From positions 1,110,001-1,142,000 of the forward strand of contig NZ_CP065936.1 of NCBI RefSeq assembly GCF_003367075.2: 32,000 bases of DNA. The letters are read 5' to 3'. Of the stretch, positions 1-32,000 are shown piece after piece; positions within the stretch are counted from its first letter, which is position 1, and each line of letters starts with the position of its first letter. This stretch comes from Cylindrospermopsis raciborskii Cr2010. Its GTDB lineage: Bacteria; Cyanobacteriota; Cyanobacteriia; Cyanobacteriales; Nostocaceae. The notes below the pieces were generated by a model. The model was not told where the DNA came from, searched no databases, and saw nothing but the letters and a program-made list of their open reading frames with translations. The position numbers and the translations under genes were made by a program.

Positions 1-21
1 ACAATAAGTAACAAGAGTGAA

Positions 22-72
22 AAAATAGGTCGCCCCTGGTGTCTTTGCTCGACGATATTCCATATTATAATT
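22..72. repeat. Left copy of a 51-bp direct repeat bracketing the tandem array
   Basis: AAAATAGGTCGCCCCTGGTGTCTTTGCTCGACGATATTCCATATTATAATT recurs at 2933-2983 with about 4 mismatches. Weaker similarity extends about 20 bp further left in both copies. Confidence 0.85.
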
Positions 73-90
73 AATGAAACAGAAAAGGAT

Positions 91-2670
91 AACCCAACAA
101 ACCAACAGAGAGAAAAACAGATACCCTTAAAACATTATATAATCCCGTAGGTTGGGTTGAGGAACGAAACCCAACAAACCCCACTGTTAATTATAGTCCA
201 TGTGAACTCCTTGTATTATAGGGTGAGCGGTTTGATTTTACTTCCAGCGATCGCCTGTTTTTAAAAATATTTACCGTAGGTTGGGTTGAGGAACGAAACC
301 CAACAAACCCCACTGTTAATTATAGTCCATGTGAACTCCTTGTATTATAGGGTGGGCGGTTTGATTTTACTTCCAGCGATCGCCTGTTTTTAAAAACATT
401 TACCGTAGGTTGGATTGAGAAAACCCAACAAACCCCACTGTTAATTATAGTCCATGTGAACTCCTTGTATTATAGGGTGGGCGGTTTGATTTTACTTCCA
501 GCGATCGCCTGTTTTTAAAAACATTTACCGTAGGTTGGATTGAGAAAACCCAACAAACCCCACTGTTAATTATAGTTTATGTGAACTCCTTGTCTTATAG
601 GGTGAGCGGTTTGATTTTACTTCCAGCGATCGCCTGTTTTTAAAAACATTTACCGTAGGTTGGATTAAGAAAACCCAACAAACCAACAGAGAGAAAAACA
701 GATACCCTTAAAACATCATATAATCCCGTAGGTTGGGTTGAGGAACGAAACCCAACAAACCCCACTGTTAATCATAGTCTATGTGAACTCCTTGTATTAT
801 AGGGTGGGCGGTTTGATTTTACTTCCAGCGATCGCCTGTTTTTAAAAACATTTACCGTAGGTTGGATTGAGAAAACCCAACAAACCCCACTGTTAATTAT
901 AGTCCATGTGAACTCCTTGTATTATAGGGTGGGCGGTTTGATTTTACTTCCAGCGATCGCCTGTTTTTAAAAACATTTACCGTAGGTTGGGTTGAGGAAC
1001 GAAACCCAACAAACCAACAGATACCCTTAAAACATTATATAATCCCGTAGGTTAGATTGAGAAAACCCAACAAACCTCACCGTTAATTATAGTCTATGTG
1101 AACTCCTTGTCTTATAGGGTGGGCGGTTTGATTTTACTTCCAGCGATCGCCTGTTTTTAAAAACATTTACCGTAGGTTGGATTGAGAAAACCCAACAAAC
1201 CCCACTGTTAATTATAGTTTATGTGAACTCCTTGTCTTATAGGGTGAGCGGTTTGATTTTACTTCCAGCGATCGCCTGTTTTTAAAAACATTTACCGTAG
1301 GTTGGATTAAGAAAACCCAACAAACCAACAGAGAGAAAAACAGATACCCTTAAAACATCATATAATCCCGTAGGTTGGGTTGAGGAACGAAACCCAACAA
1401 ACCCCACTGTTAATCATAGTCTATGTGAACTCCTTGTCTTATAGGGTGATCGGTTTGATTTTACTTCCAGCGATCGCCTGTTTTTAAAAACATTTACCGT
1501 AGGTTGGATTGAGAAAACCCAACAAACCCCACTGTTAATTATAGTTTATGTGAACTCCTTGTCTTATAGGGTGATCGGTTTGATTTTACTTCCAGCGATC
1601 GCCTGTTTTTAAAAACATTTACCGTAGGTTGGATTGAGAAAACCCAACAAACCCCACTGTTAATTATAGTTTATGTGAACTCCTTGTATTATAGGGTGGG
1701 CGGTTTGATTTTACTTCCAGCGATCGCCTGTTTTTAAAAACATTTACCGTAGGTTGGGTTGAGAAAACCTAACAAACCCCACTGTTAATTATAGTCCATG
1801 TGAACTCCTTGTCTTATAGGGTGGGCGGTTTGATTTTACTTCCAGCGATCGCCTGTTTTTAAAAACATTTACCGTAGGTTGGGTTGAGGAACGAAACCCA
1901 ACAAACCAACAGATACCCTTAAAACATTATATAATCCCATAGGTTAGATTGAGAAAACCCAACAAACCTCACCGTTAATTATAGTCTATGTGAACTCCTT
2001 GTCTTATAGGGTGATCGGTTTGATTTTACTTCCAGCGATCGCCTTTAAAAACATTTACCGTAGGTTGGATTGAGAAAACCCAACAAACCCCACTGTTAAT
2101 TATAGTTTATGTGAACTCCTTGTATTATAGGGTGGGCGGTTTGATTTTACTTCCAGCGATCGCCTGTTTTAAAAACATTTACCGTAGGTTGGGTTGAGGA
2201 ACGAAACCCAACAAACCCCACTGTTAATTATAGTCCATGTGAACTCCTTGTATTATAGGGTGGGCGGTTTGATTTTACTTCCAGCGATCGCCTGTTTTTA
2301 AAAATATTTACCGTAGGTTGGATTAAGAAAACCCAACAAACCAACAGAGAGAAAAACAGATACCCTTAAAACATTATATAATCCCGTAGGTTGGGTTGAG
2401 GAACGAAACCCAACAAACCCCACTGTTAATTATAGTTTATGTGAACTCCTTGTATTATAGGGTGGGCGGTTTGATTTTACTTCCAGCGATCGCCTGTTTT
2501 TAAAAACATTTACCGTAGGTTGGATTGAGAAAACCCAACAAACCCCACTGTTAATTATAGTTTATGTGAACTCCTTGTCTTATAGGGTGAGCGGTTTGAT
2601 TTTACTTCCAGCGATCGCCTGTTTTTAAAAACATTTACCGTAGGTTGGATTGAGAAAACCCAACCTACGG
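91..2670. repeat. Non-coding higher-order tandem repeat array (125/129-bp unit with hairpin and HIP1 site)
   Basis: CCGTAGGTT hairpin modules start at 145, 274, 403, 528, 653, 726, 855, 980, 1045, 1170, 1295, 1368, 1497, 1622, 1747, 1872, 1937, 2058, 2182, 2311, 2384, 2513 and 2638 (23 copies). Seventeen are followed by the same ~95-bp body, CCCACTGTTAATTATAGTYYATGTGAACTCCTTGTMTTATAGGGTGRKCGGTTTGATTTTACTTCCAGCGATCGCCTGTTTTTAAAAACATTTA. Five, plus a partial one at 91, are followed by a 32-41-bp spacer, CAACAG(AGAGAAAAACAG)ATACCCTTAAAACATYATATAATC. The track shows no ORF of 60 aa or more on either strand across 1-2650. Confidence 0.95.
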
Positions 2671-2750
2671 GACTATATAATTATTCAAGGTTATACAGCA
2701 GATTCTTTTGTTATGATGTACTTCATGAAAGTGGAAAGTGCTGTATGTGT

Positions 2751-2816
2751 GTATCTCCCTGTTGGTTTGTTGGGTTTCGTTCCTCAACCCAACCTACGAG
2801 ACTATATCAAAGGAAT
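2751..2816 (-). repeat. Reverse-complement copy of the spacer plus long-hairpin module of the array
   Basis: GTATCTCCCTGTTGGTTTGTTGGGTTTCGTTCCTCAACCCAACCTACGAGACTATAT is the reverse complement of the array segment ATATAATCCCGTAGGTTGGGTTGAGGAACGAAACCCAACAAACCAACAG..ATAC. Confidence 0.85.
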
Positions 2817-2932
2817 TTATGTTAAAAGAAGTCAATATTGGCACTTTGATAAAAAGCGATCGCACTTTTCATGGGGGTTGTCCCATGATTGCGGGAACTG
2901 GTGTTACCGTATGAAGAATAGTAATCTAGTAT

Positions 2933-2983
2933 AAATTAGGTCGCTCCTGGTGTTTTTGCTCGACGATATTCCATATTATAATT
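2933..2983. repeat. Right copy of the 51-bp direct repeat bracketing the tandem array
   Basis: AAATTAGGTCGCTCCTGGTGTTTTTGCTCGACGATATTCCATATTATAATT matches 22-72. Confidence 0.85.
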
Positions 2984-3037
2984 GGTGGAATACAGGAGTA
3001 TGTTTGGATCAATCCGTTGAAAAAGAATTTTGGTGTC

Positions 3038-3061
3038 AGACAGGGAATTCATTCCCTGTCT
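3038..3061. repeat. Perfect palindrome (11-bp arms, EcoRI site at centre) just 3' of the 83-aa minus-strand gene
   Basis: AGACAGGGAAT-TC-ATTCCCTGTCT. No adjacent U-tract on either strand, so it is not a canonical intrinsic terminator. Confidence 0.7.
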
Positions 3062-3113
3062 CACCATTGAGAGCGAAATGCGATCGCCTACCTCTAATTC
3101 ATAGATAAACCGG

Positions 3114-3365
3114 TCAATTAATCAGAATCTGTCTTACCAGAATACTCATGACCTCCCCTGGGTTACTAGTCGGTATCGGATCACTCCAATCAGTTGCATG
3201 GGCATAACCAAGCACATGTAGATAGTGAATCGTACTAATAACTGTCTTTTTCGATCCAATTAACAGGTGCTTTAATGGTTCCCTGCGATCGCTTTCTGGA
3301 ACTACCGTAGGGCCAACTACTCTAGTTTCGTTGACATTGCCAATAAAATTCTTAGTCTGTGTCAT
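3114..3365 (-). CDS. Small hypothetical protein, 83 aa (MTQTKNFIGNV...PGEVMSILVRQILIN)
   Basis: ATG at 3365 is preceded by GAGG about 9 nt upstream. A sigma70-like promoter at 3442-3470 overlaps the TTG start given in the ORF track, which favours the shorter form. No recognisable catalytic motif, and the protein is not hydrophobic. Confidence 0.6.
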   Translation of the reverse strand: MTQTKNFIGNVNETRVVGPTVVPESDRREPLKHLLIGSKKTVISTIHYLHVLGYAHATDWSDPIPTSNPGEVMSILVRQILIN

Positions 3366-3441
3366 AATTTGATTACCTCTGAGAAAGGGGTGTAAGGTGA
3401 TCTGGAATTCTTGGCCGAACCGCCCGATCACCTTACTTTTA

Positions 3442-3470
3442 AGTATAAAACTAATTGAACAGATATGCAA
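3442..3470 (-). promoter_or_regulatory. Sigma70-like promoter for the 83-aa gene
   Basis: The minus strand reads TTGCAT, a 17-nt spacer, then TATACT (-35 at 3470-3465, -10 at 3447-3442). This leaves a leader of about 70 nt to the ATG at 3365. Confidence 0.45.
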
Positions 3471-3583
3471 GGGGTTTATAGAAAATAATTAACAAAATTT
3501 GTAAATCTTTTCGACTTGTCAAGCATAAATGAAAAGTATAGGAATTTCTGACTCACCCCCTGGTATCCCTTCCCTAGTTTTTT

Positions 3584-3614
3584 GTAGGTTCGGTTGATGA
3601 AGGAAACCCAAGCC
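3584..3614 (+). repeat. Degenerate solo copy of the GTAGGTTGG..CCCAAC hairpin
   Basis: GTAGGTTCGGTTGATGAAGGAAACCCAAGCC resembles the array hairpin and the copies at 4138 and 31664. Confidence 0.6.
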
Positions 3615-3704
3615 AGGTTACATTTATATATTTACTATGTTGGTATAGACGTGGTTAAATATAACCCCAAGGATTTTTAGGAAATCCCCTGTTCTGGAAG
3701 TAGC

Positions 3705-3759
3705 AATTAAGTTGGCTGAAAAGACTAATGATCTGGTTATTGGTTTATGTATATGGTAT
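3705..3759 (+). promoter_or_regulatory. Conserved 55-nt block upstream of peptide gene 1 (candidate promoter or operator)
   Basis: AATTAAGTTGGCTGAAAAGACTAATGATCTGGTTATTGGTTTATGTATATGGTAT is 45/55 identical, without gaps, to 4353-4407. It ends 82 nt before the ATG, and the flanks are not conserved. Confidence 0.55.
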
Positions 3760-3840
3760 GAGTTACCAATTAGGAATCTAAGAACCTAATTGCTTGAATC
3801 AGGGTGTGACCGTTCAATTGAGATTAAGGATAGTTTATCT

Positions 3841-4008
3841 ATGAATTTAATCGACAATAACGTGCTATTCACCCAGGTCGTTGATAGAGAATCTGTTAGT
3901 ATCAATGGTGGTGGTCTCTTGGAAATAGTTAATTTGCCTAATGACGTGCTAAATTACTTCCAGAATTTACCATCACAGTTAGAAAATTGGATTCTCGGAT
4001 ATCTTTAA
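3841..4008 (+). CDS. Double-glycine-leader peptide 1 (55 aa), bacteriocin- or pheromone-like precursor
   Basis: Leader MNLIDNNVLFTQVVDRESVSINGG, then core GLLEIVNLPNDVLNYFQNLPSQLENWILGYL. AAGGA sits 10 nt upstream of the ATG. The leader aligns with peptides 2 and 3, and a C39-ABC exporter lies downstream. Confidence 0.8.
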   Translation: MNLIDNNVLFTQVVDRESVSINGGGLLEIVNLPNDVLNYFQNLPSQLENWILGYL

Positions 4009-4020
4009 GTAAAGGTAATT

Positions 4021-4076
4021 GAATTTGGGTTTCAGGTATTGGTGTTTGCGAGAACGCCTACCTGAGACTCAATTTT
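4021..4076 (+). terminator. Imperfect hairpin after peptide gene 1 (possible terminator or attenuator)
   Basis: GAATTTGGGTTTCAGGTA ... TACCTGAGACTCAATTTT. The TCAGGTA/TACCTGA core is perfect, the outer stem needs G-U pairs or mismatches, and a T4 run follows. Confidence 0.35.
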
Positions 4077-4112
4077 ACCTATAAACTCTTTCCTAAGCGT
4101 TCTAGCTAAGTG

Positions 4113-4224
4113 GGTGGAATTAAATATAAGATGAACGTAGGTTGGGTTGAAGTATGAAACCCAACACCCGCATGGGTTACGCTACCGCTAACCCATCCTA
4201 CAAATAATTGTGCCTCCCTACTTA
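4113..4224 (+). mobile_element. MITE-like ~112-bp element containing the GTAGGTTGGGTT..AACCCAAC hairpin (copy A)
   Basis: GGTGGAATTAAATATAAGATGAACGTAGGTTGGGTTGAAGTATGAAACCCAACACCCGCATGGG...CATCCTACAAATAATTGTGCCTCCCTACTTA. A reverse-complement copy sits at 31620-31714 with a ~17-bp internal deletion. No transposase is present. Confidence 0.7.
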
Positions 4225-4268
4225 AAGCTATAAATTAGATTGCCAACCTCAAGTTTTTAAAAATAAGG

Positions 4269-4302
4269 TCCCCAATTTCTTCATGGAAGTTGGGGATTTT
4301 TT
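4269..4302 (+). terminator. Rho-independent terminator
   Basis: Stem TCCCCAA (4269-4275) pairs with TTGGGGA (4290-4296), followed by T6. Confidence 0.7.
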
Positions 4303-4352
4303 GTGAGGAAGGGGGGATGTATTTTTGAGAAGTTGTTTTTCCTCAAGTTGGT

Positions 4353-4407
4353 AATTAGGTTGGTTGGAAATATCAATGATCTGGCTATTGGTTTCTGGAT
4401 ATTGTAT
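4353..4407 (+). promoter_or_regulatory. Conserved 55-nt block upstream of peptide gene 2 (second copy)
   Basis: AATTAGGTTGGTTGGAAATATCAATGATCTGGCTATTGGTTTCTGGATATTGTAT is 45/55 identical to 3705-3759 and ends 90 nt before the ATG at 4497. Confidence 0.55.
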
Positions 4408-4496
4408 TAACAAGCAAGCAGTTGAGGGACTTACAAAGAAGCAATCAACTTCTAGCTTAAAACAAATCTAATCACAAGATCAAGGAGTATTGTATC

Positions 4497-4685
4497 ATGC
4501 AAGTAATCGAAAAGAACTCATTATTCGCTCAAGTTTCTGGTGAACAGTCTGCTGTTGTTAGTGGTGGTGCTGTTGGAGAGTTTTATGATGCCGCTGCATA
4601 CGCCATAGTAGCAGCTTTTCTTGGTGTTGATCCTGATCTTATTAAGTTCCAAGCAGTTAACATCTTGTTTGGTCCTCTGGTGTAA
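4497..4685 (+). CDS. Double-glycine-leader peptide 2 (62 aa)
   Basis: Leader MQVIEKNSLFAQVSGEQSAVVSGG, then core AVGEFYDAAAYAIVAAFLGVDPDLIKFQAVNILFGPLV. There is a strong AAGGAG Shine-Dalgarno sequence 8 nt upstream. Confidence 0.85.
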   Translation: MQVIEKNSLFAQVSGEQSAVVSGGAVGEFYDAAAYAIVAAFLGVDPDLIKFQAVNILFGPLV

Positions 4686-4768
4686 GATATCTAATAAGTC
4701 ATATCAATCACATAATGTGTCATTCTTTCTCAAGTAAACATATTTATTGTTGACTGGGATACACACAT

Positions 4769-4837
4769 TAGACCTCTCCGAAATTGAAGCTCAAATCCCC
4801 CATAAACTGGTGGAAATAGAGTTTTAGGAGAGGTCTA
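4769..4837. repeat. Perfect 11-bp inverted repeat separated by 47 nt
   Basis: TAGACCTCTCC (4769-4779) pairs with GGAGAGGTCTA (4827-4837). It lies between peptide genes 2 and 3. Confidence 0.8.
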
Positions 4838-4865
4838 TTCATTGAATTATGGAGAAATAAATTAC

Positions 4866-5093
4866 ATGGCACAAAATAATTTATTTACTGAAATATCAGA
4901 AGAAGAATCTGCAACTATTAAAGGTGGTGGATTCCTTGAAGCTGCTGCATATCTCATAGTAATGCAATCACTATTTCCTTTTATTGCGTATAGTCCAGAG
5001 GTAATAAATACAGCGCTTTTATTTCTTACTGGTGTGCTATCGTTCCCTCAAAATAATAATACAAACCCAAGCAACCTCTCAAAAGATAATTAG
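4866..5093 (+). CDS. Double-glycine-leader peptide 3 (75 aa)
   Basis: Leader MAQNNLFTEISEEESATIKGG, then core GFLEAAAYLIVMQSLFPFIAYSPEVINTALLFLTGVLSFPQNNNTNPSNLSKDN. GGAG sits 11 nt upstream of the ATG at 4866. The in-frame TTG at 4842 from the track is a less likely start by leader alignment. Confidence 0.8.
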   Translation: MAQNNLFTEISEEESATIKGGGFLEAAAYLIVMQSLFPFIAYSPEVINTALLFLTGVLSFPQNNNTNPSNLSKDN

Positions 5094-5216
5094 AGATAAT
5101 TAGAGATAATTAGAAAATTGGAAGGATAGGTCTTTCCCACATTAAGATTTAAAGCTGATTCAATATCAAAAAACAATGGGATTAGACCCCACAAACATGA
5201 TATACATTCAATAACT

Positions 5217-7367
5217 ATGAAATACCCCCATATTTCCCAACACAGTGAAGAAGACTGTGGCGCTGCTTGCTTAGCGGCGATCGCCAAATATTATGGCAAA
5301 AATTTCACTATCACTCGCATCCGAGAATCCGTGGGTACAAGCCAATTCGGTACCACCTTATTAGGTCTACAAAGAGGAGCTAAAACCTTGGGTTTTAAAG
5401 CTTCAACAGTCAGAACTTCACCAGAAATTCTCAAAAGATTAAACGAAGCACCCCTACCAGCAATCATTCATTGGCACGGAAATCACTGGGTGGTTTTTTA
5501 TGGTAAAAAGGGTGAAAAGTATATAATCTCTGACCCAGGAGCAGGGGTACGTTACCTCTGTGAAGAAGACTTTATAGAGGGTTGGAATGATTGGTTAATG
5601 CTATTGCTAGAACCCAGTCCAGAAGAGTTTTTAAAAACAGAAGAAGATAAAATAGGTGGCTTTTGGCGTTTCTTTAAACAGGTGTGGAGTTTTCGGGGAA
5701 TTCTCGCCCAAGCTCTACCGCTCAATTTATTATTAGGACTGCTATCTCTAGCTTCCCCCTTTTTATTACAAATTCTTACTGATGATGTGCTAGTACGGGG
5801 TGATACTAAATTACTCACAACTATGGTTATTGCTGTGGTTGTGATGAATCTTATTTCCAGTAGTCTATCTTGGGTGCAATCTAATTTAATCGCCCATTTT
5901 GCCCAACGTCTCCAATTGGGACTGGTGATGGAATTTGGTAGACAAATTTTGCACTTACCCCTGTCTTATTACGAAGCTCGTCGCAGTGGGGAAATTACTA
6001 GTCGTCTCCAAGATATTAAGCAAATCAATCAGTTGGTTACTCAAGTAGTTGTCAGTTTACCTAGCAAATTTTTTATTGCTCTGATTTCTCTTGGTCTGAT
6101 GGCTTTTTATAGCTGGAAGTTAACTTTGGTGGCTATGGTAATTGCTGGGGTTATGACTATTACTCCTTTGGTGTTTCAACCTAAATTACAGCAAAAAACC
6201 CGGGAACTACTGGTTAAAGATGCGGAAACTCAGGGTGTATTGGTGGAAACTTTTAAGGGTGCTCTAACTCTCAAAACTACTACTGCTGGTAATCAATTCC
6301 TAGAAGAGTTCCAAGTTCGATTTGGCAAGTTGGCTAATTTAACTTTGGACACTATGCAAATTGGTATTATTAATAATACCTTTTCTGGCTTTATCTCCTC
6401 TATTGGTAGTATTATCCTCCTCTGGTTTGGTGGTCATTTAGTGATTAATCCCAGTGAAAATCTCAGTATTGGTCAATTACTGGCTTTTAATTCGATGAAT
6501 GCTAATTTCCTGGGTCTCATAACTACTGTTATCAGTTTTGTCCAGGAATTTACCCGCGCTAAAACAGCAGTGCAAAGACTGACGGAAGTGATAGATACCA
6601 CTCCAGAAAGTGACTATGATGGTAAAAAGCCTTTTGCTAAAATCGCTGATGATGCTAAAATCACTTGCACTAATATCAACTTTCATTATGCTGGGAGACT
6701 TGACTTATTAGAAGACTTTTCTTTAACTATTCCCGGTGGTCAAGTCGTGGCTTTAATCGGTAAGTCAGGATGTGGTAAAAGTACCTTGGCTAAATTAATC
6801 GCTGGGTTATATACCATCCAATCTGGAAATATTCGCATTGGACTCTATAACCAACAAGATTTGTCTTTAGAATCTTTACGTCAACAGGTGATTCTAGTTC
6901 CCCAGGAACCCCATTTCTGGAGTCGTTCTATTGTGGAAAACTTTCGGTTGGGCGCACCTCACGTTAGTTTTGAGCAGATTGTCCGAGCTTGTGAAATTGC
7001 TGGTGCTGATGAATTTGTCAGTAAATTACCCGCAAAATATCAAACTATATTGGGTGAATTTGGTGCTAATATTTCCGGTGGTCAAAGACAACGATTAGCT
7101 ATAGCTAGGGCTATTGTTACAGATCCACCAATTCTAATTTTGGATGAGTCTACCGGGGGACTAGACCCGGTCAGTGAAGCACAGGTTTTAGATCAGTTAT
7201 TTGAACATCGTCAAGGAAAAACTACTATTTTAATCACCCATCGTCCCCAGGTAATCAATCGTGCTGATTGGGTCATTATGTTGGATGGAGGAAAACTCCA
7301 ATCCCAAGGATCTTTAGAAGAATTGAAATTCAGACGAGGGGAACACCAAGACTTTATTCTGCTTTAA
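5217..7367 (+). CDS. Peptidase-C39-domain ABC transporter (PCAT), a double-glycine peptide processing exporter
   Basis: The N-terminus has QHSEEDCGAACL (catalytic Cys), GNHWVVF (His) and ISDPG (Asp). It is followed by a 6-TM ABC membrane domain, Walker A GKSGCGKST, signature ISGGQRQR and Walker B ILILDEST. Confidence 0.93.
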   Translation: MKYPHISQHSEEDCGAACLAAIAKYYGKNFTITRIRESVGTSQFGTTLLGLQRGAKTLGFKASTVRTSPEILKRLNEAPLPAIIHWHGNHWVVFYGKKGEKYIISDPGAGVRYLCEEDFIEGWNDWLMLLLEPSPEEFLKTEEDKIGGFWRFFKQVWSFRGILAQALPLNLLLGLLSLASPFLLQILTDDVLVRGDTKLLTTMVIAVVVMNLISSSLSWVQSNLIAHFAQRLQLGLVMEFGRQILHLPLSYYEARRSGEITSRLQDIKQINQLVTQVVVSLPSKFFIALISLGLMAFYSWKLTLVAMVIAGVMTITPLVFQPKLQQKTRELLVKDAETQGVLVETFKGALTLKTTTAGNQFLEEFQVRFGKLANLTLDTMQIGIINNTFSGFISSIGSIILLWFGGHLVINPSENLSIGQLLAFNSMNANFLGLITTVISFVQEFTRAKTAVQRLTEVIDTTPESDYDGKKPFAKIADDAKITCTNINFHYAGRLDLLEDFSLTIPGGQVVALIGKSGCGKSTLAKLIAGLYTIQSGNIRIGLYNQQDLSLESLRQQVILVPQEPHFWSRSIVENFRLGAPHVSFEQIVRACEIAGADEFVSKLPAKYQTILGEFGANISGGQRQRLAIARAIVTDPPILILDESTGGLDPVSEAQVLDQLFEHRQGKTTILITHRPQVINRADWVIMLDGGKLQSQGSLEELKFRRGEHQDFILL

Positions 7368-7408
7368 CTTAATCCCTACCCAATTACCCTTCACCCCATC
7401 TACCCAGT

Positions 7409-8809
7409 ATGTTTTATACTCATCGACCTAAACTCATATCTTCTGTGGATAATCCCCAGTTCCTCCCTCCTGTTAGTCGTTGGACTTCTTTAGCAGGAAT
7501 ATTCCTAATTGGTACTGTTACTAGTGCTATTGCTCTTGCTTCTTGGGTGAAATATAACGTCACGGTAAAAGTGGATGCTGTGGTTCGTCCTATAGGGGAA
7601 GTTCGTGTAGTTCAACCGGAAGTAGAGGGAACTATTAAAAGTATTTTGGTCAAACCAAATCAAACGGTGAAAATAGGTGATGTAATTGCCTATTTAAATA
7701 CGGATGATTTGCTTATCAAAAAAAGTCAGTTACAAGGTAATATCCAACAGGGTAATTTACAAATATCGCAAGTTTATGCCCAAATTCGTATTTTAGATCG
7801 GCAAATTTTGGCTGAAACTCAAGTTGCTCAAAATGCTATTACTTCCGCAAGGGTGGATTTGTTACGTAATCAAAGGGAATATCAAGAACAGCAGGTTAGC
7901 ACCCAGGGTGAATTTTTAGCCGCTCAAGCTAATTGGCAAAAGGCTAAAGCTTCTTTAGATAAAGCTCGAGCAGATCTGAGTTTTGCCAAAATGGATAAGG
8001 AACGCTATCAGGAACTCTCCCAAATTGGAGCTGTGGGTAGACGGGAATTGGAGCAAAAAGCTTTGACTGTTCAGCAAACACAGTCAATCCTGGATACTGA
8101 AAGGAAATCTCTGGAAATGGCTAAAATTAAGGTTCAGTCAGCTCAAGTTGCTATTAATCCAACCCCAGCAGCAGTGATGATAGCACAGGAACGTATCGCT
8201 CAAGAAACTGCTAGGGGTGTGTCTAATATTGCTAGTCTCAATAAGGAAAAACAAGCTTTAATTGAGCGTCGAGTTCAATTAGAAACTCAGATTAAACAAT
8301 CTATTAAGGAATTAGAGCAGGTAGAAAATCAGATGCGTAAAAGTATGATTTTAGCTACGAGTAATGGTATTATTCTCAAACTCAATTTACGCAATCCGGG
8401 ACAGGTGATCCGTCCCAGTGAATCTATAGCGGAAATTGTACCTGATAGTTCGGATCTGTTAATTAGAGCTTTAATTCCTACTGAGGAAATTCAAAAGGTC
8501 AATATAGGTCAACAAGTTCAGTTACGGGTTGGTGCTTGTCCCTATCCTGATTATGGAACACTCCAGGGAGTGGTTCAAACTATTTCTCCTGATGTGATTA
8601 CCAATCAATCTAATAATCAAGGAACGACTAATAGGATGGGGAATGGTTATTTTGAAGCTACGGTTAAACCAGCAAGTTTACAATTTGGTCATGGTCGACA
8701 TCAATGTTATCTCCAATCGGGAATGGAGGTGAAAGCTGATATTATTTCTAAACAGGAAACTGCTCTGGAATTTATGTTCAGGAAAGCAAGGTTAATTACT
8801 GATTTGTAA
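7409..8809 (+). CDS. HlyD-family secretion or membrane-fusion protein
   Basis: It has an N-terminal TM segment (LAGIFLIGTVTSAIALASW), a lipoyl-like barrel (VQPEVEGTIKSILVKPNQTVKIGDVIAYL) and a long Q/A/E-rich coiled coil. It sits immediately after the PCAT. Confidence 0.9.
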   Translation: MFYTHRPKLISSVDNPQFLPPVSRWTSLAGIFLIGTVTSAIALASWVKYNVTVKVDAVVRPIGEVRVVQPEVEGTIKSILVKPNQTVKIGDVIAYLNTDDLLIKKSQLQGNIQQGNLQISQVYAQIRILDRQILAETQVAQNAITSARVDLLRNQREYQEQQVSTQGEFLAAQANWQKAKASLDKARADLSFAKMDKERYQELSQIGAVGRRELEQKALTVQQTQSILDTERKSLEMAKIKVQSAQVAINPTPAAVMIAQERIAQETARGVSNIASLNKEKQALIERRVQLETQIKQSIKELEQVENQMRKSMILATSNGIILKLNLRNPGQVIRPSESIAEIVPDSSDLLIRALIPTEEIQKVNIGQQVQLRVGACPYPDYGTLQGVVQTISPDVITNQSNNQGTTNRMGNGYFEATVKPASLQFGHGRHQCYLQSGMEVKADIISKQETALEFMFRKARLITDL

Positions 8810-8859
8810 TTTTTGTCAGGTAGGTAATGGACAATAGACTAGAAAAATGGGTGTAGCTC

Positions 8860-9624
8860 ATGGGTCTCAAAAAGGTCAAACTAGCATTAAATTGGTTGTT
8901 CTATAAACAATCTATAAAGTTATATGGGGAATCGGAAAAAATTCGAGATGATCTGTTGCAGGAGTCTTTTACTATCCGTCGCGGTTTGGAAGCATTGAAA
9001 ATTCAACATTGTGATTTATTAAATAACCAAGTAATAGGTTATCCATCCCCAGGTTTTTATCCTATAAATTCTCAATTACTAACTGATTATTTGCCATATA
9101 ATGAATCACTAGACCAATCAACTAACCAATCATTCAATACTTCAATTTCTGAACATATCAACAGGGTAGAAAACTTTCATCACTCCCTGGTTGAGTTAAG
9201 CGATCGCCTGTTTCCAATTTATATTGAAGAGAGTCTACCTTTATCCATTCAGTGTTTGGTAGATTCTTGTTTTCTTGCTCATCCTCACATATCAGTTGAT
9301 TTTGACATGCCTAGTTCTTGGAGGAAGGAGTCAGCACAATTTAGTCTGCTGACTTTAAGAACTCTTCAGGAATTAATGTCTATAACTGTACCAACTTTTT
9401 CCGATCCTCTGTCAATTTATATAAATTTGAAAGACCGGAAAAATATTCGGGAATTAACTCTGGAAATTATTTATCCCGATATTTCTACTTTGTTATTTTA
9501 TTCTGGGTTACCGGAATTAAAATATCTCAGTAGTAGCTGGGAATTTTTAATTTCTGGTAAATGTTTTTATCATATAGTCAATTACAAAGGTAACTACAAA
9601 ATAGCCTGGTTTTTTTGCTGGTGA
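8860..9624 (+). CDS. Hypothetical 254-aa protein, a possible degenerate HisKA_3-type histidine-kinase-like protein lacking the phospho-His and ATP-binding boxes
   Basis: ESEKIRDDLLQESFTIRRGLEAL aligns by eye to the H-box of the downstream kinase (EIIFETIHNGPLQTLDRILRIL), with Arg at the His position. The C-terminal half (LRTLQELMSITVP ... LTLEIIYPD) parallels the N-box and G1 regions but lacks the Asn and DxGxG. No TM segment is present. The assignment rests on manual alignment only. Confidence 0.4.
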   Translation: MGLKKVKLALNWLFYKQSIKLYGESEKIRDDLLQESFTIRRGLEALKIQHCDLLNNQVIGYPSPGFYPINSQLLTDYLPYNESLDQSTNQSFNTSISEHINRVENFHHSLVELSDRLFPIYIEESLPLSIQCLVDSCFLAHPHISVDFDMPSSWRKESAQFSLLTLRTLQELMSITVPTFSDPLSIYINLKDRKNIRELTLEIIYPDISTLLFYSGLPELKYLSSSWEFLISGKCFYHIVNYKGNYKIAWFFCW

Positions 9625-9804
9625 ATTGAGGTAAATCCAGATAAATTAACAGAATCAAAATTCAGATCTTAGCTTTCTGACTAGCAGAATAGGTTCTAAA
9701 TCTTTCTCCACAGTTCAGGAATTTTTCCCATGAGGGGTCAAATACCTCATCCCCAACTAAACAGAATCCATACAATTTATTAGGTAAAGGTTCACCATTT
9801 CTTA

Positions 9805-10524
9805 ATGTTGAGAATGCAACATCAAATGCAACATTTATCACCTAATCAGTTAACTGACTCATCCACTAATAAACTGCTGAAGATCTTAGTTATTGATGAC
9901 CACGAATCGGTTCTCAACGGGACGATTTACATTTTGCAAAAAAACTATCCCAGTGCTGAATTTATAACTGCAACGGATGTGCAAACAACTGTGGAACAGG
10001 TAACTAATAGACAACCAGATCTCATAGTTATGGATCTTTCCATACCTGAGAAACAGGGAATGACTGCTCGCACTGATAATGGTATTCAACTACTAAAGAC
10101 CTTGATGAAACAACATCCCCATCTGAATATTGTTGTTCAAAGTGCCCACAGCAAAACCCTAGTGCGAATTCGGTTAGATATTGAGAGTCATCAAGGAGGT
10201 TTTACCATTGCTAATAAAAGTGTTTCTATTCAGGATATGTTGACCAGGGTTGATTGGGCATTACAAGGACTAACTCATACTAAGGATATTAAGGGAATTA
10301 ACTCGGGAACGGAGGTAAAACCAGAGTGGTTAAAAGTTTTATATTTAGCTTTTGAACGGGGATTACAAGATAAAGCCATTGCTCAAGAAATGTGTGTGTC
10401 TGAACGAATGGTACGTCATTATTGGAATAAGTTACAAGATGCTCTCAATGTCTATCCAGAAGTCGGTAAAAATATTCGTATTCAAACGGAGAAACAAGCT
10501 AGGGAGGAAGGACTGATTGATTAG
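9805..10524 (+). CDS. Response regulator, NarL/LuxR family (REC plus HTH)
   Basis: The REC domain has VIDDH, the phospho-acceptor in LIVMDLSIP, VVQSAH and ANK. The C-terminal LuxR-type HTH reads LQDKAIAQEMCVSERMVRHYWNKLQDAL. Confidence 0.88.
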   Translation: MLRMQHQMQHLSPNQLTDSSTNKLLKILVIDDHESVLNGTIYILQKNYPSAEFITATDVQTTVEQVTNRQPDLIVMDLSIPEKQGMTARTDNGIQLLKTLMKQHPHLNIVVQSAHSKTLVRIRLDIESHQGGFTIANKSVSIQDMLTRVDWALQGLTHTKDIKGINSGTEVKPEWLKVLYLAFERGLQDKAIAQEMCVSERMVRHYWNKLQDALNVYPEVGKNIRIQTEKQAREEGLID

Positions 10525-10577
10525 TCGATAACAGGAAGTGGGGAAGAAAAAACCGACTATGATCAAGGGCTAAAATT

Positions 10578-11522
10578 ATGCAGTCTAAACCTTGGAAAAA
10601 GATTAGGGCATTTTTACCAATCAATCATTTATCAAACTATATATCTAACATTTACCAAAAACAGATTCTCAGTTATTTGGCAATTTTTAATTTACTGAGT
10701 ATTACTTATCTAATAGTAAATTGGCATTATTTAAACTCTCCTGTTTTGGCAGTTTATATTATTATTGCCAATCTTCTGGAATTGATAATACTACAGCACA
10801 AAGATAAAAACCTAAAATCAGAAGTTAAATCCAGACAAACAATCATTGAGATTATTTTTGAAACCATCCATAATGGTCCCCTACAAACCCTAGATAGAAT
10901 TTTAAGAATACTCAATCAAGTCAATCAGCAAGAATTCTCCCCACATACATTAATGAAAACCACAATTCCAGAATTAACCACAGAACTGGAAAAATTAAAC
11001 CAAGAACTCAGAGGAATCTATGAATTTTGGCACCGAGAAACTATCTCTCCACACGCTAACCTCTACCTAGATAAAAATCTAGTCATTAATTTAGAAGCTC
11101 CCCTACCAGAAATCCTCTATCAGGTCTATACCCATACCCTAGAACGAAATTTCTCCTGTTTTCAAACTATCAAATTAAAAGTCCGCAGTTTTGACCCACT
11201 GGATGAAACTGGGTTAACCCTGGAACATAAACGGGGAATTTGTCGTTTCTTGGAAGAATCACTATGTAATGTGGGTAAATATGCAAATGGAGTAACCTGT
11301 CTTCAAGTTACTGGTCTCTCATCTATGGGTTGGTACACACTTAGTATTGTCGATGATGGTTTAGGTGTGAACTCATGTAAAGAAGGAGAGGGGACAAAGC
11401 AGTTCAAATATTTAGCTCAACAAATTCAAGGTAAATTTCAGAGAATTCCCCAACATCCCCAAGGAACTATTTGTGAATTATCCTGGCCCACAAGTTCTGT
11501 GGTTGGGAGTCATCAAACTTAG
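10578..11522 (+). CDS. Sensor histidine kinase, HisKA_3 type, with two TM helices and no sensory loop
   Basis: TM1 is ILSYLAIFNLLSITYLIVNW and TM2 is SPVLAVYIIIANLLELIIL, separated by about 4 residues. It has H-box ETIHNGPLQTL, N-box EESLCNVGKYA, G1 VDDGLGV and G2-like GEGTKQ. Confidence 0.8.
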   Translation: MQSKPWKKIRAFLPINHLSNYISNIYQKQILSYLAIFNLLSITYLIVNWHYLNSPVLAVYIIIANLLELIILQHKDKNLKSEVKSRQTIIEIIFETIHNGPLQTLDRILRILNQVNQQEFSPHTLMKTTIPELTTELEKLNQELRGIYEFWHRETISPHANLYLDKNLVINLEAPLPEILYQVYTHTLERNFSCFQTIKLKVRSFDPLDETGLTLEHKRGICRFLEESLCNVGKYANGVTCLQVTGLSSMGWYTLSIVDDGLGVNSCKEGEGTKQFKYLAQQIQGKFQRIPQHPQGTICELSWPTSSVVGSHQT

Positions 11523-11584
11523 CTATATTGAGAATATAATAGCTGAGTGTAGAACTTTGACTCAAAGGAAGGCTAAAAAACACT

Positions 11585-12541
11585 GTGCAGATCACATTTT
11601 TAGGGACAAGTTCTGGTGTACCCACAAGATCACGTAATGTTTCCAGTGTCGCGCTGAGACTACCTCAACGCGCAGAACTCTGGTTATTTGACTGTGGTGA
11701 AGGTACACAACATCAAATTTTGCGCAGTGACCTGAAAATTAGTCAACTGTCACGCATTTTTATCACCCATCTCCATGGTGACCACATTTTTGGCTTGATG
11801 GGACTTTTAGCTAGTTGTGGTTTAGCTGGTAATGTGGAACGGGTTGATATCTATGGACCTGCTGGATTAAATGAGTACCTGCAAGGTGCTTCACGTTATT
11901 CCCACACCCATTTTTCCTATCCTATCAAAGTCCATACTGTTCAACCTGGTGTGATTTACGAAGATGAGGAATTTACTGTCACTTGTGGAATGCTCCATCA
12001 CCGCATTACTGCTTTTGGTTATCGTGTAATGGAAAAAAACAGATATGGGCGGTTTGATGTGGAACAAGCCAAAGCCCTACAAATACCTTCTGGACCAATT
12101 TATGGAAAACTTAAACGGGGGGAAACTGTCAAATTGGAAGATGGTCGAATCATTAATGGTAAGGAATTATGTGGTCCAACGGAAATTGGACGTAAGTTTG
12201 CCTATTGTACAGATACTGTTTATTGTGATGGTGCGGTTAAATTAGCTGAGGATGCGGATGTATTAATTCATGAAGCTACTTTTGCCCATCAAGATGCGGA
12301 AATGGCTTTCCAAAGACTACATTCTACCAGTACAATGGCAGCACAAACAGCTTATGTGGCTGGAGTAAATCAACTGATTATGACCCATTTTAGTCCCAGA
12401 TATACTCCGGGAAATGACATTGAGTTGAAAGATTTACTTAAAGAAGCTCGTGCAATTTTTCCTAATACCATCATGGCTCATGATTTTATGGTTTATGACA
12501 TACCCAGAAGAAGGGAAAAGGGATCTGGGGATCCTGATTAA
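11585..12541 (+). CDS. rnz: Ribonuclease Z (tRNA 3' endonuclease)
   Basis: [26 protein letters not shown], metallo-beta-lactamase motif HLHGDH, 318 aa, GTG start. Confidence 0.92.
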
Positions 12542-12562
12542 GCTTCTGGCTTTTAATCCCTC

Positions 12563-13246
12563 TTAAGGGTTATTTTTAGCGTAAACTAAAAGAGTTTTGA
12601 ATTCTTCAACTAGGTGAATTTTTCCTTGTGCTGTAAAGGATTTGATGATTTCCTCCGCTTTACTATAACCGACGGATTTGGTGTAGAAGAGAATTTTTCC
12701 ATTAGGATTCATTTTTCTGAGGAATAAATCCACCATGGATTCATCATTGTGATGAATAAAGGGAGCATCTTCAGGAAGATAAAATTCACCAATATGAAAG
12801 AGTGCTACCACATCTAACATGGGTAGGGAACGGTCATTAAGAGTGTAGATATCTGTGCACAGTACCTTATAGAATTTAGCCAAATGGCGGTTTTTACGAC
12901 ACATTTCTACGTATGCTTCATGTTCGGGAATTGAAGCAGTAATGCCAATAATTTCATTAGGTTTTGCTAACTTTTGATTTTCTAATCCCAGTATATGATG
13001 AGATCCCGTACCAAAATGAAAAATTGTTTGATCCTGAATATCATCCTTTTGTAGATACTCAATTAGTTCCAGATCACATGGACACAAATGAGGTTGCAAC
13101 CCCCAGGAAGATTTGATGCGATAGAAGTCATTGCCAACCCAATGTGGTAAAACAGGTTGGGTTAAACTTAGGGAGTAGTATAACTGTGCCAGTTGTCGGT
13201 TTTTAAAAACAAGATCACGAACTGTTTTTCTTACGGAAGCAACCAT
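12563..13246 (-). CDS. Conserved hypothetical protein, 227 aa (possible Rossmann or methyltransferase-like fold)
   Basis: Long ORF with coding-like composition. IFHFGTGSHH and NPNGKILFY are only loosely reminiscent of SAM-methyltransferase motifs. Confidence 0.6.
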   Translation of the reverse strand: MVASVRKTVRDLVFKNRQLAQLYYSLSLTQPVLPHWVGNDFYRIKSSWGLQPHLCPCDLELIEYLQKDDIQDQTIFHFGTGSHHILGLENQKLAKPNEIIGITASIPEHEAYVEMCRKNRHLAKFYKVLCTDIYTLNDRSLPMLDVVALFHIGEFYLPEDAPFIHHNDESMVDLFLRKMNPNGKILFYTKSVGYSKAEEIIKSFTAQGKIHLVEEFKTLLVYAKNNP

Positions 13247-13450
13247 CTGTTAAACCTCACTATTTTTTGAACGCAAGAATGAAGTGCTTCTACCAAAAGT
13301 CTCTAAGACCTGGTAGAAGCTCAATTACTCAGGAGCAAGTGTAGATATCACCGATGATCTGGTTAGCTGATTTCGTATTTTATTTATCCTAATGCTGCTT
13401 AGCTTAACATAGGAAAAATGCTCAAGCATGAAGATTTTGTGAATTTAGTA

Positions 13451-13870
13451 TTATAAGTTGTTAAATGTTTTCCTCAGACCTTGGGCTATTTGTTCCAAAA
13501 TTCGACTGGGTAAAAAGTGGCGATCGCCTAAAACAATTGGCAATCCGCGATCGCCACTCTCACAAATACGCTGATGAATGGGAATTTGTCCCAGTAAAGG
13601 TGCTTCTAGTTCTTCTGACAAGAGTTTACCACCGTCTTTCCCAAAGATGTATTGGGGAGCTTGGAAACTGTCTACATTTTCATTTAGTAAATAGCTCATG
13701 TTCTCAATAATCCCCAAAACAGGCACACCTACCTGACGAAACATGTATACACTCCGTCGCACATCCGCGATCGCCACTTGTTGGGGAGTTGTTACCAGAA
13801 TCACTCCACAAATGGGACTTTCTTGAACGATTGTAATCTGGGCGTCACCTACATCCCGTAGATAATCCAA
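13451..13870 (-). pseudogene. 3' remnant of an Mrp/ApbC/NBP35-family ATPase gene
   Basis: It retains GVILVTTPQQVAIADVRRSVYMFRQVGVPVLGIIENMSY and the C-terminal region. The P-loop N-terminal half is absent, there is no ATG (TTG only), and the LDYL..PPGTGDAQ segment is shortened to LDYLRDVGDAQ. The next gene starts 44 bp away on the other strand. Confidence 0.7.
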
Positions 13871-13914
13871 ATTACTTAAGATTTAAGATCAGTTAAATAT
13901 TTAAAGAAGTAAAC

Positions 13915-14952
13915 ATGAATTACTGTTTCAATCCCCACTGTGATCAACCCGCAAACCCAGAAGGTGTTAATTGTTGCCTAAATTGTGGTGCCAATCTACT
14001 TCTAAAAGAGCGCTATCGCTCAATTAAACTCATTGGACAAGGAGGATTTGGTAGAACCTTTTTAGCAGTGGATGAGGATAAACCTTCAAAACCATTTTGC
14101 GTAATTAAACAATTCTATACTCAATCATCAGGCAAGGACACACTCCAAAAAGCAATACAATTGTTCAATCAGGAGGCTATTCGCTTAGATGAACTAGGTA
14201 CCCATCCTCAAATCCCAGAACTGTTGGCTTATTGCACTCAGGAGGATCGACAATATTTAGTTCAGGAATTTATTAACGGGTTGAATTTAGCACAGGAACT
14301 GGTGCAAAATGGTGCATTTACAGAAGACAAAATTCGACAATTACTCATTGATTTATTACCGGTTTTGCAATTTTGCCATCACCACCAGGTAATTCATCGA
14401 GATATTAAACCGGAAAATATTATTCGTCGCACTAGTGATAACAAACTAGTTATAGTTGATTTTGGAGCAGCAAAATCAACCACAGAAGAAACCAGAAATC
14501 GTACAGGAACGAGCATTGGCACTCCTGAATATGTGGCACCAGAACAAATGCGCGGAAAAGCAATATTTGCCAGCGACATTTATGGACTGGGCGTGACCTG
14601 TATTAACCTGTTAACCAGGCGATCGCCTTTTGACTGTTATTATAGTCATGAAGCTACATGGATATGGAGAAAGTTTTTAAAAACCCCCATAACTGATGAT
14701 TTAGGGCAAATAATAGATAAAATGATAGCCATCATTCCCAGTCAACGCTATCAAACCGTTACAGATGTAATAGAAGATTTAAAATTACAGTCTATTTCAA
14801 CACCCAGCTCTATTTCTATCAAAAATACTGTCAATATTCCCACCACTATAATTAGTCCACCAAAACCACCCACATCCAATCAACCCCATATTCCAGATGT
14901 CATAGATCAAGAACTAGCAGAAATAAAATCTAAGTTCCTAGATAATGGTTAA
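13915..14952 (+). CDS. Ser/Thr protein kinase with N-terminal 4-Cys zinc-ribbon prefix
   Basis: CFNPHCDQPANPEGVNCCLNCG prefix, then GQGGFGRTF (G-loop), VIK, HRDIKPEN, DFG and GTPEYVAPE. Confidence 0.9.
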   Translation: MNYCFNPHCDQPANPEGVNCCLNCGANLLLKERYRSIKLIGQGGFGRTFLAVDEDKPSKPFCVIKQFYTQSSGKDTLQKAIQLFNQEAIRLDELGTHPQIPELLAYCTQEDRQYLVQEFINGLNLAQELVQNGAFTEDKIRQLLIDLLPVLQFCHHHQVIHRDIKPENIIRRTSDNKLVIVDFGAAKSTTEETRNRTGTSIGTPEYVAPEQMRGKAIFASDIYGLGVTCINLLTRRSPFDCYYSHEATWIWRKFLKTPITDDLGQIIDKMIAIIPSQRYQTVTDVIEDLKLQSISTPSSISIKNTVNIPTTIISPPKPPTSNQPHIPDVIDQELAEIKSKFLDNG

Positions 14953-14975
14953 TAATCAACATGGGAAAAATCCTA

Positions 14976-15002
14976 TAAAAAAGGGCGGGTTTTTCACCGC
15001 CC
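14976..15002 (-). terminator. Rho-independent terminator of gnd
   Basis: On the minus strand GGGCGG-TGAAAAAC-CCGCCC is followed by T6 (plus-strand A-run at 14977-14982). Confidence 0.7.
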
Positions 15003-15047
15003 ACAAAACTTTAGAAATGCTCAAAATCAAAGTCAACTTCCCAAGAA

Positions 15048-16478
15048 TTACTTCTTAGCTTCAGCAATAGGAACCCACTCAGTATGGAAAGTTCCTTCTA
15101 TATCAACCCGTTTGTAAGTATGAGCGCCAAAATAATCCCGTTGAGCTTGGGTTAAGTTTTGAGGTAATCTCTCCCGACGGTAGCTATCAAAATAATCCAG
15201 AGAAGCACTAAAAGCAGGAACAGGAATACCCGTCTTAGCAGCTGTGACAATAATTTCCCGCCATGCAGACTGTCTATCCAGAATTGTTTGCTTAAATTCA
15301 GGTGCTAACAACAAGTTAGGTAATGCGGGATTTTCGTCAAATGCTTTCTTAATCTTATTCAAGAAACCAGCACGAATAATACAACCACCTTTCCAAATTC
15401 GAGCCATTTCACCCAAATTCAGACCCCAATTATAGGTCTTAGAAGCAGTGGAAATTAATGCCATACCCTGAGCATAAGAACAAATTTTAGAACAATAAAG
15501 TGCATCCCGCACCATGTTCACAAAGGTTCTCGTGTCTTTAAATTGAGTGGGAACAGGACCTGTTAATTGTTTAGATGCAGCAATTCTCTCCTCCCTAATA
15601 GAGGAAATAATTCGAGAATTCACCGCAGCAGTAATTGTAGGAATAGCAACCCCTAACTCTAAAGCAGTTTGCACGGTCCAACGACCAGTACCTTTTTGCC
15701 CTGCAGCATCAACAATTAAATCTACTAAGGGTTGTTTAGTCCCAGGATCAACGTAGGGGAAAATATTGGCTGTAATCTCAATCAAAAATGAGTTCAGCTC
15801 GTCTGTTTGATTCCACTCTGTAAATACCTGATGCAGTTGGGTAGCATCTAGTCCACCAACGTTCTTGAGTAAATCATAAGCCTCTGCAATTAACTGCATG
15901 TCGCCATACTCAATCCCATTATGAACCATTTTCACGTAGTGACCAGAACCACCGGGCCCAATATAAGTCACACAGGGACCATCATCAACTTGTGCAGCGA
16001 TTCTGTTAAAAATTGGTGAGAGATACTCATAAGAACTTTTTGTACCACCTGGCATGAGTGAGGGACCATTCAATGCTCCCTCTTCACCACCACTTACACC
16101 CATACCAATGTAGCGTAAACCAGTGGGTTCTAATTCTTGGGTACGTCTTTCCGTATCTTCAAACCAAGAGTTACCACCATCAATAATGATGTCTCCTTCT
16201 TGAAGTAATGGTTTCAGCTGTTGAATAACTGCATCAACAGGTTTGCCAGCTTGTACCATTACTAAGATTTTACGAGGACGTTCCAGTGAAGCAACAAATT
16301 CTTCTAGGGTAAAGGCTGCCTTAACGTTTCTGCCACCAGCTCGGTTTGACATAAACGCATCTGTTTTTTCTCTAGATCTGTTGTAAACTGCAATTGGAAA
16401 GCCATTACGCTCGACATTGAGGGCAATATTTTCGCCCATAACGGCTAATCCAATTACGCCAAAGCTTTGTAGTGTCAT
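15048..16478 (-). CDS. gnd: 6-phosphogluconate dehydrogenase, decarboxylating
   Basis: GVIGLAVMGENIALN NADP-binding N-terminus, GMGVSGGEEGA, HNGIEYGDMQLI, 476 aa. Confidence 0.95.
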   Translation of the reverse strand: MTLQSFGVIGLAVMGENIALNVERNGFPIAVYNRSREKTDAFMSNRAGGRNVKAAFTLEEFVASLERPRKILVMVQAGKPVDAVIQQLKPLLQEGDIIIDGGNSWFEDTERRTQELEPTGLRYIGMGVSGGEEGALNGPSLMPGGTKSSYEYLSPIFNRIAAQVDDGPCVTYIGPGGSGHYVKMVHNGIEYGDMQLIAEAYDLLKNVGGLDATQLHQVFTEWNQTDELNSFLIEITANIFPYVDPGTKQPLVDLIVDAAGQKGTGRWTVQTALELGVAIPTITAAVNSRIISSIREERIAASKQLTGPVPTQFKDTRTFVNMVRDALYCSKICSYAQGMALISTASKTYNWGLNLGEMARIWKGGCIIRAGFLNKIKKAFDENPALPNLLLAPEFKQTILDRQSAWREIIVTAAKTGIPVPAFSASLDYFDSYRRERLPQNLTQAQRDYFGAHTYKRVDIEGTFHTEWVPIAEAKK

Positions 16479-16673
16479 AGTTGTTTTTGGGTTTGGCTAA
16501 CTCTTGCAGATGCTTTCATCTTTAAGGGTAATCCGAGATTTTCGGTTCACTTCTAAAGAAGACATTAAGAGTTGATGTGTAAGACAATAAACCATAACTA
16601 CTAAACTCTAGAATCTGATTTTGATTTGTATTTTCCCGAACAGATAAAACTTATAGGACAGGAGTTGCAAAAT

Positions 16674-17273
16674 ATGCTTGTTTATATTCTATCGTTGGTA
16701 GTGGCAATTGCCAGTTTAACTATTTACGCCAGTGCTTTCTTTTTCCCGGAAATTCACCGCAAAAACGATTTTATTTGGAGCGGGGTTGGTTTGTTTTATG
16801 CTTTGGTATTATGGGTTTTTGCATCCCGCATTACCGGGGGTCTATTACTGGGTCATGTAGCTAGTGTGTCACTTTTGTTATGGTTTGGTGGGCAAACTCT
16901 TTCTTTGCGTGGTCAACTTGTCTCCAAGGGAAAGCCAACGTCAGTTCCCACTGCACAACCGGAGATTAAGGGGATTCAGCAACCAGTATCTAAGATATCT
17001 TTACTGGAAAAGCTGCAACAGCTACCATCATTAATTATTAGGCCGTTTAATGGTCTTATAGTCAAGGTTCAGCAAGTGGTTTTTAAAAACCCCTCTGTAA
17101 ATACTAAAATATCCCCGTCACCCACTCCTGAACCACCCACTCCTGAACCACCCGCTCCTGAACCACCCGCTCCTGAATCACCCACTTCCGAACCACCCGC
17201 TCCTGAATCACCCACTTCCGAACCACCCGCTCCTGAACCACCCGCTCCCGAATCATCTAATCCCCAATCCTAG
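16674..17273 (+). CDS. ycf66: Ycf66-family membrane protein with proline-rich repeat tail
   Basis: MLVYILSLVVAIASLTIYASAFFFPEIHRKNDFIWSGVGLFYALVLW has the typical Ycf66 N-terminus. The ATG at 16674 is preferred over the TTG at 16626. The C-terminus is a PEPPAPE/PESPTSE repeat. Confidence 0.8.
   Translation: MLVYILSLVVAIASLTIYASAFFFPEIHRKNDFIWSGVGLFYALVLWVFASRITGGLLLGHVASVSLLLWFGGQTLSLRGQLVSKGKPTSVPTAQPEIKGIQQPVSKISLLEKLQQLPSLIIRPFNGLIVKVQQVVFKNPSVNTKISPSPTPEPPTPEPPAPEPPAPESPTSEPPAPESPTSEPPAPEPPAPESSNPQS
17123..17255 (+). repeat. In-frame 15-nt tandem repeats (CCTGAACCACCCGCT and variants) encoding (PEPPA/PESPT)n
   Basis: About 9 consecutive near-identical 15-nt units inside the ycf66 3' end. 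Confidence 0.85.
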
Positions 17274-17447
17274 ACGATTGGAAGCATAGCTTTAGCCAGT
17301 ATTCTCCAGATCCTTTCTCTCTTGAGTAGTGTTAATCACTTTTAGAATTTTGTCAATGGTTTCAAACAAACGGCACAATCTCTAATAAGTTTGTTAGATA
17401 TTTGTTAAGAAAAGTTACGTAATTCTTAACAAAAGGGAATAATTCTT

Positions 17448-18812
17448 ATGGTTGTTTCACCAGCAAAGAATAAACAACATCATGTTGTTATCATTGGAGG
17501 AGGATTTGGGGGACTTTATGCGGCAAAAACCCTCGCTAATACCAACGTAAATGTCACTCTTATTGATAAACGAAACTTTCATCTATTTCAGCCACTTTTA
17601 TATCAAGTTGCTACGGGCACATTATCACCCGCTGACATTTCCGCACCACTCCGTTCTGTTTTTAGAAACATCAAAAATACTCAAGTGCTGCTAGGAGAAG
17701 TCACCGATATTGATCCCAAAGGACAAAAAGTTTTTCTGGGTGGAGAAGTAGTACAATACGATACACTAGTCCTAGCCACCGGTGCTAATCACTCTTATTT
17801 TGGTAAAGACCATTGGAAAGATTTGGCTCCAGGTCTAAAAACCGTAGAGGATGCTATAGAAATGCGTCGGCGGATATTTTCTGCTTTTGAAGCAGCAGAA
17901 AAGGAATCTGACCCAGCAAAACGCCGCGCTCTATTGACCTTTGTCATCGTAGGTGGTGGTCCTACAGGAGTAGAATTAGCAGGTGCGATCGCAGAATTGG
18001 CTTACCAAACCATGAAGGATGAGTTTCGTAGTATTAATACATCAGAAACCAAAATATTACTACTACAAGGGGGCGATCGCCTGTTACCACATATTGCACC
18101 GGAGTTATCAGAAGAGGCAAAACTCTCCTTACAAAAGTTGGGTGTAGAGATTCAAACTCAAACCAGAGTAACAAACCTAGAAAATGATATTGTTACCTTC
18201 AAAACTGGGGAACGGATTCAGCAGATTGCTTCCAAAACCATATTATGGGCCGCTGGTGTTCAAGGTTCACCCATAGGCAAAATCCTAGCAGAAAGAGCGG
18301 ATATTGAGCGAGATTTTTCTGGTAGGGTAATTGTAGAACCCAATCTGACCATTCCAGGGTTTAAAAACATTTTTGTGATTGGGGATTTAGCCAGCTTCTC
18401 CCATCAAAATGGCAAACCTTTACCCGGTGTCGCACCAGTGGCCAAACAGCAAGGCGAATATGTGGGTACTCTAATTTTACTGAGATTACAAGGTCAAACT
18501 TTGCCAGAATTTAATTACAATGATGTGGGCAGTTTGGCCATGATTGGGCAAAATTTAGCTGTAGTAGATTTAGGTTTTATCAAACTGAAAGGTTTTATTG
18601 CTTGGGTATTTTGGCTAGTAGTTCATATCTACTTCCTAATTGAGTTTGACACTAAATTAGTAGTGGTTTTCCAGTGGGCATGGAATTATATTACTCGTAA
18701 TCGTCGCTCTCGATTAATTACAGGTAAAGCAGCTTTTTTAGAGACACAAACTATCAACAACAATAATCCCTATCAAGCAGCAGAAACTGCACAGCATACA
18801 GTTAAAGTATAG
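17448..18812 (+). CDS. Type II NADH dehydrogenase (NDH-2)
   Basis: HVVIIGGGFGGLYAAK and IVGGGPTGVELAG dinucleotide-binding motifs, 454 aa with a hydrophobic C-terminal segment. Confidence 0.9.
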   Translation: MVVSPAKNKQHHVVIIGGGFGGLYAAKTLANTNVNVTLIDKRNFHLFQPLLYQVATGTLSPADISAPLRSVFRNIKNTQVLLGEVTDIDPKGQKVFLGGEVVQYDTLVLATGANHSYFGKDHWKDLAPGLKTVEDAIEMRRRIFSAFEAAEKESDPAKRRALLTFVIVGGGPTGVELAGAIAELAYQTMKDEFRSINTSETKILLLQGGDRLLPHIAPELSEEAKLSLQKLGVEIQTQTRVTNLENDIVTFKTGERIQQIASKTILWAAGVQGSPIGKILAERADIERDFSGRVIVEPNLTIPGFKNIFVIGDLASFSHQNGKPLPGVAPVAKQQGEYVGTLILLRLQGQTLPEFNYNDVGSLAMIGQNLAVVDLGFIKLKGFIAWVFWLVVHIYFLIEFDTKLVVVFQWAWNYITRNRRSRLITGKAAFLETQTINNNNPYQAAETAQHTVKV

Positions 18813-18917
18813 GTTTTTTGTAGTTGTTGAATTATATTTAGCCAGAACGCTTATCCAGCAATCACTTTTACCCATGAAACCTGTCTATAGCGTTCTGGCT
18901 CACTCCCCCGGGTGACT

Positions 18918-19145
18918 TTACAAGTAAGTGCTAAATTTGATGCTTTCTGGATCACCCCAATCATTTGTGGTTGGACTTGGGAACTCATAGTCCCTATAAT
19001 CACTGGGATAGTCCTTTAATTGTATCCCATATTCTTGTGGGTCGTCCAGTTCTAAATCCTTACACCAGCATCCGCTGAAACTAGTTTTTAAAAACTGATA
19101 TTCTCCAATAAGTTCGGTGATCTCCTCTTTTAGGTCAACTGACAT
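18918..19145 (-). CDS. Small acidic hypothetical protein (75 aa)
   Basis: The ATG at 19145 is preceded by AAGGGGG. The track start at 19172 is TTG. There are no motifs. Confidence 0.5.
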   Translation of the reverse strand: MSVDLKEEITELIGEYQFLKTSFSGCWCKDLELDDPQEYGIQLKDYPSDYRDYEFPSPTTNDWGDPESIKFSTYL

Positions 19146-19286
19146 AGTTTTTACCCCCTTAATTAATGTCAAATGTCACTTTTTGAGTTGGTAAACACCA
19201 TACTATGGAGTTATAAGGGAATTATAAGGAAAAATAAGTAGCACAGTTAAGAAATATTGCCAAAATGAGTCCCAATATTGTTTCAC

Positions 19287-19904
19287 TTACCAACTAGCTC
19301 TTTGACGAATTGCTAGAAGGTTACACTGTAGGTCATTGGCGAGGCGATTTTCAATGATCCCTATTGGCATGGTTAGCTTTGGCCAAACTCGAATTGTGTA
19401 GCACAAATCGGTTCCCTCTCCAGTTCCCAATTTATAAGGTTTTAAGCTCCAAAAACCAGAAAAACCTTTGAAGTCACCCTCTACCATTGCAAATTTGATT
19501 AATTTAGGAAAAATCTCTTCCAAGTCTAGCACCACACGGGCACAAAACTTAAAGTTCAGCAAGCACTGAGACCCTATCTGTTCTAAACGTATACCACCAT
19601 CAGGATGTTCTATCAAAGAACTTTTGGTCAAGTTAGGTATAAACTCCACCAGGGATTCATAGTCGGTGAGGATTTTCCATACCTTTTGTACTGGTTGGTG
19701 GATTTGCACTCGAGCGGTAATTTGTCTTTGTCTGTCGGATAGTTTTTCTACCTGGATGCTAACCCCATCTGAATTTTGCTCCAGAGCATTCTTATCCTTT
19801 GACCGGATGATATTTGGAGAACCAAGTTGGTTTTGTGTCGTCACTTTTGAGAATTTGAATGATTTACCGGGTAAAACTAAGATAGGCAATCTTAAGACTG
19901 TCAT
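19287..19904 (-). CDS. SRPBCC (polyketide cyclase/dehydrase, START-like) family protein
   Basis: The segment VQIHQPVQKVWKILTDYESLVEFIPNLTKS ... FKGFSGFWSLKP matches the cyclase/dehydrase fold pattern. Confidence 0.7.
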   Translation of the reverse strand: MTVLRLPILVLPGKSFKFSKVTTQNQLGSPNIIRSKDKNALEQNSDGVSIQVEKLSDRQRQITARVQIHQPVQKVWKILTDYESLVEFIPNLTKSSLIEHPDGGIRLEQIGSQCLLNFKFCARVVLDLEEIFPKLIKFAMVEGDFKGFSGFWSLKPYKLGTGEGTDLCYTIRVWPKLTMPIGIIENRLANDLQCNLLAIRQRASW

Positions 19905-19996
19905 CCACTATTCTTTCCTAATATTAACAGCATCAGGTATAATTTCCGTTCTTCCAAAGCCTAGTTGGTTATTTTTTTTGTTCAAAGTGCTTTACT

Positions 19997-20027
19997 CCAA
20001 AAGCCTACACTAATTACAGTGTAGGCT
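19997..20027 (-). terminator. Rho-independent terminator of the rplJL operon
   Basis: A perfect 10-bp stem, AGCCTACACT (20002-20011) with AGTGTAGGCT (20018-20027), is followed by U4 on the minus strand. Confidence 0.75.
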
Positions 20028-20034
20028 CGCAATA

Positions 20035-20427
20035 CTACTTAATAGCTACCTTACCACCAGCTTCAGTAATCTTCTTACTAATGTCTTCGGCGGCTTCCTT
20101 GTTGACACCCTCTTTAACCGCTTTAGGAGTAGACTCTACTAACTCCTTAGCTTCTTTTAAGCCTAAACCAGTGATTTCACGCACAATCTTCAGAACCGCA
20201 ATCTTCTTATCAGCAGGTACTTCTTGCAGAATTACATCGAATTCAGTCTGCTCCTCGACTACTTCTGCTGCTGCTGCTCCACCAGGTGCAGCTATGACTG
20301 CCATGCCACCAACGGGCGCAGCAGCACTTACACCAAACGCTTCTTCAATCTGCTTAACCAGTTCCGCAGCTTCTAACAGGGTCAAGGATTTTAACTGTTC
20401 TAAAATTTGATCGGTTGCAGTAGACAT
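20035..20427 (-). CDS. rplL: 50S ribosomal protein L7/L12
   Basis: [31 protein letters not shown] ... LKEAKELVE. Confidence 0.97.
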
Positions 20428-20496
20428 TGATATAACTCCTAAGAAATTGTCGTTTTTGTTGATTAGTGGAAATAAGAAAGGTAAAGCTAAACGCTC

Positions 20497-21042
20497 CTAT
20501 TCAGGTGTGGTTGCGCCTTCCTTATCTTTGTCAGCAATAGCTTGAATACCACGAGCCAAAGAACTGGGAACCTCCTTGATACCCACAGCAACTTTTGTGG
20601 CCAATGCGTTGATAGCTCCCGCAATTTGTGCCATCAGCTGTTCCTTGGATGGCAAATCTCCCAAGGCTTTGACATCCTCATCCTTGAGCAAGCGCCCTTC
20701 CATCACTCCGCCACGCAGTTCGGTCTTCTTAGTGGCTTTTTGAAATTCTTGGTAGGCTTTAATTGCTGAAGAGAAATCTTCCTTAACTAGCAAGAAAGCA
20801 GAAGAACCCTTGAGCAACTCTGACATCGGTTGCCATTTTTCTTCCTCCTGAATGGCCAGTCCCATAAAGGTATTTTTAGTCACCTTACAGACCGTACCAC
20901 TAGGACGTAAACGCCTTCTCAAGTCGGTGATTTCGCCAACCGTTAGACCTTGATAATCAATTACCAGTGCCAAAGTTGACTGACTTAGAGTCCCCTTTAA
21001 GTCCGCTACTATCTCTTTTTTGTTTTCTAACGTTCTACCCAT
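20497..21042 (-). CDS. rplJ: 50S ribosomal protein L10
   Basis: MGRTLENKKEIVADLK...LALVIDYQGLTVGEITDLRRRLR. Confidence 0.96.
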   Translation of the reverse strand: MGRTLENKKEIVADLKGTLSQSTLALVIDYQGLTVGEITDLRRRLRPSGTVCKVTKNTFMGLAIQEEEKWQPMSELLKGSSAFLLVKEDFSSAIKAYQEFQKATKKTELRGGVMEGRLLKDEDVKALGDLPSKEQLMAQIAGAINALATKVAVGIKEVPSSLARGIQAIADKDKEGATTPE

Positions 21043-21278
21043 ACTTGTGTCACCTCCTAGGGTAAATGCTCAGTCGTGAGTAATTTAGTTATGGCCATGT
21101 TGACTTACCGAAAACAACAAACCCCAGCGATCTTCGCCGGGGTTTCATAGTAGTATTTTTAATGCTGTAGTTCCCACGTCTGTTTAGCAGATGTGGAATT
21201 ACTTCAGTCAGTTAAAATTACAACCTCGGCAGGATATTAAGCTATACGCACCTGCTGTCTCCGGCTTAATTATGCAAA
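21043..21278 (-). promoter_or_regulatory. rplJ 5' leader (L10-leader-like) with a terminator-like attenuator hairpin
   Basis: This is a 236-nt spacer between rplA and rplJ. The minus strand reads CCCCGGCG-AAGAU-CGCUGGGG followed by UUUGUUGUUUU (plus-strand 21111-21142). Confidence 0.5.
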
Positions 21279-21995
21279 TTATGCAACGTCAGTTGTTTTG
21301 AAATCTCTCAGGGCATTAATATCAATTTTAATTGATGGACCCATGGTAGAAGAGATGTAGAATGTTCGCCAATACCGACCTTTTGCTCCTGAAGGACGAT
21401 TACGGTCAATGGTCTCTTGCAATGCTTTGAGGTTGACCAGCAGGTCTTCCGAAGAAAAGGAGGCTTTACCAAACATAACATGAACAATGCCAGTTCGGTC
21501 AGCACGAAATTCTAGTTTACCAGCTTTAAATTCACTAATCGCACTTGCTATGTCAAATGTTACTGTACCACCTTTAGGAGATGGCATCAACCCACGAGGA
21601 CCCAATAATTTCCCTAGCTTTGCTACCTGTGGCATCACATCAGGAGTAGCAATTAGCTTATCAAAGTCCATCATGCCCTTCTGAATTTCATCAATTAGTT
21701 CTTCAGAACCAGCTATGTCCGCCCCTGCATTGGTGGCTTCTGTGACTTTCTCACCTCTAGCAATAACTGCTACCCGCACTATCTGACCTGTACCCTTGGG
21801 TAACACCACAGTGGTTCGCAGTTGTTGATCCGTGTACTTAGGGTCAATTCCCAGGCGAATATGCGCTTCAGCAGCTTCGGCAAATTTTGCCGTAGCAGTC
21901 TCTTTCAATAGAGCTAACGCTTCTAAGGGAGTGTAATCCCGCTCTTCTACTTTTGCTTGCAACGCCTGTAATCGGCGTGATACTTTCTTTACCAT
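21279..21995 (-). CDS. rplA: 50S ribosomal protein L1
   Basis: [27 protein letters not shown] and position in the rplKAJL cluster. Confidence 0.97.
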
Positions 21996-22061
21996 GTTTT
22001 CCTCCTGGGGTTGTTTCGAAGTTCCTCACCTCTCCCCCAATATGATTTGAGATTGGGAATT

Positions 22062-22487
22062 TTAATCCTTAATGGTCACACCCATGTTTTTGGCTGTTCC
22101 CTCCACAATGTTCATCGCTGCTTCAATGTCGTTGGCATTGAGGTCAGGAAGTTTGGTTTGGGCAATTTCTTTTAACTGGGTTCTAGTAATGCTACCAACC
22201 TTTTTCTTGTTTGGTTGGTCCGAACCTCTCTCAATTTTTGCCGCCTTACGAATTAAAACCGATGCTGGGGGTGTTTTGAGTACAAAGGTAAAACTCCGAT
22301 CCTCAAATACGGAAATTTCTACCGGAATTACCATACCAGCTTGGTCAGCTGTTTTGGCATTGTACTCCTTACAAAACATCATGATATTAACACCATGTTG
22401 ACCAAGTGCAGGACCAACCGGTGGTGCTGGGTTGGCTTTCCCAGCATTTAAGGCCAATTTAATGACCGCCACTAATTTCTTCGCCAT
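22062..22487 (-). CDS. rplK: 50S ribosomal protein L11
   Basis: [35 protein letters not shown]. Confidence 0.97.
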
Positions 22488-22493
22488 TTGGAT

Positions 22494-23123
22494 TTAGCTC
22501 TGTTTTTGTACCTGATTAAATTCCAGTTCTACTGGTGTATCTCGTCCGAAAATCGAGAGTAGAGCTTTTAGTTTACTCCTTTCTGGCGACACTTCAATCA
22601 CCTCACCCTCAAAATCCTTGAATGGACCAGAAAGTACCATGATCTTATCACCCGTAGCCATGTCAATTTTAACTACTGGCTCCTGTTCTGTGGTTTGCTT
22701 GAATATACGCTCTACTTCTGAGTTGCTTAGAGGAACCGGTTTGACGTGACCGCGACTTCTCCCGCTACCATGCTTCTGCTCTGCTCCTACAAAATTAATC
22801 ACATGGCTAGTATTTTTTACTATTTGCCAAGTGTCATCACTCATCGTCATCCGCACTAAAACATATCCGGGAAAAACTTTCTCTTCTGTTTGTTGACGGG
22901 TGCCGTCTTTACGGATTTTGACTGCTGGAGTGTGGGGTATTTCTACCTGAATAATTTTGTCAGCCACATCAAAAGTTTGAATACGCTGTTCTAAAGTCGT
23001 TTTTACACGTTTTTCGCAACCAGAGGCTACTTGTACCGCATACCAACGTGCTTCATTTACTGTTGTTTCCAGGGTATCTTCTGACTGGAAAGCATCCCTT
23101 GGTTCATCTGTTGCATAACTCAT
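22494..23123 (-). CDS. nusG: Transcription termination/antitermination factor NusG
   Basis: WYAVQVASGCEKRVK NGN domain and C-terminal KOW (GDKIMVLSGPFKDFEGEVIEV). The ATG at 23123 overlaps the secE stop (TGATG). Confidence 0.93.
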   Translation of the reverse strand: MSYATDEPRDAFQSEDTLETTVNEARWYAVQVASGCEKRVKTTLEQRIQTFDVADKIIQVEIPHTPAVKIRKDGTRQQTEEKVFPGYVLVRMTMSDDTWQIVKNTSHVINFVGAEQKHGSGRSRGHVKPVPLSNSEVERIFKQTTEQEPVVKIDMATGDKIMVLSGPFKDFEGEVIEVSPERSKLKALLSIFGRDTPVELEFNQVQKQS

Positions 23124-23344
23124 CAGAACACCTGTTTTGCTGCCCAAGCAAAAAGTCCATCAACTAGATATATTAAAGATGCGGATAGGGTTACCATTAA
23201 TAAAACGGCTGCTGATTCACTCACCAGCTGTTTACGACTGGGCCAAACTACTTTCTCAAGTTCTTCTTTTGTTCCCTGGAAAAAGTTGTTGAAGCTAAAC
23301 CCACCACCACTTTCTGGCATTTCTGCCTCGTTTTTTTTAGTCAC
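23123..23344 (-). CDS. secE: Preprotein translocase subunit SecE
   Basis: EELEKVVWPSRKQLVSESAAVLLMVTLSASLIYLVDGLF is a single C-terminal TM segment, and the position upstream of nusG is canonical. Confidence 0.92.
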   Translation of the reverse strand: MTKKNEAEMPESGGGFSFNNFFQGTKEELEKVVWPSRKQLVSESAAVLLMVTLSASLIYLVDGLFAWAAKQVF

Positions 23345-23607
23345 GGTCTTTATACCCCCGTTTCTTAGGTTGCTTTATCGAATTCACACCCTAGTTTAGC
23401 ACGCCAGTCCTAAATTGAGGAGTTAACTCGGTGCGGTTGGCGACATTGTATCACCTAGGATTTTCACACCCTAGCCGCTCTCTGGTAATTTACACCTATG
23501 CCATAGAGATAACGACAAATTCTATCCCAAGTCTTGCTAAAAAGTCAAGGCCTCAAAAATGCGAAACCCAAGCTAGCTCATGTTAACCTATTTATCATGA
23601 CTTTCAG

Positions 23608-23680
23608 CGCGCCCTGGAGGACTTGAACCCCCGACATTAGGTTTTGGAGACCTACGTTCTACCAACTGAACTAAGAGCGC
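23608..23680 (-). tRNA. trnW: tRNA-Trp (anticodon CCA)
   Basis: The minus strand reads GCGCTCTTAGTTCAGTTGGTAGAACGTAGGTCTCCAAAACCTAATGTCGGGGGTTCAAGTCCTCCAGGGCGCG. It has a 7-bp acceptor stem, a CT-CCA-AA anticodon loop and a GGTTCAAGTCC T-arm. The 3' CCA is not encoded. Confidence 0.92.
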
Positions 23681-23785
23681 ACGACTTTTGTGTTATTTAC
23701 ACCATGTTAATCTTATTTTTCTTTCTAGTCAAGGGGTAAGCTAAATTTATCAAATTTAGCTTCTTATTCCCATATTATCACTCTA

Positions 23786-24148
23786 TCACAAAGCACGGTC
23801 AAAGCGTTGTTTAATTCTGGTAGCTTTACCAGATAGTTGACGAAGATAATATAATTTAGCTCGTCTAACTTTACCGCGACGCATAATTTTGATATTGTCA
23901 ATCCGTGGTGAGTGCAGTAAAAATACTCGCTCCACCCCTACGCCCTGAAATACCCGACGTACGGTAATAGTCTCGTTAATCCCCCCATTCCGTTTGCCAA
24001 TGACTACCCCTTCGTAGGGTTGCACACGATATTTATCGCCTTCTTTGATTTTTACTCCCACCCGCACTGTGTCACCTACATAGATTTGAGGTAGGTCGGA
24101 CTTTAACTGTTCCGCTTCAATGGAGCGGATAATTTCTTGAGCGTTCAT
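23786..24148 (-). CDS. rplS: 50S ribosomal protein L19
   Basis: [55 protein letters not shown]. Confidence 0.96.
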
Positions 24149-24211
24149 AGTTCAGTTGTTTTATAGAAAAAACCACAATTAACAATAATAAACCTATAGG
24201 TGTCCCCTAGT

Positions 24212-27200
24212 CTAGATCTTTGAGCTAATTTGTTCAGCCATTTCTTTATTTCTGGCTATAGATGATTTTAGCCACTTATCTTTTTTCCAACCACCTCCTA
24301 TTAAATCATGTAAAAGGGTGTAAAAACATGGGATAATAAATAGGGTCAATAAGGTGGCTACAGACAAACCAGAAAACACCACTACGCCCAGGGGTTGGAG
24401 AAATTCAGATCCTTCGCCAATGCCTAATGCTAGGGGAAACATGCCTAAAACCGTGGTAATTGTTGTCATTAGAATTGGGCGTAGACGCTGGGGTGCTGCT
24501 TTTAAAATAGCGGTGCGACGGTCTATTCTTTCCCTTTCCCTGATTTGATTAGCCAATTCTACCATAATAATGGCATTATTTACCACGATTCCTACCAATA
24601 AAACCGCACCCACAATTACGGTTGCACCAACAGCAGTTTTGGTAATATAAAGACCAAAAACACCTCCAGCTAGGGCTAGAGGTATGGTAAATAAAATGAC
24701 TAATGGATCTACAAGGGAATTATATTGTACAGCCATGACAATAAATACTAAGAATATGGCCAGACCACCTAAGACTTGTAGTGATTGTTGAATTTGGCGA
24801 TTAGACTCTGCTGTTGCACTGGGTAAGACGCTCACGGTTGGGGGGAACTCTACAGTATTTAAAACCTGATCAATCTGTTCTAAGGCTTGATTTAAACTAG
24901 CTCCTTCGGTTAAATTACCTGCAATTAAAAATACTTGACGCTGGTTAATCCGTTGTATTTCTCCCGGTGCTTTACTAGTAATGATCGTCGCTATATCACT
25001 TAGTCTAACTTGTTGATTACCTTGTGTGAATAAAGGTAGTCTTGCCAACTGGGAAGTAGTGTTTAGCGCATCCTCATTTAATTCCACTCGCACATCCACT
25101 AATCGATTATCTCGTTGTATTTGGGTGGGGACACTACCTGTAATAGCTGTTTGAATTGTTTCTCCAATTTCTTTAGTGTTTAACCCCACATTTGTCACTC
25201 GCTCCCAGTTGGGTAGAATTTGGATTTCCGGTTGTTTAGCATCTCCATCGGGACGAAATCTCAGGGCGGTCACTTTTTCTTCTAGGATTGCTAATAACTG
25301 ACGACCTTTTTTTTCTAGGATATCCCCATCGGTTCCTTGGAGGATAATATCCACATCCGCACCACGAGCGGGTGAGTTACTAAGCAATAAACCCCTTACT
25401 TGTCCTCTGGTTAAACGCAGTCGAATATCAACCAAGTTTAGTTCGGTAAATTTTTTACTAACCCGCTCAATATAGCTTTCTATATCTGAACCTGGTTTTA
25501 GGGTAATTGTACTGGAACTGCGTAGGGGATTGGCTGTGCTATTACTACCAAAGAGAAATCCACCAACAGTGGAAAACACATATTTAGTTTCCGGTTGTTT
25601 ACCGACAATTTCATCAACCAACCCCATGACTTTTTGATTGGTTTTGAGGGGAGTACCGGGGGGAAATTGGGCAAACAGATTGACCTGTCCGGTATTAATT
25701 TGGGGGAGAATTTCTTGTTTTAGCTGGGGTGCTATCCAATAGCTACCACCACCTAATAAGAGAGTAGCCATAATAATTGTTAATAACCGCCAACGTAAAA
25801 TTCCGGTTAAAAATTTGCCGTATAATCTAGTAGCAGCTGCGAATTGTTGATTAAACTGTTGAAATAACCAAAAATTGGTTAGGGAAATGGGAACTGGCCA
25901 ACCTAATAATCGAGATGTTAACATGGGTACAACAGTAACAGCTATTAAAATGGAAGCTGCTACAGCAAAGCTAATGGTGAGAATTAGTTCGTTAAATATT
26001 AAGGAAATAAAACCACCAATTAACAAAAATGGTAAGACTGCTACCAGGTTGGTACTTGTGGAAGCTATCAATGCTGATTCTACTTCTCGACTGCTAAGTT
26101 CAGCTTGTTCAATAATTGTGTTTGCTGATAGGTTAACTAGGCGATTTTGCCTTTTATTGTGAGTAATACCTGTGGTGATATTTTCTAACATAACAATAGA
26201 ATTGTCTACCACAATTCCCACTCCCAATGCTAAACCACCCAAGCTAAAAATATTTATTGATAAACCAAATAACCCCATGAAAATAATAGCTGCTAGTGTA
26301 GCTAGGGGAATAGAAATAACAATTATCAAGGTTTGTCGTAAGGACCCAAGAAATAAAAGAACGGCAAAACCTGCTAATCCTGCACCTATTAAACCAGAGG
26401 TGGTAACATTAGCTAGGGAGTTTCTGATAAATATTGATTCATCTAAGGTGGGTGTTAATGTTGATTCTTCGGGTATTTTACCAGCTTGTTTGAGTTGGGT
26501 TATTTTCTCTTTGATTCCATCAACAACATTGACAGTATTAGCATCGGGTTGTTTTTGAATACTAACTTTTACCGCTTCTTCACCATTGAGCAAAACATAA
26601 ACTCTCTGTTTTGCTGCACCATCAGTAACTTGGGCAAAATCTCTCAGGTAAACCCGATTTTTACTGGGGGAATTAGGCGTGGATACTTCTAAGGAAAGAT
26701 CATTAATCTCCTGGGCATTTTTAAATCTCCCCACTGTGCGAGTTAAGGGTTCGGAATTACTTCCTAAAATTCTCCCCCCAGAAATATCTTGATTGCGATT
26801 TCTCAGTTCGTTTAATACATCTGTTAAACCTACTCCTAGGGCTTGTAAACGATCTAAATCAATATTTACCCTTACCTCTTCTTCCACTCCCCCAGATACG
26901 TCTACCAGTGCGACTCCTGGTACTAAACCCAATTCACGCCCTAATTCTTCTTCGGCAAAAACTCGTAAATCTACTCCTTTAAGGGTGGGTGAGGTGAGAG
27001 CAAATTCATATATGGGTAGTTGGGAAGGGTCAAACTTAAATAACCGGGGTTCTTCTATGGTCTCGGGTAATCTATTTCTGGTGCGGTTAAAAGTTGCTGT
27101 AGCATCATTGAGAGCTTGATCAATATTTCCTCCCGGTTGAAAATATAGGTCTAAACTCACTTGTCCTTCTCGAGTACGGGAGACAACTTGAATTACTCCT

Positions 27201-27445
27201 TCTGTCGCGGAAAAGGCTTCCTCTAAGTTTTTGGTGATTTCATCCACTGCTACTTCTGGTGAAATCCCCGGTGCTTCTATTCTGACTCCAATCCGAGGAT
27301 AGGTAATAGATGGTAATAGGTCTACGGGTAATCGTAGAGTGAAAAATACACCCATGACAATCACTGCTAGGGTTAGCATTAAAGTGCCAATATGTTGGCG
27401 AATAGATAGGGCACTTATACTAAAACTTTTGTGGATATTTGACAT
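24212..27445 (-). CDS. RND-family efflux transporter, inner-membrane permease (AcrB/HAE1-like)
   Basis: 1077 aa with 12-TM RND architecture, two large periplasmic loops and typical SIRQHIGTLMLTLAVIVMGVF N-terminus. Confidence 0.92.
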   Translation of the reverse strand: MSNIHKSFSISALSIRQHIGTLMLTLAVIVMGVFFTLRLPVDLLPSITYPRIGVRIEAPGISPEVAVDEITKNLEEAFSATEGVIQVVSRTREGQVSLDLYFQPGGNIDQALNDATATFNRTRNRLPETIEEPRLFKFDPSQLPIYEFALTSPTLKGVDLRVFAEEELGRELGLVPGVALVDVSGGVEEEVRVNIDLDRLQALGVGLTDVLNELRNRNQDISGGRILGSNSEPLTRTVGRFKNAQEINDLSLEVSTPNSPSKNRVYLRDFAQVTDGAAKQRVYVLLNGEEAVKVSIQKQPDANTVNVVDGIKEKITQLKQAGKIPEESTLTPTLDESIFIRNSLANVTTSGLIGAGLAGFAVLLFLGSLRQTLIIVISIPLATLAAIIFMGLFGLSINIFSLGGLALGVGIVVDNSIVMLENITTGITHNKRQNRLVNLSANTIIEQAELSSREVESALIASTSTNLVAVLPFLLIGGFISLIFNELILTISFAVAASILIAVTVVPMLTSRLLGWPVPISLTNFWLFQQFNQQFAAATRLYGKFLTGILRWRLLTIIMATLLLGGGSYWIAPQLKQEILPQINTGQVNLFAQFPPGTPLKTNQKVMGLVDEIVGKQPETKYVFSTVGGFLFGSNSTANPLRSSSTITLKPGSDIESYIERVSKKFTELNLVDIRLRLTRGQVRGLLLSNSPARGADVDIILQGTDGDILEKKGRQLLAILEEKVTALRFRPDGDAKQPEIQILPNWERVTNVGLNTKEIGETIQTAITGSVPTQIQRDNRLVDVRVELNEDALNTTSQLARLPLFTQGNQQVRLSDIATIITSKAPGEIQRINQRQVFLIAGNLTEGASLNQALEQIDQVLNTVEFPPTVSVLPSATAESNRQIQQSLQVLGGLAIFLVFIVMAVQYNSLVDPLVILFTIPLALAGGVFGLYITKTAVGATVIVGAVLLVGIVVNNAIIMVELANQIRERERIDRRTAILKAAPQRLRPILMTTITTVLGMFPLALGIGEGSEFLQPLGVVVFSGLSVATLLTLFIIPCFYTLLHDLIGGGWKKDKWLKSSIARNKEMAEQISSKI

Positions 27446-27480
27446 TTGTTTAAGGGGTTATTCCTGTTGATTTTAAGTCT

Positions 27481-28845
27481 TTAGTTTGGTAATTCTGACA
27501 GTGCTGATAATTTAACCCTTTGACCATCCTGAAGGGGTTTACTGCTCCGAACTACATAACTGTCTCCCGGTTGTATTCCAGAGATAATTTCTATTTTGCC
27601 ATCAGCTTCTTTACCCAACACAACTGGTTGTTCTTTAACTTTTACTCTCTTTTCGTTCCGTTCAATAACAAAAATGGTGCTGTTATTATTCGGTGATGAT
27701 GTTTCCTGGTCTTGATTATTAATTGCTGTTTTGAACACCACTACCCTTGATGATTCTTGTCTGGAAAAATTGACTCTGGCCAACATTCCACTACGAATTT
27801 TTCCCTGGCTATTGGGAATGACTATCTCTACGGGCACTACTCTAGCTGTGCTATCTGCTACTGGTGAAATTCTTTCTATTCTACCTATGATTTTTTCATC
27901 GGGAAAAGCATCTAAATTTACTTCTACCCTCTGACCTATTTCCACTTTCCCCAGTTCTAATTCTGAGACTTTCACCACTACTTTGATCTGACTTAAATCG
28001 GCAATTTTTATAGCTTCGTTCCCTGATTGTAAAAGGTTCCCTGGTTCTGTGATTTTTTCTGTTACTACGCCTGTAATCGGAGAAATTAAATCAGTATACG
28101 AAAGACGCTCTCTCGCTGCTTTAACTACTGCTCTCTGGGCTAAGACTCTATTTTGCGCCGCTGCTACTGCTTTGTTTTCTGTTCTTTGCTTTTCTATGGT
28201 TGATTTCAAAATCTGTTGATATGTCTTAACTTTTGTCACAGCCTGCTGGGCAGCTTGTTGGGAAATCGCCCCTTCTTGTAATAGTTTCTGCTGTCTGTCT
28301 GAGTCAGATTTCGCTTGCATCAGTTCTAATCTAACTTTTTCTACCTCCGCTTCTATATTTCCTACCTGGATCCTGGCTCGCTCTACTTCTGATTCACGAT
28401 TTCCTAACTCCGCTTCCTGTTGCTCTAATCCCGTCTTCAACAAAATATCATCTAGTCTACCAACCCTCTGTCCCTTGCTTACCCTATCCCCAATCTCTAA
28501 ATCTAAACCAATTAGTCTCCCCTCTACTTGCGATCGCACGGATATTATTTTCCTAGGAACTGTACTACCTGTATAAATTAACTCCTGATTTAGGGAGTCC
28601 GTTCGGGCGATCGCCACATCTACGGATATTGGTTTAGCACTTCTTTTTCCGGATGAATTTTGAGATTGAGCTTCTGCTGATTCTTTAACCGTGGAAACAC
28701 AGCCAGTTGCCAAAATTCCCAGAAACAAAACAGACACCAGTAATATCTTGTCTCTATGATGGCTGATTTGGCTCAGCCATGACCCAGATGGTATGATACT
28801 TAATACCTTTACTGTTATTCGTGACTCATTTGGGACTAAAACCAT
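27481..28845 (-). CDS. RND efflux periplasmic adaptor (membrane fusion protein)
   Basis: It has a lipobox-like LGILATGC, a lipoyl/barrel motif (VEGRLIGLDLEIGDRVSKGQRVGRLDD) and a coiled-coil hairpin. It lies directly upstream of the RND permease. Confidence 0.88.
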   Translation of the reverse strand: MVLVPNESRITVKVLSIIPSGSWLSQISHHRDKILLVSVLFLGILATGCVSTVKESAEAQSQNSSGKRSAKPISVDVAIARTDSLNQELIYTGSTVPRKIISVRSQVEGRLIGLDLEIGDRVSKGQRVGRLDDILLKTGLEQQEAELGNRESEVERARIQVGNIEAEVEKVRLELMQAKSDSDRQQKLLQEGAISQQAAQQAVTKVKTYQQILKSTIEKQRTENKAVAAAQNRVLAQRAVVKAARERLSYTDLISPITGVVTEKITEPGNLLQSGNEAIKIADLSQIKVVVKVSELELGKVEIGQRVEVNLDAFPDEKIIGRIERISPVADSTARVVPVEIVIPNSQGKIRSGMLARVNFSRQESSRVVVFKTAINNQDQETSSPNNNSTIFVIERNEKRVKVKEQPVVLGKEADGKIEIISGIQPGDSYVVRSSKPLQDGQRVKLSALSELPN

Positions 28846-29036
28846 AAGTTTACTTTTTTAGGTCACTATAAATGCTATTACATATTAATTATTACTGACA
28901 TTTCCGGGAATTGTGAAATTATGGTAAAAATTGGCATAAGAATGTTCATTAATAACCATCACCAAAAAAATTTTTCCTGTATATTAAGAATAGTAAAGAT
29001 ATCGTAAGTTTTTTCCCGATTTGAGGTAAGCAAAAA

Positions 29037-29573
29037 ATGACAATTTTGGTAAAAACTACTCAAATTGCTGATGAGCAAGAGATTGCCGATTTTTTCCGCG
29101 ACTCTGCAGGTACATGGCGTTCTGAAAGACGCTACTATACCCTACCAGAAGGAAAAACCCAAGAACTAGTCAGTATGATTACCATTGATTTTCTACCCAA
29201 AGGGGATGAGGAATTGCTGACATTGGCCCAACTACATAATTTACCAAACCTAGATAGTTTGAGCTGTGGAGCAAAGGTCAGTTGGCAAAGTGTGGATTTG
29301 GAAAACCTAGAAAAAAAAGTGCACGGTCAAACCATATTTGGTGCTTTGGGCAAAATCTTATATCGAGACAAGGGGTTTGCCACAACCAAACCAGTAACCG
29401 CTGATTATATTATTTCCCAAGCTCATACCCTATGCTTACGAACAGAATACAACCGCGCAGTTTTTGAAGAAGAAATAAAACTAATCGGTGATAAGTACCG
29501 CACAAGACAAACCATCATCTCTCGTGATGGAAAACCTCTTACAATAGGGCAGTACTTAGAGAAACGAGTTTAG
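29037..29573 (+). CDS. cpcS: Phycobiliprotein bilin lyase, CpcS/CpeS family
   Basis: IADFFRDSAGTWRSERRYY signature N-terminus; 178 aa lipocalin-like size. Confidence 0.8.
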   Translation: MTILVKTTQIADEQEIADFFRDSAGTWRSERRYYTLPEGKTQELVSMITIDFLPKGDEELLTLAQLHNLPNLDSLSCGAKVSWQSVDLENLEKKVHGQTIFGALGKILYRDKGFATTKPVTADYIISQAHTLCLRTEYNRAVFEEEIKLIGDKYRTRQTIISRDGKPLTIGQYLEKRV

Positions 29574-29813
29574 TCCCATTGTTACTAAGCGCTATAATTA
29601 GAGTTATAGCTAGATTCATGTATTTGAGGAAATCAAAAAAAACTTTTCCAAACTACCCCAAAAATTAATTTCTATGTCATGATAAAGAAGAGACTTAATT
29701 CGGCGATTAGTATTTTGTTGTTAGTATTGACAGGCTTTTTTTACTTGTGGTATTTACAGACTCCTCTCCGAAATCTAAATCTCTACAAACTAATGATTTT
29801 GGAGATATAATTC

Positions 29814-30116
29814 ATGTCGGTTTATGTAGGAAATCTTTCTTACGAAGTTACACAGGATGCCTTGACAGCTGTGTTTGCGGAATATGGATCGGTTAAACGG
29901 GTTCAAATCCCCACTGATCGGGAAACGGGTCGGGTTCGTGGTTTTGCTTTCGTGGAGATGAATTCAGAAGCAGAAGAAACTGCGGCGATCGAAGCACTTG
30001 ATGGTGCAGAATGGATGGGTCGTGATTTAAAAGTGAATAAGGCTAAACCTAAGGAAGATCGTGGTGGTAGTGGTGGACGAGGAGGTGGTTATGGTGGTGG
30101 GCGTAACCGCTACTAA
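29814..30116 (+). CDS. rbp: RRM-type RNA-binding protein with Gly-rich C-terminus
   Basis: RNP2 VYVGNL, RNP1 RGFAFVEM and a GGSGGRGGGYGGGRNRY tail. Confidence 0.93.
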   Translation: MSVYVGNLSYEVTQDALTAVFAEYGSVKRVQIPTDRETGRVRGFAFVEMNSEAEETAAIEALDGAEWMGRDLKVNKAKPKEDRGGSGGRGGGYGGGRNRY

Positions 30117-30149
30117 TTCCCAACTGTAGCAGTAATTTGTGATAATACC

Positions 30150-30180
30150 AGCTCATGCTCTTGCAGTGTGAGCTTTTTTC
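30150..30180 (+). terminator. Rho-independent terminator of rbp
   Basis: AGCTCA (30150-30155) pairs with TGAGCT (30169-30174) and is followed by a T-run. It overlaps the track start at 30155 of the next ORF. Confidence 0.6.
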
Positions 30181-30205
30181 TCAACTACCACAATCAAATA
30201 TCCCA

Positions 30206-30544
30206 ATGAACTACCAAATAGCACGTAAACTATTAATAGATCAAACAGAAACTGCTCGGGATACCGTCTTAAACCGTCTCCAAAAGGGCAAATTGCCCAT
30301 ACCGGGTCAAATTACATCTATTTTGTTAGCATTAAAACTTGTATTTGAATCCTTAAAGGATGTCAATACTATAGATAAAGAACTAGCCTGGTCACTGCAT
30401 AAACTAGGCAGTAAGTGTTTAGAAATATTGACAATGGAGCTAAAATCTGACACTGAATGGCCCCCACTGTTAAAAGAGGACTTGCAAAGAATTACCCTAG
30501 CAGTTGAAAGTATATTTTCCGGTACATGGGAAACCAAAAAATGA
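30206..30544 (+). CDS. Hypothetical protein (112 aa)
   Basis: The ATG at 30206 lies downstream of the rbp terminator. The protein is predicted helical and has no motifs. Confidence 0.5.
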   Translation: MNYQIARKLLIDQTETARDTVLNRLQKGKLPIPGQITSILLALKLVFESLKDVNTIDKELAWSLHKLGSKCLEILTMELKSDTEWPPLLKEDLQRITLAVESIFSGTWETKK

Positions 30545-30546
30545 GG

Positions 30547-31578
30547 TCAATGGGGGACAATAGCTACCTTAATTGCCAGACGTGCTTTCATATCGTTAAG
30601 CGCCTGTTCTAAATCTTCTAGGGGAGCTTGGTTACTAATTAATAACTCAAAAGCAATTCTCCGACTTTCTATAAGAGAGAGAGCATCCCTAACATATTTA
30701 GGAGTATTGTGAAAAACACCTTTTACAGTTAATTCATCATAATGAAGCTGTTCGGTATTGATATTAATGCTAGTGTCTTTAGGACAACCACCAAATAAAT
30801 TAACGGTTCCACCGGGACGGGAACAGGAAATAGCAGTTTCCCACACACTGGGAACACCAGTAGCTTCTATGACTACATCTGCTCCCCATCCATCCGTGAG
30901 TTCCCTCACCTTAGTGGGAATATCCGTGACCTGATGATAATTAAAAATCCGGGATGCTCCCAATTGTTGACCAATGTGTAGACGGTGATTATTGCCACCC
31001 CAGAGAAATACCTGGGCTTGCAATTCCCGGGCCAAAACCCCTACAAACATCAATCCAATAGCTCCATCACCCAAAACAACCACTCGGTCATGGGGTTTAA
31101 TATGGGAGCGAGCTAATCCATGAAGCACACAGGCCAAAGGTTCAGTCATGGAAACTAGGGCCAAGGGTAATCCTGCAGGGACTCCCAGCATATTGTGTTG
31201 AACAATGGGGGCGGGTATTTTTAAATACTGGGCAAAAGTACCATTGTTCCAGGTAAGATTTGGACAAAGGGAGTATTCTTGTCGTTGACAAAAGAAACAC
31301 TTCATGCAGGGGGCGGAGTTATTGGCCACCACCAGCTCTCCTACATGCCAATTATCCACACCAGATCCAATAGCGACAATGGTACCCACGACTTCATGTC
31401 CGAATAATGTGGGAGGTGTCAACATTCGCGCATGACCGCCACGTCGCCACACTTTTAGATCTGTACCACAAGTGGTGGCAGTCTCCACTTTAATTACCAC
31501 TTCTCCCAATGCGGGGGTTGGGTCTGGTATCTCCTCTAATCTTATGTCTTCCTTTCCGTAAAGTAAAGCTGCTAACAA
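30547..31578 (-). CDS. Zinc-dependent alcohol dehydrogenase family (MDR) oxidoreductase
   Basis: Catalytic Zn ligands CGTDL and GHE, structural Zn cluster CMKCFFCQRQEYSLC and NAD fold VVVLGDGAIGL. The TTG start has GGAG upstream. Confidence 0.88.
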   Translation of the reverse strand: MLAALLYGKEDIRLEEIPDPTPALGEVVIKVETATTCGTDLKVWRRGGHARMLTPPTLFGHEVVGTIVAIGSGVDNWHVGELVVANNSAPCMKCFFCQRQEYSLCPNLTWNNGTFAQYLKIPAPIVQHNMLGVPAGLPLALVSMTEPLACVLHGLARSHIKPHDRVVVLGDGAIGLMFVGVLARELQAQVFLWGGNNHRLHIGQQLGASRIFNYHQVTDIPTKVRELTDGWGADVVIEATGVPSVWETAISCSRPGGTVNLFGGCPKDTSININTEQLHYDELTVKGVFHNTPKYVRDALSLIESRRIAFELLISNQAPLEDLEQALNDMKARLAIKVAIVPH

Positions 31579-31619
31579 GTTTTCTCACTCCATCTATCTA
31601 AATAAATAACATAAATAAC

Positions 31620-31714
31620 TAAGTAGGGAGGCACAATTATTTGTAGGATGCCCATGGGGGCGTTGGGTTTCATACTTCAACCCAACCTACGTTCATCTTA
31701 TATTTAATTCCACC
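31620..31714 (-). mobile_element. MITE-like element, copy B (reverse complement of 4113-4224, internally deleted)
   Basis: Its reverse complement reads GGTGGAATTAAATATAAGATGAACGTAGGTTGGGTTGAAGTATGAAACCCAACGCCCCCATGGGCATCCTACAAATAATTGTGCCTCCCTACTTA. It overlaps the last codons and stop of the KAS gene. Confidence 0.7.
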
Positions 31715-32000
31715 TTCCCAAGGTAATCACCGCGTTTTGTCCTCCAAACCCAAAACTACAGCATAGAACATGTTCTACCCGACTTTTTTTTGCTGCTGTG
31801 ACCAAGTTTAAGTTCATTTCTCTGTGCTTTAGTCCCACATTGGGGGGTAATATTTGATTTTTGATGGCCATTAGGGAAAAAGCTACACCCAATGACCCTG
31901 ATGCTCCTAAGGTGTGACCAGTGGCACCCTTGGTGGAACTAATCGCTACCTGGGGGGGAAATAACTCTTGTATGATTTTACCCTCTATTTGATCATTGAT
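31704..32000 (-). CDS. Beta-ketoacyl-ACP synthase (KAS I/II family), 3' partial that continues beyond the window
   Basis: The frame is open to the window edge. It reads ...SSTKGATGHTLGASGSLGVAFSLMAIKNQILPPN...CCSFGFGGQNAVITLGRWN, which carries the active-site His and the C-terminal GFGG motif. Confidence 0.85.
   Translation of the reverse strand: MNDQIEGKIIQELFPPQVAISSTKGATGHTLGASGSLGVAFSLMAIKNQILPPNVGLKHREMNLNLVTAAKKSRVEHVLCCSFGFGGQNAVITLGRWN

Follow-up and report, generated by a model that had tools for sequence, protein, structure and literature searches.

A strain-variable tandem array in Raphidiopsis raciborskii as a probable REPtron: GTAG-REP units beside a predicted RAYT gene

A tandem array occupies positions 91-2670 of the window, by which we mean the whole stretch of 32,000 nucleotides, from Raphidiopsis (Cylindrospermopsis) raciborskii, that was analysed. 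It is probably a REPtron (for the concept see PMC8266576), that is, an oversized, strain-variable tandem cluster of GTAG-headed REP sequences lying directly upstream of the start codon of the cognate REP-associated tyrosine transposase (RAYT). The best explanation is that copies of a selfish palindromic element, a known kind of bacterial repeat, have piled up here, and that the array is not a bank of small-RNA genes. This reading removes a candidate cyanobacterial sRNA family and puts a documented mechanism class, the REPtron, in its place. Among cyanobacteria, the locus would clearly exemplify a RAYT whose start codon adjoins an unusually large array of REPs in direct orientation.

Composition and edges of the array

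The features referred to below are listed by window position, except the last, which is on a syntenic locus.

1-63, minus strand: first 21 codons of the RAYT gene (translation MEYRRAKTPGATYFFTLVTYC); the remainder of the gene lies to the left of the window.
64-90, no strand: AT-rich upstream region of the RAYT gene, with ATTATAAT directly before the ATG, between gene and array; duplicated at 2977-3001.
91-2670: tandem array with 23 hairpin starts, comprising 17 long units, five short units, one truncated unit and a terminal full palindrome.
91-144, plus strand: truncated short (S) unit consisting of the 3′ half of the REP stem and the S spacer; this segment, h54, was found in all strains.
145-2637, plus strand: 22 complete units, head-to-tail, 17 long and five short.
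2638-2670, no strand: terminal complete palindrome CCGTAGGTTGG-loop-CCAACCTACGG, with a GTAG head on both strands.
2671-2812, minus strand: inverted S-like unit capping the array head-to-head, recognised by alignment to the S unit.
2933-3001, minus strand: direct copy of 22-90 with 84% identity, containing a remnant of the RAYT 5′ end, which runs for 12 codons to a stop, and the upstream ATTATAAT region.
4137-4201, no strand: dispersed REP doublet, in which one hairpin has the GTAGGTTGGGTT...AACCCAAC core around a loop unlike that of the array and the other GTAG hairpin lies on the other strand.
7409-8809: HlyD-like protein, ~5 kb from the array.
31662-31690, minus strand: dispersed copy of the REP core, intergenic.
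Syntenic locus L001, 1827-2369: full RAYT gene, 180 aa, whose first 21 codons are window positions 1-63.

Unit structure. Units were defined by cutting the array at each hairpin start. Long units measure 129 bp (six), 125 bp (nine), 121 bp (one) or 124 bp (one), and short units 73 bp (three) or 65 bp (two). A long unit is made of the REP hairpin and a ~95-nt spacer that contains an internal imperfect palindrome, one HIP1 site (GCGATCGC) and T5A5, while a short unit is made of the REP and a 36- or 44-nt spacer with TATATAAT at its 3′ end. The module CCGTAGG…CCCAACAAACC is common to both types, and the sequence that follows it differs. Mean identity among the 17 long units is 94.4%, with 22 of 129 columns variable; the variable sites are TAGTCC/TT/CT, GTA/CTTAT, GTGGG/AG/AT and a 4-nt indel in the loop. 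Near-identical units of REP plus flank are thus repeated head-to-tail, as in a tandem REP cluster. Tandem Repeats Finder gives rows of 125-bp period over 145-2664 (91-97% matches) and a higher-order row of 327-bp period at 403-1653 (score 2192), and long and short units alternate within the higher-order blocks. Every one of the 23 array REPs has its GTAG on the plus strand, the direct orientation.

The initial annotation had described a non-coding tandem array at these positions, with 17 full units, 23 hairpins, a hairpin and a HIP1 element in the unit, and variation confined to a few named sites. The repeat rows, the open reading frames and the splitting at hairpin starts agree with all of this. 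Its 125/129-bp unit length applies to 15 of the 17 long units; the short 65/73-bp type was not described separately there.

Two other classes of repeat were considered and rejected. For a coding array, the longest ORF within the array is 41 aa, unit lengths do not keep to multiples of three, and the sole SD plus ATG combination (AAGGAG-N6-ATG) leads into an ORF of four codons, and 11 of the 17 units lack it. CRISPR arrays have identical repeats with unique spacers between them; here the spacers are themselves repeated (mean unit identity 94%). A distant blastn search of PLSDB plasmids returned no match.

Edges. The terminal palindrome is the junction of the array with the inverted unit, and its DNA fold has −12.4 kcal/mol (z = −7). 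The capping unit has a REP at 2797-2769 on the minus strand and a AAACCAACAG... spacer with a 48-nt extra segment. Because 2933-3001 copies 22-90, a copy of the RAYT start stands on either side of the array. The doublet at 4137-4201 places the REP family outside the array too, and the 32-kb window has five REP copies in all outside the array, in stretches without a confirmed gene. The neighbours are the RAYT gene and hetZ on one side, and on the other double-glycine peptides, a C39 ABC exporter and HlyD, an export cluster of bacteriocin type.

The RAYT gene and its probable cognate REP

Immediately left of the array is a 180-aa minus-strand gene with a match to PF01797 (Y1_Tnp), beyond which lies hetZ at the syntenic loci; its start codon is 27 nt from the array. 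The protein scores 210 bits against the NCBIfam equivalog NF047646 (cut-off 80) and matches E. coli TnpA-REP (PDB 4ER8) with E=6e-40, the H-x-H motif and the Tyr-bearing YI.YNPV.HG segment both being aligned. The matching protein's database name is 'REP-associated tyrosine transposase [Cylindrospermopsis raciborskii]'. By these homologies the gene is a RAYT. At the syntenic locus in R. raciborskii a REP copy lies 86 bp past the RAYT stop codon, and partial duplications 3′ of the gene include the RAYT 3′ end and a REP; the gene thus has REPs on both sides, the adjacency that a REPtron implies.

A REP is an imperfect palindrome of 20-50 nt that follows a conserved unpaired tetranucleotide, usually GTAG. 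The array hairpin has this anatomy, with an unpaired GTAG head and the 8-bp stem GTTGGGTT-loop-AACCCAAC, the loop being 5 or 9 nt. Folded as DNA, the REP of the 129-bp type has −7.1 kcal/mol (z = −2.6) and that of the 125-bp type −3.2 kcal/mol, the GTAG-strand stem of the latter having an A/C mismatch. Given the mismatch and the weaker fold, the 125-bp-type REPs may be poor RAYT substrates.

The core GTAGGTTGGGTT-loop-AACCCAAC was found 19-250 bp from both ends of RAYT homologues in four of four unrelated cyanobacterial genomes (L141, L143, L144 and L145), the homologues having 64-81% identity to the R. raciborskii RAYT. At all four the upstream REP is on the gene strand and the downstream REP on the opposite strand. 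The same REP core therefore stands beside related RAYTs in four genomes, as co-inheritance of the two would have it. In species-representative genomes the core occurs at no fewer than 120 loci, in many cyanobacterial genera and in a few Desulfobacterales, Poribacteria and other bacteria, and among the matches listed the taxa with the core overlap those with the RAYT clade. The array hairpin is best explained, from these associations, as the cognate REP of the adjacent RAYT. The array REPs have the opposite orientation to the single upstream REP at the RAYT homologues, an observation that counts against a REPtron.

Among the matches listed, the core forms 73 singletons and 40 doublets (some inverted), and the longest same-strand run is three. 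Since the REP elsewhere is mostly single or double, 23 direct copies in one array are an extreme case for an otherwise common element. A metagenome scan gave 36 loci with two direct REPs 85-115 nt apart. Several of these are small tandem arrays of REP plus flank (117 bp × 3.7, 132 bp × 3.1 and 139 bp × 2.5), which have the same REP as the window array with unrelated spacers; the 139-bp example adjoins a RAYT of 57% identity.

Long-unit spacer. The 24-mer GTGAACTCCTTGTNTTATAGGGTG, specific to the long unit, had no match in 185,579 GTDB species-representative genomes and none in JGI metagenomes, and blastn-short of both spacers against the fetched DNA gave chance matches of 13-22 nt only. The unit is therefore not traceable beyond the strains found by protein look-up, and appears young and lineage-specific, unlike a conserved regulator. 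The initial annotation had proposed looking for the unit elsewhere as arrays or singletons, and the 24-mer gave neither in these collections. The lack of similarity of the ~95-nt spacer outside the array, in the sequences searched, is a further point against a REPtron.

The initial annotation also offered a MITE-derived satellite, in which a miniature inverted-repeat transposable element corresponding to the 125-bp unit would have amplified in place. The unit does have a hairpin of the kind common in small mobile repeats, and is both non-coding and lineage-specific. However, it has neither terminal inverted repeats nor target-site duplications, and in the sequences searched no dispersed single copy of its long spacer turned up, only the 25-29-nt REP being dispersed. 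We regard a MITE origin as very improbable. The part of that suggestion which comes close to the evidence is an amplified small mobile element, and the element is the REP.

Related arrangements. The nearest likeness is to the ordered tandem arrays of P. fluorescens SBW25, the largest with 12 GI and GIII REP sequences (Bertels & Rainey 2011, PMC3116915). There too REPIN clusters are found beside each RAYT gene, REPs lie head-to-tail at fixed spacing together with flanking DNA, and two module lengths alternate (112/72 bp in SBW25, ~125 and 65/73 bp in R. raciborskii) (PMC3116915). The two differ in REP sequence and phylum, and R. raciborskii has one REP type with two spacer types; unlike those of SBW25, its array touches the RAYT start codon, reaches 32 units in one strain and varies by a factor of about three from one near-identical strain to another.

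The E. coli rayt gene (tnpA-REP, yafM) is flanked by BIME-2 (PMC2817692), and the E. coli REPtron (PMC2817692, PMC8266576) resembles the present locus in its homologous RAYT (E=6e-40), its GTAG-headed REP and the reiterated REP units adjoining the gene. An E. coli BIME has two REPs per unit, alternating REP and iREP with short linkers, whereas each direct REP of R. raciborskii has a 36-95-nt non-REP spacer. The array is not a BIME in the strict sense of alternating orientation, only the capping unit at 2671-2812 being inverted. That all 23 of 23 REPs are direct, whereas those of classical BIMEs alternate, counts against a REPtron.

In the survey by Di Nocera et al. (2013, PMC3733652), the GTAG REP super-family includes the cyanobacterial families GTAG-12/15/16 and takes the form of singletons, head-head, tail-tail or head-tail dimers, and large tandem clusters that include flanking DNA. 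Anabaena, Nostoc and Cyanothece are reported there as carrying GTAG REPs, and Raphidiopsis is not among the genomes named. The R. raciborskii element, with a GTAG head and a short stem-loop, is like the super-family. Its array would thus fall in with the tandem clusters of REP plus flank.

Promoter-like sites and the small-RNA reading

Repeats of the NsiR1 type carry the DIF1 motif TCCGGA in their promoter, and each yields a discrete ~60-nt transcript that ends at a terminator. The initial annotation had likened the window array to this system, which lies upstream of hetF in Nostoc sp. PCC 7120 (PMC9045159). Each repeat would then be a minus-strand transcription unit, running from a −10 box through the REP stem-loop to a U run and giving an RNA of ~50-80 nt. 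What the two share is a heterocystous cyanobacterial host and direct repeats in tandem, every unit of which has a stem-loop (PMC9045159).

Several sequence signals agree with such a reading. On the minus strand, −10-like hexamers are present in all long units, with the stem-loop and a T5 run after them, in the order given by the initial annotation: the hairpin is 39 nt after the −10-like hexamer and the T5 run, as it had said, 12 nt after the hairpin. Its division of the hexamers into TATAAT in nine units and TATAAG in eight was exact. A promoter scan yielded 27 sites where shuffles gave 7.5 ± 2.8, a count to be read with the units being mutual copies and not independent. All 27 are on the minus strand facing the RAYT gene, and two or three sites in a unit, copied from unit to unit, account for them. 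An RNA complementary to the REP could in principle pair with REP-containing mRNAs.

The more specific hallmarks point the other way. A scan of Rfam, which the initial annotation had named as a check, gave nothing relevant at the gathering cut-off or at E<=10. In local alignment to NsiR1.1 and NsiR1.4, whose sequences were rebuilt from oligonucleotides in the supplement of PMC9045159, 84 of 500 and 210 of 500 shuffles respectively scored as well. TCCGGA does not occur in 1-3300, as had been annotated, and hetF is not a neighbour, its place being taken by hetZ and the RAYT gene and by the bacteriocin-type export cluster. A terminator scan of the whole region found one site, the terminal palindrome, and none per unit; with the T run 12 nt from the stem, no unit except that palindrome passes. 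The fold of the putative 76-nt RNA has z = −1.29 (plus strand +0.44), no better than shuffles, and the REP stem is its sole stable part. In the eight of 17 long units with TATAAG the final T of the −10 box is absent. Because the unit-specific 24-mer is absent outside the species in the representative genomes and JGI metagenomes, a conserved regulator is unlikely, and the unit number varies about threefold among near-identical strains. A literature search for sRNA or tandem-repeat work on R. raciborskii yielded nothing useful.

Unlike the NsiR1 array, then, the R. raciborskii repeat has no hetF, DIF1 motif, sequence similarity or canonical terminator, and in the collections searched it was not found beyond one species. 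An NsiR1-like small-RNA gene array gains no support from the DNA sequence, the tested hallmarks being absent, and we consider a small-RNA array decidedly unlikely.

A functional protein-binding or topological array would read the same features differently. The regularly spaced REPs would serve to attract gyrase or IHF from the host, to titrate the RAYT, or to insulate or tune its expression. In its favour, E. coli BIME-2 binds DNA gyrase and BIME-1 binds IHF (summarised in PMC2817692), and the array reaches the RAYT start-codon region with all promoter-like sites facing the gene. Yet a single upstream REP and short intergenic gaps suffice at RAYT homologues elsewhere, and the large copy-number differences among strains speak against a dosage-sensitive role, so we give this reading little credence.

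If the array is a REPtron, as we prefer, it would have no dedicated cellular function and would be a by-product of the REP/RAYT system, whether selfish or domesticated. The array may have an incidental effect on transcription that enters the RAYT gene, since all the promoter-like hexamers face that gene. The minus-strand bias of the 27 −10-like hexamers is left as a coincidence or side effect by a REPtron and counts against one.

Strain variation and growth of the array

Syntenic loci were found by exact look-up of the HlyD-like protein and of a 254-aa protein in public assemblies. They include accession VHLJ01, which is Raphidiopsis raciborskii GIHE 2018 (PMC7005129), and CP091284, which appears in a paper on a Cylindrospermopsis raciborskii phage (PMC9303873). 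Five long assemblies were compared, namely the window and L001-L004, two of the other four being CP-prefixed and 3.8-3.9 Mb. In all five the array shares its locus and flanks and the HlyD protein is identical, and the array as assembled ranges from 11 to 32 units and from 1.3 to 4.0 kb.

Units were typed at five variable sites, so that each array could be written as a string of unit types. Blocks recur from one string to another: for instance, the last seven units of the window are the last seven of L003, where this block is present twice. Very close strains thus have different copy numbers and unit orders, blocks having been gained and lost. The shared and doubled blocks are direct evidence of block duplication and deletion, as unequal recombination or slippage predicts.

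Five contigs from short reads or metagenomes extend as far as this region (L005-L009), and all five stop at the array or a short way into it. Such breaks would fit an assembly artefact, a repeat collapsed or inflated in assembly, and because of them the copy number in any given assembly is uncertain. The five independent long assemblies, however, place the array at the same locus and flanks with different but related unit strings. Its presence in the four others means that it is not an artefact of the assembly of this window alone. The chance that the array is an artefact is negligible.

Origin. The array would have arisen by tandem reiteration of one REP together with its flank, and would now grow and shrink as the 125-bp units slip in replication or undergo unequal homologous recombination with one another. 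Nicking of REP hairpins in single-stranded DNA by the RAYT may stimulate these changes.

A stronger role for the system is conceivable, and we hold it to be unlikely: the array would be a working 'source locus' of the REP/RAYT system, either built in cis by RAYT cleavage and strand transfer at REP boundaries, or transcribed from per-unit minus-strand promoters into REP-complementary RNAs acting on the RAYT mRNA or on REP-bearing transcripts genome-wide. If built in cis by the RAYT, the array would be a natural record of RAYT activity, which has never been seen in vivo. Under the REPtron reading, too, the locus is a possible natural system for asking whether RAYTs drive the growth of REP clusters.

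The array could serve as a high-resolution typing marker for R. raciborskii blooms, given the roughly threefold length difference among strains that are otherwise near-identical at the locus. It also explains the recurrent contig break in short-read assemblies of this species.

Distribution of the REP/RAYT pair

Among the matches listed, the same 29-nt REP core was found in species-representative genomes (loci L021-L140) of distant cyanobacterial orders, Desulfobacterales, Poribacteria and some Proteobacteria MAGs, and RAYT homologues with 60-84% identity (P0002-P0120) are likewise spread over these taxa. The nearest listed RAYT outside Raphidiopsis belongs to a Crocosphaera MAG (84%), not to the Nostocales. 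Because core and transposase both occur in such distant taxa, with the closest relative in Crocosphaera, these sequence matches suggest that the pair has spread horizontally.

Clusters of another style, unlike the 125-bp array of the window, were seen in metagenome contigs where this REP recurs head-to-tail at a 37-38-bp period (4 copies), leaving almost no spacer:
L157 9098-9212
L171 1076-1187
L178 809-885

Duplications and reading frames beside the array

In L001, a locus from another R. raciborskii assembly, a tandem partial duplication downstream of the RAYT stop (1640-1830) takes in ~12 nt from the very 3′ end of the gene together with a REP-containing flank of about 90 nt. This 3′-side duplication is the counterpart of the duplicated RAYT 5′ end at window 2933-3001.

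At the array end, the terminal palindrome and the inverted REP share bases with ORFs of 83-96 aa that gene callers have annotated in related strains:
2650-2934, +, annotated ORF
2623-2874, -, annotated ORF

These are probably spurious rather than real genes, since their translations contain REP-derived strings (…VGLLGFVPQPNL…).

Neighboring genes and strain differences

To the right of the array lies what looks like a class-II-bacteriocin-like precursor and export cluster, in which C39-peptidase exporter and HlyD-family genes directly follow three ORFs with double-glycine-type leaders; annotation of these three is not uniform among the strains compared.
3841-4008, +, small ORF 1, leader …SVSINGG|G…
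4497-4685, +, small ORF 2, leader …SAVVSGG|A…
about 4866-5093, +, small ORF 3, leader …SATIKGG|G…
5217-7367, +, C39-peptidase ABC exporter
7409-8809, +, HlyD-family protein

The ParA/Mrp-like gene (13451-13870, -), compared with L001 16043-21221, carries a gene-truncating indel at the strain level: the form is short (139 aa) in the window, L002, L003, L005, L007 and L009, and long (341 aa) in L001, L004, L006, L008 and L010, all loci from other R. raciborskii assemblies or contigs. In the latter five, additional genes spanning about 4-5 kb come after the long form; they encode HEAT-repeat, 4Fe-4S ferredoxin, FAD-binding flavoprotein and NMT1-type binding proteins.

Within the ORF for a Ycf66_N protein (16626-17273) is an in-frame tandem repeat, 15-bp (45-bp), of CACCCGCTCCTGAAC x8.9 (17118-17255); it is probably a coding VNTR, because the size of this protein differs among strains, from 184 to 215 aa.

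The remaining features are ordinary chromosomal context:
21107-21282, -, L10 leader (RF00557, 71 bits), upstream of rplJ-rplL
23608-23680, -, tRNA gene

What the first reader, a model, noticed from the sequence alone, without database searches (positions are those of the whole stretch)
8860..11522. Peptide-export operon continues directly into a pseudo-kinase, NarL-type regulator and loop-less HisKA_3 kinase, a candidate undescribed peptide-responsive circuit
All genes from 3841 to 11522 are on one strand. The gaps are short after HlyD: 50 nt to the 254-aa ORF, then 180 nt and 53 nt.

The 254-aa protein aligns by eye to the dimerisation and H-box region of the downstream kinase but has Arg where the phospho-accepting His sits (KIRDDLLQ versus TIHNGPLQ). 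It also lacks the N-box Asn and the G1 DxGxG, and has no TM segment. That pattern would fit a soluble pseudo-histidine-kinase.

The bona fide kinase has two TM helices separated by about 4 residues. This is the intramembrane-sensing architecture that in Firmicutes (BceS/LiaS type) senses through a partner transporter or membrane perturbation rather than through a periplasmic domain.

Gram-positive class II bacteriocin and competence loci combine a GG-peptide, a PCAT, a kinase and a regulator. Those use AgrC/HPK10-type kinases and LytTR regulators. A HisKA_3/NarL version with an extra pseudo-kinase in a cyanobacterium is not something I know to be described. Functional linkage is inferred from position only.
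Basis: inference. Interest (0 to 1): 0.7.

Follow-up and report, generated by a model that had tools for sequence, protein, structure and literature searches.

The report
Pseudo-kinase, regulator and sensor-less kinase
Three adjacent genes encode a sensor kinase that has lost its outside sensor, its DNA-binding partner, and an unnamed kinase look-alike that cannot phosphorylate itself but keeps the motif kinases use to switch their partner off; the trio is widespread in cyanobacteria and, in the heterocyst-forming order, always sits just behind a peptide-export operon.

Summary
ORFs lie at 8860-9624 (X, 254 aa), 9805-10524 (regulator) and 10578-11522 (kinase), all on the + strand, with gaps of 50, 180 and 53 nt.

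X matches no Pfam or NCBIfam model. Its AlphaFold model has a histidine-kinase fold: the top 50 PDB matches are all histidine kinases. In 288 relatives the His position is Arg in 256 and the N-box Asn position is always hydrophobic. The adjacent DxxxQ phosphatase motif is kept, with Gln34 invariant.

The kinase is genuine (His98, Asn231, DxGxG; profile matches VraS and DosT). It is not a BceS/LiaS-type sensor. It is a reduced form of a CHASE2 kinase: 56 of 78 orthologous loci encode a roughly 627-aa CHASE2 protein.

In Nostocales, X always follows PCAT-HlyD (79 of 79 loci) and always precedes the regulator and kinase (73 of 73). Outside Nostocales the trio occurs without any peptide exporter (0 of 19 loci), usually with DUF928, CHAT and two-partner-secretion genes.

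So this is an undescribed three-component signalling module, secondarily joined to the peptide operon. Peptide sensing is unproven and unlikely in this sensor-less copy. My working model is that X is a kinase-dead phosphatase or modulator of the regulator.

The parts
8860..9624 (+). X: a 254-aa soluble histidine pseudokinase. It has a DHp-like helical hairpin (helices 2-58 and 86-117) and a CA-like alpha/beta domain (126-253). Arg29 sits at the His position. The D30-x-x-x-Q34 motif is retained. A roughly 38-aa disordered, lineage-specific insertion lies in the hairpin loop (about 59-85).
   Evidence: No Pfam, NCBIfam or PDB sequence hit. AF2 model pLDDT 76, with the CA-like domain near 90. Foldseek against PDB gives 164 hits at E<=1e-3, and the top 50 are all histidine kinases. 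Family residue statistics are. dN/dS is 0.17. The family has 244 clusters at 50% identity.
9805..10524 (+). Response regulator: a receiver domain (acidic pair D31/D32, predicted phospho-acceptor D77) plus a C-terminal LuxR/GerE-like helix-turn-helix. The true start is possibly about 20 codons downstream.
   Evidence: Response_reg E=5e-13 and GerE E=0.076. Full-length alignment to EvgA E=7e-4; receiver similarity to DevR and DesR. Present next to X in 73 of 73 Nostocales loci and 17 of 19 outgroup loci. The Asp positions were read from the sequence.
10578..11522 (+). Sensor-less histidine kinase. It has two TM helices (about 29-48 and 52-74) with a loop of about 4 residues. The H-box is IHNGPLQ (His98, Asn99, Gln103). 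The N-box has Asn231, G1 is D259-G261-G263 and G2 is G272-T273. It is a CHASE2-less derivative of a CHASE2 kinase family.
   Evidence: Invariant and near-invariant motif residues. Family profile against PDB: VraS E=6e-4, DosT E=8e-3. HATPase_c in 31 of 34 family members. AF2 model pLDDT 79. Foldseek: DesK many times, VraS CA domain TM 0.76 at 2.8 A. Long CHASE2 orthologues in 56 of 78 loci. No CHASE2 hit in the window.
7409..8809 (+). HlyD-family adaptor of the peptide exporter. It is the upstream neighbour, invariably linked to X in Nostocales.
   Evidence: HlyD_3 E=1e-16 and TIGR01843 E=3e-43. Upstream of X in 79 of 79 loci.
5217..7367 (+). Peptidase-C39 ABC exporter (PCAT).
   Evidence: Peptidase_C39, ABC_membrane and ABC_tran domains. 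73-96% identical orthologues sit at the same position in all Nostocales loci.
3841..4008 (+). GG-leader peptide gene 1 (MNLIDNNVLFTQVVDRESVSINGG|G...).
   Evidence: Read from the sequence. Below the CTB family cut-off.
4497..4685 (+). GG-leader peptide gene 2 (MQVIEKNSLFAQVSGEQSAVVSGG|A...).
4866..5093 (+). GG-leader peptide gene 3 (MAQNNLFTEISEEESATIKGG|G...). Its leader weakly resembles the CTB family.
   Evidence: NF038167 E=0.039 over the leader only, below cut-off.
3671..3755 (+). Conserved bipartite upstream element, copy 1. Box 1 is at 3671-3685 and box 2 at 3702-3716, 31 nt start to start. Both resemble TTT-N3-GAAAT. They are followed by a -35-like AATGAT (3727-3732), a 17-nt spacer and a -10-like TATATG (3750-3755). 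This is a candidate activator-dependent promoter of the peptide genes.
   Evidence: k-mer enrichment: the best 9-mer occurs in 52 of 74 upstream regions against 6 of 70 controls. Fixed spacing across genomes. Alignment. The promoter reading is my inference.
4319..4407 (+). Conserved bipartite upstream element, copy 2 (box 1 at 4319-4333, box 2 at 4350-4364), upstream of peptide gene 2.

Best explanation
Window 8860-11522 encodes a three-component phosphorelay that is conserved across filamentous cyanobacteria.

Shown:
1. The 314-aa protein is a real membrane histidine kinase of the DesK/VraS (HisKA_3-like) class. It has lost the extracellular CHASE2 sensor that most of its orthologues carry.
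2. The 239-aa protein is its receiver-plus-HTH response regulator.
3. The 254-aa protein X has a DHp-plus-CA histidine-kinase fold. It lacks the phospho-accepting His (Arg29) and the ATP-binding N and G1 boxes, so it cannot autophosphorylate.
4. X, the regulator and the kinase travel together in every lineage sampled. In Nostocales they always sit directly behind a GG-peptide/PCAT/HlyD export operon. Elsewhere they sit with DUF928, CHAT and two-partner-secretion genes.

Inferred:
5. The kinase phosphorylates the regulator on Asp77.
6. X docks on the same regulator through its most conserved surface, ExExIRDxLLQExFxxRR. It uses the retained Asp30-x-x-x-Gln34 motif to dephosphorylate the regulator, or at least to bind and sequester it. 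In HisKA_3 kinases this motif carries phosphatase activity and does not need the His. X would then be a natural kinase-minus, phosphatase-plus paralogue that resets the pathway.
7. In Nostocales the regulator's likely target is the conserved two-box, activator-type promoter in front of the GG-peptide genes. The trio would then tune peptide export.

This window has the most reduced version: X has no membrane anchor, the kinase has no CHASE2, and there is no DUF928 or CHAT. Input must therefore come through the two TM helices or through X, not from an extracellular peptide-binding domain.

The confidence of 0.5 is for the whole chain. Steps 1-4 alone I put at about 0.85, step 6 (phosphatase) at about 0.35 and step 7 (target) at about 0.45.
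For: Kinase: His98, Asn231, D259/G261/G263 and G272/T273 are invariant or nearly so. Profile hits to VraS and DosT. HATPase_c in 31 of 34 relatives. The model matches DesK, VraS and BceS.

X fold: with 164 PDB hits at E<=1e-3 and the top 50 all histidine kinases, including DesK and the pseudokinase DivL.

X motifs in 288 relatives: the His position is R 256, Q 11, H 7. The N-box position is I, L or V. Gln34 is present in 279 of 279. Asp30 is D 193, N 52, E 28.

A few relatives keep His in a motif almost identical to the kinase's: P0266 has ERIHNGIMQ against ETIHNGPLQ. The end-to-end alignment is collinear.

Literature: DxxxQ is required for HisKA_3 phosphatase activity (PMC3510030). The His is nonessential for the NarX phosphatase, and DesK Gln193 positions the catalytic water (PMC5231405).

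Purifying selection on all three genes.

Linkage: 79 of 79 and 73 of 73 in Nostocales; regulator in 17 of 19 and kinase in 16 of 19 outgroup loci. In L086 a regulator fragment and a frameshifted kinase remain where the peptide genes, PCAT, HlyD and X have been lost.

Promoter element: with a box pair in 65 of 72 loci.
Against: - Sequence homology between X and kinases is not statistically established. hhalign gives probability <=1.4%, global P=0.015 and local E=0.09. One of 43 members hits HisKA_3, at E=0.011. The profile finds nothing in PDB. Equating Arg29 with the His, and D30/Q34 with DxxxQ, therefore rests on fold plus a marginal alignment.
- No phosphatase, binding or expression data exist.
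- The box element is never found upstream of X or the regulator. It could not be detected near the trio in outgroups. Nothing ties the regulator to it except adjacency.
- The trio exists without peptide genes outside Nostocales, so the linkage in Nostocales could be inherited synteny.
- The kinase keeps Gln103, in an NxxxQ motif, and may be a competent phosphatase itself.
Confidence: 0.5

Rival explanations
1. Peptide auto-induction circuit. The exported GG peptides are sensed by the kinase, the regulator activates the peptide and export operon, and X modulates the loop, as in Gram-positive bacteriocin or competence quorum sensing.
For: Strict adjacency of peptides, PCAT, HlyD, X, regulator and kinase in Nostocales. 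Most orthologous kinases carry an extracellular CHASE2 domain that could bind an exported product. There is an activator-type conserved promoter element before the peptide genes. A module remnant decays once the peptide genes are lost.
Against: In this window the kinase has no extracellular domain, with a loop of about 4 residues. The trio is found without any PCAT, HlyD or GG peptide in 19 of 19 outgroup loci. The cargo peptides here have diverged out of the CTB family while the trio is conserved. No CHASE2 ligand is known and none was tested.
Confidence: 0.2
2. X is a non-catalytic modulator, not a phosphatase. It heterodimerises with the kinase's DHp, as RetS does with GacS, or it reads the regulator's phosphorylation state and feeds back on the kinase, as DivL does with DivK and CckA.
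For: X has the same fold and similar helix lengths to the kinase's DHp. DivL and RetS are among its structural matches. The ancestral X is anchored in the same membrane as the kinase. Both proteins share the I-(H/R)-(N/D)-x-x-L-Q and L/R-R pattern on helix 1.
Against: The 100% invariance of Gln34, and the Asp/Asn/Glu at position 30, are more than a dimerisation surface needs. No heterodimer model could be computed with the tools available.
Confidence: 0.25
3. Neighbours by descent only. The trio controls other genes, such as cell-surface or secretion functions like the DUF928, CHAT and TPS genes it accompanies elsewhere. Its position behind the PCAT operon in Nostocales would be a frozen accident.
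For: Outgroup loci: 0 of 19 with PCAT or HlyD, 11 with DUF928, 8 with CHAT and 10 with TPS. In Nostocales, DUF928 is present only where CHASE2 is present: 36 loci with both and 0 of 17 without CHASE2. The gap between HlyD and X is 360-445 nt in the other Nostocales loci examined, leaving room for its own promoter. The box element is absent upstream of X.
Against: The block stays intact in 73 of 73 loci although its flanks differ. It also survives loss of DUF928, CHAT and CHASE2. In this lineage the gap has shrunk to 50 nt with no terminator.
Confidence: 0.3
4. Bce-like flux sensing. The loop-less kinase reads the activity of the neighbouring PCAT/HlyD exporter through membrane contacts.
For: A two-TM, loop-less architecture. 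BceS is among the structural matches (8g3a_D). The kinase gene is adjacent to a transporter.
Against: The loop-less state is derived and in the minority: 22 of 78 loci, with CHASE2 ancestral. The transporter is an exporter of the PCAT type, not BceAB-like. The regulator is not OmpR-type as in Bce systems.
Confidence: 0.07

Closest known systems
DivL of Caulobacter crescentus (histidine pseudokinase; PMC4211667, PMC5361649)
   Same: A DHp-CA fold in which the phospho-accepting His is replaced. It acts by binding a response regulator and modulating a genuine kinase. DivL (4q20) is among X's structural matches.
   Different: DivL is a large multi-PAS membrane protein of the HisKA class, with Tyr at the His position, and it is not encoded with its partners. 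X is a minimal 200-260-aa protein, always encoded immediately upstream of its regulator and kinase. It has Arg at the His position and keeps the HisKA_3-type DxxxQ motif.
HisKA_3 kinases in phosphatase mode (NarX, DesK)
   Same: A DxxxQ motif one helical turn after the His position. The Gln positions the hydrolytic water, and the His is dispensable for NarX phosphatase activity (PMC3510030, PMC5231405). X has D30-x-x-x-Q34, with Gln invariant.
   Different: NarX and DesK are bifunctional and keep the His and the ATP-binding site. X has neither. X does not match the HisKA_3 Pfam model.
LiaFSR / VraTSR three-component systems of Firmicutes (from my own knowledge)
   Same: An accessory-protein gene, a loop-less HisKA_3-class kinase and a NarL-type regulator in one gene cluster. 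VraS is the kinase's best PDB sequence and domain match.
   Different: LiaF and VraT are membrane proteins of an unrelated fold. Those kinases are loop-less by family, whereas this one descends from CHASE2 kinases. Those systems sense cell-envelope damage.
Gram-positive GG-peptide circuits (ComCDE, BlpRH, PlnABCD; from my own knowledge)
   Same: GG-leader peptides, a C39 ABC exporter and a two-component system in one locus.
   Different: Those use HPK10/AgrC-type polytopic kinases and LytTR regulators, and the regulators are integral to the peptide locus. Here the kinase is HisKA_3-like, the regulator is LuxR/GerE-like, there is an extra pseudokinase, and the trio exists independently of peptide genes.
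CHASE2 sensor kinases with DUF928 and CHAT neighbours in cyanobacteria
   Same: The window kinase belongs to this family by sequence: 38-56% identity to CHASE2-bearing relatives. The ancestral locus is X, regulator, CHASE2 kinase, DUF928 and CHAT.
   Different: The window copy has lost CHASE2, DUF928 and CHAT, and X has lost its anchor. No function or ligand for these CHASE2 kinases turned up in the literature I could search.
EbfG/PteB small secreted proteins of Synechococcus elongatus, and the asr5139-alr5148 cluster of Anabaena PCC 7120 (PMC4997328, PMC12267927)
   Same: GG-motif peptides, then a PCAT, then HlyD. The Anabaena cluster is the probable orthologue of window 3841-8809, since rnz (alr5152) lies three genes after alr5148.
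   Different: Those papers do not describe the three regulatory genes. No paper in the library mentions alr5149-alr5151. A role for the peptides in biofilm rather than as bacteriocins is open.

Membership tests
Histidine kinase, HisKA_3/HATPase_c class (314-aa protein) | Conserved phospho-accepting His in the first DHp helix | tested here: met
   His98 is invariant in 34 family members, within IHNGPLQ.
Histidine kinase, HisKA_3/HATPase_c class (314-aa protein) | N-box Asn, G1 DxGxG and G2 of the ATP-binding domain | tested here: met
   Asn231, D259/G261/G263 and G272/T273 are nearly invariant. HATPase_c matches 31 of 34 relatives, though not the window protein itself.
Histidine kinase, HisKA_3/HATPase_c class (314-aa protein) | Match to the Pfam HisKA_3 model (PF07730) | tested here: not met
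   No hit at E<=1 for the window protein. HisKA_3 is not among the families listed for the 34 relatives. The class is inferred from profile matches to VraS, DosT and DevS, fold matches to DesK and VraS, and the H-x-x-x-x-Q spacing.
Histidine kinase, HisKA_3/HATPase_c class (314-aa protein) | DxxxQ phosphatase motif next to the His | tested here: inconclusive
   The kinase has H98-N99-G-P-L-Q103. The Gln is kept, and the Asp is replaced by a nearly invariant Asn.
Intramembrane-sensing kinases (BceS/LiaS type) | Two TM helices with a minimal extracellular loop | tested here: met
   TM segments at about 29-48 and 52-74 with a loop of about 4 residues.
Intramembrane-sensing kinases (BceS/LiaS type) | Descent within a loop-less kinase family, with a BceAB-type transporter or LiaF-type partner | tested here: not met
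   The closest relatives are CHASE2 kinases; 56 of 78 orthologous loci are long forms. The neighbouring transporter is a PCAT with C39 peptidase. X is not LiaF-like.
Histidine pseudokinase (254-aa protein X) | DHp helical hairpin plus a CA-like alpha/beta domain | tested here: met
Histidine pseudokinase (254-aa protein X) | Loss of the phospho-accepting His and of the ATP-binding residues | tested here: met
   Across 288 members the aligned His position is R 256, Q 11, H 7. The aligned N-box position is I, L or V and never Asn. G1 is not conserved. The alignment to the kinase is collinear but statistically marginal.
Histidine pseudokinase (254-aa protein X) | Statistically significant sequence homology to histidine kinases | tested here: not met
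   BLASTP finds nothing. hhalign gives probability <=1.4%. Pfam gives one HisKA_3 hit among 43 members, at E=0.011. PDB profile searches are empty.
NarL/FixJ-type response regulator (239-aa protein) | Receiver domain with an acidic pocket and a phospho-acceptor Asp | tested here: met
   Response_reg E=5e-13. D31/D32 and D77 were read from the sequence.
NarL/FixJ-type response regulator (239-aa protein) | C-terminal LuxR/GerE helix-turn-helix | tested here: inconclusive
   GerE E=0.076, below cut-off. The full-length alignment to EvgA has E=7e-4. Orthologues carry 'weak' GerE hits.
GG-peptide quorum-sensing/bacteriocin regulatory loci (Com/Blp/Pln type) | GG-leader peptides plus a C39 ABC exporter in the locus | tested here: met
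   Three GG-leader ORFs, a PCAT and HlyD.
GG-peptide quorum-sensing/bacteriocin regulatory loci (Com/Blp/Pln type) | HPK10/AgrC-type kinase and LytTR regulator | tested here: not met
   The kinase is VraS/DesK-like with 2 TM helices, and the regulator is REC plus a LuxR-like HTH.
GG-peptide quorum-sensing/bacteriocin regulatory loci (Com/Blp/Pln type) | The regulators co-occur with the peptide and exporter genes wherever they are found | tested here: not met
   True in Nostocales (79 of 79 and 73 of 73). False elsewhere: 0 of 19 loci have PCAT or HlyD.
GG-peptide quorum-sensing/bacteriocin regulatory loci (Com/Blp/Pln type) | The peptide induces its own operon through the kinase | not testable with these tools
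   This needs peptide addition and mutant transcriptomics.
CTB family bacteriocins (NF038167), for the window's three peptides | Score above the family cut-off (32 bits) | tested here: not met
   The best is 14.1 bits (E=0.039), over the leader of peptide 3 only. Peptides at the same position in Anabaena and Desmonostoc score 46-89 bits.

The most novel reading that the evidence does not exclude
The trio is a secretion-feedback circuit with a naturally split kinase and phosphatase. The (CHASE2-)kinase only phosphorylates. The pseudokinase X is the dedicated DxxxQ phosphatase that resets the regulator. In the full-length relatives, the CHASE2 domain senses the locus's own secreted product: GG peptides in Nostocales, two-partner-secretion exoproteins elsewhere. 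That would give CHASE2 its first ligand class, as far as I know.
Probability: 0.15. Interest if true: 0.8.

Novelty: new variant of a known kind. Interest (0 to 1): 0.55.

Why it matters
- Histidine pseudokinases are rare and known from a few large, idiosyncratic proteins such as DivL and PsmA. X is a compact, widespread family: 244 clusters at 50% identity, with no match in Pfam or NCBIfam. It is always encoded with its kinase and regulator. That makes it an unusually clean system for asking what a kinase-dead DHp-CA protein does.
- X keeps the DxxxQ phosphatase motif, which gives a sharp, cheap biochemical test.
- The same module links CHASE2 sensor kinases, whose ligands are unknown to my knowledge, to defined secreted products encoded next door. 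That offers candidate ligands to test.
- For cyanobacterial biology, it supplies the first candidate regulators and a conserved promoter element for the GG-peptide/PCAT operon. That operon is present across heterocyst-forming cyanobacteria, including bloom-forming Raphidiopsis/Cylindrospermopsis.
- The window's own copy is the most reduced version, so the most informative experiments would use CHASE2-bearing relatives.

Tried and rejected
Led nowhere:
- BLASTP of X against the kinase.
- phmmer and profile searches of X against PDB sequences.
- Pfam and NCBIfam scans of X and of 43 relatives.
- hhalign of the X family against the kinase family: collinear but not significant.
- An Rfam scan of 3000-12000 found nothing.
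- The promoter and terminator scan was uninformative, with fewer promoter-like sites than in shuffles and no terminator in the gaps.
- The search for the TTT-N3-GAAAT box near the trio in outgroup loci stayed at chance level.
- The first metagenome scan failed because the profile was too diverse. It was repeated with a narrower one.
- The local Pfam copy lacks the CTB model, since the positive controls failed. NCBIfam was used instead.

Considered and rejected:
- X as a decaying gene or chance ORF: dN/dS is 0.17 and the family is large.
- X as a fragment of the CHASE2 or kinase gene: it is a separate conserved gene in every locus.
- The regulatory genes belonging with rnz: rnz lies within 10 kb in only 36 of 71 loci.
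- BceS/LiaS-type membership of the kinase.
- His107, a conserved His on helix 2 of X, as an alternative phospho-acceptor. It is Tyr, Gln or Asn in a third of members. It also lies only about 68 residues before the N-box-equivalent position, which from my own knowledge of typical His-to-N-box distances is too close.

Full report
**What is there.**

The window carries the following on the + strand:
- three short ORFs with double-glycine leaders (3841-4008, 4497-4685, 4866-5093);
- a C39-peptidase ABC exporter, the PCAT (5217-7367);
- a HlyD adaptor (7409-8809);
- a 254-aa ORF, X (8860-9624);
- a 239-aa response regulator (9805-10524);
- a 314-aa protein (10578-11522);
- RNase Z (11585-12541).

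The gaps after HlyD are 50, 180 and 53 nt, as stated. Close homologues at 89-97% identity come from Cylindrospermopsis raciborskii and Raphidiopsis. All six genes are under purifying selection against R. brookii D9. dN/dS is 0.17 for X, 0.16 for the regulator, 0.29 for the kinase, 0.07 for the PCAT, 0.15 for HlyD and 0.04 for rnz.

**The kinase.**

On its own the 314-aa protein matches no Pfam or NCBIfam model. Its family settles the question.
- An alignment of 34 relatives has invariant His98 in IHNGPLQ. Asn231, D259/G261/G263 and G272/T273 are nearly invariant.
- The family profile hits the ATP-binding domains of VraS (E=6e-4) and DosT (E=8e-3).
- 31 of 34 relatives match HATPase_c.
- The AlphaFold model (pLDDT 79) matches only histidine kinases. 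DesK appears many times, and the VraS catalytic domain fits at TM 0.76 and 2.8 A.
- It has two TM segments, at about 29-48 and 52-74, with a loop of about 4 residues.

The Pfam HisKA_3 model is not matched, so that class label is an inference.

Many relatives carry an N-terminal CHASE2 domain. Among 78 orthologous loci, 56 encode a CHASE2 kinase of roughly 627 aa and 22 encode a short form. The window has no CHASE2 remnant. The loop-less architecture is therefore a secondary loss of an extracellular sensor. It is not a BceS/LiaS-type design.

**The regulator.**

It has a clear receiver domain (E=5e-13), with D31/D32 and D77. Its C-terminal HTH is only weakly GerE-like (E=0.076). It aligns over its full length with EvgA (E=7e-4) and over the receiver with DevR and DesR. 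The C-terminal 70 residues are almost identical in distant cyanobacteria.

**X.**

- No sequence method recognises it.
- Its family is large: 244 clusters at 50% identity, all stand-alone proteins of about 200-270 aa.
- The AlphaFold model is a long helical hairpin followed by a confident alpha/beta domain, with overall pLDDT 76 and about 90 in the alpha/beta domain.
- Foldseek against PDB returns 164 hits at E<=1e-3. The top 50 are all DHp-CA histidine kinases, including HK853, AgrC, DesK, RetS and the pseudokinase DivL.
- hhalign against the kinase family gives an end-to-end collinear alignment that pairs Arg29 with His98 and Ile175 with Asn231. It is statistically marginal, with global P=0.015.
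- Across 288 members the His-equivalent position is Arg in 256, Gln in 11 and His in 7. The Asn-equivalent position is always hydrophobic.
- The rare His-bearing members read ERIHNGIMQ, close to the kinase's ETIHNGPLQ.

X is thus a histidine-kinase look-alike that can neither bind ATP in the usual way nor be phosphorylated on His.

**A mechanistic clue.**

The most conserved part of X is ExExIRDxLLQExFxxRR on helix 1. Gln34 is present in 279 of 279 members, and position 30 is Asp, Asn or Glu. This is the DxxxQ motif that sits next to the His in HisKA_3 kinases.
- It is required for NarX phosphatase activity (PMC3510030).
- The equivalent DesK Gln193 positions the hydrolytic water.
- The His is dispensable for the NarX phosphatase reaction (PMC5231405).

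The cognate kinase has NxxxQ instead. I therefore propose that X is a natural kinase-minus, phosphatase-plus paralogue that dephosphorylates the regulator, or at least sequesters it. This step is inferred, not shown.

**Genomic context in Nostocales.**

I examined 84 loci in total: 80 species-representative genomes and 4 further loci.
- Every locus with enough sequence has PCAT and HlyD upstream of X on the same strand (79 of 79).
- Every locus with enough sequence has the regulator and kinase downstream (73 of 73).
- rnz lies within 10 kb in only 36 of 71.
- The flanks differ between genera.
- In one metagenome contig with the usual flanking genes, only a regulator fragment and a frameshifted kinase remain.

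**Genomic context outside Nostocales.**

The sample was 19 X-containing loci, from Symploca, Leptolyngbya, Pseudanabaenales and metagenomes.

| Feature near X | Loci (of 19) |
|---|---|
| PCAT or HlyD | 0 |
| Regulator | 17 |
| Kinase | 16 (the other three contigs are too short) |
| DUF928 | 11 |
| CHAT | 8 |
| Two-partner-secretion exoprotein | 10 |
| ShlB-type transporter | 4 |

The trio is therefore an independent module. Its ancestral neighbourhood is X, regulator, CHASE2 kinase, DUF928 and CHAT, next to two-partner-secretion genes. In Nostocales it has become fixed behind a different secretion locus.

**A reduction series.**

Most relatives of X have an N-terminal TM helix before the ALQWW motif. 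The 73 Nostocales loci with at least 7 kb downstream divide as follows.

| X TM anchor | CHASE2 | DUF928 | Loci |
|---|---|---|---|
| yes | yes | yes | 34 |
| no | yes | no | 14 |
| no | no | no | 14 (includes this window) |
| yes | yes | no | 6 |
| yes | no | no | 3 |
| no | yes | yes | 2 |

DUF928 never occurs without CHASE2 (0 of 17). These counts are not phylogenetically independent. The window holds the minimal version, yet its genes remain under selection.

**Possible target.**

A bipartite element precedes the first GG-peptide gene in 65 of 72 loci. Box 1 is TGTATTTTTCGGAAAT and box 2 is TGGTAATTAAGTTTGCAGAAAT, and both contain TTT-N3-GAAAT. They are followed by a -35-like AATGAC, a spacer of 17-18 nt, a -10-like TATxxT and a conserved leader.
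- The start-to-start box spacing is 53-54 nt in 55 loci.
- It is 31 nt in 10 loci. All 10 are CHASE2-less, and this window is one of them.
- The window carries two copies, at 3671/3702 and 4319/4350.

This looks like an activator-dependent promoter, and the adjacent regulator is the obvious candidate. However, the element is absent upstream of X and the regulator. A test in outgroups was uninformative.

**Literature.**

- No paper in the searchable library combines CHASE2 with cyanobacterial bacteriocins.
- The genome-mining study of cyanobacterial bacteriocin clusters does not mention two-component regulators (PMC3140520).
- The probable Anabaena PCC 7120 orthologue of the export operon is asr5139-alr5148 (PMC12267927), and rnz is alr5152 (PMC10989914).
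- The three genes in between are not mentioned anywhere.
- Known histidine pseudokinases such as DivL and PsmA are large and unrelated in architecture.

**Verdict.**

The pseudo-kinase reading is supported at fold level and sharpened by the retained phosphatase motif. The BceS/LiaS analogy and the 'peptide-responsive' label are not supported for this copy. The trio is an independent, previously undescribed three-component module that is tightly but secondarily coupled to the peptide-export operon in Nostocales.

Noticed in passing
window 3671-3755 and 4319-4407; L001-L085 upstream of the first peptide gene: A conserved bipartite element (box 1 TGTATTTTTCGGAAAT, box 2 TGGTAATTAAGTTTGCAGAAAT) with a fixed spacing of 53-54 nt in most Nostocales. 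The spacing is 31 nt, two helical turns less, only in CHASE2-less loci. -35/-10-like hexamers and a conserved 5' leader follow. It matches no Rfam family.
   Followed up: partly
window 3841-4008, 4497-4685, 4866-5093: The three GG-leader peptides fall below the CTB-family cut-off, and only the leader of the third is weakly similar. Peptides at the same position in Anabaena and Desmonostoc are clear CTB members. The cargo has turned over while the exporter and regulators are conserved.
   Followed up: partly
window about 9034-9114 (X residues about 59-85): A roughly 38-aa Asn/Ser/Gln/Pro-rich insertion in the hairpin loop of X. It is found only in the Cylindrospermopsis/Raphidiopsis sequences and is predicted disordered (pLDDT below 50).
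   Followed up: partly
window 3584-3611 and 4137-4164: Two copies of a short dispersed repeat (GTAGGTTGGGTTGAAGTATGAAACCCAA-like) with an internal inverted repeat. It is probably one of the small interspersed repeats common in Nostocales genomes. ORFs around 2650-2934 seem to read through similar repeats.
   Followed up: no
window about 4270-4305: A GC-rich hairpin followed by a T-run (CCCCAATTTCTTCATGGAAGTTGGGGATTTTTT) between peptide gene 1 and the second copy of the upstream element. It looks like an intrinsic terminator that the simple scan missed, and it suggests the peptide genes are separate transcription units.
   Followed up: no
L026, L037, L046, L052, L053, L077 (Nostoc spp.): In six Nostoc loci the kinase gene lies on the opposite strand, convergent with the regulator gene. 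In three of them it is a 239-aa remnant. The kinase gene is thus rearranged or decaying while X and the regulator are kept.
   Followed up: no
L086:9709-11868: A metagenome contig with the usual flanking genes (CobU, glycosyltransferases). Only the last 95 residues of the regulator and a frameshifted CHASE2 kinase remain, followed by DUF928 and CHAT. This looks like a deletion that removed the peptide genes, PCAT, HlyD and X.
   Followed up: partly
L089:11604-11810, L091:11596-11802, L093: A conserved 68-aa hydrophobic protein is encoded between the CHASE2 kinase and DUF928 in several outgroup loci. It is unannotated and absent from the window.
   Followed up: no
L089, L091-L093, L095-L099, L104, L106: Outside Nostocales the X-regulator-CHASE2 kinase-DUF928-CHAT block sits next to large TPS-domain exoproteins and ShlB/POTRA transporters (two-partner secretion). 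In both settings the trio neighbours a secretion system together with its cargo.
   Followed up: partly
L006 (Raphidiopsis brookii D9), HlyD region: The HlyD match begins only at query residue 104, although the PCAT and X flank it normally. This may be a frameshift, truncation or assembly gap in that genome's adaptor gene.
   Followed up: no
window 13915-14952: A Ser/Thr protein kinase ORF with an N-terminal Cys-rich (zinc-ribbon-like) segment lies a few genes downstream, on the + strand. It seems unrelated to the finding.
   Followed up: no
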